Positions 1 through 64,000 of a stretch of DNA of 64,000 bases are shown here, one piece after another. A model generated the notes under the pieces. That model did not search any database, had not been told where the DNA came from, and worked only from the letters and a program-made list of their open reading frames with translations. This DNA is from an uncultured Gemmatimonadota bacterium (lineage in GTDB: Bacteria > JAAXHH01). Positions within the stretch are counted from its first letter, which is position 1; every line of letters starts with the position of its first letter. The DNA lies in contig OX638340.1 in NCBI GenBank assembly GCA_951812955.1, positions 3,104,001-3,168,000 of the forward strand. The letters are read 5' to 3'. The translations under genes and the position numbers were made by a program.

Positions 1-16
1 CGTACTGGAGCCTATC

Positions 17-1351
17 GTGTTTGAAGAATTGACCGGCCGCATGGAGGTAATCGTCAGGAACCTTCGTGGCCAGGGCAAGCTGACGGAAAAGAACATCGAC
101 GACAGTCTCCGGCAGGTGCGCCGTGCCTTGCTGGAAGCCGATGTGAATTTCAAGGTCGCCCGTTCGTTCATCGATACGGTCAAGGAAAAGGCGCTGGGGC
201 AGGGCGTGTTGAAAAACCTGTCCCCGGGACAGCAGATGGTGGGCGTCGTCCACCGTGAGCTGATATCGCTGATGGGCGAGGAAGCCGCCGAGATCGCCTT
301 CGCGGAAACTTCCCCGACCATCGTCATGCTTGTCGGCCTGCAGGGATCCGGCAAGACGACGGCCACGGGGAAGCTCGCCCGATTCTTCCTCGATGCGGGC
401 CGCCGTCCCATGCTGGCCGCGGCGGACGTCTACCGGCCCGCGGCGGTGAAGCAGTTGCAGGTGCTGGGCGAACAACTGGGCGTTCCGGTCGTGTCCCTCG
501 GGGACGGCCGTTCACCCGAAACGATCTGCAGGGTCGCTGTGGACCGCGCCGGCCAGGAAGACTGCGACGTCGTCATGCTGGACACGGCGGGTCGCCTGCA
601 CGTCGATGAAGAAATGATGGAAGAACTGAGCGGGATTCGCGGGGCGGTCCATCCTCACGAGATTCTGCTTGTCGTGGACGGGATGACGGGCCAGGACGCG
701 GTCAACGTGGCCGAGGCCTTCGATCGGCGCCTCGACATCGACGGCTGCATCCTGACGAAAATGGACGGGGACGCCCGGGGCGGAGCGGCGCTGTCCATAC
801 GGCAGATTACCCGAAAGCCCATCAAGTTCGTGGGCGTCGGCGAGAAACTGGAAGCCCTGGAAGTGTTCCACCCCGAACGGATGGCTTCCCGGATCCTCGG
901 AATGGGCGACGTGGTCTCCCTGGTCGAACGGGCGCAGGCCACGATAGACGTGGAGGAAGCCCGAAAGCTCGAAACGAAGCTACGCAAGCAGACATTCAAT
1001 CTCGAGGATTTCCGGTCGCAACTCCAGCAACTGGGGAAAATGGGTTCCATGCAGGAACTGGTAGAGATGATGCCCGGTTTTAACAGGAAGGCGTTGAAGG
1101 GCATGGACATGGATGAGAAAGCGCTCGTTCGCATGGACGCCATACTGAGTTCCATGACCAAACATGAAAGGGCGCGCCCCGTGGTGATCAACGGCAGCAG
1201 GCGCCGCCGGATCGCACGGGGAAGCGGAACGAGCGTGCAGGAGGTGAATCAGTTACTGAAACAGTACAATATGATGCAGAAGATGATGAAGCAGTTAAAC
1301 CGGCCGGGCGCCCTCGAGCAGCTCGGTCAAAGGATGTTACCGTTCAGGTAG
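17..1351 (+). CDS. ffh: Signal recognition particle protein Ffh (GTPase)
   Basis: 444-aa ORF with a GTG start at position 17. The N-terminus MFEELTGRMEVIVRNLRGQGKLTE matches the Ffh N domain, and the P-loop GLQGSGKTT and DTAGR motifs are present. The Met-rich C-terminal M domain is typical. Confidence 0.95.
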   Translation: MFEELTGRMEVIVRNLRGQGKLTEKNIDDSLRQVRRALLEADVNFKVARSFIDTVKEKALGQGVLKNLSPGQQMVGVVHRELISLMGEEAAEIAFAETSPTIVMLVGLQGSGKTTATGKLARFFLDAGRRPMLAAADVYRPAAVKQLQVLGEQLGVPVVSLGDGRSPETICRVAVDRAGQEDCDVVMLDTAGRLHVDEEMMEELSGIRGAVHPHEILLVVDGMTGQDAVNVAEAFDRRLDIDGCILTKMDGDARGGAALSIRQITRKPIKFVGVGEKLEALEVFHPERMASRILGMGDVVSLVERAQATIDVEEARKLETKLRKQTFNLEDFRSQLQQLGKMGSMQELVEMMPGFNRKALKGMDMDEKALVRMDAILSSMTKHERARPVVINGSRRRRIARGSGTSVQEVNQLLKQYNMMQKMMKQLNRPGALEQLGQRMLPFR

Positions 1352-1366
1352 CAAAAGGAGCGAAAC

Positions 1367-1651
1367 ATGCCAGTGGCCATAAGGCTTCGGCGCACGGGAG
1401 CCAAGAAAAGACCGTTTTACCGGATCGTCGTAGCAGACAACCGCACCCGCCTGGGTGGGAAGTATATCGATAGCCTGGGCTACTACAACCCCATTTCGCC
1501 CGAACAGCTGGAGATGGACGTGGACAAGGCCGTCGATTGGCTCAACCGCGGCGCCCAGCCGAGCGACACCGTGCGGTCTCTTCTCGTGAAGAGCGGCGCG
1601 ATGGCGAAATGGCGCGGCATAGAACCGGCTGCGGCTGAAGCGGCGGAGTGA
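1367..1651 (+). CDS. rpsP: 30S ribosomal protein S16
   Basis: 94 aa starting MPVAIRLRRTGAKKRPFYRIVVADNR, which is canonical S16. An AAAGGAG RBS lies 6 nt upstream, and the gene sits in the conserved ffh-rpsP-rimM-trmD-rplS order. Confidence 0.95.
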   Translation: MPVAIRLRRTGAKKRPFYRIVVADNRTRLGGKYIDSLGYYNPISPEQLEMDVDKAVDWLNRGAQPSDTVRSLLVKSGAMAKWRGIEPAAAEAAE

Positions 1652-2205
1652 ACCGACGCGTAACCGGCGCCGGCTGGCCGGGGCGGGATGCAGTGAGCGC
1701 AGACTGGATCGATATCGGGTTCATCAGAAAACCCCATGGACTCAGGGGCTACGTACGGGTGGAAGGGTTGACGGACGCTCCGGACCGGTTCGAGGACCTT
1801 GACCGGATCGGCGTGGAACGTAAGGACGGCGAACGGGAAACGCTGGAGATCGAACGTTGCAGCCGGGATGGGAACGGCTGGCTGATGAAGTTCCTCGGGA
1901 TCGATACGACGGAGAACGCACAACGGCTTCGCGGAGCGTACATCCAGGTGCCCGAAGAAGCCGTCGCCCCGTTGCCCCGAGACGTCTACTACGTCTTCGA
2001 ACTCGAGGGCTGCGCGGTCGTTTCCGACGAGGGAGAAGAAATCGGAACCATCCGCGAGGTACTTTCCATGCCCGCCAACGACGTGTTCGTTGTGGACACG
2101 CCGGCAGGAGAAGCCATGATCCCGGCGGTCCGGGATATCGTCGTGGAATTCGATCCCGGGGGTGCCAGGATCGTCATTCGCAAGATACCGGGACTGATCT
2201 CGTAA
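1648..2205 (+). CDS. rimM: Ribosome maturation factor RimM
   Basis: The RimM N-terminus DWIDIGFIRKPHGLRGYVRVEGLTD is present, and there is a PRC-barrel C-terminus. The start is uncertain: GTG at 1648 overlaps the rpsP stop, and an alternative GTG lies at 1693. Confidence 0.85.
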   Translation: MNRRVTGAGWPGRDAVSADWIDIGFIRKPHGLRGYVRVEGLTDAPDRFEDLDRIGVERKDGERETLEIERCSRDGNGWLMKFLGIDTTENAQRLRGAYIQVPEEAVAPLPRDVYYVFELEGCAVVSDEGEEIGTIREVLSMPANDVFVVDTPAGEAMIPAVRDIVVEFDPGGARIVIRKIPGLIS

Positions 2206-2216
2206 CGGAACTGATC

Positions 2217-2972
2217 ATGAGAATCGACATACTTACGGCCTTTCCGGGTGTATTCGCGGGACCCTTCGGGGAGAGTATCGCGGGCCGGGCATGCAGACGG
2301 GACCTGGTGGATGTATTTATCCACGACCTGCGAGCTTTTACCTCGGACCGCCACAAGACCATCGATGACTACGCATACGGCGGAAGCCCGGGCATGGTGC
2401 TCAAGCCGGAGCCCATATTCCGGGGCGTAAGCCACATTCGACGGCAGGTGGACGGGGCGTCCACGGCGGACCGGACCCGTACCGTACTGTTGTCGGCCAG
2501 GGGCAGACCGTTCTTGCAGGAAACCGCAAAGGCCTTCGCGGAAATGGATCAGCTCGTCCTCATCTGCGGACACTACAAGGGTGTCGACGAACGCGTGGCC
2601 ACGGGACTGGGCGCCGATGAATATTCCGTGGGTGATTTCGTCGTCACCGGCGGTGAAATTCCGGCCATGATGATAGCGGACGCCGTGATCCGTCTCCTTC
2701 CCGGGACCCTGGGTGAAAAGGCGTCCGCGGTCACGGATTCGCACTACGATGGACTGCTTGGCAACGCCGTGTACACGCGGCCGGAGCGTTTCCATGACTG
2801 GGGCGTACCCCCGGTGCTGCTTTCCGGGCACCACGAGCGCATCGAAAAATGGGAGCGGCAAGACGCACTTAAGAAGACCTTTCAGCAACGGCCTGAATTA
2901 CTGAAGACCGTGGAATTGACCGGAGAGGACAGGACCTATCTGGAGACACTTCAACGGAACGAGAACGGATAG
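2217..2972 (+). CDS. trmD: tRNA (guanine37-N1)-methyltransferase TrmD
   Basis: An internal ATG at 2217 gives [13 protein letters not shown]...[17 protein letters not shown], the TrmD SPOUT fold. The longer ORF running in from 1857 would be a spurious N-terminal extension. Confidence 0.93.
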
Positions 2973-3010
2973 CACCACCCGCGATCGTTCGAAAGGACGC
3001 GAGCAGAACC

Positions 3011-3355
3011 ATGGAAGCACTAGATACGATCACCCGGGACCAGTTGCGGACCGACCTGCCCGAATTCCGATCGGGAGACACCATACGGGTGGAGGTCAAA
3101 GTCCGCGAAGGCGACAAGGAACGCGTACAGCTCTACCAGGGCGTGGTCATCCAGCAGTCCGGCCACGGCATCGGCGAGACGATTACGGTTCGCAAGATTT
3201 CACAGGGCATCGGCGTCGAGCGGATCTTCCCGCTGCATTCGCCATCGATCGGCAAGATCCAGGTGTTGCGCCGGGGCAAAGTAAGGAAATCTCGGATCTA
3301 CTACCTGAGGAAGCTGAGGGGCAAGGCCGCGCGGATCGCCGAACGGCGCAATTGA
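3011..3355 (+). CDS. rplS: 50S ribosomal protein L19
   Basis: 114 aa with the L19 signature ...[26 protein letters not shown]... and in the expected position after trmD. Confidence 0.95.
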
Positions 3356-3399
3356 GCGTGGCGTCGGCCGACGCGGAACGGGAAAGACTCCGGGCAATG

Positions 3400-4002
3400 G
3401 CCGTCCTCGAACGATCCCTCCTAGGCCGCGGCGTCAGGCGCGCGGCCGGAATCGACGAAGCCGGGAGGGGTGCCCTGGCCGGTCCCGTGGTCGCGGCCGC
3501 CGTGATTTTGCCGGACGATGCCATGATTCCGGGCCTGGACGATTCGAAACGCCTCTCTCCCGCTAAACGGGACGCGCTTTTCGACAAAATCACGGGCATC
3601 GCCACGGCAATCGGCGTCGGCCGTATCGAAGCGGCCGAGATCGACGCCGTGAACATCCGCCGCGCGAACCTCCTCGCCATGAAGGAAGCCGTGGAAGCCC
3701 TTGTACCGCCCCCCGGACATCTGCTCATCGACGGGATCGACGCGATCGACTGGCAGGGCCCCCAGACCACCGTGGTGGGAGGCGACGCGAGCAGTATCTC
3801 CATCGCGGCCGCCTCCATCATCGCGAAGGTGACCCGTGACCGTATCATGGTAGCCAGCGACCCGGTATTCCCCGAGTACGGTTTCGCCCGTCACAAGGGC
3901 TACGGCACGGCGGCGCACCTGGCAGCGCTCGAGGCCCATGGTCCTTCGGCCGCGCATCGGCGTTCTTTCCTGCGGAAGAGATTCAATTTCGACCCGGCCT
4001 GA
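3400..4002 (+). CDS. rnhB: Ribonuclease HII
   Basis: Contains the GIDEAGRGALAGPVVAAAVIL active-site motif. A start at the ATG at 3400 (MAVLERSLL) gives about 200 aa, the usual RNase HII size. Confidence 0.9.
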   Translation, partial: AVLERSLLGRGVRRAAGIDEAGRGALAGPVVAAAVILPDDAMIPGLDDSKRLSPAKRDALFDKITGIATAIGVGRIEAAEIDAVNIRRANLLAMKEAVEALVPPPGHLLIDGIDAIDWQGPQTTVVGGDASSISIAAASIIAKVTRDRIMVASDPVFPEYGFARHKGYGTAAHLAALEAHGPSAAHRRSFLRKRFNFDPA

Positions 4003-4070
4003 CACCGGTCCGGTTTGTTACAACGGTCTACCGGCCCGCGTTCATCCCGGACATCAGACCCGCAAAAACC

Positions 4071-4445
4071 ATGGCAGAATCTACGCATACCCGGGGATCA
4101 CGCGGCGAGTCCATCGCGGAAGCGTTCCTGTGCCGGAAGGGCCATGCCGTACTGGCCAGGAACTTCAGGGATCCCGCCTCGCGATGCGAGATCGACCTCG
4201 TCACCAGGGACGGAGACGAACTCGTCTTCGTGGAAGTCAAGGCCGGCACCGGCCGGCGGTTCGGCGATCCTCAATCCTGGGTGAACGCGCGGAAACAGCG
4301 GCATATCGCCCGGGCCGCCCGCCGGTTCCTGCAGGATGGAAGCTTGCACGATACACCGTGCCGGTTCGATGTCGTCGGAATAGATCTGTCGCTGGATCCT
4401 CCCCGCGTAACGCACCTGGAACACGCGTTCTGGAGTGCCGGTTGA
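4071..4445 (+). CDS. yraN: YraN-family (UPF0102) putative endonuclease
   Basis: 124 aa with GESIAEAFLCRKGHAVLARNFR...EIDLVTRDGDELVFVEVKA, the restriction-endonuclease-like fold typical of YraN. It is also in the conserved position after rnhB. Confidence 0.8.
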   Translation: MAESTHTRGSRGESIAEAFLCRKGHAVLARNFRDPASRCEIDLVTRDGDELVFVEVKAGTGRRFGDPQSWVNARKQRHIARAARRFLQDGSLHDTPCRFDVVGIDLSLDPPRVTHLEHAFWSAG

Positions 4446-4530
4446 TGGAATTCGGCTGCCTTAAGGCAAACGATCGGCGGCGATTCTCCCGTTTCGGATG
4501 CACGGAAGGGAACAGTCGGGGCGGCATGCC

Positions 4531-5748
4531 ATGCTGAGACCACGCAATGCGCTGAAAGTCCTCGCCGCGGGATGTGTTCTGCTCTGGATCGTGGATGGTT
4601 TCCTGATTATCCGCGCCGAATCTCCCCGCCCCGCACCGTCCCCTGACTCCGGGCCCGATGCGTCCGCCGGATCCGCGGCGTCCGCCGGATTCCGGTCCGG
4701 TACGCGCTACGCGGGCGCAATCCACGTACATTCCACCTACTCCGACGGGGGCGGCACGGTCGCGGATATCGTCCGGGCCGGACAGCGCACGGGACTGGAC
4801 TTCGTGGTGCTGACCGACCACGATACGCTGCAGCCCCGGTTCGACGGCCACCAGGGATACCATGACGGGCTGCTGCTGATCGTCGGCGAGGAAGTCAATA
4901 CCAGCGCGGGACACCTGCTGGCCCTCGGTGTGGGAAGGGACGTGGATCAGCGGGGACCGCTGGGATTACCCGCGTTGGTCAGGGAAATATCGGACGCGGG
5001 CGGCCTGTCCATCGCGGCCCATCCCACGGGCCGCCGGCCCTGGACAGACTGGACCCTGGAGGAGATGGACGGACTGGAGCTGCTCAACGCAGACTCCGAA
5101 TGGCGGGACGACGGCGTGCTGGAACTGGCGCGGGCCGTCGTTTTCCTGCCGTTCCTGCCCGACGGCGTATTCAACAGCCTCATCGACCGTCCCGACGAGG
5201 CCATCCGGCTTTGGACGCATCGCGCGCTGCACCAGCCAGTGACCGTGATCGGCAGCGTGGACGCCCACGAGCGCATTCCGCTCTGGGGCGAACGCCACTT
5301 GTCCTTCCCAACCTACGAGCGTCTGTTCGGTCTGATACGGACCTACGTGATAACGGACACCGAACTGACCGGCGACGCGGAAATAGATGAGGCGATGCTG
5401 GTGGACGCGATCCGGCGCGGGAGCTGTTATCTGGTGCTGGAAGGCTACGAACCTGCGCCGGCCTTTTCCTTCGAACTCACCAGAGGAGCAATAAGAACGC
5501 CCATGGGGTCCAGTGTCGGTTTTCAGGAAGGTGAACGGATACACGTAACTGCGCCATCATCCGGCCCGGTACGCATAAGGTTGTATAGAAACGAATTGCC
5601 GCTGATCGAGACCGAAGGCCATGAACTGTTCGTGGAGGTCCCCGGTCCGGGAGTTTACCACACCGAAGTCTACCAACAGCGCGGAACCCTGCTGCGCGGC
5701 GAGCGTCAGAGACTCTGGATCATATCAAACGCGATCCGGGTGGAGTAG
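4531..5748 (+). CDS. PHP-domain (CehA/McbA-like) metal-dependent phosphoesterase with N-terminal membrane anchor or signal
   Basis: HVHSTYSDGGGTVADIVRAGQRTGLDFVVLTDHD is the PHP-domain histidine motif. An N-terminal hydrophobic segment LKVLAAGCVLLWIV is present. The start is probably MLRPRNAL at 4531. Confidence 0.7.
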   Translation: MLRPRNALKVLAAGCVLLWIVDGFLIIRAESPRPAPSPDSGPDASAGSAASAGFRSGTRYAGAIHVHSTYSDGGGTVADIVRAGQRTGLDFVVLTDHDTLQPRFDGHQGYHDGLLLIVGEEVNTSAGHLLALGVGRDVDQRGPLGLPALVREISDAGGLSIAAHPTGRRPWTDWTLEEMDGLELLNADSEWRDDGVLELARAVVFLPFLPDGVFNSLIDRPDEAIRLWTHRALHQPVTVIGSVDAHERIPLWGERHLSFPTYERLFGLIRTYVITDTELTGDAEIDEAMLVDAIRRGSCYLVLEGYEPAPAFSFELTRGAIRTPMGSSVGFQEGERIHVTAPSSGPVRIRLYRNELPLIETEGHELFVEVPGPGVYHTEVYQQRGTLLRGERQRLWIISNAIRVE

Positions 5749-5833
5749 GTCGCTCCTCCCGCATTGGAGTAGGTTCCTCCCGCATTGGAGCAGGTCGCTC
5801 CTCCCGCATTGGAGCAGGTCGCTCCTTCCGCCT
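5749..5833. repeat. Tandem repeat of 4 units of 21-24 bp (GGAGYAGGTYGCTCCTCCCGCATT) in a convergent intergenic gap
   Basis: Read directly from the sequence: ggagtaggtcgctcctcccgcatt / ggagtaggttcctcccgcatt / ggagcaggtcgctcctcccgcatt / ggagcaggtcgctccttccgcctgg. It lies between the stop of the PHP gene (5748) and the stop of pyrC (5842). Confidence 0.85.
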
Positions 5834-5841
5834 GGACCGGC

Positions 5842-6851
5842 CTAATGCACGTCCGCCACCGTCCAGTCCAGTTTCCTTCCAGGATACATGGGGATGACGT
5901 CGCCGTACCGCTCAGGTATGACCGCCCCTGTTTTTTCGAACACCACGGTTTTCTCCGGCGGCGCGACGCCGTAGATCCGTTGCGCGTTGTCCGAGACGAA
6001 GGCCTGCAACTGGTCCAGCGCGCCGTTTTCTTCGAAAAGTCCGACGAGCATCTGAAGGGCCACGGGGGCGGTGAAGACCCCGGCGGCGCAGCCGGCGCAC
6101 TCTTTCCTGTCAACCGGGTGCGGCGCGGAATCGCTGCCGAAGGCCAGCTTGGGGTGGGCTTCGAGGGCCCGTGCGAGAAGCGCGTCGCGGTCTTCCGGCC
6201 GCTTGGCGATCGGCTTGCAGAAGAGGTGGGGATTGAGCAGGCCGCCCGCCACGTCGTCCAGGGTGATCAGCAGGTGCTGCAGGGTGACGGTCGCGTACAG
6301 GTTCTCGTGACGGTCCAACAGCGCGGCGGCCTCCAGCGTCGTGATGTGTTCCATGACGATGTCCAGCCGGGGGAAACGCGCGGCCAGATCTTCGTAGACC
6401 GGGAGGAACGCGCGCTCGCGGTCCAGCACGAAATCCGACGTTTCACCGTGAACCATCAAACGGATTCCCATTTCCTCCATGCTGGCCAGGGTATCCTCCA
6501 CGTCGCGGAGGTTGCCGACCCCTGTGTCGCTGTGGGTAGTGACGCCCTCCGGGTACAGCTTGACACCGATGATCCGGTCCTTCATCGAGGCCAGTTCCTT
6601 TTCGGTATAGGGCCGCATGAACAGGGTCATGTACGGTTCGAAGGCGTGGCCGGCCACGGCCGTCCTGACTTCGGCCGCGTACCGTTCCAGCCGGCCGAAA
6701 TCATCCACCGGAGGCACCAGGTTGGGCATGATCACACCGCCGGCGAAGGTCCTGGCGCTCAACGGCGCCACGCGCCTCAGCATATCGCCTTCGCGGAAGT
6801 GGATGTGCATGTCCAGGGGGGAATGGAGGAAGCAGGTCGGGTTCGTCATGG
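5842..6851 (-). CDS. pyrC: Dihydroorotase, class II (homodimeric type)
   Basis: [48 protein letters not shown] parallels the E. coli PyrC N-terminus (DWHLHLRDGDML...VMPNLAPPV). The start is the ATG at 6851; the longer ORF to 7188 is an upstream extension. Confidence 0.85.
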
Positions 6852-6884
6852 GAAGAGCAGGATTCCGAATTACGCCATTTGAAT

Positions 6885-7979
6885 TCAGGGGACGGGGTCG
6901 TAGAAGGGCAGGTCCGCGATTTCGGCGACGGCCGTGCCGCCGCTTACCTCGACGTCCAACGGTCCGCCCGACTCCCTGTATCTGCGCCGGATGAATCCCA
7001 GCGCGATGATCTTGTTTACGGCCCTTCCATGCACGGCCGTCGTGATCCAGCCGGCATCCTTCCCATCCTGCCGAATCGCGGCATCTCGTTCGGGCAGCGT
7101 TTCCCCTTCGATGACCAGACCCGAGAGCAACCTGTTGGGACGCCCACGGTGCTCCATCATCACGACGGGCTCCTGCCCGACGTAGCATCCCTTGGTGAAA
7201 CTGACCGCCCGGTCTTTCACCGCCTCGTTGGGGATGATCCGGCCGTCCAGTTCCGCCGTACAGCGGGGAATGCCGGCTTCCACGCGCAGTACCTCCAGGG
7301 TCTCGTGTCCGATAGGGACGCAGTCGCCGCCGTCTCCGCAGTCGCCGCCGTCTCCGCTGAGCAACGCTTTCCAGGCTTCGTCTGCGCTTCCGGCGGGGAC
7401 GTAAACGTCATAGTCTCTTTCACCCGTGCGGTGGGACCGCGCTACGGTCAGGGACAGGCCGTTCCACGCCAACTCGACGTGTCCGCAGGGCGGCAGGCGG
7501 TCCAGGGGACCGGACAGGCGCCGGATGCAGTCGTCCGCCCGTCTCCCATACAGGCCGATCAATCCGTACTGCGAGGTGACGTCCGTGATCTCGACGTCGT
7601 CCATGAGCGCGTACCGATCGAGCGTGTCCCGGAGAACGCCCGCCATCCCCGGCTCCACGTCGATGAGCAGGTCCTCTTCCCGGACATAGACCGACATGTC
7701 CGAGATGATCTTACCCTGGGGCGTCAGCATGCAGGCATAGACGCCCTCTCCGGCGTCCAGGCCTTCCACGTCGTTGGTCACCACGCGGTGCAGGAAGCGC
7801 TGCCGGTCCGCGCCGGTCATTCGCAGTTTGCCGCGGCAGGACAGGTCGCACAGGCCGGCGGCGGTCCGGACGGCGCGGTACTCGGCGGCGGCGTCTCCGT
7901 AGTGTAGCACGGACACCCGGCCCTGGAAGTCCCCGGATACCGCGCCGAAATCGTCGTGTGAAATGTACGTTGCGCTCAT
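6885..7979 (-). CDS. GcvT-family aminomethyltransferase-like folate-binding protein (GcvT/YgfZ family)
   Basis: 364 aa. It has the GcvT-like N-terminus [32 protein letters not shown] and a C-terminal barrel. It also carries an internal [12 protein letters not shown] insertion encoded by an 18-bp tandem repeat at about 7318-7360. Confidence 0.65.
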
Positions 7980-8104
7980 CGGTCGCCCGGAGTTTGCTTT
8001 CGGCTTGAGACATCGGCTTAAACACAGCGAAATCGCAATGTATCAATGCGCCCGGCCCGCGCTTCTGTCAATCGATATTTTCGGTTCGGCAGGGGCCTTT
8101 TGGG

Positions 8105-8133
8105 TTGACACTTCGCCGTCTTTTCGTTATGCT
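8105..8133 (+). promoter_or_regulatory. Sigma-70-type promoter (TTGACA-N17-TATGCT) upstream of glyQS
   Basis: Read from the sequence: ttgaca cttcgccgtcttttcgt tatgct, about 75 nt upstream of the glyQS start. Confidence 0.55.
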
Positions 8134-8210
8134 GATCGCGTTGTTTGCGGCATGCCGGAAGCGCCGCACTACCTGTCGTCTTCCCTTGAATAGTATAGGA
8201 AAGGATCGCG

Positions 8211-9809
8211 GTGCCTGCCGTCTCGCTGGAACAGCTCGTTTCGCTTTGCAAACGCCGCGGAATCATCTACCCGGGTTCCGAAATATACGGCGGGTTGCAG
8301 GGTCTGTACGATTACGGCCCGGTGGGCGTCGAGCTGAAGAACAACATCGTGGACTCCTGGTGGCGAAAGAACGTCTATGAACGCGATGACATGGAAGGGC
8401 TCGACAGCGCCATCCTGATGAACCCGCAGACCTGGAAGTATTCGGGTCACGAGGAAACCTTCGTCGATCCCCTGGTGGACTGCCGGAAATGCCAGGGACG
8501 CTGGCGCGCCGACCAGGTTGGAGGAGCCTGCCCGTCGTGCGGTTCCACGGACCTGACCGAACCGCGGCCCTTCAACCTGATGTTCAAGACCCAGGTGGGC
8601 CCTGTCTCGGAGGAGGACGCGTACGCCTATCTGCGTCCCGAGACCGCCCAGGGCATTTTCGTTAATTTCAACAACGTGCTGACCACCACGGCACGCAAGC
8701 TGCCCTTCGGCATCGCGCAGGTGGGCAAGGGGTTCCGCAACGAGATCAATCCCCGCAACTTCCTGTTCCGCGTGCGTGAATTCGACATGCTGGAAATCGA
8801 ATTCTTCGTCCATCCCGGCACGGAGGACGAATGGCAGGACCGGTGGCTGGAAGACCGGCTCGACTGGTGGGAGCACATCGGGGTAGGCCGCGACGCCATC
8901 CGGATCCTGGATGTGCCGCGGGAGGACCTCGCCCACTACTCCAAGAAGACCTACGACCTGATGTACCGGTATCCCTCCCTCGGCTACGAGGAACTGGAGG
9001 GCATTGCCAGCCGGACGGATTTCGATCTGGGTTCGCACACGCGGTACCAGGAGCAGTACGATCTCACGGCGGACGTGGCGGAGAACCCGTCCAGCACGAC
9101 GCGGCTGTCCTACTTCGATCCGCAGGCGAACCGCCACGTGATCCCCTTCGTGGTCGAGCCGTCGGCGGGTGTCGGACGCTGCCTGCTGGCCGTGCTCAGC
9201 GAGGCCTACGATGAACCCATGGTCAAGGCGCCGCCCGGGGATAAACTCGAGGGCGTCAAGGACGGGCTGGAGGCATTCAATGCGTCCGTCTCGAAGAACA
9301 AGAAGCTGCCCGCGGAGGCGCGTGAATCCATGCTGGCCTTCGGGGAGTCCATCGCCGGTGAACTGCCCGAAAGCATGCCGCGCATCGATGCGCTCCTGGC
9401 CATACCCGGCGCCGACCGGATCAAGGAGGGCAAGACGCTTAGGAACCTGTCGCAGAAGGTCATCGGCGACCACTACCGGACGGTGTTGCGGCTCAGGCCC
9501 CACCTGGCCCCGGTCAAGGTGGCAGTCTTCCCCCTGAAGCGGACCGACGAGCGTCTGGCATCCACGGCCCGGGAGATACGCAAGTCGCTGCAGACCGGTG
9601 GCAGGATCCGCACGGTCTACGACGATACGGGCGCCATCGGCAAGCTCTACAGGCGCCAGGACGAAATCGGCACGCCGCTCTGCGTCACGGTCGATTTCCA
9701 GACGATCGACGATCAGGCGGTGACGGTCCGCGACCGGGATACCATGGTGCAGGACCGGGTTTCCATCAATGAACTGAAGGATTACGTAGAAGAAAAGCTC
9801 GCGTCATGA
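8211..9809 (+). CDS. glyQS: Glycine--tRNA ligase (class II, alpha2 dimeric type)
   Basis: The N-terminus LVSLCKRRGIIYPGSEIYGGLQGLYDYGPVGVELKNNI is diagnostic of alpha2 GlyRS. Class II motifs and the C-terminal anticodon-binding domain are present. Confidence 0.9.
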   Translation: MPAVSLEQLVSLCKRRGIIYPGSEIYGGLQGLYDYGPVGVELKNNIVDSWWRKNVYERDDMEGLDSAILMNPQTWKYSGHEETFVDPLVDCRKCQGRWRADQVGGACPSCGSTDLTEPRPFNLMFKTQVGPVSEEDAYAYLRPETAQGIFVNFNNVLTTTARKLPFGIAQVGKGFRNEINPRNFLFRVREFDMLEIEFFVHPGTEDEWQDRWLEDRLDWWEHIGVGRDAIRILDVPREDLAHYSKKTYDLMYRYPSLGYEELEGIASRTDFDLGSHTRYQEQYDLTADVAENPSSTTRLSYFDPQANRHVIPFVVEPSAGVGRCLLAVLSEAYDEPMVKAPPGDKLEGVKDGLEAFNASVSKNKKLPAEARESMLAFGESIAGELPESMPRIDALLAIPGADRIKEGKTLRNLSQKVIGDHYRTVLRLRPHLAPVKVAVFPLKRTDERLASTAREIRKSLQTGGRIRTVYDDTGAIGKLYRRQDEIGTPLCVTVDFQTIDDQAVTVRDRDTMVQDRVSINELKDYVEEKLAS

Positions 9810-9851
9810 CGGGATCGCCTCCGAGGCGAACGGGACCGAAAGGAGCAACAC

Positions 9852-11018
9852 ATGGCACGCAACGTTAACGTGGGCCTGGTGGGTTATTCGTTCATGGGCA
9901 AGGCGCACAGCCACGCCTTCAAGGACATGTCCTTCTTCTTTCCGGATGCGTCCGGCGTGCCGGTTATGAAGGCCATCTGCGGCCGGAACGAGGAGAACGT
10001 GAAGGGCGCGGCCGCGGAATTCGGCTGGGAAGGTTACGAGACCGACTGGAAGACGCTGGTCGCCCGCGACGACATCGACCTCATCGACGTCTCGACCCCG
10101 GGCGACAGCCACGCGGAGATTGCCATCGCCGCCGCGGAAGCGGGCAAGCACGTCTTCTGCGAGAAACCGCTGGCCAACACCCTATCGGAAGCCCGCGCCA
10201 TGGCCGACGCCGTAAACAGGGCGGGCGTGAAGAGCATGGTGGCCTACAACTATCGCAGGGTGCCCGCCGTCGCGCTGGCGAAGCGGCTTATCGAAGAGGG
10301 GCGCATCGGCCAGGTCTACCACTGGCGCGCCGTATACCTGCAGGACTGGATCATGGACCCCGACTTTCCCCTGGTCTGGCGATTGCAGAAGGAGAAGGCC
10401 GGCTCGGGCCCCCACGGGGACCTGAACGCCCACATCATCGACCTGGCCCGGTATCTCGTCGGCGAGATCACCGAGGTGACCGGCATGCAGGAGACCTTCA
10501 TCAAGGAGCGTCCCATCGCGGAGGAGATCGATGCAGCCCTGGGCGCGAGCGCCGCCACGCGCAAGGGACCGGTGACGGTGGACGACACGACCCTGGCCCT
10601 CGCCCGGTTCGAGAACGGCGCCGTGGGTTCCTTCGAGGCCACGCGCTTCGCCGGCGGCAGGCGCAACGGCAATCGATTCGAGATCAACGGCAGCAAGGGG
10701 TCCATCGCCTTCAACCTGGAGAAGATGAACGAACTGCAGTACTATGACCGGGCAGACGAGGACCACGTGCAGGGCTTTCGCGAGATCATCGTGACCGAAG
10801 GCGCCCATCCCTACATGGACCGGTGGTGGCCGCCGGGACATATCATCGGCTGGGAGCACACTTTCATCCACGAAATCTACGATCTCATGCAGGCCATCGC
10901 CGGCGCCGATGACGACCTGCACCCGGATTTCGACGAGGGGGTCAGGGACCAGGCCGTGCTGGAAGCCATTTCCCTGTCGGCCGAGCACGGCGCCTGGGTC
11001 CGGATCGCCGACCTCTAG
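9852..11018 (+). CDS. Gfo/Idh/MocA-family NAD(P)-dependent oxidoreductase
   Basis: MARNVNVGLVGYSFMGKAHSHAF is the Rossmann start, and the EKP motif (FCEKPLA) marks the family. 388 aa. Confidence 0.85.
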   Translation: MARNVNVGLVGYSFMGKAHSHAFKDMSFFFPDASGVPVMKAICGRNEENVKGAAAEFGWEGYETDWKTLVARDDIDLIDVSTPGDSHAEIAIAAAEAGKHVFCEKPLANTLSEARAMADAVNRAGVKSMVAYNYRRVPAVALAKRLIEEGRIGQVYHWRAVYLQDWIMDPDFPLVWRLQKEKAGSGPHGDLNAHIIDLARYLVGEITEVTGMQETFIKERPIAEEIDAALGASAATRKGPVTVDDTTLALARFENGAVGSFEATRFAGGRRNGNRFEINGSKGSIAFNLEKMNELQYYDRADEDHVQGFREIIVTEGAHPYMDRWWPPGHIIGWEHTFIHEIYDLMQAIAGADDDLHPDFDEGVRDQAVLEAISLSAEHGAWVRIADL

Positions 11019-11121
11019 GCCACCGGCCCGGGAACAGGATACCGGTTGCGTGGGGTCTGTCGTCGACCGGCGACTCCCGCGCCGTACATGCCGTCCATGA
11101 AACTGAAAGGAGCAATCAACC

Positions 11122-12123
11122 ATGTCTCGTCCCGTAACGCTATTCACCGGCCAGTGGGCGGACCTTACGCTGGATACCCTCGCCGGCAAGGCGGCAAGCT
11201 GGGGATTCGACGGACTCGAACTGGCCTGCTGGGGGGATCACTTCGACGTGCGGCAGGGCGCCGAGAGCAAGGCGTACTGCGAGGAACGCAGGGCGTTGCT
11301 CGAAAAGCACGGCCTGCAGATCTTTTCCATTAGCAATCATCTCGCCGGCCAGGCCGTCTGCGACCTGATCGATGCCCGACACGAAGCGATACTGCCGCCT
11401 CATGTCTGGGGCGACGGGGATCCAGAAGGCGTGCGGCAACGCGCGGCCGAGGAAATGAAACTGACCGCCCGGGCCGCCGCCAACATGGGCCTCGGCGTCG
11501 TCAACGGATTCACCGGTTCATCGATCTGGCACCTCCTCTACTCTTTCCCCCCCGTGGACCCGTCGTCCATCGACGCCGGCTTCGACGATTTCGCGGCGCG
11601 CTGGAATCCCATCCTGGACGTATTCGACGAGGTGGGCGTGAAGTACGGACTCGAGGTGCATCCCACGGAAATCGCCTTCGACATCTCCTCGGCCCAAAGG
11701 GCGCTGGACGCCCTGGGCAACCGTGAGGCCTTCGGCTTCAACTACGATCCCAGTCACTTCGGCTACCAGGGCGTGGACTACGTGGAATTCATACGGACCT
11801 TCCGCAATCGCATCTACCACGTGCACATGAAGGACGTCTGGTGGTCGGAGCGGCCGACCCGTGCCGGGGTATTCGGCGGACACGTCAATTTCGGGAATCC
11901 CGACCGCTTCTGGGATTTCAGATCCCTCGGCCGCGGCAGCATCGACTTCGAAGAAATCATCCGCGCGCTCAACGAGATCGGTTACCAGGGCCCCCTCTCC
12001 ATCGAGTGGGAAGATAGCGGCATGGACCGTGAACACGGGGCGGAGGAAGCGTGCGCCTTCACCAAGGGCGTGGATTTTCCTCCTTCCGACGTGGCCTTCG
12101 ACGCAGCCTTCGCCGAAGAATGA
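11122..12123 (+). CDS. Sugar phosphate isomerase/epimerase (xylose isomerase-like TIM barrel)
   Basis: 333 aa. A TIM-barrel AP-endonuclease-2/xylose-isomerase-like pattern is visible ([17 protein letters not shown]...HVHMKD...EWED). Confidence 0.7.
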
Positions 12124-12127
12124 CCGC

Positions 12128-13888
12128 ATGGCCAAAAAGGCAACGCACGTCGTCGTGGGTGGCAGACAAGAGGGCTCGATGCGAAGATGGTTACACGCCT
12201 TTGCCTGCGCCGCCGCCGTTTTCGCGGCGGCCTGCGGTTCATCGGGTGACGGTCCCGGGGCCGGTACCCAGCCCTCGCGTGTCAACTCGCTGGGCCGGGA
12301 GCTCCCGGCCGACGCCGCTCCGCTGAGTGAGCAGTTCGTCCGGCTGAGCATGCTGGAACCGTCCACCCTGGACGTGGGCATATCCCTCTTCGACGCCCAG
12401 TTTAACGCCTTTCTCTTCGAGTCCCTGCTGGTCTTCGACGAAGACATGGAGATCAGGGGCGCGGCGGCCGAATCCTGGTCCGTGGCGGACGACCACGTGA
12501 CCTGGACTTTCAAGATCCGATCGGGCGCCAAATGGAGCGACGACCGGCCGGTGACCGCCCACGATTTCGAATGGTCCTTCCGCCGACTGCTCGATCCCGC
12601 GCACGCCAACGTATTCGCCTACTTCTACTATCCGATCAAGGGTGCCCGGGCTTTTAATTCGGGGCGGACGAGCGATGCGTCGACGGTCGGCGTCCGGGCG
12701 GTGGACGACAGGACGCTGGTAATCGAAACCGAAGAACCCTGTTCCTATTTCCCCTACATACTGACCTTCTTCACTTCCGTGCCGGCCCCTCGGTGGCAGG
12801 TGGAGAAATACGGGATAGGGTGGACCGAGCCGGAGTACTGCGTGTCCAATTCCACCTGGCGCCTCGCGTCATGGGACAAGAGCGTCGGCATGACCTACAT
12901 GCTGAATCCCCACTATAACGGACCGTGGAAGGGATACCTCGAACGCATCGAGTTCACCTTCATCCTGCCGGGCTGGCGCGGGCTTCCGGCCTACGAAAAC
13001 GGCGAATTCGACCGGATCGCCGTCATGGGCCCCGACTATCACCACGCGCGCATGGATCCCGTCCTGAGCCGAGAGCTGATCACCTATCCCAACTTCGGGA
13101 CTTACTACACGATCTTCAAAACCAGCGAGCCGCCCTTCGACAACATCCGGTTGCGCCAGGCCCTTGCCCACGCCATCGACCGCGATTCCATCTGCAACGT
13201 CGTACTCGGCGGCGGCGCCACGCCCGCCTACGGCATGCTGCCGGAGGGATTCCCCGGTTACCAGGCAGACCGGATCCGGAAGTACCAGGCGTTCGATCCC
13301 GAGTTGGCCCGGAAACGACTGGCTGAAGCCGGCTATCCCGGCGGCAAGGGACTGCCCCCGCTCGAGCTCTGGGTGCGGGGCCAGCCGCCCACCCCCGACG
13401 AATGGAACGTGGTGGTCGCCATGCAGCAAATGTTCGAGGATCATCTGGATATCGAGGTGAACCTGCGCCAGCAGTCAACCAACGCCTTCAACGCCTACAT
13501 GCGTGACCACGAGATCCCGTGGGGGTTCCTCTGGTTCAACATGGATTACCCGGACCCGAGCGACATGATCGCCGTGCCCTGGCGTTCTCAACCCGCGGGA
13601 TCGGGCCGGCAGGACTGGAAGCACGACGAATTCGACCGCCTGGTGGATTCGGCCGCGCGGGAATTCGACAACGAGAAACGGGTGGCCATGTATCAGGACG
13701 CCGAGGTGATCCTGGCGGAGGAGGCCGCGGGCGTGTTCCTGCACAACATGGTCAACGCGACGCTGAGCAAGCCATGGGTCATGGGTATCGAGGAGAACAG
13801 GTATGGCGACCGGCGGTGGAGTGGATTCGCGCCGGCCTACGCCACCCTGTACATCGGGGAGCTGGAAGAAGGATCGGGCCGGAGGTAG
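12128..13888 (+). CDS. ABC transporter substrate-binding protein, family 5 (peptide/oligosaccharide-type), lipoprotein
   Basis: A lipoprotein signal MRRWLHAFACAAAVFAAACGSS is followed by an SBP_bac_5-like body. The first ATG is at 12128; an alternative at 12179 is MRRWL. Confidence 0.8.
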   Translation: MAKKATHVVVGGRQEGSMRRWLHAFACAAAVFAAACGSSGDGPGAGTQPSRVNSLGRELPADAAPLSEQFVRLSMLEPSTLDVGISLFDAQFNAFLFESLLVFDEDMEIRGAAAESWSVADDHVTWTFKIRSGAKWSDDRPVTAHDFEWSFRRLLDPAHANVFAYFYYPIKGARAFNSGRTSDASTVGVRAVDDRTLVIETEEPCSYFPYILTFFTSVPAPRWQVEKYGIGWTEPEYCVSNSTWRLASWDKSVGMTYMLNPHYNGPWKGYLERIEFTFILPGWRGLPAYENGEFDRIAVMGPDYHHARMDPVLSRELITYPNFGTYYTIFKTSEPPFDNIRLRQALAHAIDRDSICNVVLGGGATPAYGMLPEGFPGYQADRIRKYQAFDPELARKRLAEAGYPGGKGLPPLELWVRGQPPTPDEWNVVVAMQQMFEDHLDIEVNLRQQSTNAFNAYMRDHEIPWGFLWFNMDYPDPSDMIAVPWRSQPAGSGRQDWKHDEFDRLVDSAAREFDNEKRVAMYQDAEVILAEEAAGVFLHNMVNATLSKPWVMGIEENRYGDRRWSGFAPAYATLYIGELEEGSGRR

Positions 13889-13891
13889 GGA

Positions 13892-14773
13892 TCAGGAAAG
13901 GGGGTCCAGGTCGAAACCTGATTCGGGCCGGATCCGTTCCGCGCCTTCCGGCCAGTCCACGGGCCATTCCCAGCCCGGGATTTCCAGGCTTTCCGCCCGA
14001 ACGCGGTGCGCGGCGGCCCGCCGATGCACGCCCGGCGGCGCCTCGCTGACTGCTGAGCTGTGGAGCATGGTGGGATAGTAAAAGGTGACGCTCCCCTCGC
14101 CCGCAATGCTGTCGACGGCCTCGTGCTCGTGCGCGGCGACGTAGTCCGCCAGGCCGCCCGATTCGCCTGCCAGTTCGAGGGGTCCTTCGAGATAGGAGCC
14201 GGGGAGGACCTTCATGGCGCCGTTCTCGATAGTCTGCGGGTCCACGTTGATGCGGACGATGATGGTCTTCCGGAAGTAGTCTTCCTGCCAATCGATGTGG
14301 TCCGGGCGTACGTGCACGTGGCCGAACTGGGTCCAGTAGCCGCCGAGATCGACTTCCCGTCCCTTCGGCGGATCGACGATGAAGAAGGTGTCCTGGTGCC
14401 AGCCTATCTCCGCGTCCCCGCCGGCCACCTTGTCGAACATCGTGCCGATGCTCGCGTGCCGGACCGGTTCCCCCAGCGTGCGCTCCAGCACGCTTACGAT
14501 GGCGGGATGCCGGGAAAACCGGAGTCCGCCTTCGCAAACGGCATAGAGTTCCCATAGCAGCCAGACCGTGTCCTTCGACTTCCCAAGAAGCTTGTCTGTC
14601 GGCCGGCCCTTGTACTCATCGACGCGGTTCGCTTCCGCGATCGTCCGGTCCAGGAGCCCCCGGAACGTACGCATCTCTTCCGCCGAGAATACGCCTTCGA
14701 CGGTCACGATGCCTTGCGTTTTCAGTTCCTCTGTCGCGTCCTGCAAATCGAGGGCGGTTTTAACGTGGTTCAT
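13892..14773 (-). CDS. Phytanoyl-CoA dioxygenase (PhyH)-family Fe(II)/2-oxoglutarate oxygenase
   Basis: 293 aa with a GWHQDTFF (HxD) motif and a jelly-roll-like C-terminus. The family assignment comes from pattern recall only. Confidence 0.55.
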   Translation of the reverse strand: MNHVKTALDLQDATEELKTQGIVTVEGVFSAEEMRTFRGLLDRTIAEANRVDEYKGRPTDKLLGKSKDTVWLLWELYAVCEGGLRFSRHPAIVSVLERTLGEPVRHASIGTMFDKVAGGDAEIGWHQDTFFIVDPPKGREVDLGGYWTQFGHVHVRPDHIDWQEDYFRKTIIVRINVDPQTIENGAMKVLPGSYLEGPLELAGESGGLADYVAAHEHEAVDSIAGEGSVTFYYPTMLHSSAVSEAPPGVHRRAAAHRVRAESLEIPGWEWPVDWPEGAERIRPESGFDLDPLS

Positions 14774-14800
14774 GGTTTCACTTCCAGTGTGGGCCGGGCG

Positions 14801-16522
14801 CTAACGGTTCAATCTGAGCGTTATGTCTTCGGTCTCCCATCCGGAGCGAATCTCCAGGGTATCCGGATGGACCATGGACCGCTCGGCGGGAACGAAGGGC
14901 AGGGCGGTGCCGTAATCATATCTTCCATTTCCATTCGCGTCGCGGTATGCTTGCAGGATATATCGACCCGGCATGACACTGTCAAACCTGAAATCACCCG
15001 GTCCGGCCAGATCGATTTCCGATGAGGCGTCCGATTGCCGTTCCCGGTAAAGGGAGATCCACACGGGACCCGTTCCCTCCGGGTCTTCGTCCTCGAACAT
15101 TCCCGACAGCGAACCGTATTCCGCGGGGTCGATGGTAGAGAAGGAATATGCGAGCGTATCGGGACGGTCGCCCGTGGCCTGCAGCGGCTGGCCGTATCCA
15201 TTCTCGACCAGGACGGCCAGTACGAGGATCTCGTATTCCGCGCTCGGTTGCAGCAGGGAGTCGGGCCGCATCGCGGCGATCGTGGAGGAGATCAATCGAA
15301 GATCCCCTCCGACATCACGTCCAGTGGAGTCCCTAAGGACCACGGCGTGCTCCTCCAGGGAGACCGGTTCGTTGAAGGAAAACCGAAGCTCGACAGACTG
15401 CGCGACATCCCGCGATCGGTCGTCCGGATGAACTTCCAGAAGCCTCGGCGATGGCATGTTCTCGACGGACGACCCGGTGAACTCCGCCGTGTTCTCCGTT
15501 GAGTCGATCGGTTCCGCCCAGTTGTCTTCCAGTCCGCTCACGGTCAGCAGGTAAACCCGGTCTCGGACCTGGGGCGCCGTGGTCAGTACGATGGTCGACG
15601 AATCCGCCGGATCCCGATACGCGGACAGGACCTCGAGGCGCTCTCCTTCCTCCACGCCGGTGATCGTATAGGCGTCGAGGTCCCGGACCCGGTCGCCCCG
15701 TGGCGCCTCGCTCAGGAACACACTCAGTTCGCGCATGTGGGAAGGACGGGCGGAGACCACGTGCATCGAGGCCGTGTCGTTCACGGCCAGTCGGAACCAC
15801 AAGGGACCGTCCGACATGAACTCTTCCGACAGGTCGACGTCCCGGGTGGGTATGCCGACGGGATCCGTATCCGCGTCGTAGAGACGGTCTCTGCCCTGGT
15901 CCAGGAATGTGAAAAACCGGTAGCGGTCCGCCGAAAGATTGGTAAAATTGAAAGTGCCATCCCTGCCCGCCTGGGTCAGGTAGTCCGGGGTCGTGCCGGC
16001 CGGGTTCGGATTCGGCTTTCCGGTAAGGCTGTAGGCCCAGACGTACGCGTTCCTGGCGGGAAGGCCCTCATGGACCGCGAGGCCGCCCACCTCCCCCTGT
16101 TCGATGTTCGGGCCGGTCGACAGCGCATATACATAGGTGGAATCCATGCGGTTGCTCCGCATGTCCCTTATGCCTGTACCCACCGTGATGATATAGGTTC
16201 TTTCCTCAAGCAGGGGCTCTTCGAACCGGACCGTGATCCGGTCACCCTGCCAGTTCGATTCGGCTTCGAATTCCACGATAGGCGCGATGAAGAGGTTGCC
16301 CTCGATGGAGCGGGGCTCGATGCGTTCGTTGAAGGTCAGCGACGGGGAAACGTCCAGCGGCACGTGGGTCGAACCCGTCGGCGGATCGGTTTCCACCACG
16401 TAAGGCGGAAAACGGTCGCGTGGACCGCCGGGCGGCAGGCCTTCACGGGCGCAGGCCATGCCAGCCATAACGGCCAGGCCGGCCGGAAGCATCAGAGCGA
16501 TAATGACCAGCGTCCCGTTCAT
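14801..16522 (-). CDS. Secreted Ig-like / carboxypeptidase-regulatory-like domain protein
   Basis: 573 aa. The N-terminal signal is MNGTLVIIALMLPAGLAVMAGMACA. It is rich in beta-sandwich-like repeats and no catalytic motif was recognised. Confidence 0.45.
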   Translation of the reverse strand: MNGTLVIIALMLPAGLAVMAGMACAREGLPPGGPRDRFPPYVVETDPPTGSTHVPLDVSPSLTFNERIEPRSIEGNLFIAPIVEFEAESNWQGDRITVRFEEPLLEERTYIITVGTGIRDMRSNRMDSTYVYALSTGPNIEQGEVGGLAVHEGLPARNAYVWAYSLTGKPNPNPAGTTPDYLTQAGRDGTFNFTNLSADRYRFFTFLDQGRDRLYDADTDPVGIPTRDVDLSEEFMSDGPLWFRLAVNDTASMHVVSARPSHMRELSVFLSEAPRGDRVRDLDAYTITGVEEGERLEVLSAYRDPADSSTIVLTTAPQVRDRVYLLTVSGLEDNWAEPIDSTENTAEFTGSSVENMPSPRLLEVHPDDRSRDVAQSVELRFSFNEPVSLEEHAVVLRDSTGRDVGGDLRLISSTIAAMRPDSLLQPSAEYEILVLAVLVENGYGQPLQATGDRPDTLAYSFSTIDPAEYGSLSGMFEDEDPEGTGPVWISLYRERQSDASSEIDLAGPGDFRFDSVMPGRYILQAYRDANGNGRYDYGTALPFVPAERSMVHPDTLEIRSGWETEDITLRLNR

Positions 16523-16525
16523 AGA

Positions 16526-17419
16526 TCACGCACGAGGATGCGCTTCTTCATACATTTTTTTGAGTCGGTCGAGGGCGACGTGAGTATATACCTGCGTGGT
16601 CGAAAGCCGTTCGTGACCGAGCAGTTCCTTGACGGCCAGCAGATCCGCTCCGGCGTCAAGCAGGTGTGTGGCGGTCGTATGTCGGAGCATGTGGGGCGTC
16701 AATCCCGGCTGGCTTATCCTGAGACCGTATCTCGCCAGGATATACTGGACCCCTCGGCCCGTCAGCCTGCGGCCGTGTTGATTCAGCAGCAGCGCGGCCG
16801 TTTCTTCCCGCTTCGCCTTGATCAGTAGGGGCCGGGCGTTCAAATAGGATTCCAGCGCGGCCAGGGCCTGCCCCCCCAGTGGCACGATGCGTTCCTTGTC
16901 TCCCTTCCCGATCACGCGGATCCGTTCTTCCGTCAGTTCGATCGCGCCGATGTCGAGTCCTACGAGTTCCGATAGACGCATGCCCGCACCGTAGAGGAGT
17001 TCCAGGATGACCGCGTCCCGCAGACCGAGCACCTGGCCGCGGTCGGGCTGGCCGAGCAGTGCTTCCACCTGGCCTCTATCCAGGAACCGGGGCAGGTGTC
17101 GGTCCCATTTCGGCGTGGTCAGATAGACGCACGGATTCGAGGAAACGGCTCCTTCCCTGCAGAGGAAGTGGAAAAAGGACCGCACGGCCGCGAATCGACG
17201 CGCGATGGTCCGTCTGCTGAAGCCTTCCCGGTGCAAATGGCGGAGGAACGCCCGCACCACGGACTTGTCGATTGAATCCGGAACCGGAGGTTCTGTGCCG
17301 TGTTCGGAGAGGAAAGACTGGAATTGGGCCAGGTCGCCGGCATAGGCCGACAGGGTATGCCGGGAGTAATTCCGCTCGATCTCGAGATGGTCGAGGAATT
17401 CGCTAACCAGTTTCTCCAT
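16526..17419 (-). CDS. xerC: Tyrosine recombinase XerC/XerD family (XerC-like)
   Basis: 297 aa. AVILELLYGAGMRLSELVGLDI...MLRHTTATHLL...LLGHERLSTTQVYTHV carries the catalytic R-H-R-Y residues. The C-terminus EEAHPRA resembles XerC. Confidence 0.8.
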   Translation of the reverse strand: MEKLVSEFLDHLEIERNYSRHTLSAYAGDLAQFQSFLSEHGTEPPVPDSIDKSVVRAFLRHLHREGFSRRTIARRFAAVRSFFHFLCREGAVSSNPCVYLTTPKWDRHLPRFLDRGQVEALLGQPDRGQVLGLRDAVILELLYGAGMRLSELVGLDIGAIELTEERIRVIGKGDKERIVPLGGQALAALESYLNARPLLIKAKREETAALLLNQHGRRLTGRGVQYILARYGLRISQPGLTPHMLRHTTATHLLDAGADLLAVKELLGHERLSTTQVYTHVALDRLKKMYEEAHPRA

Positions 17420-17425
17420 GATCGG

Positions 17426-19738
17426 TCAAGCCTCCTGGAGCGTCTGTCCCGCCTGGTCCGCTTCGTCCGCCTGGTCGGCTTCGTTCGCCTGGTTGGAACC
17501 GGAGGGCGGCTGCTCGGTGGGCCGGACCCGATGCTTGCACGACGGGCACTGCAGCGCCGAGCGGCCGGACCTTTCCTGTTTCTCGACCATGAGGGGATAG
17601 TCGCATCGTGGACAACGGCGATCGACCGGGGTGTCCCACACCACGAAACGGCACGAGGGGTATTTGCTGCAACCGTAGAAATTCCGGCCCTTCTGCGAAC
17701 GGCGGGCAGTAAGGAATCCGTCGCAGCCTTCTTCCGGACAGTCGACTCCGATGTTGACCGGCCGCGTCTCCCGGCAGCGAGGATATCCGCTGCACGCAAG
17801 GAACGGACCGTATCGACCCGTCTTCACGACCATTTTCTCGCCGCATTTCCCGCATTCTTCGTCGGAGTTCATGCCGGCGTTCTCGTCTTCGTTCACCGGC
17901 CGGGTATTCCTGCACGCGGGAAATCCCCCGCATGCCATGAACCGGCCGTTTCTGCCCCACCTGATTAACATGGGTTTGCCGCATTTCTCGCAGGTCTCGT
18001 CCGTTTCCTCCGTCAACGTGCTCTTCAGCTCCGATCGCTGGGCGTTCACGGACTGCAGCCGCTCATTGAAGGGCTGGTAGAAATCCACCAGTGTGCCGGT
18101 CCATTCCAGTTCACCCGTTTCGATGCGGTCCAGCGCGTCCTCCATCCTGGCAGTAAACGCCACGTTGAACAGGTCCGGGAAGGCCAGGACCAGGATTCTG
18201 TTCACGGCCATGCCCAGGTCCGAAGGCGTGAACCGGCCCTGCTTCATGGCCGCGTACTTGCGCATGCGCAGCGTGCTGATGATCTGGGCGTACGTGCTGG
18301 GCCGGCCGATCTGTCTGACCTCGAGTTCCTTGACGAGACTCGCCTCAGTGTACCTGGGCGGAGGCTGGGTAAAATGTTGCCTGGGCTCAAGTCTCTCCAG
18401 CGCGAGTTTTTCGTCCTTACTCAATACGGGCAGGGACTTTTCGTCATCTTTCTTTTCATCGTCTTCGTCGACCGGTTCTTCGTAGGCCTTCAGGAATCCC
18501 GCGAAGGTCGGCACGGTACCCGTGGCGCGAAACTGGTACTTCCCGGACCGAACGTCCACGGTAGTCACGTCAAAACGAGCCGGACGCATCTGGGAGGCCA
18601 CGAAGCGCAGCCAGATCAATTCGTACAGCTTGTACTGGTCCGTCGTCAGGAAGGGTTTCATCTTCTCCGGACTGCGGTCCGCCGCCGTGGGCCGGATCGC
18701 TTCGTGGGCGTCCTGGACCCCCGGTTTGGTCTTGAATTTCCTGGGTTTGGCCGGTACGTACTCGGCGCCGTAGACCCGGCCGATCAGGTCCCGGACGGCC
18801 TCGACCGCTTCATCCACGATACGGGTCGAGTCCGTCCTCATGTAGGTAATCAGCCCGATAGATCCCTCGTCGCCCAGATCGATGCCTTCGTAAAGTTGCT
18901 GGGCGATCATCATGGTCTTCTGGGTGGTGAACCGAAGGCGTCTGGACGCGTCCTGCTGCAGGGTGCTGGTGATGAAGGGCGGATATGGGTTGCGCTTCGT
19001 GTGCTTCCTGGCGATGTCCTCGATCCCGAAGGTATTCCCGCGCAAGTCCTCGATCAGGTCCCGGGCCGACTTCTCGTCGGGTATGAGGAACTTCTCTCCG
19101 TCCACGCGGATCAATTTCACCGGGAATTCATCATCCCGCTCCGTCCGGAGGTGGGCCGTTATGGACCAGTACTCTTCGACCTTGAACTTCTCGATCTCCG
19201 TTTCCCGTTCACATATCAGCCGCAACGCCACCGACTGGACCCGGCCCGCGCTCAGTCCTCCGGTGATCGTCTTCCATAGAAAGGGGCTGACCTGGTATCC
19301 GACGAGACGATCCATTACGCGTCGCGCCTGTTGGGCATTGACTTTCTGCATGTCGATGGGCACGGGTTTGTCGATCGCCGTCCGCACCGCCTGGGGGGTT
19401 ATTTCGTGGAAGAGCACCCTCCCCACCTCTTTCTTGCCGTTGCTCAGTTGGCTGGCCACGTGCCAGGCTATGGCTTCGCCTTCCCGGTCTGGGTCCGTCG
19501 CGAGAAAGATCTGGTCGGCCGAACGCGCCGCGCTGCGCAGGTCTTTCACGACCTTTTCCTTTCCCGGAATCGTGACATACTCGGGCTGGAAGTCGTTTTT
19601 TACGTCTACGCCCAGGCTCTTGGGCGGCAGGTCCCGGACATGGCCCACGGACGCCATGATCTGGAAATCCTTGCCCAGGTACTTCTTGATCGTACGGGCC
19701 TTGGCCGGAGATTCCACGATGACAAGGGATTTAGGCAT
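17426..19738 (-). CDS. topA: DNA topoisomerase I
   Basis: 770 aa starting MPKSLVIVESPAKARTIKKYLGKDF... (Toprim domain), with C-terminal Cys4 zinc ribbons. The acidic tail EADQADEADQAGQ is encoded by a 12-bp tandem repeat at 17440-17500. Confidence 0.95.
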   Translation of the reverse strand: MPKSLVIVESPAKARTIKKYLGKDFQIMASVGHVRDLPPKSLGVDVKNDFQPEYVTIPGKEKVVKDLRSAARSADQIFLATDPDREGEAIAWHVASQLSNGKKEVGRVLFHEITPQAVRTAIDKPVPIDMQKVNAQQARRVMDRLVGYQVSPFLWKTITGGLSAGRVQSVALRLICERETEIEKFKVEEYWSITAHLRTERDDEFPVKLIRVDGEKFLIPDEKSARDLIEDLRGNTFGIEDIARKHTKRNPYPPFITSTLQQDASRRLRFTTQKTMMIAQQLYEGIDLGDEGSIGLITYMRTDSTRIVDEAVEAVRDLIGRVYGAEYVPAKPRKFKTKPGVQDAHEAIRPTAADRSPEKMKPFLTTDQYKLYELIWLRFVASQMRPARFDVTTVDVRSGKYQFRATGTVPTFAGFLKAYEEPVDEDDEKKDDEKSLPVLSKDEKLALERLEPRQHFTQPPPRYTEASLVKELEVRQIGRPSTYAQIISTLRMRKYAAMKQGRFTPSDLGMAVNRILVLAFPDLFNVAFTARMEDALDRIETGELEWTGTLVDFYQPFNERLQSVNAQRSELKSTLTEETDETCEKCGKPMLIRWGRNGRFMACGGFPACRNTRPVNEDENAGMNSDEECGKCGEKMVVKTGRYGPFLACSGYPRCRETRPVNIGVDCPEEGCDGFLTARRSQKGRNFYGCSKYPSCRFVVWDTPVDRRCPRCDYPLMVEKQERSGRSALQCPSCKHRVRPTEQPPSGSNQANEADQADEADQAGQTLQEA

Positions 19739-19783
19739 AGTATTTTGTTGACTGGATGAAGTTTGGGACCCGGGCGGACGGCC

Positions 19784-20254
19784 TCAGTTGCCGATAATGC
19801 CTTCTTCGAGGTCGTCGGGCAACCAGATCATGACCTGGCCCGATTCCGATTCAAGCAGGATCGGGGCGGCAATGGTCTTGATGTCTTCCCGGGTGACGGA
19901 ACGGGCGCCGGTCAGCATGGCCCGTTCGATGATCAGTTCGGTCTGCGTGTCGTTAATGAGGCCCAGCTCCCGGAGTTCAAGGAGATAGCCATACGCGTCC
20001 GGCTGGATCATCAGCTGTTCCACGGCGTGCAGTATGCGGTTGGGTTTGGGTTGAAGCGGCAGGGTCGGATCGATCACGACTTCCGCCTGCGCCTGGAGGC
20101 GTTCGAACAGCCAGGCGAATGCCGTGTTGACCTCCTGCTGGGTATAGCCGTGTCCGACCAGGGTCTGCGAGACATCGGCGATGTCGTTGAAGCGGCCTTT
20201 CTCATCCTGCATGTGCTTCATCAGGAAAACGATGATTTCCATCACTTTTTCCAT
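19784..20254 (-). CDS. smg: Smg (DUF494) family protein
   Basis: A start at the internal ATG (MEKVMEIIVFLMKHM) has a GGAGAG RBS. The protein is about 156 aa and collinear with E. coli Smg. It sits immediately downstream of topA. Confidence 0.7.
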   Translation of the reverse strand: MEKVMEIIVFLMKHMQDEKGRFNDIADVSQTLVGHGYTQQEVNTAFAWLFERLQAQAEVVIDPTLPLQPKPNRILHAVEQLMIQPDAYGYLLELRELGLINDTQTELIIERAMLTGARSVTREDIKTIAAPILLESESGQVMIWLPDDLEEGIIGN

Positions 20255-20400
20255 GATTCTCTCCTGAAGGAATGCGAAGATGGTATAAGGACCGGGCCGA
20301 AGAACGACCCCCGGCTGTTCAGTGCACTTCCGGTTTTCGATGTCCAAATCTAATCTTTCAGGGGGTCTCATGCAAGTGTTTTTCCCGGTCCTGGATGCCA

Positions 20401-21423
20401 TTAAGACGCTTCGAATACCTTGCCTATTTCATCCCGGTCGAAGGTTGGCAGATCGACGACCGCCCCGTCCCTCCTTATCCGGATTCCGTACCCGGGAGGT
20501 TCTATAGAGCCAATCACGGCGGCCGGAATGCCGGCTTCCGCGAGGCGGGCGGTCACCGGGTCCGCGCAGTCCGCATCTACCACGATGAGCAGCGCGCCCG
20601 ACGCGATGACGCCAAGGGGATCCAGGCCGTAGTACGAACAAAGGGCCTCCGATTCGGGCAACAGGGGCAGCCGGTCCTCCTCGATGAGCATGCCGACATC
20701 GGAAGCGACGGCGATTTCGCGAAGCCCCGAAGCGACTCCGCCCTCCGTCGGATCATGCATGGCGTGGACCCCTCCGGTTTCCATGGCGATGCGGGATTCA
20801 CGGACTACGCTGAGGCCGGGCCGCCGGAGGTACAGGCGGCACGTCTCGAGAAATTCGTCGGAGAAACGAGCCCTGACCTCGTCACTTTTTTCCATGGCGA
20901 TCAGCGCCGTCGCCTCGATGGCGATGCCCTTGGTAAGCAGGATACGGTCGCCCACCCTGGCGCCGGATCCGGTAACGTAGCCGTCGGGTGTCGTTTCCCC
21001 CAGCATCTGCCCGATCAGCAGCGGCCGGTCCAGACCGTGGGTGATTTCGGTATGGCCACCGGCGAGCGTGACGCCGAGTTCCCGGCACGCGTCGGACAAC
21101 CCGGAGAATATGCGGTCCACCAGATCGGGGTCCGTTTTCGCTTCCGGAAGCAGTATGGTCGTGAGGAACCACCGGGGCGCCGCGCCCATGGCCGCCACGT
21201 CGTTGGCGTTTATGTTGACGGCGTACCAGCCGATCTCTTCGGTGGCGAAGGTGATAGGGTCCGTTTTCGTCACGAGTACGCTGGAACCGAACGAAATCAC
21301 CGCCGCGTCCCGGCCGATGCCAGGACCCACGAGCATTCTCGGGTCGGAACTGGAAGCATAGCGTCGCAGTATGCGGTCCAGATCTTCCGCGGGCAGCTTG
21401 CCGACCGGGTAATAGGGAGGCAT
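20401..21423 (-). CDS. AIR-synthase-related (PurM/HypE/ThiL superfamily) protein
   Basis: ANDVAAMGAAPRWF resembles HypE ANDVAVSGAIPRY. The Gly/Cys-rich N-terminal loop of SelD is absent. The probable start is MPPYYPVGKL at 21423. Confidence 0.55.
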   Translation of the reverse strand: MPPYYPVGKLPAEDLDRILRRYASSSDPRMLVGPGIGRDAAVISFGSSVLVTKTDPITFATEEIGWYAVNINANDVAAMGAAPRWFLTTILLPEAKTDPDLVDRIFSGLSDACRELGVTLAGGHTEITHGLDRPLLIGQMLGETTPDGYVTGSGARVGDRILLTKGIAIEATALIAMEKSDEVRARFSDEFLETCRLYLRRPGLSVVRESRIAMETGGVHAMHDPTEGGVASGLREIAVASDVGMLIEEDRLPLLPESEALCSYYGLDPLGVIASGALLIVVDADCADPVTARLAEAGIPAAVIGSIEPPGYGIRIRRDGAVVDLPTFDRDEIGKVFEAS

Positions 21424-21530
21424 GTCTCGCTGATCTGCGTGGGTGCTTGGATATCCGTGCGGAGGGCTTGTACCGGCGCCGCGGACCGCCGATTCCCGCA
21501 CGTCAGGCGGCGCGGGCGGCCGAGACCGGA

Positions 21531-21833
21531 TTATTCCCGCCGCTTTCGCTGGGCGCGCAAAGCTTCTTTGAGTATCTTCCCCGGTTTGAACCTGGCTTTA
21601 CGCCTGGCCGGAACTTCGATGGTATACCCGGTCCGCGGATTGCGGGCCGCCGGCTTGGGGCGGGTATTCCTGATTTCCAGCGCGCCGAATCCCCGGATCT
21701 CGATCCGGTTCCCCTCGACCAGGTTCTCCCGCATGATCTCGAAGAGGGCGTCGATCACGGGATAGATCTGGGTCTTTTTGAGCCCCAGCGTCTCGCTGAT
21801 TTCATTGACCAGTTCCCTGCGCGTCGTCGTCAT
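21531..21833 (-). CDS. HU/IHF-family DNA-binding protein (IHF-beta-like)
   Basis: 100 aa with GFGALEIRNTRPKPAARNPRTGYTIEVPARRKARFKPGK, the beta-arm motif. Confidence 0.85.
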   Translation of the reverse strand: MTTTRRELVNEISETLGLKKTQIYPVIDALFEIMRENLVEGNRIEIRGFGALEIRNTRPKPAARNPRTGYTIEVPARRKARFKPGKILKEALRAQRKRRE

Positions 21834-22507
21834 TTAGGTTCCTCGGACCCGATGCCTTCGTTTCCGCCGGACAATCCCGCCCGACCGTACATGCGGCGCA
21901 ACTTGTCCACGTTCTCTTCGCCTATGGTATTGACCTGGCCGAGCATGCGCGCCACGAGGGTAATCCGTGCGCAGTGCTCCATGGTCTCCATCTTGTGATA
22001 CGCCGCAACGATGTCCGGACCCAGGGTCAGCGCGCCATGGTTTTCGAGCAGGACCGCGTCGTATTCCCGCACGTATTCCCGGAGCGATTCGACCAGCTCC
22101 ATGGTTCCCGGCGTCCCGTATGGCGCGATGGGGACATGTCCGAGGGAGACGATCACTTCCGGCAGCAGGTTGTCCGGCAGATTCACCCCGGCCACGGAAA
22201 ACCCCGTTGACGCCGGTGGATGGGCGTGGGCGACGGCGTGCACGTCCGGCCGTTCCCGATACACCATCAGGTGCATTTTCATCTCGGACGAAGGCTCGTG
22301 ACTTCCGGAGATCACCGCGCCGTCATAATCGACGACCACGAACTTATCCGGATCGAGGAATCCTTTGCTGACCCCGGTCATCGTGATCAGCAACCGGTCT
22401 TCGGACAGCCGAACGCTGAGGTTCCCGTCGTTCGAGGCCACGTACCCGCGGTCATACATCCGCTTGCCGACATGGATCACGTCGGATAGGACTTGATCAA
22501 GTTGCAA
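21830..22507 (-). CDS. Class II aldolase/adducin-family protein
   Basis: 225 aa with the aldolase_II N-terminus YDRGYVASNDGNLSVRL and HAHP metal ligands. Its stop overlaps the start of the HU gene by 4 bp. Confidence 0.75.
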   Translation of the reverse strand: MQLDQVLSDVIHVGKRMYDRGYVASNDGNLSVRLSEDRLLITMTGVSKGFLDPDKFVVVDYDGAVISGSHEPSSEMKMHLMVYRERPDVHAVAHAHPPASTGFSVAGVNLPDNLLPEVIVSLGHVPIAPYGTPGTMELVESLREYVREYDAVLLENHGALTLGPDIVAAYHKMETMEHCARITLVARMLGQVNTIGEENVDKLRRMYGRAGLSGGNEGIGSEEPK

Positions 22508-22605
22508 GATAACTCGGTTCCAGGTGTAAGATTTCGGATTGCAGTATTACGATTTCGAATATATCCGGCCCGCCGATTCCGTACAAGTATTATTATTTAC
22601 GTAAG

Positions 22606-24072
22606 TTATAAGCCGGACCTTACAATACGCGCCACGTCGTGAATCCGGCTTTTCTCTACGCCCCGCATGTCGATCCGGACCCGGTCCCGGCCGCAATCGA
22701 CCAGCAGAGGAGGGGTCCCATTAAGCCACCGGTCCGCCAGGTCTTCGCCCCTGGACCCCGGCGCGCGAACCGAGACAGCGAAGCTGGGCATGGCGTGGAT
22801 GGGAAGGCGGTACGTGGTGAGATGCGACCGCTGTTCGACCACGGTACACTCCGCGCGGAATCGACAGTCTTCAGTCAGGCGTTCGAGCAACTGGCGGGCA
22901 CGGGCGCCTACCTCGTCCGGGGATGCGGCCAGCATGTGGGCCGCCGGGTGGTTCTCGAGGTCGCAGTCGCTCCCGGCCAGTTCCGCCAGACGCGCGTCGA
23001 GCCCCGCTCTCACGTGCCTGGAGGCCCGCGCCGCGGGCCACATGCCGTGCCCTCTAATGCGCGCCAGGATCCGGCGCTTTCCGATCAGCAGTCCGCAGGG
23101 GGGACCGCCAATCAGGCCTCCGCCGGCCGCGATGATCAACGGCGTGCCGTGCCGCACCGCTTCCGCGACGGAGCCCGCGGCCGGAAGCGCGGCGGAAGTG
23201 ACCGGGCGCAACGTCGTGTCGCCGGCCAGGTGAAGCACCTCGACGCCGGTGTCCGTACCGGTCCGTACGATCTCTTCCTGCGCGGGTTCTTCTGTGAAAC
23301 CTCGAAGGGCGCAGGTGGACGGGCGCGCCGTGACGATCAGCGCGGTGCGGTCACCTACGGCGCCAAGGTAGTCGGACACGCGGGTCTTGTTGGCGGCGCC
23401 GGCCTCTACCACGGCTGCGCCGGCCTGTCCACAGATCGACACCGGACTCAAAGGCCGCGCATCGTAAGGCGCATCGATCAGTCCAAGCTGGCTGCGGCCG
23501 AAGACGACTTCCGCACCTTCGGCGAGGGCCCGGATCGCCAGGAAGAAAGCGGCGCCGACCGAACGGCATACCAGTGCGTCCTCGGCGCCGGTCAATTCGC
23601 CAAGCAGGCCGGAGGCGCGGCCGTCATCGTCGTAAGCCGCGACCGTGAGCGACAGCCGCGAAGCCCTATCCGCGGCCTTCCCGGCAAACCGGTCCCGCGC
23701 CCGTGGATGGAAGAGGATGCCGGAGGCGTTGATCAGGTCCCCGGCCGTCGACCTGTCTTCCCGCTCCAGGAGCGCGGCGACTCGTCCCGCGAAGTGCTCC
23801 GACTCGAAACCGGCCGTCGACCTTTCTTCCCGCTCCAGGAGCGTGGCGACTCGTCCCGCGAAGTGCTCCGGCTCGAAACCGCCTGCTTCAGTCTCGGGAG
23901 GACGGAACCGGATCCGGTCCCGCGCGTCGCGCAGTACTTTCCGGATCGCGTTGTCGATCTGCCGGTCCTCGAACCGGCCGCGCAATGCCCCGACGCGGGG
24001 ATCGCGTTGCATCGCGCCCACGGAAGGCAGGAGGGCGAGCCAGGGCCTTAAGTCTTCGCGGCCTGGTCTCAT
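22606..24072 (-). CDS. selA: L-seryl-tRNA(Sec) selenium transferase (selenocysteine synthase)
   Basis: Collinear with E. coli SelA from LRPWLALLPSVG (cf. LYSQLPAIDRLL) through the PLP region. The start ATG at 24072 has a GGAGGAA RBS. The gene contains an in-frame 69-bp tandem duplication. Confidence 0.85.
   Translation of the reverse strand: MRPGREDLRPWLALLPSVGAMQRDPRVGALRGRFEDRQIDNAIRKVLRDARDRIRFRPPETEAGGFEPEHFAGRVATLLEREERSTAGFESEHFAGRVAALLEREDRSTAGDLINASGILFHPRARDRFAGKAADRASRLSLTVAAYDDDGRASGLLGELTGAEDALVCRSVGAAFFLAIRALAEGAEVVFGRSQLGLIDAPYDARPLSPVSICGQAGAAVVEAGAANKTRVSDYLGAVGDRTALIVTARPSTCALRGFTEEPAQEEIVRTGTDTGVEVLHLAGDTTLRPVTSAALPAAGSVAEAVRHGTPLIIAAGGGLIGGPPCGLLIGKRRILARIRGHGMWPAARASRHVRAGLDARLAELAGSDCDLENHPAAHMLAASPDEVGARARQLLERLTEDCRFRAECTVVEQRSHLTTYRLPIHAMPSFAVSVRAPGSRGEDLADRWLNGTPPLLVDCGRDRVRIDMRGVEKSRIHDVARIVRSGL
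23741..23878. repeat. In-frame 69-bp x2 direct tandem duplication inside selA (3 mismatches)
   Basis: Copy 1 is 23741-23809 and copy 2 is 23810-23878. They encode GFEPEHFAGRVATLLEREERSTA | GFESEHFAGRVAALLEREDRSTA. Confidence 0.85.
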
Positions 24073-24785
24073 GCGGGGATTCCTCCCCGGCCTACCGTCG
24101 CGAGCGCGGATTCCGTGCAGCGTCCGGTCGAGGGATCGCCGCCGGCCCGCAGCGCCCGTATCTCGCGGGCGACCCGGTCCAGATCGGCGGGCCGGTCCAC
24201 GTCGTGCCAGACCGGGAGCTCGTGGCACGTAAGACCGCTTGCCCGGATTGCCGCCCGAGTCTGGCGCAACACGCGGCCTGTGCCCCAATGGATGGAGTCG
24301 AACAGCCTGGCGCAACGGCATGCGACCTTCACGCCGCGTCTCATGCCGATCAGGTAATACCCGCCGTCCTCGGCAGGTCCGAGCACAACGTCGTGCCGGT
24401 CGAGCGACTCGAAAGCCTCTTCGACGTAAGCGCGGGGCAGGAGGGGGCTGTCTCCACCCAGCACGACGGTCTTGTCCCATTCATTCTGCAAGAACTCCGC
24501 GAAGGCGTTCGACAGCCGTTCCCCGAGATGACCACCTCGCTGGCCGGTCCATATCACGTCCGGATCGCCGAGGGCGGACCGGAGATCCGCCAGTCCGTCT
24601 TCGGGCGCCCAGGCAACGTAGAGGGACGCGCTGGCGATCCCTTGCGCAATATGGAGCGTGTCCAGGATGAAGGCGCGGTAGAGTGCCGCCGCCGCACCGG
24701 GTGAGACCCGCGCCGTCAACCGGGTTTTCACCGTCCCGGGTCTCGGGGCTTTCATGAACAGGACGAGTGCGTTCGACATGGACAT
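24069..24785 (-). CDS. DUF2064 / TIGR04282-like nucleotidyltransferase-fold protein, translationally coupled to selA
   Basis: The start MSMSNALVLFMKAPRPGTVKTRL...LYRAFILDTL matches my recall of the DUF2064 family. The TGA stop and the selA ATG overlap as ATGA. Confidence 0.5.
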   Translation of the reverse strand: MSMSNALVLFMKAPRPGTVKTRLTARVSPGAAAALYRAFILDTLHIAQGIASASLYVAWAPEDGLADLRSALGDPDVIWTGQRGGHLGERLSNAFAEFLQNEWDKTVVLGGDSPLLPRAYVEEAFESLDRHDVVLGPAEDGGYYLIGMRRGVKVACRCARLFDSIHWGTGRVLRQTRAAIRASGLTCHELPVWHDVDRPADLDRVAREIRALRAGGDPSTGRCTESALATVGRGGIPA

Positions 24786-25084
24786 GTGCTGGACGTTACA
24801 GGGAAGACAGGTTCCGCCCGGGGGCGGCAAGGCATTGAACCGATGCGTTGCGAGGCAACCCATGCATACTACCTGGCGGCTCGTGACGTGTCAATTAAAA
24901 CCCCTGTTTATCAACCAGTTAACCCGATTTCCATCAGCTCGGGAACAACAATAAGACTTGACATTAAGGGTACTTGAAGGTTATTTTCGGCCTTTCTTGC
25001 CGGGCGCCGGCCTTCCCCGATACATAAGGACCGGAGCCCGTTAAAGACGAGCCGCCTGGCGGCGCCGGGTCCGATCCATGGAAG

Positions 25085-26062
25085 ATGGCCATGTGGGATG
25101 AAATCAAGGCAGCCATAGCATCGAACCAGTCCTTCGTGATATCCAGTCACGTCAATCCGGACGGGGATTCGGTCGGCTCGGCCCTGGGGGTCTACGAGTG
25201 TCTTAAAACGCTCGGGAAGGACGCCGTCGTCGTCATGAACGACGCCATTCCCGATGCCTATACCTGGCTGGACCCGGACGGGGATATCATCGCGCCGGCC
25301 TCGGAGGCGGATATCGCGCGCCTGGGGGACATGGACGTGGCCGTCATCGTGGACGCCAACGGCTGGGACAGGCTGGGGCGTTTACGGAAGCCGCTGGAAG
25401 AATCGCCGGCAGTCAAGGTCGTGATCGACCACCATCCATACAGTGAACTGATCACGCCCTTGTCGGTGATTGAGACGAATGCGTCTTCAACGGCCGAGCT
25501 CGTTTATGATCTGATCGACTCATTAGGCGCGCCGCTTTCTTCGAGGGCGGCGGACGCGCTATACACGGGCATACTCACCGATACCGTTTCCTTCCGTTTC
25601 GCCAGAAGCGCTCCATGCGCCCATGTCATCGCGGCCAAGCTCCTTTCCGCGGGCGTCGACCCGTCCCGGGTCTACGACCAGGTCTACAACCGCAACACGG
25701 GCGCCCGAACCCGGCTCATGGGCCGCGCGCTCTCCGATATTCAATTCACCGGATGCGGCCGCGTCGCCTGGCTGACCGTAACACGTTCCATGATTGAGGA
25801 GACCGGCGCGCTGTCCTCGGATACGAGCGGGTTCGTGGACGTGACCATGACCATCGCCGGCATTCGGATCGGGATCATTTTCGTGGAGTCCAGAGACGGC
25901 ACGGTCCAGATCAGCTTGAGGTCCCGGCCCGATACCGATATCAATCAGGTCGCCGTAGACCTGGGCGGCGGCGGCCACAGGAACGCCGCGGGCGCCGTGT
26001 ACAGCGGCACGCTCGAACAGGCCGTCAGGACCGTCACGGCGGCGGCGGTCACCGCACTCTAG
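25085..26062 (+). CDS. nrnA: DHH-family phosphoesterase (NrnA-like oligoribonuclease/pAp phosphatase)
   Basis: SSHVNPDGDSVGSA and VIDHHPY motifs give the DHH + DHHA1 architecture. Confidence 0.7.
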   Translation: MAMWDEIKAAIASNQSFVISSHVNPDGDSVGSALGVYECLKTLGKDAVVVMNDAIPDAYTWLDPDGDIIAPASEADIARLGDMDVAVIVDANGWDRLGRLRKPLEESPAVKVVIDHHPYSELITPLSVIETNASSTAELVYDLIDSLGAPLSSRAADALYTGILTDTVSFRFARSAPCAHVIAAKLLSAGVDPSRVYDQVYNRNTGARTRLMGRALSDIQFTGCGRVAWLTVTRSMIEETGALSSDTSGFVDVTMTIAGIRIGIIFVESRDGTVQISLRSRPDTDINQVAVDLGGGGHRNAAGAVYSGTLEQAVRTVTAAAVTAL

Positions 26063-26156
26063 CACGGCAGTCACCGAATTCCGGCTCGGTGGTCACCGCA
26101 CGCTGGTACGGCTGTTATTCCCGCGGGCCGGCTGACCGTCCGAACCATCCGACCGC

Positions 26157-26981
26157 ATGATACTCATTACGCGAAAAACCCGTTTCTCGGCGGCCCATCT
26201 GTGCCACGACCCGCAGTGGCCGGAGGCCAGGAACAGGCGGGTGTACGGAACCTGCGCCGTCGGCACCGGCCACGGTCACGACTACGAGGCCGAATTCACT
26301 TTCGGAGGACCAGTCGATCCCCGGACCGGCGTGGTCCTGAACCTGACCGAGGTCAAGCGGCTGATCCACGCCGTGATCGAGCCGCTGGATCTGAGCCATC
26401 TGAACCACGACCACGCCGCCCTGGAGGGTCCGGCTCCGACGAGCGAAAGACTCGTCCGGTACCTCTGGCACGCGCTGGAAAGCGGTACCGGGCGGTGCGA
26501 GCTTACGCGCATCCTGCTCCATGAAAGCCGCGCGAGAAGTATCGAATACACTGGAGACGACAGCATGGTCCTTGTCACGAGAAGCGTAGAGTTCAACGCC
26601 GCCCACCGTCTGCACAGTATTAAGTTGAGCGACGAAGAGAACGTGCGTATATTCGGCAAGTGCAATAACCCGCACGGCCACGGCCACAATTATGAACTCG
26701 CGGTGACGGTCCGCGGCCCGGTAGACGAGAAGACCGGGATGGTCATCGACATGGGACGTTTCGATGAGATCCTCCAGAAGGAAGTCGTGGATCGTTACGA
26801 TCACCGGCACCTGAACCGGGACCTGGAGGAATTCAGGACGGTCAATCCGACCTCGGAGGAGATGCTACGCGTTATCTGGGCGCGGCTGCTTCCCTTTTTC
26901 GATTCCCCATCCCTGTACAGGATTCGCCTGGTGGAAACGTCCAAGAACGCTTTCGAGTATTTCGGAGAAGAGGACCGGTAA
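26157..26981 (+). CDS. queD: Bimodular 6-pyruvoyl-tetrahydropterin synthase / QueD-like protein (two tandem PTPS domains)
   Basis: Both halves carry the Cys-x5-HGH motif ([11 protein letters not shown] and [11 protein letters not shown]) and the zinc-ligand His. 274 aa is about twice a canonical QueD. Confidence 0.75.
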
Positions 26982-26986
26982 CCACG

Positions 26987-27550
26987 ATGGATCCTATCGA
27001 GGGATTGACAAGGTCACTGCTCGCCGAAATCGGCGAGAACCCGGACCGGGACGGTCTCAGGCGGACGCCCCGCCGCGTAGCGGAATCCCTGCGGTTTCTG
27101 ACACAGGGCTACGAAAAAAGCATTGAAACCGTTATTAATAACGCTATCTATGAAGAGGACTACGATGAGATGGTACTGGTGAAGGACATTGAGTTCTTCT
27201 CGCTGTGTGAGCACCACCTGCTGCCGTTTTTCGGCCAGTGCCATATCGCCTACATACCCAACGGCAAGATAATCGGACTCGGCAAAGTCCCCCGCATCGT
27301 GGACGTCTTCTCGCGGCGTCTGCAGTTGCAGGAGCGCCTGACCTTCCAGATCGCCCAGACCCTGCAGACCTGGCTCGACCCCCTCGGGGTGGCGGTTGTC
27401 ATGGAAGCGGGCCATCTCTGCATGATGATGCGCGGCGTGGAGAAACAGCACTCCAAGGCGACGACGAGCGCCATGCTCGGCGTATTCCGGGACGATCGCG
27501 CCACGCGGATGGAATTTCTCGATCTGACCCGGTCGAAGCACGGCGGGTAA
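26987..27550 (+). CDS. folE: GTP cyclohydrolase I
   Basis: [32 protein letters not shown]-like core. 187 aa. Confidence 0.93.
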
Positions 27551-27612
27551 AGCGGGACAGAGGCAGGCCGGAGACCGGCTTGTTGAAAAGCCGGCGATCG
27601 GCCGATTGACCG

Positions 27613-29073
27613 GTGGGGTACACCATCATGAACAAAGACCGACTCGTGGACCGACTCGCGGCCGTGCTGGGCCGCGACAACGTCATCGACGCGCCGGACC
27701 AGCTGATCGTGTACGAATGCGACGGGCTGACCATCGACCGGAACGCCCCTCATGCCGTGGTCTACCCGACCACGACGGAGGAGGTCGCGGCCGTGGTCCG
27801 CATACTCCACGAAGCAAGGATCCCCTTCGTGGCGCGCGGGGCCGGCACCGGGCTGAGCGGCGGGAGCCTGCCGCCCGACGGCGGGGTCATGATCGCCCTG
27901 ACCAAGATGAACCGCATCGTGGAGGTCGACTTCCGGAACCAGCGCGCGCTGGTGGAAGCCGGCGTGGTCAACCTGCACCTGTCAAAGGAAACCGGCAAGC
28001 AGGGCTACCATTTCGTGCCGGACCCATCGAGCCAGTACGCCTGTACCATCGGCGGAAACATCGCCGAGAACTCGGGCGGTCCCCACACATTGAAGTACGG
28101 GGTCACGACCAACCACACGCTGGGCGTGGAGGTGGTCTTGCCGGACGGGCAAGTCACGTGGTTCGGCGGCAAGGCCGAAGACACCGTGGGGTACGATCTG
28201 CGCGGCCTCCTGATCGGCTCCGAAGGCATGCTGGGCATCGTTACGCGGGCGTGGGTCAAACTGACCCGCCTTCCCCAGGCCTGGCGGACATTTCTGGTGG
28301 TATTCGACAGTGTGGAAGACGCGTCCCGCGCCGTCGCCGGCGTGGTGGACCGGGGAATCGTCCCTTCGGCCCTCGAAATGATCGACCGGGTCGCCATCGG
28401 CGCCATCGAGGCTGCCTACCATTTCGGATTTCCACTGGACGCGGAAGCCGTGCTGATCATCGAACTCGAGGGGCACGAGGCGGGTCTGGGCGCCCAGGCC
28501 GAAGCGGTGACCGCGGTGTGTGGGGATAACCGGGCCCGCGAAATCCGTACCGCGGAAGACGACAGGGAACGCGCCCTGCTGTGGACGAGCCGCAAACGGG
28601 CCTTCGGCGCCATGGGACGCCTGAGTCCCAGCTACTACGTGCAGGACGGCGTGGTTCCACGTACGAAAATCCCGGACATCATGCGGGTCATCCGGACGAC
28701 GGCCGAGAAATACGAACTGCTGATCGGCAACGTGTTCCACGCCGGCGACGGCAACATCCATCCCTGTATCGCATATGACGACCGGGACGAGGAACAGGCG
28801 CAGAAGACCGTGGAGGCCAGCAACGAGATCCTGCGGGCCTGTGTCGACCTGGGCGGATCCATCACCGGGGAACACGGCATCGGATATGAAAAGGTCGACC
28901 TGATGCCCCTGATTTTCGACGAACCGGATATCCAGGCCATGGAGACGGTTAAAGAGGTGTTCGACGGGGACAACCTCAGCAATCCCGGCAAGATGTTTCC
29001 CACGAACCGTTCCTGCATCGGATGCGGAACGGCTGAACTGAAATACACTAACCGCCAGGCGGCGCTGCTCTGA
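27613..29073 (+). CDS. glcD: FAD-linked oxidase, GlcD-like (glycolate oxidase / D-lactate dehydrogenase subunit)
   Basis: FAD-binding PCMH domain (VVYPTTTEEVAAVVRILHEARIPFVARGAGTGLSGGSLP) followed by a C-terminal FAD-oxidase_C domain. Confidence 0.8.
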   Translation: MGYTIMNKDRLVDRLAAVLGRDNVIDAPDQLIVYECDGLTIDRNAPHAVVYPTTTEEVAAVVRILHEARIPFVARGAGTGLSGGSLPPDGGVMIALTKMNRIVEVDFRNQRALVEAGVVNLHLSKETGKQGYHFVPDPSSQYACTIGGNIAENSGGPHTLKYGVTTNHTLGVEVVLPDGQVTWFGGKAEDTVGYDLRGLLIGSEGMLGIVTRAWVKLTRLPQAWRTFLVVFDSVEDASRAVAGVVDRGIVPSALEMIDRVAIGAIEAAYHFGFPLDAEAVLIIELEGHEAGLGAQAEAVTAVCGDNRAREIRTAEDDRERALLWTSRKRAFGAMGRLSPSYYVQDGVVPRTKIPDIMRVIRTTAEKYELLIGNVFHAGDGNIHPCIAYDDRDEEQAQKTVEASNEILRACVDLGGSITGEHGIGYEKVDLMPLIFDEPDIQAMETVKEVFDGDNLSNPGKMFPTNRSCIGCGTAELKYTNRQAALL

Positions 29074-29097
29074 ACTCGATGGCACACAGGTTAACCC

Positions 29098-30495
29098 ATG
29101 CCCGATGAGGTGCTGCACAGCAGGCTCGGATCCGTCGTGGACGGATATGCGCCCGCGAGCCGGGAAACGCTGGCTTCCCTTGCCGTGGAAGGGGTCGTTC
29201 CCTCGGCCTTCGTAGCCCCGGGAAGCGTGGAGTCCCTTTCGGCTACCGTGAAAGTGGCCACGGAACTGGGTTACGCCGTGATTCCGCGGGGTGGCGGCAC
29301 CAAGATGGACTTCGGCCATCCGCCCTCCCGCGCGGACATCGTGGTGTCCATGGAGCGCCTCAACCGGATCGTCGCCCACGAACCGGCGGACCAGACGGCC
29401 ACTGTAGAGGCCGGCATCACCATGGCCGGGCTGCAGTCCGGGCTGGGAAAAAGAGGCCAGTATCTTCCCCTGGACCCGCCTCACGGCGATGCGTGCACCC
29501 TGGGCGGCGTACTCGCCACCAATGCCTCCGGCGTGCTCAGGACCTCCTTCGGTACGGCCAGGGACATGGTCATCGGCGCCCGTGTGGTCCAGGCGGACGG
29601 CACGGTTGTGCGTTCCGGCGGTCAGGTCGTCAAGAACGTAGCGGGTTACGACCTGAACAAGATGTACATCGGTTCGCTCGGCACGCTCGGCATTCTCGCG
29701 GAGGTGAATCTCAAGCTCCAGCCCCTGTCGGCTGCGGGAAGAATCGTCATCGGAAACATGCCGGAGCTGGGCGCTGCCGCCGAATGCGCATTTCGGGTTA
29801 TGGACTCGGAGGTCATGCCGTCCTTCCTGGAATTAGCCAATCCCGCGGCCTGCGCCTTGCTTGCGGGTGATGCCGGCGGTGCGCCGGTCCACGGCGCCGG
29901 GGAGGGCAGCGCGCGGAACGGACATCATTTCACGCTTGTAGCGGGCATGATCGGACCGAACGAGACGGTGGACTGGCAGTCCAAGGAATGCGAACGGCTT
30001 TTCCGGGAGTCGGGCGCGGTCGAAGTCGTCCAGACGGACGGGGACGGATACCGCCGGCTTCTCGATGCGATGCGGGCTTTTCCCGCGGGCCGGCTCGTGC
30101 CCCGGGGCATGGGGCCGGGGTTGACCTGCCGCGCCGGCGTGACTCCGGACAGGGTGGACGCGCTGTTCCGGCTGGCGGATGAAGGCTGCCGGCGCCTGTC
30201 CATCGGCTGTGCCATGCTCTCCCATTTCGCAAGCGGCCACGTGGCCTTCGTCTTCTACCGGGAAGGGACGTTCCAGGTTCCGGAATTCGACGGGTTGGCG
30301 GGCCTGATCGAGGCATTGCGGAGCGCGTCGGAACAACAGGGCGTCTTCGTGGTGGAGCATGCGCCCGCCGCCCTGAGGGAACGGGTCGGCGTGTGGGGTT
30401 CAACCGGAGGAAACCAACGCATCATGGAAATGCTCAAATACCGTTTCGATCCGAAAAGCACGTTGAATCCGGGTCGGTTTACGGACGGAATCTGA
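29098..30495 (+). CDS. glcE: FAD-binding oxidase, GlcE-like subunit
   Basis: A second FAD_binding_4-type protein (IPRGGGTKMDFGHPP...) lies immediately after glcD, as in glcDE operons. Confidence 0.7.
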   Translation: MPDEVLHSRLGSVVDGYAPASRETLASLAVEGVVPSAFVAPGSVESLSATVKVATELGYAVIPRGGGTKMDFGHPPSRADIVVSMERLNRIVAHEPADQTATVEAGITMAGLQSGLGKRGQYLPLDPPHGDACTLGGVLATNASGVLRTSFGTARDMVIGARVVQADGTVVRSGGQVVKNVAGYDLNKMYIGSLGTLGILAEVNLKLQPLSAAGRIVIGNMPELGAAAECAFRVMDSEVMPSFLELANPAACALLAGDAGGAPVHGAGEGSARNGHHFTLVAGMIGPNETVDWQSKECERLFRESGAVEVVQTDGDGYRRLLDAMRAFPAGRLVPRGMGPGLTCRAGVTPDRVDALFRLADEGCRRLSIGCAMLSHFASGHVAFVFYREGTFQVPEFDGLAGLIEALRSASEQQGVFVVEHAPAALRERVGVWGSTGGNQRIMEMLKYRFDPKSTLNPGRFTDGI

Positions 30496-30558
30496 AGGAA
30501 CCGGCCTTGTGAAGCCACGGATGTGCCGCACAAGATCCGGTTAAACGGGAGATCCCAA

Positions 30559-31818
30559 ATGAAACTGCCTGCATTCAGGGAGATTCGCCAGCGGTTCGAC
30601 GCGCCTGTCGTCGAGGATATATCCGGAACGACTGAAATGGAAGTCTCCCGCATGATCGAGGAGACGGGCATGCGCGCCGGATCTACGGTGGCCGTCGCGT
30701 GCGGAAGCCGGGGGATCGGAAACATAGCGACCATCGTCGGGAGTGTCGTTTCCGCACTCGGCAAAGCCGGACTGAAGCCGTTCGTTGTACCGGCCATGGG
30801 CAGTCACGGGGGTGCGACTTCCGAAGGACAGCAAAGGGTACTGGAGAACTACGGTATCAGCGAAGCGGCGACCGGGTGCCCCGTACGCTCCGACATCGAG
30901 CCTGCGAGCCTCGGGCAGACCGAGGACGGACTGCCGGTTTACCTGGACCGGAATGCCCTGTCCGCGGACCATATCGTGGTGGTCAACCGTGTGAAGCCCC
31001 ATACGGACTTCAAGGGATCGGTAGGTAGCGGACTGATGAAGATGCTGGCTATCGGGCTGGGCAAGCAGAAAGGCGCCAGCTACTATCACGGCGCGGTCTT
31101 CGAATACGGGTTCGAACACATGATCACGACCGTGTCCGGGCACGTTCTCGAGCACGCGCCTGTGGCCTTCGGACTGGCCATCATCGAGAACGCCTACGAT
31201 CAGACCGCCCACATCTCGGGCGTCCCTGCGAATGTCCTGCAGCAAGAAGAACGCCGCCTCTTCCAGGAGGCGCAGCGCCTCATGCCCCGCCTTCCGTCCG
31301 ACGACATCGACATACTGATCGTCGACGAGATGGGGAAGAACATCAGCGGGACCGGCATGGACACGAATATCATCGGCCGGCGCATGCAGAATTTCGAGAA
31401 TGAGCCCGCGGTTCCGCGGATCCTGCGCATCATCGTCCGCGACCTGACCCCGCAGAGCGAGGGCAACGCCGTGGGCATCGGTCTCGCCGATTTCACCACC
31501 CGCCGCCTGGTGGACAAGATCAATCACCAATACACCTACGTCAATTCCATCACGGGCATGAGCCCTCAGAAATCCCGCATTCCCGTGTTTCTGGACACGG
31601 ACCGCGAAGTAATCGAGGCCGCCTTCTCCACCATCGGCATGAAGCCGCCCGGGGACGGACGCGCCGTCCGCATAAAGAACACGCTCTCCCTCGGACGCGT
31701 AGCGGTTTCCGACGCCCTGTCGGAAGAACTGGCCGATCGGGAGGACATCGAATTCACGGACCGCCGCGGACCGCTGGAATTCGACGGACGCGGTACCCTG
31801 GCGTCCCTTCCGGACTGA
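30559..31818 (+). CDS. LarA-like (DUF2088, lactate-racemase family) domain protein - tentative
   Basis: AMGSHGGAT and VNRVKPHTDFKG...G resemble the LarA ALGTHRPHT and IGNIEPHYFAGFSGG segments. This comes from recall only and was not verified. Confidence 0.4.
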   Translation: MKLPAFREIRQRFDAPVVEDISGTTEMEVSRMIEETGMRAGSTVAVACGSRGIGNIATIVGSVVSALGKAGLKPFVVPAMGSHGGATSEGQQRVLENYGISEAATGCPVRSDIEPASLGQTEDGLPVYLDRNALSADHIVVVNRVKPHTDFKGSVGSGLMKMLAIGLGKQKGASYYHGAVFEYGFEHMITTVSGHVLEHAPVAFGLAIIENAYDQTAHISGVPANVLQQEERRLFQEAQRLMPRLPSDDIDILIVDEMGKNISGTGMDTNIIGRRMQNFENEPAVPRILRIIVRDLTPQSEGNAVGIGLADFTTRRLVDKINHQYTYVNSITGMSPQKSRIPVFLDTDREVIEAAFSTIGMKPPGDGRAVRIKNTLSLGRVAVSDALSEELADREDIEFTDRRGPLEFDGRGTLASLPD

Positions 31819-31895
31819 GTCGGCGGCTCCATCTGAACCTGACGCCCTTCCGGACTGAATCGGCGGTCCACCTGGGCTGAACCTGCCGCCCTTCC
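31800..31895. repeat. About 3 imperfect direct repeats (about 30-35 bp) straddling the 3' end of the LarA-like gene
   Basis: cccttccggactga(g/a)tcggcgg(c)tcca(t/c)ctg..aacctg(a/c)cgcccttcc is repeated. Confidence 0.6.
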
Positions 31896-31905
31896 TGTTT
31901 ATTTA

Positions 31906-31933
31906 TTGACAAACCATCCTGGCTATGTATATT
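31906..31933 (+). promoter_or_regulatory. Sigma-70-type promoter (TTGACA-N16-TATATT) with AT-rich upstream tract, upstream of the sigma factor gene
   Basis: Read from the sequence: tgtttatttattgacaaaccatcctggctatgtatatt. Confidence 0.5.
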
Positions 31934-32043
31934 AGTAAACTGCCCGATTTTGCAAAAGGCTTGTCGATGAGCCTTGACCGGCGGGCATTGCTATTGGGAA
32001 GGGGGCCGATCAAAGCCCCTGAAGTCAAACGGATAAACAGGAG

Positions 32044-32916
32044 TTGTCGCAGAACGTGAGCACTTTAACGAAAACCAATTCGACGGCGTCGGAAGACCGG
32101 TCTCTCGATCTCTACCTGCAGGAAATCGGCAACGTGCCGCTGTTGATGGCCGAAGAAGAAACCGAGCTGGCCCGGTCGGTCCGGGCCGGCGACCAGAAAG
32201 CGCTGGAGAAGCTGGCGTCATCCAATCTCCGGTTCGTGGTCAGCGTCGCCAAGCAGTACCAGAACCAGGGACTTTCCCTGTCCGACCTGATTAATGAAGG
32301 AAATATCGGGCTGATCAAGGCGGCCAAGCGATTCGACGAGACCAAGGGCTTCAAGTTCATCTCTTACGCGGTCTGGTGGATTCGCCAGTCCATCCTCCAG
32401 GCGCTCGCCGAGCAGTCCCGGATCGTGCGGCTTCCCTTGAGCCGCGTGGGCACCCTCCACAAGATCGGCCGGCTGTCCAGCGAATTCGAACAAGAGTTCG
32501 GGCGCGAACCCAGCGCCGAGGAAATCGCTCGGGAGCTGGATATGAAACCCGGCGACGTGAAAGACACGATGCGCATCGCGAGCCGCCACGTATCGCTGGA
32601 CGCGCCGCTCAAATCGGGTGAAGACAACAGGTTGCTTGATCTCATCGAGGATGATGAACAGGATGCGCCGGACGAAGCCCTCATGGTGGATGCGCTGAAA
32701 GAAGAGATCTTCCGGGCGCTCGGATCCCTGACTAAGCGGGAAGCGGCCGTGATCGCCTTGTATTTCGGCATCAACATGGAAAAGTCCTATACCCTGGAGG
32801 AGATCGGATCGCGGTTCAGTCTCACGAGGGAACGCGTGCGCCAGATCAAGGAAAAGGCGCTGCGCAGGCTACGCCACGTTTCCAGAAGCCAGAAGCTTCG
32901 GGCCTATCTGAACTGA
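32044..32916 (+). CDS. RNA polymerase sigma-70 family factor (short RpoD/RpoS-like, regions 2-4)
   Basis: Regions 2.1-2.4 are present, and region 4 includes a helix-turn-helix. 290 aa, with a TTG start. Confidence 0.85.
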
Positions 32917-33015
32917 TTGATCCCCATCCGTGACGCGGCGGGACCCATCCCCGGGATCCCGCCGGTCATCCGCTCGCGACGGCGCCGCACCGGCCGCCGG
33001 GGCGCGGAGACGGAA

Positions 33016-33924
33016 ATGCTTCGAAGAAGATTGGTCTCAATCATACATATGCCGTCAAGTGCGCGGGACGATCAGCGGGAGTACGGCCTGTTGTCGATCC
33101 TGGCCTGCATCGCCATACTGGCGCTTCTGATGCTGGGGGGATGGCATTTCGCCGCGTCCCATGTGATTGCCCTGCTGGACGAAAGGGCCCTGATTGAACG
33201 GGAAAGGGAAAACAACCGGCTGCAGTCCCAGTTGCAGGCCCTGCATGAATTGGACGGCGCGCTCGAATCGCAGATCCTGACCCTGTCGGAGCGTGCGTCC
33301 GACATTGGCAAGATCGTGCATGGAGCCGATGTGCCCGGCACGGTCGCCGGCCCAGACAAGCCCCCTGGGTCCCAGGCATCTTTCGAATGGTCCGAATCGC
33401 CCGATGCGGCCATAGGCAGGATCGGCGGAAGGATCGACCGGATGCTGGCCGAAACCCGTGCGGAACTGACCAGCCTGCGTACCATCGAAGCAGAGGCAGG
33501 CACCGACGAGACATACTGGCTCGGCGTCCCTGTCGTCTTGCCGGTGCGCGGTCCCGTCTCGAGATCCTTCGGGTCTTCGCGCAACCTGTTGAGCGACGAC
33601 CAGCGCGTGCACGGCGGCCTGGACATCGCCGCGAACAAGGACGAACCGGTACGGGCGACTGCTAACGGAGTGGTTTCGAGGACCGGTGTGAACGCAAGCC
33701 TTGGCCGGTATGTGGACATCGATCACCAGAACGGGTACGTCACGCGGTACGGCCACCTTTCCGACGTGCTTGTCGAAAGAAGGAAACGGGTGGAGCGCGG
33801 GGAGGTCATCGGACGGGTCGGTCAGACAGGAAAGACCAGCGGATACCACATACATTACGAGGTCCATTACGAAGGCCGCATACTCGATCCGTCGGCCTGG
33901 TTGTTCCCCGCCCGGGGCCTTTAA
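33016..33924 (+). CDS. M23-family metallopeptidase with N-terminal TM and coiled coil (EnvC/NlpD-like)
   Basis: GLDIAANKDEPVRATANGVV...GHLS...GYHIHYEVHYEG gives the HxxxD/HxH LytM motifs. Confidence 0.8.
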   Translation: MLRRRLVSIIHMPSSARDDQREYGLLSILACIAILALLMLGGWHFAASHVIALLDERALIERERENNRLQSQLQALHELDGALESQILTLSERASDIGKIVHGADVPGTVAGPDKPPGSQASFEWSESPDAAIGRIGGRIDRMLAETRAELTSLRTIEAEAGTDETYWLGVPVVLPVRGPVSRSFGSSRNLLSDDQRVHGGLDIAANKDEPVRATANGVVSRTGVNASLGRYVDIDHQNGYVTRYGHLSDVLVERRKRVERGEVIGRVGQTGKTSGYHIHYEVHYEGRILDPSAWLFPARGL

Positions 33925-34070
33925 CCTGCGGCCGGTTGCGGAAGAAACCGCAAGAAATAGTTTGACACGAGGCGCGATCCGCTTCATTTTGTGTGTCACA
34001 TCGTCGCGGTAAGTGTTTATATCGTATTGATGAAGATTTCAGGGTCAACTTGTAACGGGAATCAGGGATT

Positions 34071-34949
34071 TTGATAAGAAACCGAATGCCGACCGGGCTC
34101 ATGGTCTTGCATTTCGGGGATATAACGGTTCGTATACCCGGACTGCCGATTGCTGTCATGCTGGGCGTGCTGGTCATGGTAACGGGCGTCGTATACGTCG
34201 GCGCGCGGTCATGGGTGGCCGAGTACAGGCATGAAAGCATGCGGGAAGAGATCGCGATCCTGGAACAGTCCAGCCGATCGAGCAGGGACAGGCTGGATTC
34301 GCTCATAGCATCGGAAGAGTCCGCCCGGTTGATTTCGGGGCTTCCAAGCATCCATCCGGACGTTCGCCAGGTAGGTGTGGGTGGACGGACCGAGATGCCG
34401 GATCCGGGTCTCGGTCACGATTCGCCCTTCTACCGGGCTTCCAGATTGTACTCCGAGATGGAAACCTCGAAACGGATGTCCAGCCTTTCGCTCAAGAGCA
34501 TGGAGGATATCGAGCGGCAGATCCGGGAAGTCGACGACCGCTGGCAGTTCGTACCTTCGATTACTCCGGTGACCGGCGTGATAACCAGCCGGTACGGACC
34601 GAGGAACGATCCCTTCACCGGTCTGTACGCCATGCACAGTGGAATCGATATCGCCGCGGCCCCGGGAACGCCGGTCAGTTCTCCGGCCAGTGGCGTCGTG
34701 ATCAAGACCGGTGTGGACTCCCGGTACGGCCTGTACATAGACGTGGACCACCAGAACGGATACAGGACCCGCTTCGGTCATCTTTCCACCATCCTGGTGA
34801 AGAAGGGCATGGAACTGCAGCGCGGAGATATCATCGGCCAGGTAGGTATGACGGGAAGAGCCAACGGATATCACCTGCACTACGAGATTCAGAAGGACGG
34901 CAGACGCGTCAACCCCATAAAGTACATCCGGTCCGAAAACGACTGCTGA
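34071..34949 (+). CDS. M23-family metallopeptidase (paralog of the preceding gene)
   Basis: HSGIDIAAAPGTPVSSPASGVV...GHLS...GYHLHYEIQKDG, with an N-terminal TM. Confidence 0.8.
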   Translation: MIRNRMPTGLMVLHFGDITVRIPGLPIAVMLGVLVMVTGVVYVGARSWVAEYRHESMREEIAILEQSSRSSRDRLDSLIASEESARLISGLPSIHPDVRQVGVGGRTEMPDPGLGHDSPFYRASRLYSEMETSKRMSSLSLKSMEDIERQIREVDDRWQFVPSITPVTGVITSRYGPRNDPFTGLYAMHSGIDIAAAPGTPVSSPASGVVIKTGVDSRYGLYIDVDHQNGYRTRFGHLSTILVKKGMELQRGDIIGQVGMTGRANGYHLHYEIQKDGRRVNPIKYIRSENDC

Positions 34950-34975
34950 ACCGTACGGACCACGAAATTCGATTG

Positions 34976-35010
34976 GAGGCAGGAGCGTAGTTCACTCCTG
35001 CCTTTTTCAT
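34976..35010 (+). terminator. Rho-independent terminator after the second M23 gene
   Basis: ggaggcaggagcg-tagttca-ctcctgcc followed by tttttca. Confidence 0.7.
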
Positions 35011-35183
35011 ATCTGTGCCGCGACCGTCTTCCGGTTGTTTTCCCCTTAACGTCAGCATAGCCACCCATACCCGCAGGCAATCTGCCGCCGTGTCGGTCGT
35101 CCCCTGAATTCCGCCGGGCGCCCGGTGGCGCGTGCCGGCCGGGAAGGGGCGAGGGCCGATCGATGTTCCGACAGGACTACATC

Positions 35184-35888
35184 ATGAGAACCATCCGTGT
35201 TTTCATCGATGCGATGATCCTGTTGATCCGGTCGCGCCGCGACCAGGACTATCACCGAGCCCGTTCGATCATCGCCCAGACCTGGGAAGACATATTCGGC
35301 CTGTCCACGGCGTCCGTCATGGCGCTGTCCGAACGCACCCTGCTTTCCATGTTGATGAAACGAAGTGGAGGGGCTGTAGACACCGCGCTGATGGCCGCGC
35401 GCCTGTTCAAGGAAGATGGAACGCTGGCCCTGTCGGACGGACAGGAGGACGACGGCCGCATCCTGTACCTCAAGGCCCTCAACTGTTACCTTGAAATCGC
35501 CGTGGAACCGACCATCGGCACGGAAGACTTTCGCTGGATCAGCGAAGACATAAGCTCCACCGGTCTCGTAACGGACCCCCACGAAGCGATCGGCGAACTG
35601 CTGGGTCTCCTCGAGAACGCGGATCTGCCCGTGTCTACTTCGATGCTGCTGTTCAGGTACTTCGAACGGTATGGCAAGTACGCCAGGGCCGAAGACATCC
35701 TGTTTCAAGTCATGGACGGTATCCCGGCCGTGCCTGAAATCGCCCGACTCGGCCTCGCGTTCTACGATCGGCTTGAATCCATGGGGGACGACTGCCTGGA
35801 ACGGGGCGGACTGCCCCGCGATGAGGTCCGTGAAGGACGGGAACAACTGAGGCAACGGATACACCGCGCCGGGTATGTTTTTGATTGA
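35184..35888 (+). CDS. Hypothetical helical protein
   Basis: The ORF has a good codon pattern, an amphipathic helical composition and no recognised motifs. The overlapping minus-strand ORF 35052-35864 is judged spurious. Confidence 0.35.
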   Translation: MRTIRVFIDAMILLIRSRRDQDYHRARSIIAQTWEDIFGLSTASVMALSERTLLSMLMKRSGGAVDTALMAARLFKEDGTLALSDGQEDDGRILYLKALNCYLEIAVEPTIGTEDFRWISEDISSTGLVTDPHEAIGELLGLLENADLPVSTSMLLFRYFERYGKYARAEDILFQVMDGIPAVPEIARLGLAFYDRLESMGDDCLERGGLPRDEVREGREQLRQRIHRAGYVFD

Positions 35889-35950
35889 CGGTACCGCGCC
35901 GGACTTATAGATTAGCGGAATCTGAAAAACCTGTAAGAAGACGGGGATTT

Positions 35951-37330
35951 ATGGTCACGGAAAGCACGGACAGGATAGTCCTGGAACCACCCGCGCCGTC
36001 TGCCGCGGTACAGGCGCGATCGCTGTACGTGGAGACCTACGGCTGCCAGATGAATAAGGCGGATTCCGAGTTGATCGTGGGGCTGCTCACACGCGAGGGG
36101 TACCGCGTAACCGACCGGGTCGACCGGGCCGACGTGATCCTGGTAAACACCTGCGCCATTCGTGAGAACGCGGAGCAGCGGGTACTCGGGCGCATGTCCG
36201 AACTGAACCGGTTCAAGACGGCCAATCCCGACCTGATCCTGGGACTCTGCGGTTGCATGTCCCAACACCTCGGCGACCGGATCATCGAGCAAGCACCCTA
36301 TATCGACCTGGTCGCGGGTCCCGACAATTACCGGCGCCTGCCGACCATGCTTCGAGCACTGGACGCGGAAAGCGAACCGGCGCTGAGCCTGACCTGGGAC
36401 CGGGCCGAACACTATCTCGACATCGATCCCGTCAGGGAAGCCGGCGTAAACGGCTGGGTTACGATCATGCGCGGCTGCGACAAGATGTGCGCCTTCTGCA
36501 TCGTTCCTTTCGTGCGCGGCCGGGAGCGCAGCACGCCCCACGGCGAAGTGATCCGCCAGATCGAGCGCCTCGCGGCGGAAGGATACCGGGAAGTAACGAT
36601 GCTCGGCCAGACGGTGAACAAGTACCGGGACGGCGAGGTCGACTTCGCGGACCTGCTTTCCCGGGCGGCGGAAATCGACGGCATCGCGCGCATCCGGTTC
36701 ACATCGCCCCACCCGGCACATTTCCCGGAACGTTTGATCGAGGTCATGGCGGCTTCCCCGAAGGTCTGTCCCCATACGCACCTTCCGCTGCAGTCCGGCG
36801 CGTCGACGACCCTGTCCCGCATGCGGCGGGACTATACCCCGGAAACGTTTCTTGAGGTGGTCCGCATGCTCCGGGAGCACATTCCCCGGATCGCCCTGAC
36901 GACGGACGTCATCGTGGGATTCTGTGGCGAGACGGAAGAAGAATACGAGGCGACCTGCGAGATGATGCGCACCGTGCAGTTCGACAGCGCTTTCATGTTC
37001 AAGTATTCTCCGCGCCCAGGGACGGCTTCCCATAAACGGCTGCCCGACGACGTGCCCGAAGCTGTAAAGGCCGAAAGGCTGACAGCCATCATCGACATGC
37101 AGAAATCGATCTCCGATCTCCGGAACCGTGCGTACAGGGGACAGATCGTGCATGTGCTTGTAGAGGGCCAGTCCAAACGCGACGCAGATAAGCTCTTCGG
37201 CAAGACGGACGCCTTCAAGACCGCCGTGTTTCCCCGGAGGCCGGGCATCGAATCCAACATGATCGTTCCCGTGCGCGTCAACGGTTCCACACCCTTCACG
37301 CTGTTCGGAGACATCGAAACGCCGGCATAG
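35951..37330 (+). CDS. miaB: tRNA-2-methylthio-N6-dimethylallyladenosine synthase MiaB
   Basis: The MTTase N-terminal domain (LYVETYGCQMNKADSE) is followed by a radical-SAM CxxxCxxC motif (CDKMCAFCIVP) and a C-terminal TRAM domain. Confidence 0.9.
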   Translation: MVTESTDRIVLEPPAPSAAVQARSLYVETYGCQMNKADSELIVGLLTREGYRVTDRVDRADVILVNTCAIRENAEQRVLGRMSELNRFKTANPDLILGLCGCMSQHLGDRIIEQAPYIDLVAGPDNYRRLPTMLRALDAESEPALSLTWDRAEHYLDIDPVREAGVNGWVTIMRGCDKMCAFCIVPFVRGRERSTPHGEVIRQIERLAAEGYREVTMLGQTVNKYRDGEVDFADLLSRAAEIDGIARIRFTSPHPAHFPERLIEVMAASPKVCPHTHLPLQSGASTTLSRMRRDYTPETFLEVVRMLREHIPRIALTTDVIVGFCGETEEEYEATCEMMRTVQFDSAFMFKYSPRPGTASHKRLPDDVPEAVKAERLTAIIDMQKSISDLRNRAYRGQIVHVLVEGQSKRDADKLFGKTDAFKTAVFPRRPGIESNMIVPVRVNGSTPFTLFGDIETPA

Positions 37331-37433
37331 CGAATTGCCCCGCCCCGTCGCGGACGAATCGCCCGCGGAAGACGGTCGAACAAGAATGAAAACGGGCGAA
37401 CCGTAGTCGAACAGGAAAGGAAGCCTATACCCT

Positions 37434-38285
<852 letters not shown>

Positions 38286-38305
38286 GGGCAGCCCCTGGAG
38301 GTAAA

Positions 38306-39436
38306 ATGGCGCGAACGGGAAGAGCGGCGATACTGGACGGGGAAAAAGGGAACTTCACGGTCGGCGAGGCGGTGGTCCCCGATCCGGGGCCGGGCGAGTT
38401 GCTCGTCAGGCAGACCATGTGCGGCGTGTGCGGCACGGACGTGCACATCTACAACGGCCACATGCGGCGCAAGGCCTTCCCGCTAGTGTTGGGCCATGAA
38501 ATCGTCGGCGTGATCGAAAAACTGGGACCAGGCGTCGACTCGGACGCGATGGACAAACCGGTAAGAGAGGGCGATCTCATCGCCGTAATCCCCGGGCAAC
38601 AGTGCGGGTCCTGCTATTTCTGCGCGGTGGTCCGGGAGCCCGGACTCTGTCCCAACGTGCTGGCCTACGGATTCCGGCCCTATGCCGACACCAAGCCCCA
38701 CTTCCAGGGCGGGTACGCGGAATACGTCCTGCTGAACATCCCACGCAGCAAGTTCCTGAAGGTAAGTTCGCCGCCAGAAATCGCCGTCCTGCTCGAACCC
38801 TTCACCGTCGGTCTCCATTTCGCCGAAAAGGCGCAGATGAAACTCGGGTCCACAGCGGTGATCCAGGGCGCCGGGGCCATCGGTCTTTTCAGCCTCGCGG
38901 CGGCCATCGAGGCCGGCGCGCACCGCACCATCGTCGTAGGCGCACCGGCGTCCCGGCTGGAACTGGCGACGGCCTTCGGCGCCGACGTGACCATTAATAT
39001 CGAGGAAGTGCCGGACGCGCAGGAACGTATCGAAATGGTCAAGGCGGAAACGCCGGGCGGGCACGGCGCCGACGTGGTCTTCGAATGCACGGGCGTGCCA
39101 CCGGCCATCCCGGAGGGCGTGGAAATGCTGCGAAGGGGTGGCACCTACGTGGAAGGCGGTCATTTCACCGACGCGGGCGACGTCCGCATGAACCCCTTCA
39201 ACCACTTCGTGTTCCGCCACATTACCCTCGTGGGCGTCTGGGCCAGCAACATCTCCCACTTCGTCCGCGGCCTGCCCATCCTCGAGTCCGGCCGCTATCC
39301 CTTCGAGGAAATGGTGTCCCACACCCTGCCGCTGAGCCGGGTCGGCGAGGCCATCGACGCCCTGTCCACCAATTACCGGCTTGACGGAGAAGAGGTCCGC
39401 AAGATCGCCATATCGGGGGAAGTGGAGCGCCAATGA
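38306..39436 (+). CDS. Zinc-dependent alcohol dehydrogenase (MDR family)
   Basis: CGVCGTDVHIYNGH and GHEIVG give zinc ligands and a Rossmann GAGAIG. Confidence 0.85.
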   Translation: MARTGRAAILDGEKGNFTVGEAVVPDPGPGELLVRQTMCGVCGTDVHIYNGHMRRKAFPLVLGHEIVGVIEKLGPGVDSDAMDKPVREGDLIAVIPGQQCGSCYFCAVVREPGLCPNVLAYGFRPYADTKPHFQGGYAEYVLLNIPRSKFLKVSSPPEIAVLLEPFTVGLHFAEKAQMKLGSTAVIQGAGAIGLFSLAAAIEAGAHRTIVVGAPASRLELATAFGADVTINIEEVPDAQERIEMVKAETPGGHGADVVFECTGVPPAIPEGVEMLRRGGTYVEGGHFTDAGDVRMNPFNHFVFRHITLVGVWASNISHFVRGLPILESGRYPFEEMVSHTLPLSRVGEAIDALSTNYRLDGEEVRKIAISGEVERQ

Positions 39437-40191
39437 AATTCAAACTGGGATTCAGCGGATTGAGGTGGACGACCCCCGACCTGGATGAGATTCTGGGGCA
39501 GCTGAAGGAAACCGGCTGGGATGGCTGGGAGATCCGCCAGTCGCTGGACTGGCTCGGATCGGCCAGCCGGGTGAAGGCCATTTCGGACCGTGCGGGCGTC
39601 GCGGTCGCCGTGGTCACTGGAATCGGCATTTCCCTCGACGGGGACCACGAAATGAAGGAACGCAACAAGCGCCGGATCGACTTCGCCGCCGACGTGGAGG
39701 CCGACACCTTCATGTTCATGGGCGCCGGGCGTCCCTACGGACGCTCCTCCACTCCGGACGACATCCGGGCCCTGGCGGATCTGTCCGACGAATTCGCCGA
39801 CTACGCATCGCAGTACGACCTGGACGTGTGCTACCACATCCACACGAGCACCACGGTCGATTCCCGCGAAGAGTGGGAACTGCTCATGCGCCTGATGAAG
39901 CGGGCGAAACTCTGTATCGACGTATCCCATTCAGCCTTCTGGCACTACGATCCCGCCCAGTCCATCCGCGATTTCAGGGACCGGCTGGTCTACGTGCACC
40001 TTCAGGATTACAAGGATTACCGCTTCGTCGAGCTCGGAGACGGGGGGTTGCTCGATTTTGGCGCAGCCATGAAGTCGCTGGAGGAGATCGGTTACGACCG
40101 GTGGGTGACCGTGTGTCCCAGCCAGACGGACCTGCCCGACATCGAGAAGATGCGGCGGGAACGCGCTTACCTGCGCAAACTGGGGTATTGA
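39433..40191 (+). CDS. Sugar phosphate isomerase/epimerase (xylose isomerase-like TIM barrel), coupled to the ADH gene
   Basis: 252 aa. The ATG overlaps the ADH stop as ATGA. TIM-barrel signature HIHT...HLQD. Confidence 0.65.
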   Translation: MKFKLGFSGLRWTTPDLDEILGQLKETGWDGWEIRQSLDWLGSASRVKAISDRAGVAVAVVTGIGISLDGDHEMKERNKRRIDFAADVEADTFMFMGAGRPYGRSSTPDDIRALADLSDEFADYASQYDLDVCYHIHTSTTVDSREEWELLMRLMKRAKLCIDVSHSAFWHYDPAQSIRDFRDRLVYVHLQDYKDYRFVELGDGGLLDFGAAMKSLEEIGYDRWVTVCPSQTDLPDIEKMRRERAYLRKLGY

Positions 40192-40198
40192 AGTCCCG

Positions 40199-41545
40199 CT
40201 ACTTGCCCCGGGATCTTTCCAACACCGCAAGCGCAATGTCCGTGACCCGCTCCGGGTCGCTCGCGATGACCCGAATCATGGGTTCCTTCCCCTCGTCCCC
40301 CAGGTCGTAGACGATATCCGGTACGAACCCCTGCTCCTCGATGACCCGGGCCGTTCCCCATTCGAGGGTCGAACCTTCCCGCGTTTTTGATTCCAGCGGT
40401 TCCTCGTGCCGGTCGAAGGCAGCCACGGACAGGCCCAGTCCCCGGCAGGCGCCGAGGATCGAATCATCGTATCGGATATTCATCACGGATCTCTTGTCCG
40501 GGTCTTTCCGCATGGCGGTAAGGATGATCCGGGCCACGTGGGAGGACGCGCCGAATTCGGGGGGCGCCACGGAACGGACGTCGCGGCGCAGGCGGATGAG
40601 CCGGCCGGGGAAGGCCGCTACGTCGTCCGCCGAACTTGCGCGAGACATTCCCATGCCCAGGTTGCATTGCACTTCGGGAACGAGATCCCCCGCGTGAGCG
40701 TTTTCGAGACGCCGCGCTGCCGCGGTAAGCTGGTCCAGGACCGAGAGGCGTTCGGCGTCGCGGTAGAGTTCGTGGAAGTGCTGGACCGGCCCGTGCCCCC
40801 CGCCCATGGGTAGGGCGTGACGCAGCGCCCCGGTCAGGTAGGTCTTGGCGTCTCTGACGGCTTCGGCCACCGGGACGCCTTTTGCCAGGCCGGCGGCGAT
40901 CGCGGAAGCAAATGTGCAGCCTGTACCGTGGGTGCTTCGCGTATCGATGCGTTCCGATTCAAGCGTTTCGAAGTTCCCGCCGTCGAATAACACGTCTACG
41001 GCCGGTCCTTCGAGGTGCCCGCCCTTGACGACCACGTTGCGCGGCCCCATTTCGAAGAGTCTGCGCGCGACCGTCCGCATCCCGTCCACGTCCGAAGCCT
41101 CGATTCCCGTCAGCGCCCGCGCCTCGTCCAGGTTCGGCGTAATGACCGTGGCAAGGGGGATCAGCCGTTCGATGAGCGTGGATACCGCCTCCGGTTCGAG
41201 CAGCGCGTCGCCGCTCTTGGCGATCATCACCGGGTCCACGACAATAGGGATCTCCGTATATCCCCGCAGCACGTCGGCCACGGCGGCGAGGATATCCGCG
41301 TTGGCCAGCATGCCCGTCTTGATGACCTGGGCGCCGATATCGGTCAGGACGGAATCGATCTGCGCGGCCACCACCTCGGGCGACAGGTTGTGGACCGCCT
41401 GCACGCCGAGGGTGTTCTGCGCCGTGACCGACGTAACGGCGGACATGCCGTAAACGCCGTTTGCCGAGAAGGTCTTGAGATCAGCCTGGATGCCGGCTCC
41501 GCCGCCGGAGTCGGAACCCGCAATGGTGAGTGCTACGGGGATCAT
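40199..41545 (-). CDS. thiDN: Bifunctional hydroxymethylpyrimidine/phosphomethylpyrimidine kinase ThiD fused to a ThiN-type thiamine-phosphate synthase domain (ThiDN)
   Basis: The N-terminus [26 protein letters not shown]... runs into GTGCT, which is ThiD. An extra C-terminal domain of about 180 aa (VPEVQCNLG...) has ThiN character. Confidence 0.75.
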
Positions 41546-41570
41546 TTGCGGTAAATGGCCTGGGGAATCG

Positions 41571-43082
41571 TCAGGTTGACTTAGGTTGGTTTTCGTAGAA
41601 CTTCTTGATCAGGCGGTCCAGGTATTCTCCGGGGTTCCTGATCGCGTCTTCCGTGATCTTCAGTTCCCGGGCCTGGATCAGCTTCAGACCGTGGACGTAA
41701 TCCCTGAAAAGCTCCATTCCCATGCTTTCAGGGGTACTGCCGCGCTGCTCGGCGAGATGCTCCAACGCCGCGGACGCGGCTTCGTCCAACGTGAGGGTTA
41801 TGTCGTGTTCCTCGAAGTACACCTGTAGTTCCTCGGCGGGCTCGGGAGGCGCTTCCGCAAGGGTCCGCTCGAGCTCACGTTCCGGGTTCTCCACCACGGC
41901 CGCCGTCACGTCGAACCGTTTCACCGTACTGGAAGGCAGTTTCTTCTCGAACTTGATCAGGATCCGCTCCATCGTACCGATGAGGCCGCGGGCGCCCGTA
42001 CCCGACCGGTGGGCCCGTTCCGCGATCAGGCGCAACGATTCCTCGTCGAAGTCGACTTCGATGCCGTAGGCCTTGAAGTCAAGCTTCTTGGCGATAATGA
42101 CCGGCCCGTTCGGGTTCCGAAGGATCTGGAAAAGGTCGTCGACACTGAGTTTGTGAAGCACGGCGGTCACCGGCAACCGCCCGATGAATTCCGACTCGAA
42201 GCCGTACTCGATCAGGTCCTCCGCGGTCACGTACGGCAGCCATTCGCCATCCTCCGGCTTTTTCACGCTGTCGCCCTGCCCGAACCCCATAGCCTGCACG
42301 CTCATTCGTTTCCTGATGATCTCTTCCAGGTTGGCAAAGGCGCCGCTGACGATGAACAGGATATTGCGTGTATTGATTCGTTTTCTTTCCACTTTGCCCG
42401 TTTTCTGGAACTGGAGGGCGTTCTCCATCTGAGACGTAAGATCGTGAGGCGCCTGCAGGTCCACGTCCGTTTCTTCCATCAGCTTCAGCAGCGTGCGCTG
42501 CACCCCGGTCCGCGACACGTCCGGTCCCACGGTGTTGCCGGACGAGGCGATCTTGTCGATCTCGTCGATGTAAATAATGCCGTATTCCGCCAGCTTGATG
42601 TTGCCATCGGCCTCGTGGACCAGCGAACGGACCAGTTCGTCCACGTCTCCGCCCACATAGCCTGTTTCACTGAACCGCGTTGCGTCGCCCTTTACGAAAG
42701 GCACGCCGATCTTGCTGGCGATGAGCTTGATGAGGTAGGTCTTCCCAACGCCGGTCGAGCCGATCAGGATGATGTTGTTCTTGATGTTGCCGACCGGTTC
42801 CTTCTCCTCCTGGAGCCGGATCCGGTTGAAGTGGGTGCAGATCTTGGTGGCCAGGATCTCCTTCGCCTCGTCCTGACGGATGACGTACTCGTTCAGGTAG
42901 GCTTCCAGTTCTTCGGGCTTCATGTCGAAGCGGATTTCGGGCAACGGAGTTTCTTCCGCGGGCGGATCCGCGGGGACGCCTTCCTTTTCCGGCTGGGCGA
43001 ACTGCACCTGCGCGCCGTACTTGTTCGAGAAGAAATCTTTCAGGTCCTTCTGTATGTCACCCATGTCGGGGGTCTTTGCCAT
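41571..43082 (-). CDS. ClpX-family AAA+ ATPase lacking the N-terminal zinc-binding domain
   Basis: Walker [11 protein letters not shown], Walker [10 protein letters not shown], and a sensor region [11 protein letters not shown] are collinear with ClpX/HslU. There is no C4 zinc ribbon, and the N-terminal extension is acidic. Confidence 0.7.
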
Positions 43083-43392
43083 ATGGGGTCGATCCTTTCG
43101 GCAACCTTTATCCGTTCGTACTGAAGCGGGCCTGCTGGCAAAAAGCGCCGGCGCCTGTTCACTAACGCCGCCCGATATGGCGCTAGTGGTACAACCCGGT
43201 AATATAGGTCATCGCGGGCATTCGGGCAAACGCATTTGACATGACGGTTCCGTGCATTGGGCGATTCCTCGCCTGCTGGCATCGCCCATTTCGGTTAAGT
43301 GATCCATCCTGCTAAACTTTCTGACTGACAACCATTGAAAGTTTCGCGGGGTATCGAAAAACCGGTAATAAAGTGGTGAAGGCGTCCCGCGC

Positions 43393-44401
43393 CTAGGTGC
43401 CGTCGGGGTAGACAAGGCGGGTTATTCGGCTAGACAGATCATGGACGTATGTGAACGTCTTGTCACCGGTCAGGCCGTCGATTTCGACCTGCTTGACGCG
43501 CACGTTGCCGAGATGGTCGTAGGCGTACAGGTAGCTGACCTCGGCGGCCGGGTCAGCGTCGGTATTCTCCTCGACCTTTGCAAGGCGCCCCTGGGCGTAG
43601 TTGGGACCGCCACCCGCGATGGCATCGTTGTCTGCGGCATCGCCGTCGTCGTAGGTCATGCGGCTTCGCCACGAGGTGTTGTCGCGTTCGAAGGGGTAGG
43701 TTGCTCTCCGGATCGAGGGAGGCGAACGTGGCCGTCGCCTCGCCCACGCGCGTTACGCGGCCGAAGTCGTCGTAGATTTTGAAGGTGATTTTCTCGGTGG
43801 CGTTGCCCGTGCCTGCAGCCTTCTGCCGCGTGTCCTGTGAAAAACGCACGCGGCCCAGGTCGTCGTACTTGTAGCGGACAGGTCCGTCGGCATCGGGGTG
43901 ATGCCTGGAGGTCATGCGCCCCAGGGTGTCGTAGGCATAGCGCGAGGTGCCGCCGCCCGGCATGGTTGTCGAGACGAGGCGGTCCAGGGCGTCGTAGACA
44001 AAGGACGTTTTGTTGTTCCTGGTGGCGGCACTCGTACCCGCCGAGTCGGCTATGGCATAGCGCATGCGTCCATAGGCGTCGTAGACGCTGGTGGTCAGGA
44101 CCCCCTTTTCGTCGTCTACAGTCCGAAATGAGCGTCCCTGGCCGGACTCGATACCCCAGTTCCCGTAGCGTGAATCGACCGCGTTATCCTGTGTATGCCC
44201 GGGCGGTATGACGCGGGAGACCCTCAGCAGGGGGTCGTCGTCGTAGGAGACTTGAGTGATGCGTTCTGCCGCGTCTGCGCTGGCCAGGGCGCCGTAGGTA
44301 TGCGAAGGCGACAGGTACGCGGGTCCGAGCAGCGTATCGGGTTTATTGACGCGGTTGTAGTTCGTCTGGGTGACGATGTCGTTTGCGCCGGCTCGACGCA
44401 T
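43393..44401 (-). pseudogene. Rhs/YD-repeat gene fragment (displaced, frameshifted, truncated; no C-terminal tip)
   Basis: Two overlapping-frame ORFs (43553-44401 and 43393-43659) are homologous to residues about 1590-1990 of the large Rhs protein. A premature stop follows YPDGT. Confidence 0.75.
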
Positions 44402-45002
44402 GCAGCAGAAGATGCACCGACTGGGCTATGGATTGGAACCTCGATGCCAGCCTGACCCTGAATGTTATGGACTACAAACCACTGGCCGAATTCGAACGGA
44501 GGTTAACACGCATTAAGACAGTAGCTTAACTACTTGTCCCATTTTTGGGTGCACTACATGTCATTGCCATATACACGCCTGAAGGTCCGCAACGTGATCC
44601 CCTTGTTGGTAGGACCGCCGGGGTCGTTGGGATGATCTACGTATCCACCCTCATGGACTAATACATGTTCGAGGGATGGGGAGAAATTGGGTTTCATATT
44701 GGTTTCTGAATCCCTTTCGGTGGTGTGTTCTGCATTTGTTTAACCTCTGGTTACCTACACAGATGGTGTTTATAGTGCATTTCCCTCATTTATCACAGTT
44801 CCCGCTCATATGCAAACTCGCACACACCAATTCCCTTTGGGAAGGAGTTGATCGACGTTAACCGATCTTCTCAAAATTCGAACATGGAGGTCAGGCCAAC
44901 TTCATCGCATTAACGTCAGAAATACGTTTTTAACCGAAATACCAGATTCGGACTGTCGCATCTGGTATTTCGGAAATAAATGATAGGTATGAAAGTTCGA
45001 AG

Positions 45003-45326
45003 TTATAAGTCTATTAAGCCAAAAAGACGGAAAAAGCTGATTAGGTTGAAGAAAAAAGTACCAATTCCTGTTGTTACGATTAAAATTTTGGTACCTATGT
45101 CCTGTTTATCCCAGTGCTTTATGTCCTTCCAATAGGATAACATAACTAAATTGGCTATCACAGTTACTGTATAGATTGTATCTAACCCATACGCATCTAT
45201 AATGTCACCAAGGTATTCTGACAGAGTCTCCTTAGTATCCCGATAAGGGTTCCCACCGCTCCAAATGCTCCTAAGCAAAACTATCACCCCTACCAATGCC
45301 AGCACTCTACTTACTAATTTCGTCAT
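45003..45326 (-). CDS. Small 3-TM membrane protein, candidate immunity protein for the orphan-2 Rhs tip
   Basis: 107 aa with three hydrophobic helices. GC is clearly low for this genome (AT-rich by eye), and it lies 30 bp downstream of the rhs module stop. Confidence 0.5.
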   Translation of the reverse strand: MTKLVSRVLALVGVIVLLRSIWSGGNPYRDTKETLSEYLGDIIDAYGLDTIYTVTVIANLVMLSYWKDIKHWDKQDIGTKILIVTTGIGTFFFNLISFFRLFGLIDL

Positions 45327-45355
45327 CTAATGTATTTCCTAGGTTGTAGGGTTGC

Positions 45356-47644
45356 TTAGCGCTCATCGTCATCTGGAATAACCGTTTTTGCTGCTTCCTT
45401 CGCCGTATCGTACGATCCACCCTTCCGATCCGATACGAATTCTCCAGTCTTGGCATCACGATATCTCGGTCCGGTGCCATTAAAAGACGTAGGTTTTATT
45501 CTAAGCCTCGAAATGACATTTAACGTTCTCGAGGTTACCATGTTTAATAAGGTAGCCCTAATTTGGTCTGTGGCTCTTTGGGATGAGCCTTCGAAAAACA
45601 GGGCATCTGCTGTTAGTGCAAACGTTTTTGTTATATCTGCACCTGTACCTATAACTGCCGAGGCTCTTACAGAGCCTAACGATCCTGCCGTTATAAAAGG
45701 ATTCCCTGAAACCAAACCCGCACCGGCACCAACTAAACCACCAGCCACACCGTAATCTGCTCCTGCCGAAACAGCATCGCTAGCTACAATGCTAGTCTGT
45801 ATAGCTTCCTGGATCGCGTCTACTGCAGCAAACCTTAATGTACGAATCTCCGATGCTATTTTTGCATAGAGGTAGTGATGCGGCTCATGATGGCTATTTC
45901 CATCCGGATCCACATACTTGAGCGGATTGTTGTTGGCATAGGCATAGGGGCTCAATCCCGGGTACTCGCCCTGCATGGGATCGGGTCTTAAGAACCTGCC
46001 TATATCGTTAGCGTACGACCTTGCGAGCATGTAGTCAAGGCCGGACTCTGAGTCTCTCTCGTGCCCGGTGAACCGGAAATGCGTGGAACCCGTGCCACTC
46101 AATGCCAAAACCTTGCCGTAGGGCCAGTAGTCGTAGATGGCGGTGACTGTGCCTTCCTCATCCACGAGGCTTCTGGTGCTTCCGAGATGATCGGTCAGGT
46201 AGTAGCTTGCGCTACTTCCTGCTATCCGCGCTATTCTTCTGCTGCCCGCGTACACGTACCTTGCAGATAGCATCTGGCCTGAGTATTCGGCGAGTACGCT
46301 GCCGTCCGCTCCCCGCAGGTAGTAGGTGACGGCCGTTCCGACGGTTTTCTTCACGCGCCGTCGGTCCGGATCCATGAGATACCGTGCGCTGCCGTAGCCG
46401 GTGGTAAGCCCGCGGTAGTCGTAGCTCACCGTATCGGCGCCCCTTCGCGTCATCCACCCGTTTTGGTTGTAGGCGTAGATCTGCCCTCCCGTGCCGGTCG
46501 TGCTGTCCAGCCTGTTGGGTGTGGAGGATGCCGAGTAGTTGTAGGTGAGCGTGGTAGTACCTGTGACCAGGCTGGTGATATTGCCGTTCCTGTCGTAGGC
46601 GTAATCCTGCGAGGCACCGCCCGACGCGTCGAAGCCGGTGATCCGGTACAGGTCGTCGTAGGCGTAGTCCGCGGTCTTGGACGCCGCGGTGCCGTGCCGG
46701 TACACCTGCCTGGTGACGTTGCCCACGTGGTCGTAGGTGAGCGTAGACCTGAACGTGCCTGCATAGTTCAGGTCGGTGACCCATTCCCGCGCGTTGTAGG
46801 TGTAGGATCCGGTGATGGCGCCGTCTCCCGCGCCATCTCCCACTCCGTCGCCCACGGTGTGGGTGGCGATATTGCCCGCTGCGGTGTGGGTGTAAGCGAC
46901 CAGGGTCTTGCCTTGCGCATCCCACACGCGGCTGAGCCGCCCGGCGCTGTCGTAGGCGTAGCGCGCCTGGCTGCCGTCGGGGTAGATCAGGCGGGTTACG
47001 CGCCCGGCCAGGTCGTGGAGGTATGTGAGCGTCTTGTCGCCGGCCAGGCCGTCGATTTCGACCTGCTTGACACGCACGTTGCCGAGATGGTCGTAGGCGT
47101 AATGATGGATGACCTCGGTCGCCGCATCCGCGTCGGTATTCTCCTCGACGTTGGTCAGGCGCCCCTGGGCGTAGTTGGGCCCGTCGCCTGCGGCATCGCC
47201 GTCGTCGTAGGTCATGCGGCTGCGCCAGGAGGTGGCATCGGTCTCGAAGGGGTAGGTGCTATCGGGATCGAGGGAGGCGAACGTGGCCGTCGCCTCGCCC
47301 ACGCGCGTTACGCGCCCGAAGGCATCGTACACGGTGTAGGTAACCTTGCCGGTGCCGGCAGCGCGCTGCCGCGCGTCCTGTGAAAAACGCACGCGGCCCA
47401 GGTCGTCGTACTTGTATTGCGTGGCCCCGTCGGCATCGGGGTGATGCCTGGAGGTCATGCGCCCCAGGGTGTCGTAGGCATAGCGCGAGGTGCCGCCGCC
47501 CGGCATGGTGGTCGAGGTGAGTCGGTCCAGGGCGTCGTAGGCGAAGGATGTTTTGTTGTTGCGGGTAGCAGCGTCCGTGCCCGCCGAGTCGGCTATGGCA
47601 TAGCGCATGCGGCCGTAGGCGTCGTAGACGCTGGCGGTTGCCAC
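45356..47644 (-). CDS. Orphan Rhs-repeat module (core 3' part + DPxG junction + distinct Gly-rich hydrophobic C-terminal toxin tip); lacks N-terminus and start
   Basis: YD repeats are collinear with the large Rhs gene, and nucleotide homology extends to about 47840. The junction is ...NNPLKYVDPDGNSHHEPHH. The tip is about 200 aa with a GVAGGLVGAGAGLVSGNPFITAGSLG segment. Confidence 0.85.
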   Translation of the reverse strand: MATASVYDAYGRMRYAIADSAGTDAATRNNKTSFAYDALDRLTSTTMPGGGTSRYAYDTLGRMTSRHHPDADGATQYKYDDLGRVRFSQDARQRAAGTGKVTYTVYDAFGRVTRVGEATATFASLDPDSTYPFETDATSWRSRMTYDDGDAAGDGPNYAQGRLTNVEENTDADAATEVIHHYAYDHLGNVRVKQVEIDGLAGDKTLTYLHDLAGRVTRLIYPDGSQARYAYDSAGRLSRVWDAQGKTLVAYTHTAAGNIATHTVGDGVGDGAGDGAITGSYTYNAREWVTDLNYAGTFRSTLTYDHVGNVTRQVYRHGTAASKTADYAYDDLYRITGFDASGGASQDYAYDRNGNITSLVTGTTTLTYNYSASSTPNRLDSTTGTGGQIYAYNQNGWMTRRGADTVSYDYRGLTTGYGSARYLMDPDRRRVKKTVGTAVTYYLRGADGSVLAEYSGQMLSARYVYAGSRRIARIAGSSASYYLTDHLGSTRSLVDEEGTVTAIYDYWPYGKVLALSGTGSTHFRFTGHERDSESGLDYMLARSYANDIGRFLRPDPMQGEYPGLSPYAYANNNPLKYVDPDGNSHHEPHHYLYAKIASEIRTLRFAAVDAIQEAIQTSIVASDAVSAGADYGVAGGLVGAGAGLVSGNPFITAGSLGSVRASAVIGTGADITKTFALTADALFFEGSSQRATDQIRATLLNMVTSRTLNVISRLRIKPTSFNGTGPRYRDAKTGEFVSDRKGGSYDTAKEAAKTVIPDDDER

Positions 47645-48367
47645 GCCCTTCTCATCGTCTACGGTCCGGAACGACCGTCCCTGGCCGGACTCGGTGCCCC
47701 AGTTCCCGTAGCGTGAATCGACCGCGTTATCCTGTGTATGCCCGGGTGGTATGACGCGGGAGATCCTCAGCAGGGGGTCGTCGTCGTAGGTGGTCTGGAT
47801 GATGCGTTCTGCAGCGTCTGCGCGGGCCAGGGCGCCGTAGGTATGCTAGGCGGCCGGTGCACAGACCTGAGGACGTGCTTGGGAAGGCTCGTCCGGTTGT
47901 ATCTCGATCGGGCTTCTACATCGCCGGCGCCAGACCCAACTCTGGTCTGTATACAGAGCGCCAGGGTCTATAATCCGCCTGGTACAGTATCAGCCACATA
48001 GGCGAAGTCTGTTGCACAGAACAAGACATCGTCGGTCCACCAATGGTCATGACCGGCCGTATCATTACGGACAGACCGACCTATGAGACTGTATAGAGGC
48101 ACACCGAGGTCGTTTATGATGTTCTGATGTTTTCATTTGTGAGCCTTCTGCATTTACTCTCAACTGACCACCGACAAAAGTGAAACCGGGCTTGCCACGA
48201 CACCTGATCTACCAAAACAGTGGGTTTAGCCAGACCGGAAGAATCCATTGAGTACGGTACCTATAAAACAACTCTGTCCTTGCTTCAAAATAACACAGGA
48301 CCTGGACAAGCTGCGTTCCTATCAACAGCAGGCAACAACCTGTCCAGGAACCCGGCATATACCCAAC

Positions 48368-49036
48368 CTATTGCGGAAAATGTCGTTGATCGAACGTGAC
48401 GGACCAACTCCCTTCTGCCCAACTTTTTGGCGATAGCTTGACTGTTGTATCATTGATCCACTGCAATGCACCAAAGTACTTATCAAATACAAACTCGTCA
48501 GGCATATCCGTAACAACAAGGACCCTGTCTAGAATCTCTTTGGAACGGTTTCTGAGCTGGATGTAAATCCGGATCTCTTCGATTTCGTGTTCGACGAAGA
48601 CCTCGGCGACAAGGCGCCTTCCATTTCTCCACCAGACGCGTTTCCGCCAGGTCCACTGATTCACAAAGTTAAGGTCCAAGACCGCTTGCCGGGCTTTCTC
48701 GTATGGCTCAATGTCCCATCCATAAGCCCGCGTCACGATCTCGATGCCCCGGAATAACCAATTCAATGCCTTGTGTTTCTTCTCATATGCGCTGAGTTCA
48801 AAGAAGGCCAATGGATCATCCTTGATTTGTAGCTCGAGACATCCAAGCATGTCTAGTACATTCTGCCTTTTTGGCTGTGGCACGATAAAGACCGATATCT
48901 TCCATGCTTTTCCTGACTCACGAGGTGGTGTGAAATGCCTCTGGAACAAGGCGAGTACTGATCGTGTCTCATTTACAAATCGATGACTAGTCCACCACTC
49001 TAGTTTGGGTGCGTATAGACCAAACTGTCTTATCAT
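48368..49036 (-). CDS. Low-GC cytoplasmic protein, candidate immunity protein for the orphan-1 Rhs tip
   Basis: 222 aa with no signal or TM segment. It lies 26 bp downstream of the rhs tip, and its GC is far below the genome background. Confidence 0.45.
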   Translation of the reverse strand: MIRQFGLYAPKLEWWTSHRFVNETRSVLALFQRHFTPPRESGKAWKISVFIVPQPKRQNVLDMLGCLELQIKDDPLAFFELSAYEKKHKALNWLFRGIEIVTRAYGWDIEPYEKARQAVLDLNFVNQWTWRKRVWWRNGRRLVAEVFVEHEIEEIRIYIQLRNRSKEILDRVLVVTDMPDEFVFDKYFGALQWINDTTVKLSPKSWAEGSWSVTFDQRHFPQ

Positions 49037-49061
49037 GATTTCTCCTGGGGTTGGACTTCGG

Positions 49062-50918
49062 TCAGGGTTGCTGCTGCCTAATTAACTTTTGTCCTTCACT
49101 ACGCAATCGGTCCGAAGCTGCCTTCTCGGCCTCAAGCGCGGCCTGTCGCCCCGGAACATCGGTTTCAACTATCCGTGCCGAATAGGTTCCAGCCCCCTCT
49201 TGGCGGTTGAACGCATTTACCTGCGTGTTCGCACGGGGTGATGTACCGTCTACGTTAAGCGGCCTACCACTGATTCCCGTTTTGACCACATCACCAGTTT
49301 CTGTGTTGTAGATTTCGTATCGATGTTGCGGCTTGGTACTGAGTTTCGAGTTACCATGAATCGCGCTTCTAGCAGCGTCCGCCGCGTCGGCGCCTTGATC
49401 TGCCGCACGAGTTCCTCGTAGTACTTTAATGAGCGTACCGGCACCACCTGGCACGCCTGGAGCAATGGTTGCCGCCACATCCACGACGAGGCCGACCGCA
49501 TCAAGTGCTGCCCAACCGTAACTGCCCTAGCGGATATTCTGAGCCAGCGACGCCGCACCAATCCCGATGTTGACGACATCCCAGATTGTCTCGGCGGCTC
49601 TTCCATCCGGATCCACATACTTGAGCGGATTGTTGTTCGCATAGGCATATGGACTGATCCCCGGATACTCGCCCTGCATGGGATCGGGCCGCAGGAACCT
49701 GCCGACATCATAAGCGTACGACCTTGCGAGCATGTAGTCAAGGCTGGACTCTGAGTCTCTCTCGTGGCCGGTGAACCGGAAGTGCGTTGAGCCGGTGCCG
49801 CTCAAGGCCAGAACCTTGCCGTAGGGCCAGTAGTCGTAGGCGGCGGTGACGGCGCCTTCCTCATCCACGAGGCTTCTGGTGCTTCCGAGATGATCGGCCA
49901 GGTAGTAACTTGCGCTGTCTCCCGCTATTCGGGCGATCCGCCTGCTGCCGGCGTACACGTACCTGGCAGAGAGCGTCTGACCCGAGTATTCGGCCAGGAC
50001 GCTGCCGTCTGCGCCGCGCAGGTAGTAGGTGACGGCGGTCCCGACGGTCTTCTTCACGCGCCGTCTGTCGGGATCCATGAGATACCGTGCGCTGCCGTAG
50101 CCGGTGGTAAGCCCGCGGTAGTCGTAGCTCACCGTATCGGCGCCCCTTCGCGTCATCCACCCGTTGGGGTTATAGGCGTAGATCTGCCCTCCCGTACCGG
50201 TGGTGCTGTCCAGCCGGTTGAGTGTGGAGGCGGACGTGTAGTTGTAGGTGAGCGTACTGGTACCTGTGACCAGGCTGGTGATATTTCCGTTCCTGTCGTA
50301 GGCGTAGTCCCGGCTCGCGCTGCCCGACACGTCGAAGTCCGTGATCCGGTACAGGTCGTCGTAATCGTAGTCCGCGGTTATGGACGCGGCGCTGCCGTGC
50401 CGGTGCACCTGCCTGGTGACGTTGCCCGCGGGATCGTAGGTGAGCGCGGACTTAAACTTACCCGCATAGTTCAGGTCGGTGACCCATTCCCGCGCGTTGT
50501 AAGTGTAAGCACCAATGACGATGCCGTCTCCCGCGCCATCTCCCACTCCGTCGCCCACGGTGTGGGTGGCGATGTTGCCCGCTGCGGTATGGGTGTATGC
50601 TGCCAGGGTTTTGCCTTGCGCATCCCACACGCGGCTGAGCCGCCCGGCGCTGTCGTAGGCGTAGCGCGCCTGGCTGCCGTCGGGGTAGATCAGGCGGGTT
50701 ACCCGCCCAGCCAGGTCATGGACGTATTCCAGCGTCCTGGCGCCGGTGAGGCCATCGATGGTCACCTGCTTGACGCGCACGTTGCCCAGGTGATCGTAGG
50801 CGTAGAGGTGGGTGACCTCGGCGGTCGCGTCGACGTCGGTGTTCTCCTCGACTTTGGTCAGACGCCCCTGGGCGTAGTTGGGTCCGCTGGAGACGGCATC
50901 GCCGCCGTCGTAGGTCAT
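49062..50918 (-). pseudogene. Orphan Rhs-repeat module with distinct C-terminal tip interrupted by an in-frame TAG (49527-49529)
   Basis: ORFs 49527-50918 and 49062-49484 are in the same frame, separated by a single amber codon 20 aa after the DPDGR junction. The tip contains ...AIHGNSKLSTKPQHRYEIYNTETGDVVKTGISGRP... Confidence 0.7.
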
Positions 50919-51291
50919 GCGGCTGCGCCAGGAGGTGTTGTCGGGGTGACGCGGATGAGGCCGTGTTTACTCGGAGTAATTGGGCTTGCTAGGAGCGGAT
51001 AGTGAGTAAAGCACTTACCTAGTATGTCGCCTTTGCATGCGACGGGTCCAATCCGACCGGCTACCGTTGCGTCGAAGGCGGCCTGAAGCCACTCAGTCGT
51101 TCAGCCTTGTCCTAAATTGTCAGCATGATTTGCTGAGATTGGTTTTCTTGATTCTCTACAACAAATGTCTGACGCTCAATTCTCATTGTAGCATCTGTCT
51201 ATCCAACGTAGCAACTATGAACTCCATCGAATAAACCATTCAAACATCCAAGCCGACGTACCTACAGGACATTGTTAGTCCGTTCAGAAGC

Positions 51292-64000: not shown

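What the first reader, a model, noticed from the sequence alone, without database searches (positions are those of the whole stretch)
22606..24785. selA carries a perfect in-frame 69-bp tandem duplication and is ATGA-coupled to a DUF2064-like gene; no selB/selD/selenoprotein in the window
Seen directly: 23741-23809 and 23810-23878 are direct repeats with 3 mismatches. They duplicate a 23-aa helical linker just before the conserved ...VINLTG-like segment (here DLINASG).

The upstream gene (MSMSNALVLFMKAPRPGTVKTRL) overlaps selA by ATGA, suggesting co-function. An AIR-synthase-related (HypE/SelD-superfamily but Cys-loop-less) gene lies two genes away. It is unknown whether the duplication is tolerated, recent, or an assembly artefact.
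Basis: seen in the sequence. Interest (0 to 1): 0.5.

Follow-up and report, generated by a model that had tools for sequence, protein, structure and literature searches.

The report
Catalytically dead SelA-like gene with variable repeat
The gene read as selenocysteine synthase (selA) is a conserved look-alike that has lost every residue needed for that chemistry; its 69-bp in-frame duplication is real and varies from one to three copies among close relatives, and the gene is always translationally coupled to a DUF2064/TIGR04282 transferase gene.

Summary
Positions 23741-23809 and 23810-23878 are a 69-bp tandem duplication with exactly 3 mismatches, in frame. The upstream gene overlaps by ATGA and is a TIGR04282/DUF2064 member. 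No selB, selD, tRNA-Sec or typical selenoprotein gene lies in the window.

The label "selA" is wrong as a function. The 488-aa product has the SelA fold and N-terminal domain but scores below the SelA equivalog cut-off. It lacks the PLP lysine (K285G), D284, S282, D247, N218, the RGSR loop and the selenophosphate arginines. All 47 close homologues share this. So do a deeper sister group and a third set of metagenomic contigs.

The gene is under purifying selection (dN/dS about 0.3), so it is a pseudoenzyme, not a relic.

The duplication is not an artefact. Independent assemblies of relatives carry 1, 2 or 3 copies at the same site, and another sublineage has 18-bp repeats nearby.

The start/stop overlap with DUF2064 is kept in 27 of 30 loci. 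This suggests a two-protein complex, but its function is only inferred. The AIR-synthase-like gene is close only because a microcompartment operon was deleted.

The parts
22606..24072 (-). SelA-like pseudoenzyme gene (488 aa). It has the SelA fold and the N-terminal domain, but the catalytic residues are lost.
   Evidence: Pfam SelA E 6e-44. TIGR00474 scores 189 bits, below the cut-off of 267.9. The alignment to 8UZW and 3W1H shows SGDKLLGGPQAG replaced by AGGGLIGGPPCG. Foldseek best hit is 3w1h_A, E 1e-30. dN/dS is 0.27-0.39.
23741..23878 (-). Two tandem 69-bp units (23810-23878 is the first in gene orientation, 23741-23809 the second). They encode residues 66-88 and 89-111, duplicating the last helix of the N-terminal domain and the start of the N-linker.
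   Evidence: 3 mismatches. Mapping to A. aeolicus residues about 49-70 comes. The AlphaFold model shows helices 68-89 and 91-109 with low confidence. Copy number is 1, 2 or 3 in L001/L004, L003/L061 and L060.
23116..23127 (-). Codons for A316-G317-G318-G319, which replace the S282-G283-D284-K285 PLP-binding motif of A. aeolicus SelA.
   Evidence: G at the Lys position and G at the Asp position occur in 47 of 47 family members.
24069..24785 (-). TIGR04282 / DUF2064 (CofC-like, GT-A type) transferase gene, 238 aa.
   Evidence: TIGR04282 scores 189.7 bits, above the cut-off of 134. Pfam DUF2064 E 1e-29. dN/dS is 0.22-0.28.
24069..24072 (-). ATGA start/stop overlap between the DUF2064 gene and the SelA-like gene (translational coupling).
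   Evidence: A 4-bp overlap is kept in 25 of 30 related loci and an 8-bp overlap in 2. Of the other three, L022 has a 2-nt spacer, and L012 and L017 were measured from partial tblastn match starts, so their junctions are unresolved.
24866..24894 (-). Sigma-70-like promoter candidate for the two-gene operon (TTGACA-17-TAGTAT), about 80 nt upstream of the DUF2064 start.
   Evidence: This is a consensus match only: 2 sites found against 0.5 expected.

Best explanation
The gene is a member of an apparently undescribed clade of SelA-derived pseudoenzymes. It keeps the fold-type-I SelA architecture, including the N-terminal domain that in true SelA recognises tRNA(Sec). It has lost the PLP lysine, the PLP-contacting residues and the selenophosphate-binding arginines, so it cannot make selenocysteinyl-tRNA.

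In this lineage it is made from a two-gene operon. That lineage is a set of Gemmatimonadota/Latescibacterota-labelled MAGs. The isolate names suggest sponge or coral symbionts, but that is my inference. Translation of the gene is coupled to that of a TIGR04282/DUF2064 nucleotidyl-/glycosyl-transferase-like protein.

The most likely role, which is inferred and not shown, is as a non-catalytic partner of that transferase. It could act as a scaffold or as a substrate-binding subunit, possibly binding RNA or tRNA.

The 69-bp duplication is a natural in-frame tandem repeat, produced by slippage or unequal recombination in a length-tolerant helix between the N-domain and the core. It expands and contracts among close relatives without inactivating the gene.
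For: Shown:
(a) SelA fold and full-length alignment.
(b) Catalytic residues. In 126 Lys-containing SelA cluster representatives, R86, R119, N218, D247, D284, R312 and R315 are invariant in 124-126 of 126. In the 47-member family of the window protein, K285 is G (47/47), D284 is G (47/47), S282 is A (47/47), D247 is L (46/47), N218 is T (45/47), the RGSR loop is deleted, R312 is P, and R86 is D/G/E/N. The residue roles are taken from PMC4607533.
(c) The gene is not a pseudogene. The ORF is intact in all 30 loci, dN/dS is 0.27-0.39, and the degenerate motif AAGGGLIGGPPCG is itself invariant.
(d) The clade is deep. Group B (37-48% identity) has GDG at the same site with the same losses. Twenty-seven metagenome contigs carry a further group. 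Twenty-three of the 149 best-scoring 50%-identity cluster representatives that were realigned to A. aeolicus SelA are Lys-less.
(e) The coupling to DUF2064 is kept across groups A and B: a 4- or 8-bp overlap in 27 of 30 loci and a 2-nt spacer in L022.
(f) Repeat dynamics. Independent assemblies carry 1, 2 or 3 copies. Units within a genome differ by 2-6 nt, against 4-14 nt between genomes. A second sublineage has 18-bp repeats (2-4 copies) about 10 codons upstream.
Against: - No direct evidence shows that the two proteins interact.
- The synteny comes from related lineages that also share the flanking housekeeping genes, so part of the conservation may be inheritance rather than selection.
- Lys-less SelA-like genes on Planctomycetes-like contigs have no DUF2064 neighbour. 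Outgroup TIGR04282 genes have no SelA neighbour. The pairing is therefore lineage-specific and cannot explain the family's function in general.
- The SelA-like gene has the highest dN of the 11 neighbouring genes, so constraint is weak.
- The model confidence is moderate (pLDDT 71, pTM 0.53) and low across the repeat.
- The held literature library is incomplete, so 'undescribed' is provisional.
Confidence: 0.6

Rival explanations
1. Decaying relic. The lineage lost the selenocysteine trait, and this is an orthologous selA drifting towards pseudogenisation. On this view the duplication and the fast evolution are symptoms of lost constraint.
For: It has the highest dN of the 11 genes in the neighbourhood, and its dN/dS is higher than that of most neighbours. 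The catalytic residues are gone. No Sec machinery lies in the window. There is a precedent of orphan selA in H. pylori after loss of the trait (PMC4607533).
Against: dN/dS is about 0.3, not about 1. The ORF is intact in all 30 loci and 47 homologues, down to 39% identity. All repeat changes are in frame (69 and 18 bp). The former active-site loop is invariant in its new form. The start/stop overlap is preserved.
Confidence: 0.08
2. Still an enzyme with new chemistry. The SelA scaffold has been repurposed for a PLP-independent reaction, using the glycine-rich GGGLIGGPPCG loop and other family-specific residues, in a pathway with the DUF2064 transferase.
For: The new motif and several family-specific positions (FHP, RPSTxALRGF, LTxYRLP) are invariant or nearly so. 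The pocket-forming loop is the best-conserved stretch in the protein. The gene is coupled to an enzyme gene.
Against: The replaced positions are not conserved between groups A, B, C and D. Position 285 is G, R, Q, L, D or E, and positions 247, 312 and 315 vary freely. This argues against a shared new catalytic site. The Cys in GGPxCG also occurs in about 28% of true SelA proteins and is Ser in some group B members.
Confidence: 0.2
3. Bona fide selA. On this view the active-site differences come from misalignment or a sequencing error, and the duplication comes from an assembly artefact.
For: The Pfam SelA hit and the full-length alignment to TIGR00474. JGI names some relatives 'L-seryl-tRNA(Ser) seleniumtransferase'.
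Against: The score is below the equivalog cut-off. The same substitutions appear in phmmer, MAFFT and profile alignments and in 47 independent sequences. NCBI labels the relatives 'hypothetical protein'. The repeat copies differ at 3 sites, and the repeat recurs in independent assemblies with 1-3 copies.
Confidence: 0.02

Closest known systems
Bacterial selenocysteine synthase SelA (A. aeolicus 3W1H, E. coli 8UZW; TIGR00474; PF03841)
   Same: Same fold and domain order: N-terminal domain, N-linker, core and C-terminal domain. The LPSV motif at the N-terminus, INA(S/T)G, TGAED, E-G-(A/T)-(A/T)-N-K-T and GGP motifs are kept. D199 of the dimer-dimer interface is kept.
   Different: It lacks K285, D284, S282, D247, N218 and R312. 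R315 is Q in most members. R86 is not conserved, and the RGSR loop is deleted by 10 residues. There is a 5-residue insertion after the FRIP-equivalent segment. Its score is below the equivalog cut-off. No sel genes are nearby.
SelA homologues outside Sec decoding: H. pylori/H. acinonychis SelA and Frankia SelA (PMC4607533)
   Same: All are SelA-derived proteins retained under purifying selection, with raised dN/dS (0.24 in H. pylori, about 0.3 here) and no other sel genes found nearby (here tested in the window only).
   Different: The pattern is the opposite. [quoted passage not shown] This one keeps the N-terminal domain and loses the catalytic set.
SelA-related PLP enzymes without the N-domain: DgaE (TIGR01437, 7LC0), MJ0158 (2AEU), Cap15 (8T7J)
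   Same: They share the fold-type-I SelA-like core.
   Different: They are much more distant (TIGR01437 scores 18.6 bits against a cut-off of 385). They are PLP-dependent, and DgaE and MJ0158 lack the N-terminal domain.
TIGR04282 'arsenosugar biosynthesis glycosyltransferase' / DUF2064 in radical-SAM (ArsS-like) and GT2 loci
   Same: The upstream gene passes the family cut-off and is 38-46% identical to such members.
   Different: The canonical partners (radical SAM with DUF3641, GT2) are absent here. The partner is the SelA-like protein instead.

Membership tests
SelA, L-seryl-tRNA(Sec) selenium transferase (TIGR00474) | Score at or above the curated equivalog cut-off | tested here: not met
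   189.1 bits against a cut-off of 267.9.
SelA, L-seryl-tRNA(Sec) selenium transferase (TIGR00474) | SelA fold / Pfam PF03841 core | tested here: met
   PF03841 E 5.9e-44. Foldseek best hits are 3w1h and 8uzw, TM 0.6-0.78.
SelA, L-seryl-tRNA(Sec) selenium transferase (TIGR00474) | PLP Schiff-base lysine (A. aeolicus K285 / E. coli K295) in the SGDK motif | tested here: not met
   AGGG replaces SGDK. Gly at this position in 47 of 47 family members.
SelA, L-seryl-tRNA(Sec) selenium transferase (TIGR00474) | Selenophosphate-binding arginines R86, R312 and R315, and the positioning residue R119 | tested here: not met
   R312 is P and R315 is Q or R. R86 is D/G/E/N. The R119 loop is deleted. These positions are invariant in 125-126 of 126 Lys-containing SelA representatives.
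SelA, L-seryl-tRNA(Sec) selenium transferase (TIGR00474) | [quoted passage not shown] | tested here: inconclusive
   The domain is present. The TIGR00474 alignment starts at model position 4. The LPSV motif is invariant. Helices are modelled at pLDDT about 80. PF12390 hits group B but not this protein. RNA binding was not tested.
SelA, L-seryl-tRNA(Sec) selenium transferase (TIGR00474) | Co-occurrence with selB, selC (tRNA-Sec), selD and selenoprotein genes | tested here: inconclusive
   None is present in the 64-kb window. The rest of the genome could not be searched with these tools.
TIGR04282 / DUF2064 transferase | Score at or above the curated cut-off | tested here: met
   189.7 bits against 134; PF09837 E 1e-29.
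TIGR04282 / DUF2064 transferase | Neighbourhood with an ArsS-type radical SAM (DUF3641) and/or a TIGR04283 GT2 gene | tested here: not met
   No such genes lie in the window. The only radical-SAM gene is MiaB-like, at 35885-37327. Outgroup members do have them.
N-truncated, PLP-retaining SelA derivatives (H. pylori type; DgaE / MJ0158 type) | [quoted passage not shown] | tested here: not met
   The pattern is the reverse: the N-domain is kept and the Lys and Arg residues are lost. TIGR01437 scores 18.6 bits against 385.
Pseudoenzyme (sequence-based definition) | Homologue of an enzyme that lacks the conserved catalytic residues yet is kept under purifying selection | tested here: met
   Residue table. 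dN/dS is 0.27-0.39 and the ORF is intact in 30 loci.

The most novel reading that the evidence does not exclude
The Lys-less SelA-like proteins are a widespread, unrecognised family of RNA- or tRNA-binding pseudoenzymes. In the Gemmatimonadota/Latescibacterota lineages the SelA-derived ring or N-domain would supply substrate recognition for the coupled DUF2064 (GT-A/CofC-like) transferase. Together they would form a new tRNA- or RNA-directed nucleotidyl- or glycosyl-transfer system. The variable-length repeat would tune the reach of the N-domain.
Probability: 0.1. Interest if true: 0.85.

Novelty: new variant of a known kind. Interest (0 to 1): 0.55.

Why it matters
- Annotation. Genes of this clade hit Pfam SelA, and JGI names some of them selenium transferase. 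They can therefore create false 'selenocysteine-using' calls in metagenome surveys. The SGDK lysine and the R86/R312/R315 set separate them cleanly.

- Evolution of SelA. Known non-Sec SelA derivatives drop the tRNA-binding domain and keep PLP chemistry. This clade does the reverse, which implies that the scaffold or binding function of SelA can be selected on its own.

- DUF2064/TIGR04282. This family has no experimentally known function. The conserved translational coupling gives a concrete, testable partner for it.

- Tandem repeats. The 1/2/3-copy repeat is a clear natural example of in-frame tandem-repeat length variation in a bacterial protein linker.

Tried and rejected
- Exact-sequence look-ups of the window's SelA-like protein and of the 264-aa DUF2064 form (P0314) found no record. 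The source contig could not be fetched, and read-level support could not be checked.
- Full-text searches for 'DUF2064' found no papers. 'TIGR04282' gave only incidental mentions, and no paper on a Lys-less SelA turned up.
- The two microcompartment catalogues do not mention SelA or DUF2064.
- I considered that the conserved Cys in GGPPCG marks a new active site. I rejected this because 19 of 67 true SelA proteins also have Cys there and some group B members have Ser.
- I considered a link between the AIRS (ThiL/HypE/SelD-like) gene and the SelA-like gene. I rejected it because in group B a microcompartment operon lies between them. The AIRS gene is also below every curated cut-off: thiL 107/184, hypE 107/252, selD 98/125.
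- I looked for DUF2064 next to true SelA genes (35 loci) and next to Planctomycetes-like Lys-less genes. None was found.
- The NJ tree could not resolve whether loss of the lysine happened once or twice.
Full report
**Observation**

The minus-strand ORF 22606-24072 (488 aa) contains two tandem 69-bp units, 23741-23809 and 23810-23878. They differ at three positions: 23755, 23775 and 23802. TRF reports period 69, 2.0 copies, 95% matches and no indels. Each unit is 23 codons. The units encode GFEPEHFAGRVATLLEREERSTA and GFESEHFAGRVAALLEREDRSTA, directly before GDLINASG. The upstream ORF 24069-24785 ends in a TGA that overlaps the ATG of this gene, forming ATGA. 'Perfect' in the title should read '3 mismatches'.

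**What the gene is**

- Pfam finds SelA (E 6e-44).
- The NCBIfam SelA equivalog TIGR00474 scores 189 bits, below its cut-off of 267.9.
- The phmmer alignments to E. coli SelA (8UZW) and A. aeolicus SelA (3W1H) show the PLP motif SGDKLLGGPQAG replaced by AGGGLIGGPPCG.
- I rebuilt A. aeolicus numbering and aligned 47 family members, 14 sister-group members and 67 other SelA sequences. I then aligned all 149 further cluster representatives from a profile search.
- Among the 126 representatives that have the lysine, R86, R119, N218, D247, D284, R312 and R315 are invariant in 124-126 of 126.
- In the window protein's family, K285 is G (47/47), D284 is G (47/47), S282 is A (47/47), D247 is L (46/47) and N218 is T (45/47). 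The RGSR loop that holds R119 is deleted, R312 is P, R315 is Q or R, and R86 is D, G, E or N.
- The roles of these residues come from PMC4607533, which summarises Itoh et al. They are the Schiff base, the PLP contacts and the selenophosphate-binding site.
- I infer that D247 is the fold-type-I aspartate that pairs with the pyridine nitrogen.
- Without these residues the protein cannot be a selenocysteine synthase.

**It is still a SelA-shaped protein**

- The TIGR00474 alignment runs from model position 4 to 453.
- The N-terminal LPSV motif is invariant.
- An AlphaFold model (pLDDT 71, pTM 0.53) has the N-terminal helices at pLDDT about 80.
- Its best structural matches are full-length 3w1h and 8uzw.

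**Distribution**

- A word-indexed search found 47 homologues at 50-94% identity. It then dropped to 33% or less for ordinary SelA. The named ones are 'hypothetical protein [Gemmatimonadetes bacterium]'.
- A scan of one genome per GTDB species found 22 loci (L003-L024). All are MAGs labelled Gemmatimonadetes/Gemmatimonadota, Latescibacterota or just 'bacterium'. Isolate names such as APA_bin, IRC1_bin, SB0665 and Plut suggest sponge and coral hosts. That is my inference.
- A full profile search put six more distant proteins (P0066-P0071, 283-403 bits) between this family and the plateau of true SelA. With eight more found they form 'group B'. Group B has GDG at the motif and the same other losses.
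- A DNA-pattern scan of metagenome contigs for the GDG motif returned 27 further SelA-like genes, 'group C'.
- Ten more Lys-less representatives were found among the P0072-P0139 subset of the 150 best profile hits.
- In all, 23 of the 149 realigned representatives lack the lysine.
- An NJ tree joins groups A and B (plus one Latescibacteria protein) into one clade and puts C and D in another. It does not settle whether the lysine was lost once or twice.

**Selection**

- All 30 loci of groups A and B have an intact ORF.
- Nei-Gojobori dN/dS between the window gene and five relatives is 0.27-0.39. It is 0.22-0.28 for the DUF2064 gene and 0.00-0.36 for nine neighbours.
- The SelA-like gene has the highest dN of the 11 genes. 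It shows 39% identity in L022, where the neighbours show 62-87%.
- It is therefore weakly but clearly constrained. The new loop AAGGGLIGGPPCG is invariant within the family.
- This fits a pseudoenzyme, not a decaying relic.

**The duplication**

- The unit aligns to A. aeolicus residues about 49-70. [quoted passage not shown]
- Close relatives from independent assemblies carry one copy (L001, L004), two (the window, L003, L061) or three (L060), all at the same nucleotide position.
- Units within one genome differ by 2-6 nt. Units from different genomes differ by 4-14 nt, while the rest of the gene would predict 3-5.5 differences per 69 nt.
- The copies are therefore either homogenised or repeatedly regenerated, and the segment evolves about twice as fast as the rest of the gene.
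- The single-copy L001 is not an outgroup to the multi-copy genes. Copy number has therefore gone both up and down, or up several times.
- A different sublineage (L010-L016) has 18-bp units encoding EADGFA, 2-4 copies, about ten codons upstream.
- The segment is a length-tolerant hot spot for in-frame tandem repeats. An assembly artefact is excluded by the three internal differences and by recurrence in other assemblies.

**The DUF2064 partner**

- The 238-aa product passes the TIGR04282 cut-off (189.7 against 134) and hits PF09837 and, weakly, CofC.
- A 4-bp (A/G)TGA overlap with the SelA-like start is present in 25 of 30 loci and an 8-bp overlap in two group B loci. L022 has a 2-nt spacer. 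L012 and L017 were measured from partial tblastn match starts, so their junctions are unresolved.
- A sigma-70-like promoter candidate lies at 24894-24866. A divergent one for nrnA lies at 24958-24987. Ninety-eight bp of AT-rich spacer follow the SelA-like stop. The pair therefore looks like a two-gene operon.
- Outgroup TIGR04282 members at 38-46% identity sit in their usual contexts and never beside a SelA homologue. Those contexts are radical SAM with DUF3641, GT2, and in one case gatAB.
- None of 35 true-SelA loci has a DUF2064 neighbour. Group C genes instead follow a small secreted protein and precede a tail-specific protease.
- The pairing is thus stable over the divergence of groups A and B (37-48% identity) but is specific to them.
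- Co-function as a complex is the simplest reading of conserved translational coupling. It remains an inference.

**Surroundings**

- In group A the order is FolE, PTPS, NrnA (opposite strand), then DUF2064, SelA-like, class II aldolase, HU, AIRS-family, Smg/DUF494, TopA, XerC. This order is identical in 23 of the 24 group A loci; L017 lacks the aldolase.
- In group B a microcompartment operon lies between the aldolase and HU. It encodes acetate kinase, PduL, BMC-H, three BMC-P proteins and an aldehyde dehydrogenase. That composition matches the PVM/PVM-like type described in PMC4207490 and PMC8217296.
- The group B aldolase carries a C-terminal amphipathic tail of the encapsulation-peptide kind, which the window aldolase lacks.
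- The window lineage has therefore deleted the organelle genes. That deletion is why the AIRS gene is only two genes away.
- The AIRS protein is below all curated cut-offs: thiL 107/184, hypE 107/252, selD 98/125. Nothing ties it to the pair.

**Sec machinery**

- The window has no tRNA and no Rfam hit.
- Among 46 predicted ORFs it has no SelB, no SelD above cut-off, no formate dehydrogenase and no glycine reductase.
- The rest of the genome could not be searched.

**Comparison with what is known**

- Cravedi et al. (PMC4607533) described SelA homologues that survive outside Sec decoding, in H. pylori, Frankia, a DgaE-like lineage and MJ0158.
- Those proteins lose the N-terminal tRNA domain. 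In H. pylori/H. acinonychis SelA, Lys285, Arg86, Arg312 and Arg315 are all conserved.
- The clade found here shows the reverse pattern.
- I found no description of it in the held literature, which is incomplete.

**Verdict**

- The name 'selA' is not supported.
- The duplication is a genuine repeat whose copy number varies.
- The gene belongs to a deep clade of SelA-derived pseudoenzymes and in this lineage is coupled to a TIGR04282 transferase.
- What the pair does is unknown. A non-catalytic binding or scaffold role for the SelA-like protein alongside the transferase is the best-supported guess.

Noticed in passing
window 21830-22507 (-); L062 2438-3283, L063 8491-9306, L065 6396-7211: The class II aldolase next to the SelA-like gene is the only remnant of a PVM-like bacterial microcompartment operon (ack, pduL, BMC-H, 3x BMC-P, AldDH) that is present in sister lineages. 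The window copy has also lost the roughly 50-aa C-terminal encapsulation-peptide-like tail (..DLIQRITREVVSRLR..).
   Followed up: partly
window 43553-60287 (-): A cluster of RHS-repeat proteins, including a 2430-aa ORF (52995-60287). Among them are small low-GC3 ORFs (48368-49036 and 52167-52979, GC3 about 0.5 against about 0.77 elsewhere) with no Pfam hit. This looks like a polymorphic toxin/immunity region.
   Followed up: no
L010-L016, nt about 177-250 of the SelA-like gene; L013 nt 1272-1319: A second, independent tandem-repeat system lies in the same linker: 18-bp units encoding EADGFA-like hexapeptides, 2-4 copies. L013 also has a perfect 24-bp x2 repeat near the C-terminal domain.
   Followed up: partly
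L110, L144, L121, L079, L083, L113, L148 (metagenome contigs): Lys-less SelA-like genes on Planctomycetes-like contigs are preceded by a small signal-peptide protein ending in ...TI(T/N)EWM(A/S)QDR(V/I)EP. They are followed by a tail-specific protease (S41), or in L148 by an ArfB-like RF-1-domain protein. No DUF2064 gene is present.
   Followed up: partly
window 20401-21423 (-): An AIRS-superfamily protein starts MPPYYPVGKLP... It keeps the SelD-like lysine position but has no cysteine before it. It scores below the cut-offs of ThiL, HypE and SelD alike. It is always found between HU and smg-topA in both groups, so its identity is unresolved.
   Followed up: partly
window 26157-26981 and 26987-27550 (+): A two-domain PTPS/QueD-like gene and GTP cyclohydrolase I lie divergently upstream of the operon, beyond nrnA. 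This arrangement is conserved in all related loci. Whether they serve queuosine, folate or pterin synthesis was not examined.
   Followed up: no
L005 9144-10004 and proteins P0322-P0328: In one sublineage the DUF2064 protein is 283-305 aa long, and only about 58% of the window protein aligns to it. This suggests an insertion or a divergent C-terminal half. The ORF is still intact and still overlaps the SelA-like start (GTGA).
   Followed up: no

Follow-up and report, generated by a model that had tools for sequence, protein, structure and literature searches.

The window, a 64,000-nucleotide stretch of a Gemmatimonadota genome, contains on its minus strand a fragment of an rhs gene and, directly downstream of it, a small gene encoding a predicted membrane protein. 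The longest open reading frame (ORF) of the rhs fragment (45356..47644, minus strand) starts at an internal GTG at 47644 and encodes 762 amino acids, comprising an Rhs core and a C-terminal tip. Matches to RHS_repeat (1.2e-19), YD_repeat_2x (5.9e-16) and Rhs_assc_core (TIGR03696, 1.6e-21, residues 506-582) establish its Rhs identity. The main rhs gene of the region (52995-60287) is located on the same strand, 5-15 kb upstream, and its 2430-aa product has a Sec-type signal; neither PAAR nor VgrG was seen near it. By blastn, 1.96 kb of the fragment (45900..47858, minus strand) aligned with window positions 53512-55507, inside the main rhs gene (86.8% identity, 1999 nt aligned), and this homology between the two cores stops exactly at the DPDG codons. 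The motif DPMQG...VDPDG (45899..45982, minus strand; residues 555-582), read directly from the translation and located at the end of the TIGR03696 match, is the autoproteolysis and demarcation motif of Rhs C termini, and we infer, by likeness to known Rhs proteins, that the orphan protein would be cleaved there.

The 5' edge of the region of homology carries an in-frame stop codon, the first possible start is the internal GTG, and the ORF has neither an N-terminal domain of its own nor a signal peptide or other export signal. Its GC content is 0.64 in the core and 0.47 in the tip, compared with 0.38 in the small downstream ORF and 0.61 in the window as a whole. The locus therefore has the makeup of an rhs orphan, i.e., a 5'-truncated core downstream of a full-length rhs gene that ends in a divergent tip with its own base composition. 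A preliminary description of this DNA had called the feature an orphan Rhs tip, and the RHS_repeat and TIGR03696 matches, the 86.8% core identity and the stop codon at the 5' edge all bear this out. Most likely, the locus represents a stored (“orphan”) Rhs toxin-immunity cassette of this Gemmatimonadota genome, with putative expression. Two other orphans are present in the vicinity: orphan 1 is inactivated by an in-frame stop codon, which shows that members of the array are subject to decay, and orphan 3 is both truncated and frameshifted.

The tip is a member of a rare family of predicted Rhs toxins

The tip itself (45356..45898, minus strand) is 180 aa long plus the stop codon and had no match in Pfam, NCBIfam, PHROGs, PADLOC or PDB. 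An exhaustive phmmer search of 1.84 billion protein representatives with the tip as query identified only 19 relatives, with 27-39% identity, the best of which (1.9e-13 and 5.2e-12) cover tip residues 17-175. Where the sequence upstream of a relative is preserved, it nearly always contains an Rhs/YD core and a DPxG motif. By these comparisons, the tip is a member of a rare, previously unnamed family of predicted toxins. The family is 49-67% A/G/S/T/V in composition, has nearly invariant polar positions at D40, D87, S90, K94, D97 and Q111 (alignment A1), and includes a conserved C-terminal motif region with the consensus GPxFRSAxxGRFV(T/S)N, which reads GPRYRDAKTGEFVSDRKGG in the window (45416..45472, minus strand; alignment A1) and is predicted, with low confidence, to form a beta-strand and a helix.

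Other searches added little to the membership. A word-indexed homology search with the tip returned no relatives and one with the family profile scored 2 proteins only, probably because low-complexity words dominate such sequences. Scanning genome contigs with the profile of alignment A2 yielded two loci, one in a KSB1 MAG and one in a Calditrichia MAG, while metagenome contig scans, with the tip and with the immunity alignment A6, found nothing, and a plasmid search with the tip found no match. The family has thus been seen in bacteria of the FCB group (Gemmatimonadota, KSB1 and Calditrichia) and on low-GC contigs. A Parabacteroides Rhs-like protein, matched on a plasmid by the family member P0006, is not a member; its C-terminal domain is Gly-rich and lacks the family motifs.

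The window copy differs from the family in several respects. It carries K for S at position 90 and L for K at position 94, two of the nearly invariant positions, and it is most divergent in the C-terminal region (alignment A1). The toxin half could be a decaying, non-functional remnant in this genome, with only the immunity gene, if anything, under selection because it protects against kin that deploy the toxin. The two altered positions fit such a reading, as do the lack of a start codon at the 5' edge of homology and of an export domain, the lesions in orphan 1 (in-frame stop) and orphan 3 (truncation and frameshift), and a promoter scan in which no sigma-70-like site was found on the minus strand (the promoter type of the host may differ). 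However, the 762-codon and 107-codon frames are both intact, the tip aligns along the full family domain, and another family member, P0003, has the same two substitutions, suggesting a subclade rather than decay. We consider decay unlikely, and it would bear on expression in this strain and not on the function of the module.

A gene for a small predicted membrane protein accompanies the toxin gene in every inspected locus

The second ORF (45003..45326, minus strand), a putative immunity gene, begins 29 bp downstream of the toxin tip and encodes a 107-aa predicted integral membrane protein. It contains two strongly hydrophobic segments (residues 1-26, maximum 2.05, and residues 77-105, maximum 1.93) and a weaker one (residues 45-66, maximum 1.39), and an AlphaFold2 model of the protein alone (pLDDT 54.8) places, with low confidence, helices at residues 2-22, 35-46, 50-67 and 77-101. 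Most gene callers skip this ORF and its homologs, and an exact look-up of the 107-aa sequence returned no record, although neighboring genes are on record. Neither the ORF nor its family matched Pfam at E values up to 5.

A homologous small ORF with two predicted transmembrane (TM) helices is found directly downstream of the toxin gene, often overlapping its stop codon, in all ten of the loci inspected (the window, L001-L006, L007, which is cut by a contig end, L008, and L009/L010). One of these, L003, shares the Rhs core of the window. The presence of homologs directly 3' of the toxin gene in the nine other loci, which range from 31% to 54% GC, indicates that the ORF is more than a chance reading frame. 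Identities between pairs of toxins also co-vary with those between the corresponding small proteins (r = 0.63, calculated from 36 non-independent pairs). These data vindicate the pairing of the tip with a small hydrophobic ORF that had been proposed at the outset, and they support the small ORF being the conserved partner of the toxin family, the two probably forming a toxin/immunity pair in which protection is putative.

Three TM helices had been predicted for the 107-aa protein, which is acceptable for the window copy, but the conserved core of the family has two: the last two TM helices are conserved family-wide, and the window copy adds an extra one at its N terminus. The homologs are ~70-80 aa long, of which ~40 residues are TM. 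Six residues are invariant in the immunity alignment (G47, Y52, Y65, W72, S97 and G103; alignment A5), and the loop between the conserved helices is aromatic and Lys-rich, with the pattern (S/T)YW(K/R)xFKxW...K. This loop has a net charge of +1 and the segment preceding it has a net charge of -4, a distribution that fits one topology, the orientation of which is preserved by the extra N-terminal helix. In this predicted topology, the positive-inside rule places the Lys-rich loop in the cytoplasm.

The hydrophobic segment of the tip and its predicted fold

The preliminary description had also drawn attention to a Gly/Ala/Val-rich hydrophobic segment of the tip and had likened it to a glycine zipper. 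The string quoted there, DAVSAGADYGVAGGLVGAGAGLVSGNPFITAGSLGSVRASAVIGTGADI, corresponds to ORF residues 623-671 (45632-45778 in the window) and is part of a Gly/Ala/Ser-rich hydrophobic helical hairpin (45584..45781, minus strand) that we propose to be a membrane-insertion element resembling that of apolipoprotein L (ApoL), on the basis of its uncharged stretch, its G-x3-G spacing and family-level hhalign comparisons (below). Tip residues 48-76 form a stretch of 29 residues without a single charge, but the Kyte-Doolittle maximum of the tip (19-residue window) is 1.29, below the classical TM threshold of 1.6. Averaged over the family, hydropathy peaks at 2.0, over the first arm of the hairpin. 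Since the tip and the small ORF have GC contents of only 0.47 and 0.38, the Gly/Ala richness is not a by-product of high GC. The zipper is present in the window tip (G52-x3-G56-x3-G60-x3-G64) but is not a family trait: it lies mostly within an 8-residue insertion carried by about half of the family, its glycines are not conserved columns (alignment A1), and the Pfam Gly-zipper families matched neither the tip nor the family. Conserved instead is a small-residue-rich hairpin with the signature (A/N)PF(T)xGxSL...GTxAD(V/I)T.

Structure prediction was of little help. The AlphaFold2 model of the tip, built from a 20-sequence alignment, has a pLDDT of 52 and is unreliable, which leaves room for a compact soluble fold. 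A Foldseek search of PDB gave no match below E = 1, and the family profiles (alignments A1 and A2) matched nothing among PDB sequences at E values up to 10. A soluble enzyme with an unrecognized fold, acting in the periplasm or the cytoplasm, with the Gly/Ala stretch being flexible or buried and the small protein being a membrane-anchored inhibitor, would account for the nearly invariant polar residues (D40, D87, S90, K94, D97 and Q111), for a tip hydropathy that falls under the TM threshold and for the uninformative structure model. Yet neither a catalytic family nor the fold of a soluble enzyme turned up in searches of Pfam, NCBIfam, PHROGs and PADLOC, in the PDB sequence search or with Foldseek, an outcome that favors the membrane-active toxin proposed in the preliminary description. 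Moreover, an immunity protein of ~70-80 aa with ~40 residues in the membrane has hardly any mass outside the bilayer for binding a soluble enzyme, the composition (about 55% A/G/S/T/V) also speaks against one, and the similarity to the ApoL insertion hairpin is specific. We regard a soluble enzyme as very unlikely.

The family hairpin aligns with the membrane-insertion hairpin of ApoL

Residues 177-228 of APOL1 constitute an experimentally defined membrane-insertion hairpin that is required for membrane insertion of the APOL1 cation channel (PMC8446801). Seven of the 20 toxin family members matched Pfam ApoL (PF05461), at about positions 89-145 of the 298-position profile. One of them, P0018, scored 28.1 bits (E 1.7e-6), above the gathering cut-off of 25.9 bits, and the other six scored 11.8-22.2 bits, below it; the window tip did not reach the cut-off and had no match to PF05461 at E values up to 5. 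Comparison of the whole family with 16 mammalian ApoLs by hhalign gave 89.6% and a score of 50.3, aligning tip residues 9-93 with APOL1 147-225, whereas reversed or column-shuffled controls scored at most 21.7. The short subfamily alone gave 95% (E 3.7e-8), aligned to APOL1 179-230, and the long-insert subfamily to which the window copy belongs gave 20% (score 31.9, E 1e-3). With a custom ApoL HMM, 13 family sequences outranked all unrelated sequences among 798 six-frame ORFs, the best unrelated ORF scoring 4.4 bits. Together, these results indicate that the likeness of the hairpin to ApoL exceeds a composition effect at the level of the family and is weak within the window's own subfamily. 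For the window tip, the link to ApoL is transitive, established through sequence comparison with the short subfamily, whose member P0002 is matched directly by the window tip (phmmer 5.2e-12). The alignment of the Gly/Ala segment with the APOL1 hairpin at the family level also lends support to the membrane-active reading of the tip.

The toxin family and ApoL have in common a small-residue-rich helix-loop-helix with the pattern ...G(L/I)xxAPFTxGxSLxL(T/S)xxGxxLGxxAxxT.... Beyond the hairpin and the ~30 residues before it, the two do not align: the toxin lacks the four-helix bundle found at the N terminus of APOL1, its pore-lining region (335-356) and its C-terminal leucine zipper, and ApoL lacks the C-terminal FRSxxGRFVTN region of the toxin. 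In the window copy, the first arm of the hairpin also contains an 8-residue insertion. Because the matching region is short (about 50-80 residues), small in its side chains and hydrophobic, and because family members also gave faint NCBIfam matches in hydrophobic parts of MakE, MakA and Ssp4 (no more than 21 bits, where the cut-offs are 300-360 bits), the similarity could reflect convergence among the hairpins of helical pore formers. That the toxin family is a true evolutionary relative of the animal ApoL membrane-insertion domain, either sharing ancestry with it or having given rise to it, is a tentative proposal to which we would give somewhat less than an even chance. Among the papers that could be searched, none ties ApoL to polymorphic, Rhs or T6SS toxins; text matches to “apol” in T6SS papers were rejected, as they were to “Apollo Scientific”.

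APOL1 is a trypanolytic factor and carries kidney-disease risk variants. If the homology is real, APOL1 would gain its first bacterial relatives, and the ApoL channels of innate immunity would have a common origin with a bacterial polymorphic-toxin module or would have arisen from one. A minimal toxin of ~150 aa with a dedicated immunity protein of two TM helices could then be used to study how the ApoL hairpin gets into membranes and how its entry can be blocked, and the bacterial system would offer a naturally occurring protein that inhibits an insertion hairpin of the ApoL type.

Alternatively, the hairpin may serve only to anchor the toxin in, or target it to, the inner membrane without forming a pore, the damage being done by the conserved C-terminal part (RVVTRTG...FRSAxxGRFVTN...DAT). 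Such a toxin might bind or sequester a membrane component, for example lipid II, undecaprenyl phosphate or a transporter; it might also remove lipid much as a detergent would, as has been reported for APOL3. Conservation of the C-terminal half equals or exceeds that of the hairpin (F145, R146, S147, F153, V154, T155 and N156 are invariant in alignment A2), this half is without an ApoL counterpart, and a membrane-embedded immunity protein is equally compatible with a toxin of this kind. On the other hand, the searches revealed neither a known binding domain nor an enzymatic one, the region is short (about 60 aa) with few typical catalytic residues, and in the window copy it is the most divergent part of the protein. 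An anchoring role of this sort is, in our view, rather unlikely.

A proposed membrane-depolarizing Rhs toxin and its immunity protein

Our preferred reading, to which we assign a probability of about 0.65, is that the tip is a helical, membrane-inserting, depolarizing toxin that is neutralized within the membrane by the small protein, and that the two are kept as a stored Rhs toxin-immunity cassette. The core fragment of the orphan, which lacks a start codon at its 5' edge as well as an N-terminal domain and an export signal, probably serves as recombination homology through which the tip and immunity gene could be swapped onto the full-length, Sec-signal-bearing rhs gene. On the full-length Rhs protein, the 180-aa tip would be encapsulated and then cut at the DPxG...DPDG motif, which is present in the sequence. 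The two-helix hairpin, rich in small residues and largely uncharged, would insert into the cytoplasmic membrane of the target cell, where the toxin may oligomerize into an ion-conducting pore or otherwise dissipate the membrane potential. The cognate 107-aa immunity protein would reside in the inner membrane and neutralize the toxin inside the bilayer, either through contact with the hairpin or by preventing insertion or oligomerization.

Rhs tips carrying new toxins are common, and non-enzymatic tips that insert into membranes are few; to our knowledge, Tse5 is the characterized Rhs example. The present analysis delineates two families, one of predicted toxins and one of putative immunity proteins, that are strictly linked in the inspected loci (10/10), neither of which had a match in Pfam, NCBIfam, PHROGs or PADLOC. 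Tse5-CT, from the Pseudomonas aeruginosa Rhs protein RhsP1, is a pore former that is neutralized by Tsi5, a protein with two TM helices (PMC9637101), and it inserts into membranes and depolarizes cells (PMC9637101, PMC10684867). Most likely, the toxin described here works as Tse5 and Tsi5 do, by analogy and despite the lack of relationship in sequence. Both Tse5 and the tip are helical, hydrophobic C-terminal fragments that follow a DPxG motif and have no enzymatic signature (release of the tip being presumed), and both Tsi5, a small inner-membrane protein with two predicted TM helices, and the 107-aa predicted membrane protein are encoded next to the toxin. They differ in that no sequence relationship with Tse5 is detectable (PDB entry 8cp6_B was matched through the Rhs core only, query residues 476-582), in that delivery of Tse5 relies on a T6SS with VgrG and PAAR whereas the main Rhs protein here has a Sec-type signal, and in host range, which is Pseudomonadota for Tse5 and FCB-group lineages for the toxin family.

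Other membrane-directed toxins bear a more general resemblance. Tox-WTIP, the sole predicted pore-forming C-terminal domain in the 2012 catalogue of polymorphic toxins (Zhang et al. 2012, PMC3482391), spans the membrane with two helices and can be linked to RHS, and the immunity proteins Imm17 and Imm-CdiI have two TM helices (PMC3482391). The Tox-WTIP motifs RxxR and Wx[ST]IP are absent from the toxin alignment (A1), the Imm17 motif, WxW plus an R between the two TM helices, is absent from the immunity alignment (A5), and neither Tox-WTIP nor Imm17 was matched at E values up to 5 in Pfam, which should contain both models. The membrane-targeting effector Ssp4 is paired with integral-membrane immunity proteins (PMC12669606). 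More broadly, Ssp4/Sip4, Ssp6 and Tse4 of T6SSs and the ClyA-type MakA/MakE are likewise helical toxins that insert by way of hydrophobic hairpins, and the T6SS effectors among them have integral-membrane immunity proteins, as we propose here. Ssp4, Ssp6, Tse4, MakA and MakE differ from the present toxin in size, architecture and delivery route.

Architecture of the rhs array and its second orphan

A full-length rhs gene encoding 2430 aa (52995-60287, minus strand) is followed, in minus-strand order, by two paralogous ORFs and then by three 5'-truncated rhs copies. The core of the second of these orphans (orphan 2; 45900-47858, minus strand) shares 86.8% DNA identity with the main gene (53512-55507), and this homology ends exactly at the DPDG codons. 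A stop closes the orphan 2 frame precisely at the upstream start of the homology, the earliest possible start being an internal GTG at 47644, and the 762-aa ORF has RHS/YD repeats as well as TIGR03696, the Rhs-associated core (1.6e-21), which ends at residue 582. Beyond the core lie a 180-aa toxin tip (45356-45898, minus strand) and, 29 bp downstream of it, a small ORF of 107 aa (45003-45326, minus strand). Both are AT-rich (GC 0.47 and 0.38, respectively, compared with 0.64 for the orphan 2 core and 0.61 for the whole window), as is typical of Rhs tip/immunity modules that have been imported. The Gly/Ala/Val-rich string from which the preliminary description had predicted a membrane-active toxin is indeed present, at 45632-45778.

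From what is established about orphan rhs modules, the cassette would be a stored module that could be recombined onto the main rhs gene via the 1.96-kb homology. Alternatively, the cassette may have decayed, as the core of the neighboring orphan 1 is cut off from its Tox-URI2 tip by an in-frame stop; in orphan 2 itself, the toxin and immunity frames are both intact.

The tip belongs to an unnamed toxin family

The tip had no matches in Pfam, NCBIfam, PHROGs or PADLOC, and a word-indexed protein search was also empty. When 1.84 billion cluster representatives were searched exhaustively with phmmer, 19 proteins were retrieved (E 1.9e-13 to 9.5e-4, 27-39% identity) covering tip residues 17-175, and in nearly all relatives retaining upstream sequence the domain is C-terminal, behind an Rhs/YD core and DPxG motif. 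The tip is a member of a rare Rhs C-terminal toxin family that has no name. In the family alignment, a variable amphipathic N-terminal helix precedes a small-residue-rich hairpin, (S/A)D..S..S...A..G, an optional 8-residue insert and (A/N)PF.xGxSL..T...L..GTxAD(V/I)T(S)T.AK..DA..FDGS, and the domain ends in a conserved C-terminal region, RVVTRTG...GPxFRSAxxGRFV(T/S)N..G..VTA..DAT. Ala, Gly, Ser, Thr and Val together account for ~49-67% of family residues. The window tip is in the subfamily carrying the insert, and because of that insert it has a glycine zipper, G52-G56-G60-G64; this zipper, which recalls the earlier glycine-zipper reading, is not conserved across the family.

The Kyte-Doolittle maximum of the tip (1.29) is below the classical TM threshold, and the segment is a modestly hydrophobic hairpin, like those of toxins that are soluble before insertion, rather than a constitutive TM segment. 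AlphaFold2 produced a mostly helical but unreliable model (pLDDT 52, pTM 0.29), for which Foldseek found no match in the PDB with E < 1; searches of PDB sequences with the toxin-family profile gave no matches, although the PDB contains Tse5, which is matched via the Rhs core only. The preliminary description had named a soluble enzyme with an identifiable active site as the finding that would overturn a membrane-active tip; no enzymatic family or fold was detected in these searches, and on this point the prediction stands. A soluble enzyme of a fold not previously known is one alternative, and another is that the hairpin serves as a membrane anchor while a different lethal activity resides in the conserved C-terminal region.

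A small membrane protein accompanies the toxin

To follow the small ORF across the family, we examined what lies beyond the toxin gene in all retrievable loci: three metagenome contigs (L001, L002 and L003), a KSB1 and a Calditrichia MAG (L004 and L005) and five further contigs (L006-L010). In all of these loci, an ORF of 70-104 aa, homologous to the 107-aa protein, starts within a few bases of the toxin stop, one copy being truncated where its contig ends, which supports the proposed partnership between tip and small ORF. Several homologues were not called as genes in the source annotation, including 6580-6816 in L002 and 1584-1898 in L003, both public contigs, and the protein collection lacks the 107-aa ORF even though it includes the genome; the putative immunity family is systematically missed by gene callers. 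The small protein was not recognized by Pfam or NCBIfam, and the Imm17 model was not matched.

In the conserved layout, G(I/L)DPxY closes a short amphipathic helix, (S/T)YW closes the first TM helix, an aromatic and Lys-rich loop then reads (K/R)xFKxW....W(K/R)K, and the second TM helix terminates in L.G(L/I)I; residues G47, Y52, Y65, W72, S97 and G103 are invariant. Of the three TM helices originally predicted, two therefore belong to the conserved layout, and the third, an N-terminal hydrophobic helix, is an extra feature of the window copy and L003. Charges are consistent with a single topology, placing the inter-TM loop (net +1) in the cytoplasm and the preceding segment (net -4) in the periplasm, an orientation that the extra helix keeps. 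Pairwise identities of toxin and small protein co-vary (r = 0.63, 36 non-independent pairs). Together, the genomic evidence is strong for a toxin/immunity pair with a membrane-embedded putative immunity protein.

The hairpin resembles the apolipoprotein L insertion hairpin

A Pfam scan matched PF05461 (apolipoprotein L, ApoL) to 7 of the 20 family members, always pairing the hairpin with profile positions ~89-145 of 298; P0018, from the KSB1 MAG, was the one member above the gathering cut-off (28.1 vs 25.9 bits, E 1.7e-6). For profile comparison, we aligned 16 mammalian ApoL sequences out of those retrieved from the database, where human APOL1 is P0020. Using hhalign, the whole toxin family aligned with ApoL at 89.6% probability (score 50.3; tip 9-93 onto APOL1 147-225). 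The short subfamily, whose members lack the insert, reached 95% alone (E 3.7e-8, against APOL1 179-230), the window's long-insert subfamily reached 20% (score 31.9) on the same ApoL region, and the window tip alone gave nothing. Control scores from reversed profiles, 30 global column shuffles and 30 block shuffles preserving local composition never exceeded 21.7. With a mammalian-ApoL HMM, 13 family sequences outranked all unrelated sequences among 798 six-frame ORFs drawn from the GC-rich window and the fetched loci (best unrelated ORF, 4.4 bits). Two links join the window tip to the short subfamily: a direct phmmer match (P0002, 5.2e-12) and the common immunity family.

As judged from sequence, the hairpin's likeness to that of ApoL is statistically specific at the family level. 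APOL1 177-228 is the 'membrane-insertion domain', a two-TM-helix hairpin needed for pH-dependent cation channel insertion (PMC8446801). The match spans only ~50-80 residues of small-residue sequence, and the window protein, below threshold and sharing the hairpin alone, is not a member of Pfam ApoL. Ssp4 and the hydrophobic heads of two pore-forming toxins, MakE and MakA, were also matched very weakly by family members, so convergence among insertion hairpins is a possible source of the likeness. We found no paper linking ApoL to bacterial polymorphic toxins in the literature searched; the interest would lie in a possible evolutionary connection with ApoL, should it be confirmed.

Proposed mechanism and known systems

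We propose that the tip would be freed at the DPxG motif, that its hairpin would enter the target's cytoplasmic membrane, where the toxin would dissipate the membrane potential, and that the small protein would neutralize it inside the membrane. Functionally, the closest precedent is Tse5-CT/Tsi5 (PMC9637101); Ssp4/Sip4 operates on the same principle (PMC12669606). The module may work like Tse5/Tsi5 but, being unrelated to it in sequence, lies outside that family. A Tox-WTIP/Imm17 identity was rejected, as the motifs and HMM matches are absent. Tip and small protein represent a toxin family and a putative immunity family, both undescribed, within an established type of system.

Neighboring genes

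Orphan 1 (49062-50918, minus strand) has its rhs core in ORF 49527-50918 and, in the same frame, a tip of the Tox-URI2 nuclease type (49062-49484, Pfam E 1.1e-14). One in-frame stop divides the two (...LAQNIR*GSYGWAALD...), and a nonsense mutation appears to have inactivated the cassette; downstream lies a 222-aa ORF (48368-49036) that has no family match and is presumably its immunity gene. Between the small TM ORF and orphan 3, a 47-aa ORF (44557-44697, minus strand) aligns with positions 1-37 of glycoside hydrolase family 108 (PF05838, E 7.9e-13) and appears to be a truncated lysozyme-like gene fragment. Orphan 3 (43380-44392, minus strand) is a 1.0-kb rhs core with 84.7% identity to the main gene, in two reading frames and without a tip, adjoining a ClpX-like gene.

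In the region 51292-53511 (minus strand), the main Rhs tip (after DPDGR, 52995-53511) has no family match, nor do the two ORFs after it (270 and 292 aa), which are paralogous (26% identity, E 7e-29) and may be immunity genes that arose by duplication. The 2430-aa Rhs probably begins further downstream than its listed start (60000-60287, minus strand), and an internal Met opens a Sec-type signal (MQRHLCCFAVRMLIGILMLSTAAPIVHG). Neither PAAR nor VgrG was seen in the scanned ORFs adjoining the main Rhs, which suggests Sec-dependent export rather than T6SS delivery. Upstream (60566-63984, minus strand), two proteins have Ig-like (Big_2) repeats, one match being sub-threshold, and share a conserved C-terminal region, PWSVS..NVYRLTGNVGIGV...LVVDG.I.AEE...PADYVF...YDLM.L......GHLPG, followed by a coiled coil.

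Finally, an Rhs-like protein of Parabacteroides distasonis (NZ_OY725801.1, 112240-113556), annotated 'FG-GAP-like repeat-containing', was rejected as a member of the toxin family; its Gly-rich hydrophobic segment (GATLGAAAGGV...GGVGGLMGPIGGAGMSFAANVGLGAAQGALVGS) is a different one, the C-terminal domain behind that segment is unrelated, and this may be another membrane-active tip.

What the first reader, a model, noticed from the sequence alone, without database searches (positions are those of the whole stretch)
49062..50918. In-frame amber codon 20 residues into an orphan Rhs toxin tip, with intact downstream immunity candidate
ORFs 49527-50918 and 49062-49484 share a frame and are separated by a single TAG (...LAQNIR*YGWAALDAVG...). 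The core repeats and the tip (with an H/N-rich stretch AIHGNSKLSTKPQHRYEIYN that might be a degenerate HNH-like nuclease signature) are otherwise open.

This is either a recent inactivating mutation of a silent cassette, a sequencing/assembly error, or a point of stop-codon readthrough.
Basis: seen in the sequence. Interest (0 to 1): 0.55.

Follow-up and report, generated by a model that had tools for sequence, protein, structure and literature searches.

The report
Nonsense-mutated orphan Rhs nuclease cassette
A spare toxin cassette behind a large Rhs toxin gene has been switched off by a single G-to-T change that turns a conserved glutamate codon into a stop, while its immunity gene stays intact; this is ordinary decay of a bacterial warfare locus, not an assembly error or a recoding signal.

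Summary
On the minus strand an Rhs core fragment (49601-50943) runs into a TAG at 49529-49527. The same frame then continues to TGA at 49064-49062.

- **Nonsense mutation:** Intact relatives read CGC GAG GGC (Glu) where the window reads CGC TAG GGC (L005, L010, L011, L014). This is a single G>T change, 24 codons after the DPDG motif, in a strongly constrained pre-toxin linker.
- **Not an assembly error:** Three other metagenome assemblies (L001-L003) carry the same TAG. Their DNA is identical to the window over 720 bp and then diverges in the toxin tail and the immunity gene.
- **Tip identity:** The tip is a Tox-URI2 (GIY-YIG fold) nuclease, not HNH. All family-invariant residues are kept, and omega after the stop is about 0.2, so the mutation is recent.
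- **Immunity gene:** The 222-aa downstream gene is intact. It sits next to Tox-URI2 genes even in Lachnospiraceae MAGs.
- **No recoding evidence:** TAG is a normal stop in this genome. No structured RNA, suppressor tRNA or conserved stop supports readthrough.
- **Context:** Neighbouring remnants in the array are also decayed.

Verdict: a recently disarmed orphan toxin cassette with retained immunity. This is a known phenomenon and of low interest.

The parts
52995..60287 (-). Full-length rhs/YD-repeat gene (2430 aa) with its own C-terminal tip. It is the potential recipient of the orphan cassettes.
   Evidence: ORF. Pfam RHS_repeat. Its 3' core (53509-54852) is 87% identical to the orphan core.
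49601..50943 (-). Orphan Rhs core fragment. It is 5'-truncated, has no start of its own, and ends in ...NNNPLKYVDPDG.
   Evidence: Self-BLAST gives 87-88% nucleotide identity to the main rhs and to orphan 2, ending exactly at 49600/49601. In-frame stops lie upstream of 50943.
49413..49600 (-). Pre-toxin linker (RAAETIWDVVNIGIGAASLAQNIR*GSYGWAALDAVGLVVDVAATIAPGVPGGAGTLIKVLRG). It contains the amber codon.
   Evidence: It matches the N-terminal 76 positions of Pfam Ntox10. Apart from a Gln for the first residue (Arg) and Glu in place of the stop, it is identical at the amino-acid level to L011, with omega 0.035, and it is identical apart from the stop to L014. AF2 predicts it disordered in isolation.
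49527..49529 (-). In-frame TAG. It is a GAG (Glu) to TAG nonsense mutation: G>T on the coding strand at 49529.
   Evidence: Window reads CGC TAG GGC. L005 and L010 read CGC GAG GGC. L011 has G at this site and L014 has GAG. The same TAG is present in L001-L003.
49116..49346 (-). Tox-URI2 (GIY-YIG/URI fold) nuclease toxin domain, intact in sequence.
49062..49064 (-). Natural TGA stop of the toxin reading frame.
49041..49046 (-). Shine-Dalgarno-like AGGAGA, 4 nt upstream of the immunity ATG.
   Evidence: Read directly from the sequence.
48368..49036 (-). Candidate cognate immunity gene (222 aa), intact, with a hypervariable N-terminal patch at about aa 44-95.
   Evidence: A 222-aa orthologue lies directly downstream of the toxin in L010, L004, L005 and L014. 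More distant homologues lie downstream of Tox-URI2 in the Lachnospiraceae MAG loci L006 and L007. No Pfam or NCBIfam hit.
49187..49907 (-). Segment 100% identical between the window and contigs L001-L003, including the TAG. It is flanked by diverged sequence, which marks recombination mosaicism.
   Evidence: Mismatch map; per-segment identities of 100% / 90% / 82%.
45356..47644 (-). Orphan 2: Rhs core fragment with an unclassified Gly-rich tip. The small TM-like ORF 45003-45326 follows it.
43380..44401 (-). Orphan 3: a frameshifted, truncated Rhs core remnant with no tip.

Best explanation
The locus is an Rhs/YD-repeat polymorphic-toxin array in an uncultured FCB-group bacterium. It holds one full-length rhs gene followed by three displaced ('orphan') C-terminal cassettes. 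Orphan 1 carries about 1.34 kb of core homology, a conserved pre-toxin linker, a Tox-URI2 (GIY-YIG fold) nuclease domain and a cognate immunity gene.

A single G>T transversion changed a conserved Glu codon (GAG) in the linker to TAG, 24 codons after the DPDG motif. As a result, even if the cassette recombined onto the main rhs gene, the product would end before the toxin. The cassette is disarmed, while its separately translated immunity gene stays functional and selectable.

The mutation is real and circulates in a natural population. It is recent, because the toxin domain downstream shows no decay.

Shown: the nonsense change, its presence in several assemblies, the domain identity, and the intact immunity ORF. 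Inferred: the cassette is silent, the toxin is a DNase, the 222-aa protein neutralises it, and the loss is neutral or mildly advantageous.
For: - **Ancestral codon:** The orthologous codon is GAG in L005 and L010, L011 and L014. Glu is also present in P0001, P0005, P0007, P0009 and P0011.
- **Independent assemblies:** The same TAG occurs in three other assemblies from different ENA samples, L001-L003. The flanks are identical over 720 bp, but the toxin tail and immunity gene differ.
- **Constrained linker:** Omega is 0.035 against L011, and there are 0 nonsynonymous against 5 synonymous changes before the stop against L014. A stop at this site is therefore disruptive.
- **Undecayed toxin domain:** Every invariant and near-invariant residue is retained. 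Omega after the stop is 0.16-0.23 against L014 and 0.11 against L010, similar to the intact-versus-intact value of 0.135.
- **Orphan status:** Core homology starts at 50943, with no start codon or N-terminal region.
- **TAG is an ordinary stop here:** It ends 13 of 36 ORFs, including the main rhs and the ThiD/ThiN gene.
- **Decay elsewhere in the array:** Orphan 3 is frameshifted and truncated, and a truncated GH108 fragment lies nearby. In L013 the related cassette is truncated at the 5' end and an IS transposase follows it.
- **Literature:** Orphan Rhs cassettes are silent until recombined (PMC3967940). Premature stops are common in toxin clusters (PMC11481896).
Against: - No reads, transcriptome or proteome are available, so silence of the cassette and absence of low-level readthrough are inferred, not shown.
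- The TAG persists in two haplotypes that differ downstream. This could mean the allele is tolerated or favoured rather than newly arisen.
- A 140-aa ORF starting at GTG 49484 still encodes the whole nuclease domain, so internal expression cannot be formally excluded.
Confidence: 0.85

Rival explanations
1. Sequencing or assembly error: the true codon is a sense codon (GAG).
For: Single-base errors do occur in metagenome assemblies. The long-read MAG locus L005 shows a probable indel in the same toxin.
Against: Three further contigs from three different samples and assemblers carry exactly the same TAG. The site is not a homopolymer (CGCTAGGGC).
Confidence: 0.03
2. Programmed stop-codon readthrough or recoding of the amber codon, so that a full-length tip is still made.
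For: The frame downstream is open and under purifying selection in pairwise comparisons. The allele is found in two haplotypes.
Against: - The stop is absent from all relatives at 73-89% nucleotide identity.
- TAG is a frequent genuine terminator in this genome.
- The 116 nt from the stop onward fold no better than shuffles, z = +0.55.
- There is no Rfam element and no tRNA gene in the window.
- The low omega is explained by the youth of the mutation: there are zero substitutions over 720 bp between the two TAG haplotypes.
- From my own knowledge rather than a test here, a G after the stop is not a weak termination context in E. coli studies.
Confidence: 0.03
3. The TAG is irrelevant because the nuclease is made from an internal start downstream (for example GTG 49484, giving 140 aa). 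It would act inside the producer as a toxin-antitoxin-like module with the immunity protein, as reported for Salmonella Rhs-CTs.
For: - PMC7043789 shows internal promoters and non-ATG starts expressing Rhs-CT toxins as type II TA modules.
- The 140-aa ORF contains the entire Tox-URI2 domain.
- The domain is undecayed.
Against: - There is no Shine-Dalgarno sequence upstream of GTG 49484, whereas the immunity gene has AGGAGA.
- The promoter scan found one site in the region, against a shuffle expectation of 1.8.
- Lack of decay is equally explained by a recent mutation.
- Gene callers picking the 140-aa ORF is purely mechanical.
Confidence: 0.07

Closest known systems
Orphan rhs-CT/immunity modules downstream of full-length rhs genes (Salmonella Typhimurium LT2; PMC3967940)
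   Same: A 5'-truncated core fragment homologous to the main gene, a PxxxxDPxG boundary, a variable toxin tip and an adjacent immunity gene. The cassette is presumed silent until recombined onto the main gene.
   Different: - The host here is an uncultured FCB-group bacterium (TopA 66-70% identical to Latescibacteria, Zixibacteria and Gemmatimonadota MAGs).
- No T6SS genes were seen in the window.
- The array holds three orphans.
- This cassette carries a nonsense mutation, so recombination would yield a toxin-less Rhs.
Tox-URI2 toxin domain of polymorphic toxin systems (Pfam PF15653; Zhang et al. 2012, PMC3482391)
   Same: HMM match well above threshold, the conserved Y / KxG / [EQ] signature, a GIY-YIG-like fold, and fusion to RHS repeats.
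   Different: The partner immunity protein is none of the listed Imm9, Imm12, Imm39 or Imm44 families (no Pfam hit at E<=1). The phylum is not among those listed in 2012.
Decayed toxin/immunity clusters with retained or orphan immunity genes (Ralstonia T6SS aux clusters, PMC11481896)
   Same: Loss-of-function by a premature stop in the toxin while the immunity gene is kept. This is common: 23.5% of clusters there are decayed.
   Different: That survey covers T6SS VgrG-linked clusters in a cultured pathogen. Here the case is an Rhs orphan array seen only in metagenomes, and the same nonsense allele is shared by two recombinant haplotypes.
Internally expressed Rhs-CT toxin-antitoxin modules (PMC7043789)
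   Same: An ORF covering the complete toxin domain exists downstream of the core, followed by the immunity gene.
   Different: No promoter or RBS evidence was found here, and nothing was tested experimentally. I treat this as a rival explanation, not as membership.

Membership tests
Orphan Rhs C-terminal cassette (polymorphic toxin array) | 5'-truncated core fragment homologous to the 3' core of a full-length rhs gene in the same locus | tested here: met
   49600-50943 is 87% identical to 53509-54852 (main rhs) and 88% identical to orphan 2. In-frame stops lie upstream.
Orphan Rhs C-terminal cassette (polymorphic toxin array) | PxxxxDPxG boundary motif, after which homology to the main gene stops | tested here: met
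   The motif reads ...NNNPLKYVDPDG, and homology ends at 49600/49601.
Orphan Rhs C-terminal cassette (polymorphic toxin array) | Variable toxin domain followed by a cognate immunity gene | tested here: met
   Tox-URI2. The 222-aa gene is syntenic in L004, L005, L010, L014, L006 and L007. Neutralisation itself was not tested.
Orphan Rhs C-terminal cassette (polymorphic toxin array) | Can be activated by recombination with the main gene | not testable with these tools
   Only the 1.34-kb recombination substrate at 87% identity is shown.
Tox-URI2 (PF15653) | Match to the family HMM above the gathering score | tested here: met
   54.6 bits against a cutoff of 20, E 1.4e-14.
Tox-URI2 (PF15653) | Conserved Y, KxG, [EQ] residues (PMC3482391) | tested here: met
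   Y70, K82-T-G84 and E134 are all invariant columns that the window retains.
Tox-URI2 (PF15653) | URI / GIY-YIG fold | tested here: met
Tox-URI2 (PF15653) | Nuclease activity and toxicity | not testable with these tools
   Needs expression of a TAG>GAG revertant.
   No HNH family appears at E<=1 in Pfam. The fold search returns GIY-YIG nucleases and no HNH among the top hits.
Programmed stop-codon readthrough / amber recoding | Stop codon conserved at the site in diverged homologues | tested here: not met
   GAG is found in L005, L010, L011 and L014. Ala is found in P0002.
Programmed stop-codon readthrough / amber recoding | TAG depleted as a terminator, or reassigned, in the genome | tested here: not met
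   TAG ends 13 of 36 ORFs in the window.
Programmed stop-codon readthrough / amber recoding | Stimulatory downstream RNA structure or suppressor tRNA | tested here: inconclusive
   Fold z = +0.55. No Rfam hit. No tRNA in the window. The rest of the genome was not available.

The most novel reading that the evidence does not exclude
The amber allele may not be mere decay. It could be a maintained 'disarmed toxin, kept immunity' state that spreads by recombination between haplotypes. This would fit its presence on two backgrounds with different toxin tails and different immunity specificity patches. Alternatively, the nuclease domain could still be produced from an internal start and act as a TA-like addiction module that keeps the cassette in the genome.
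Probability: 0.07. Interest if true: 0.45.

Novelty: new member of a known kind. Interest (0 to 1): 0.15.

Why it matters
It matters little beyond annotation. The two ORFs (49527-50918 and 49062-49484) should be annotated as one pseudogenised orphan rhs-CT (Tox-URI2), not as two genes, and the 222-aa ORF as its immunity candidate.

Two modest points of wider use:
- The 222-aa protein family is a conserved, uncurated partner of Tox-URI2 across phyla.
- The locus gives a natural snapshot of an Rhs array decaying cassette by cassette while immunity genes persist. One nonsense allele is shared by recombinant haplotypes.

Tried and rejected
- **Conserved stop in P0004/L004:** The 140-aa protein P0004 looked like a second lineage with the same upstream stop. 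The contig has a run of N across the linker, so this is a scaffold-gap artefact.
- **P0006/L013:** The 126-aa call comes from a 5'-truncated toxin remnant followed by an IS transposase, not a stop at the same site.
- **Sequence search of PDB:** It found only the Rhs core and linker part (YenC2, TccC3, Rhs). No toxin-domain homologue was found by sequence.
- **Suppressor tRNA:** No tRNA gene in the window.
- **Readthrough-stimulating structure:** None; z = +0.55. No Rfam hit.
- **Promoter and terminator scan:** Nothing above shuffle expectation.
- **Exact-pattern scan of JGI metagenomes (G/T at the site):** Found nothing. A codon-degenerate pattern found one intact GAG allele, L014.
- **Donor for the L001-type toxin tail and immunity patch:** No near-identical source among the fetched loci.
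- **Immunity protein and the other two tips:** No Pfam or NCBIfam family.

Full report
**1. Observation**

On the minus strand, ORF 49527-50918 (463 aa of YD/Rhs repeats) ends ...YVDPDGRAAETIWDVVNIGIGAASLAQNIR with TAG at 49529-49527. The same frame continues GSYGWAALDAVGLVVDVAATIAPGVPGG... for 154 codons to TGA at 49064-49062. The stop is 24 residues after DPDG, not 20.

The two ORFs are parts of one gene. Continuous proteins from other assemblies align across the stop, for example P0001 at 82% identity and 100% coverage.

**2. Context**

A self-comparison shows that 49600-50943 is 87% identical to the 3' core of the full-length rhs gene (52995-60287, 2430 aa) and 88% identical to a second orphan (45356-47644). 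Homology stops exactly after the DPDG motif. Upstream of 50943 the frame is closed, and ATG 50918 is only the conserved Met of '...SWRSRMTYD...'. This is therefore a classical displaced 'orphan' rhs-CT cassette with no start of its own.

The array also shows decay elsewhere:
- A third core remnant (43380-44401) is frameshifted and truncated.
- A 47-aa fragment matches only the first 37 of 85 positions of Glyco_hydro_108.

GC content drops from about 65% in the cores to 40-50% in the tips and immunity genes, as is usual for horizontally shuffled cassettes.

The organism is an uncultured bacterium. Its TopA is 66-70% identical to proteins named from Latescibacteria, Zixibacteria and Gemmatimonadota MAGs.

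**3. What the tip is**

- **Family:** Pfam assigns residues 61-137 after the stop to Tox-URI2 (PF15653; E 1.4e-14, 54.6 bits against a cutoff of 20). The linker that spans the stop matches the N-terminal part of the Ntox10 model.
- **Conserved residues:** In an alignment of 27 homologues, the window retains all 27 invariant and 14 near-invariant residues. These include the Y / KxG / [EQ] signature given for Tox-URI2 by Zhang et al. 2012 (PMC3482391).
- **Conclusion:** The HNH suggestion is not supported.

**4. What the stop is**

Orthologous cassettes read CGC GAG GGC where the window reads CGC TAG GGC. This holds for L005 (a 3.8-Mb MAG contig) and L010 (a contig syntenic with the window's AAA-ATPase and ThiD/ThiN genes). 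It also holds for L011, which has the same linker fused to a different toxin. L014 is the closest intact relative, at 89% nucleotide identity over 1.8 kb. Glu is also present in P0005, P0009 and P0011.

The change is therefore a single G>T transversion at a conserved Glu. The linker is strongly constrained. Omega is 0.035 against L011, and there are 0 nonsynonymous against 5 synonymous differences in the 24 codons before the stop against L014.

**5. Not an artefact**

Three more contigs from three ENA samples carry the same TAG: L001 (ERZ23495229), L002 (ERZ6126425) and L003 (ERZ23495240). They are 100% identical to the window from 49907 to 49187. Upstream they differ at six positions, all third-codon. 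Downstream they differ sharply: 14 differences in the last 122 nt of the toxin (9 nonsynonymous) and a very different immunity N-terminal patch.

Two recombinant haplotypes therefore share the nonsense allele. An apparent fourth case, L004, is a scaffold N-gap.

**6. Age and consequence**

Omega downstream of the stop is 0.16-0.23 against L014 and 0.11 against L010. This is comparable to the intact-versus-intact value of 0.135. No conserved residue is lost. The mutation is therefore young relative to the divergence from intact alleles.

The immunity ORF (48368-49036, 222 aa) is intact and is preceded by AGGAGA. A 222-aa orthologue lies directly downstream of the toxin in L004, L005, L010 and L014. 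More distant homologues follow Tox-URI2 genes in two Lachnospiraceae MAG loci: L006 at E 1e-28 and L007 at E 2e-11. It has no Pfam or NCBIfam family.

**7. Recoding and other rivals**

- TAG ends 13 of 36 ORFs in the window, including the main rhs and the Pfam-supported ThiD/ThiN gene.
- There is no tRNA gene in the window.
- The RNA from the stop onward folds no better than shuffles, z = +0.55.
- There is no Rfam match.
- The stop is not conserved in any diverged relative.
- Internal expression of the 140-aa GTG ORF, as described for Salmonella Rhs-CTs (PMC7043789), cannot be excluded. However, there is no Shine-Dalgarno sequence or promoter signal.

**8. Mechanism**

The most likely reading (about 0.85) is that a silent orphan Tox-URI2 cassette acquired a nonsense mutation in its pre-toxin linker. 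If it recombined onto the main rhs gene, as orphans do in Salmonella (PMC3967940), it would give a toxin-less Rhs. The independently translated immunity gene remains, and it can still protect against neighbours that deploy the intact toxin.

Premature stops in toxin genes with retained immunity are common in comparable loci (PMC11481896). A related cassette in L013 has decayed by a different route, through truncation and IS insertion.

**9. Verdict**

An assembly error is effectively excluded, readthrough is unsupported, and the HNH label is wrong. This is a known kind of event in a new host and locus, and it is of low interest.

Noticed in passing
window 43380-44401 (-): The third Rhs core remnant has a frameshift near 43700 (...ESNLPLRTRQHLVAKPHDL... 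instead of ...YPFERDNTSWRSRMTYDD...). It ends at a stop near 43394 with no tip or immunity gene, so it is a decayed orphan.
   Followed up: partly
window 44554-44697 (-): A 47-aa ORF matches only positions 2-37 of the 85-position Pfam Glyco_hydro_108 model (E 8e-13). It is a truncated lysozyme-like remnant between the orphan 2 immunity gene and orphan 3.
   Followed up: partly
window 51292-52170 and 52167-52979 (-): Two low-GC ORFs directly after the main rhs gene are paralogues (26% identity, E 7e-29). Neither has a Pfam family. They may be tandem immunity paralogues for the unclassified main tip (52995-53509).
   Followed up: partly
window 48368-49036 (-); L006 10456-10989; L007 3629-4159: The 222-aa immunity candidate belongs to a family that is absent from Pfam and NCBIfam. 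The family nevertheless sits right after Tox-URI2 genes in Lachnospiraceae MAGs, so it is an uncurated Tox-URI2 immunity family.
   Followed up: partly
window 48760-49186 (-) vs L001-L003, L014: The last ~40 aa of the toxin and residues ~44-95 of the immunity protein vary together between haplotypes. The rest of the immunity protein is nearly identical; its C-terminal ~125 aa are identical to L014. This looks like a co-varying specificity patch exchanged by recombination.
   Followed up: partly
L011 302-1297: The same pre-toxin linker (amino-acid identical after its first residue, Gln for Arg; about 13 synonymous differences over the 63 codons compared) is fused to a different toxin with a faint Tox-REase-7 hit. 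The contig comes from the same sampling campaign as L001 and L003. The linker may act as a shared recombination junction.
   Followed up: partly
L005 ~10400-10470: The orthologous toxin in the 3.8-Mb long-read MAG contig has a frameshift near its C-terminus (...AEKAASERIA*). This could be a second independent inactivation or a long-read indel error.
   Followed up: no
L013 480-2429: A related Tox-URI2 cassette is truncated at both ends. Its immunity gene is cut short and is followed by a DDE transposase, which is decay of the same cassette type by a different route.
   Followed up: partly
window 45356-45897 and 45003-45326 (-): The orphan 2 tip is Gly/Ala-rich and hydrophobic and has no Pfam or NCBIfam family. 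It is followed by a 107-aa ORF that looks like a membrane protein. This may be a membrane-targeting toxin and immunity pair.
   Followed up: no
window 22606-24480 (-): A 624-aa ORF matches SelA (L-seryl-tRNA selenium transferase) only over residues 290-608, so it carries a long N-terminal extension. It also suggests selenocysteine (UGA) recoding in this organism, which is unrelated to the amber codon.
   Followed up: no
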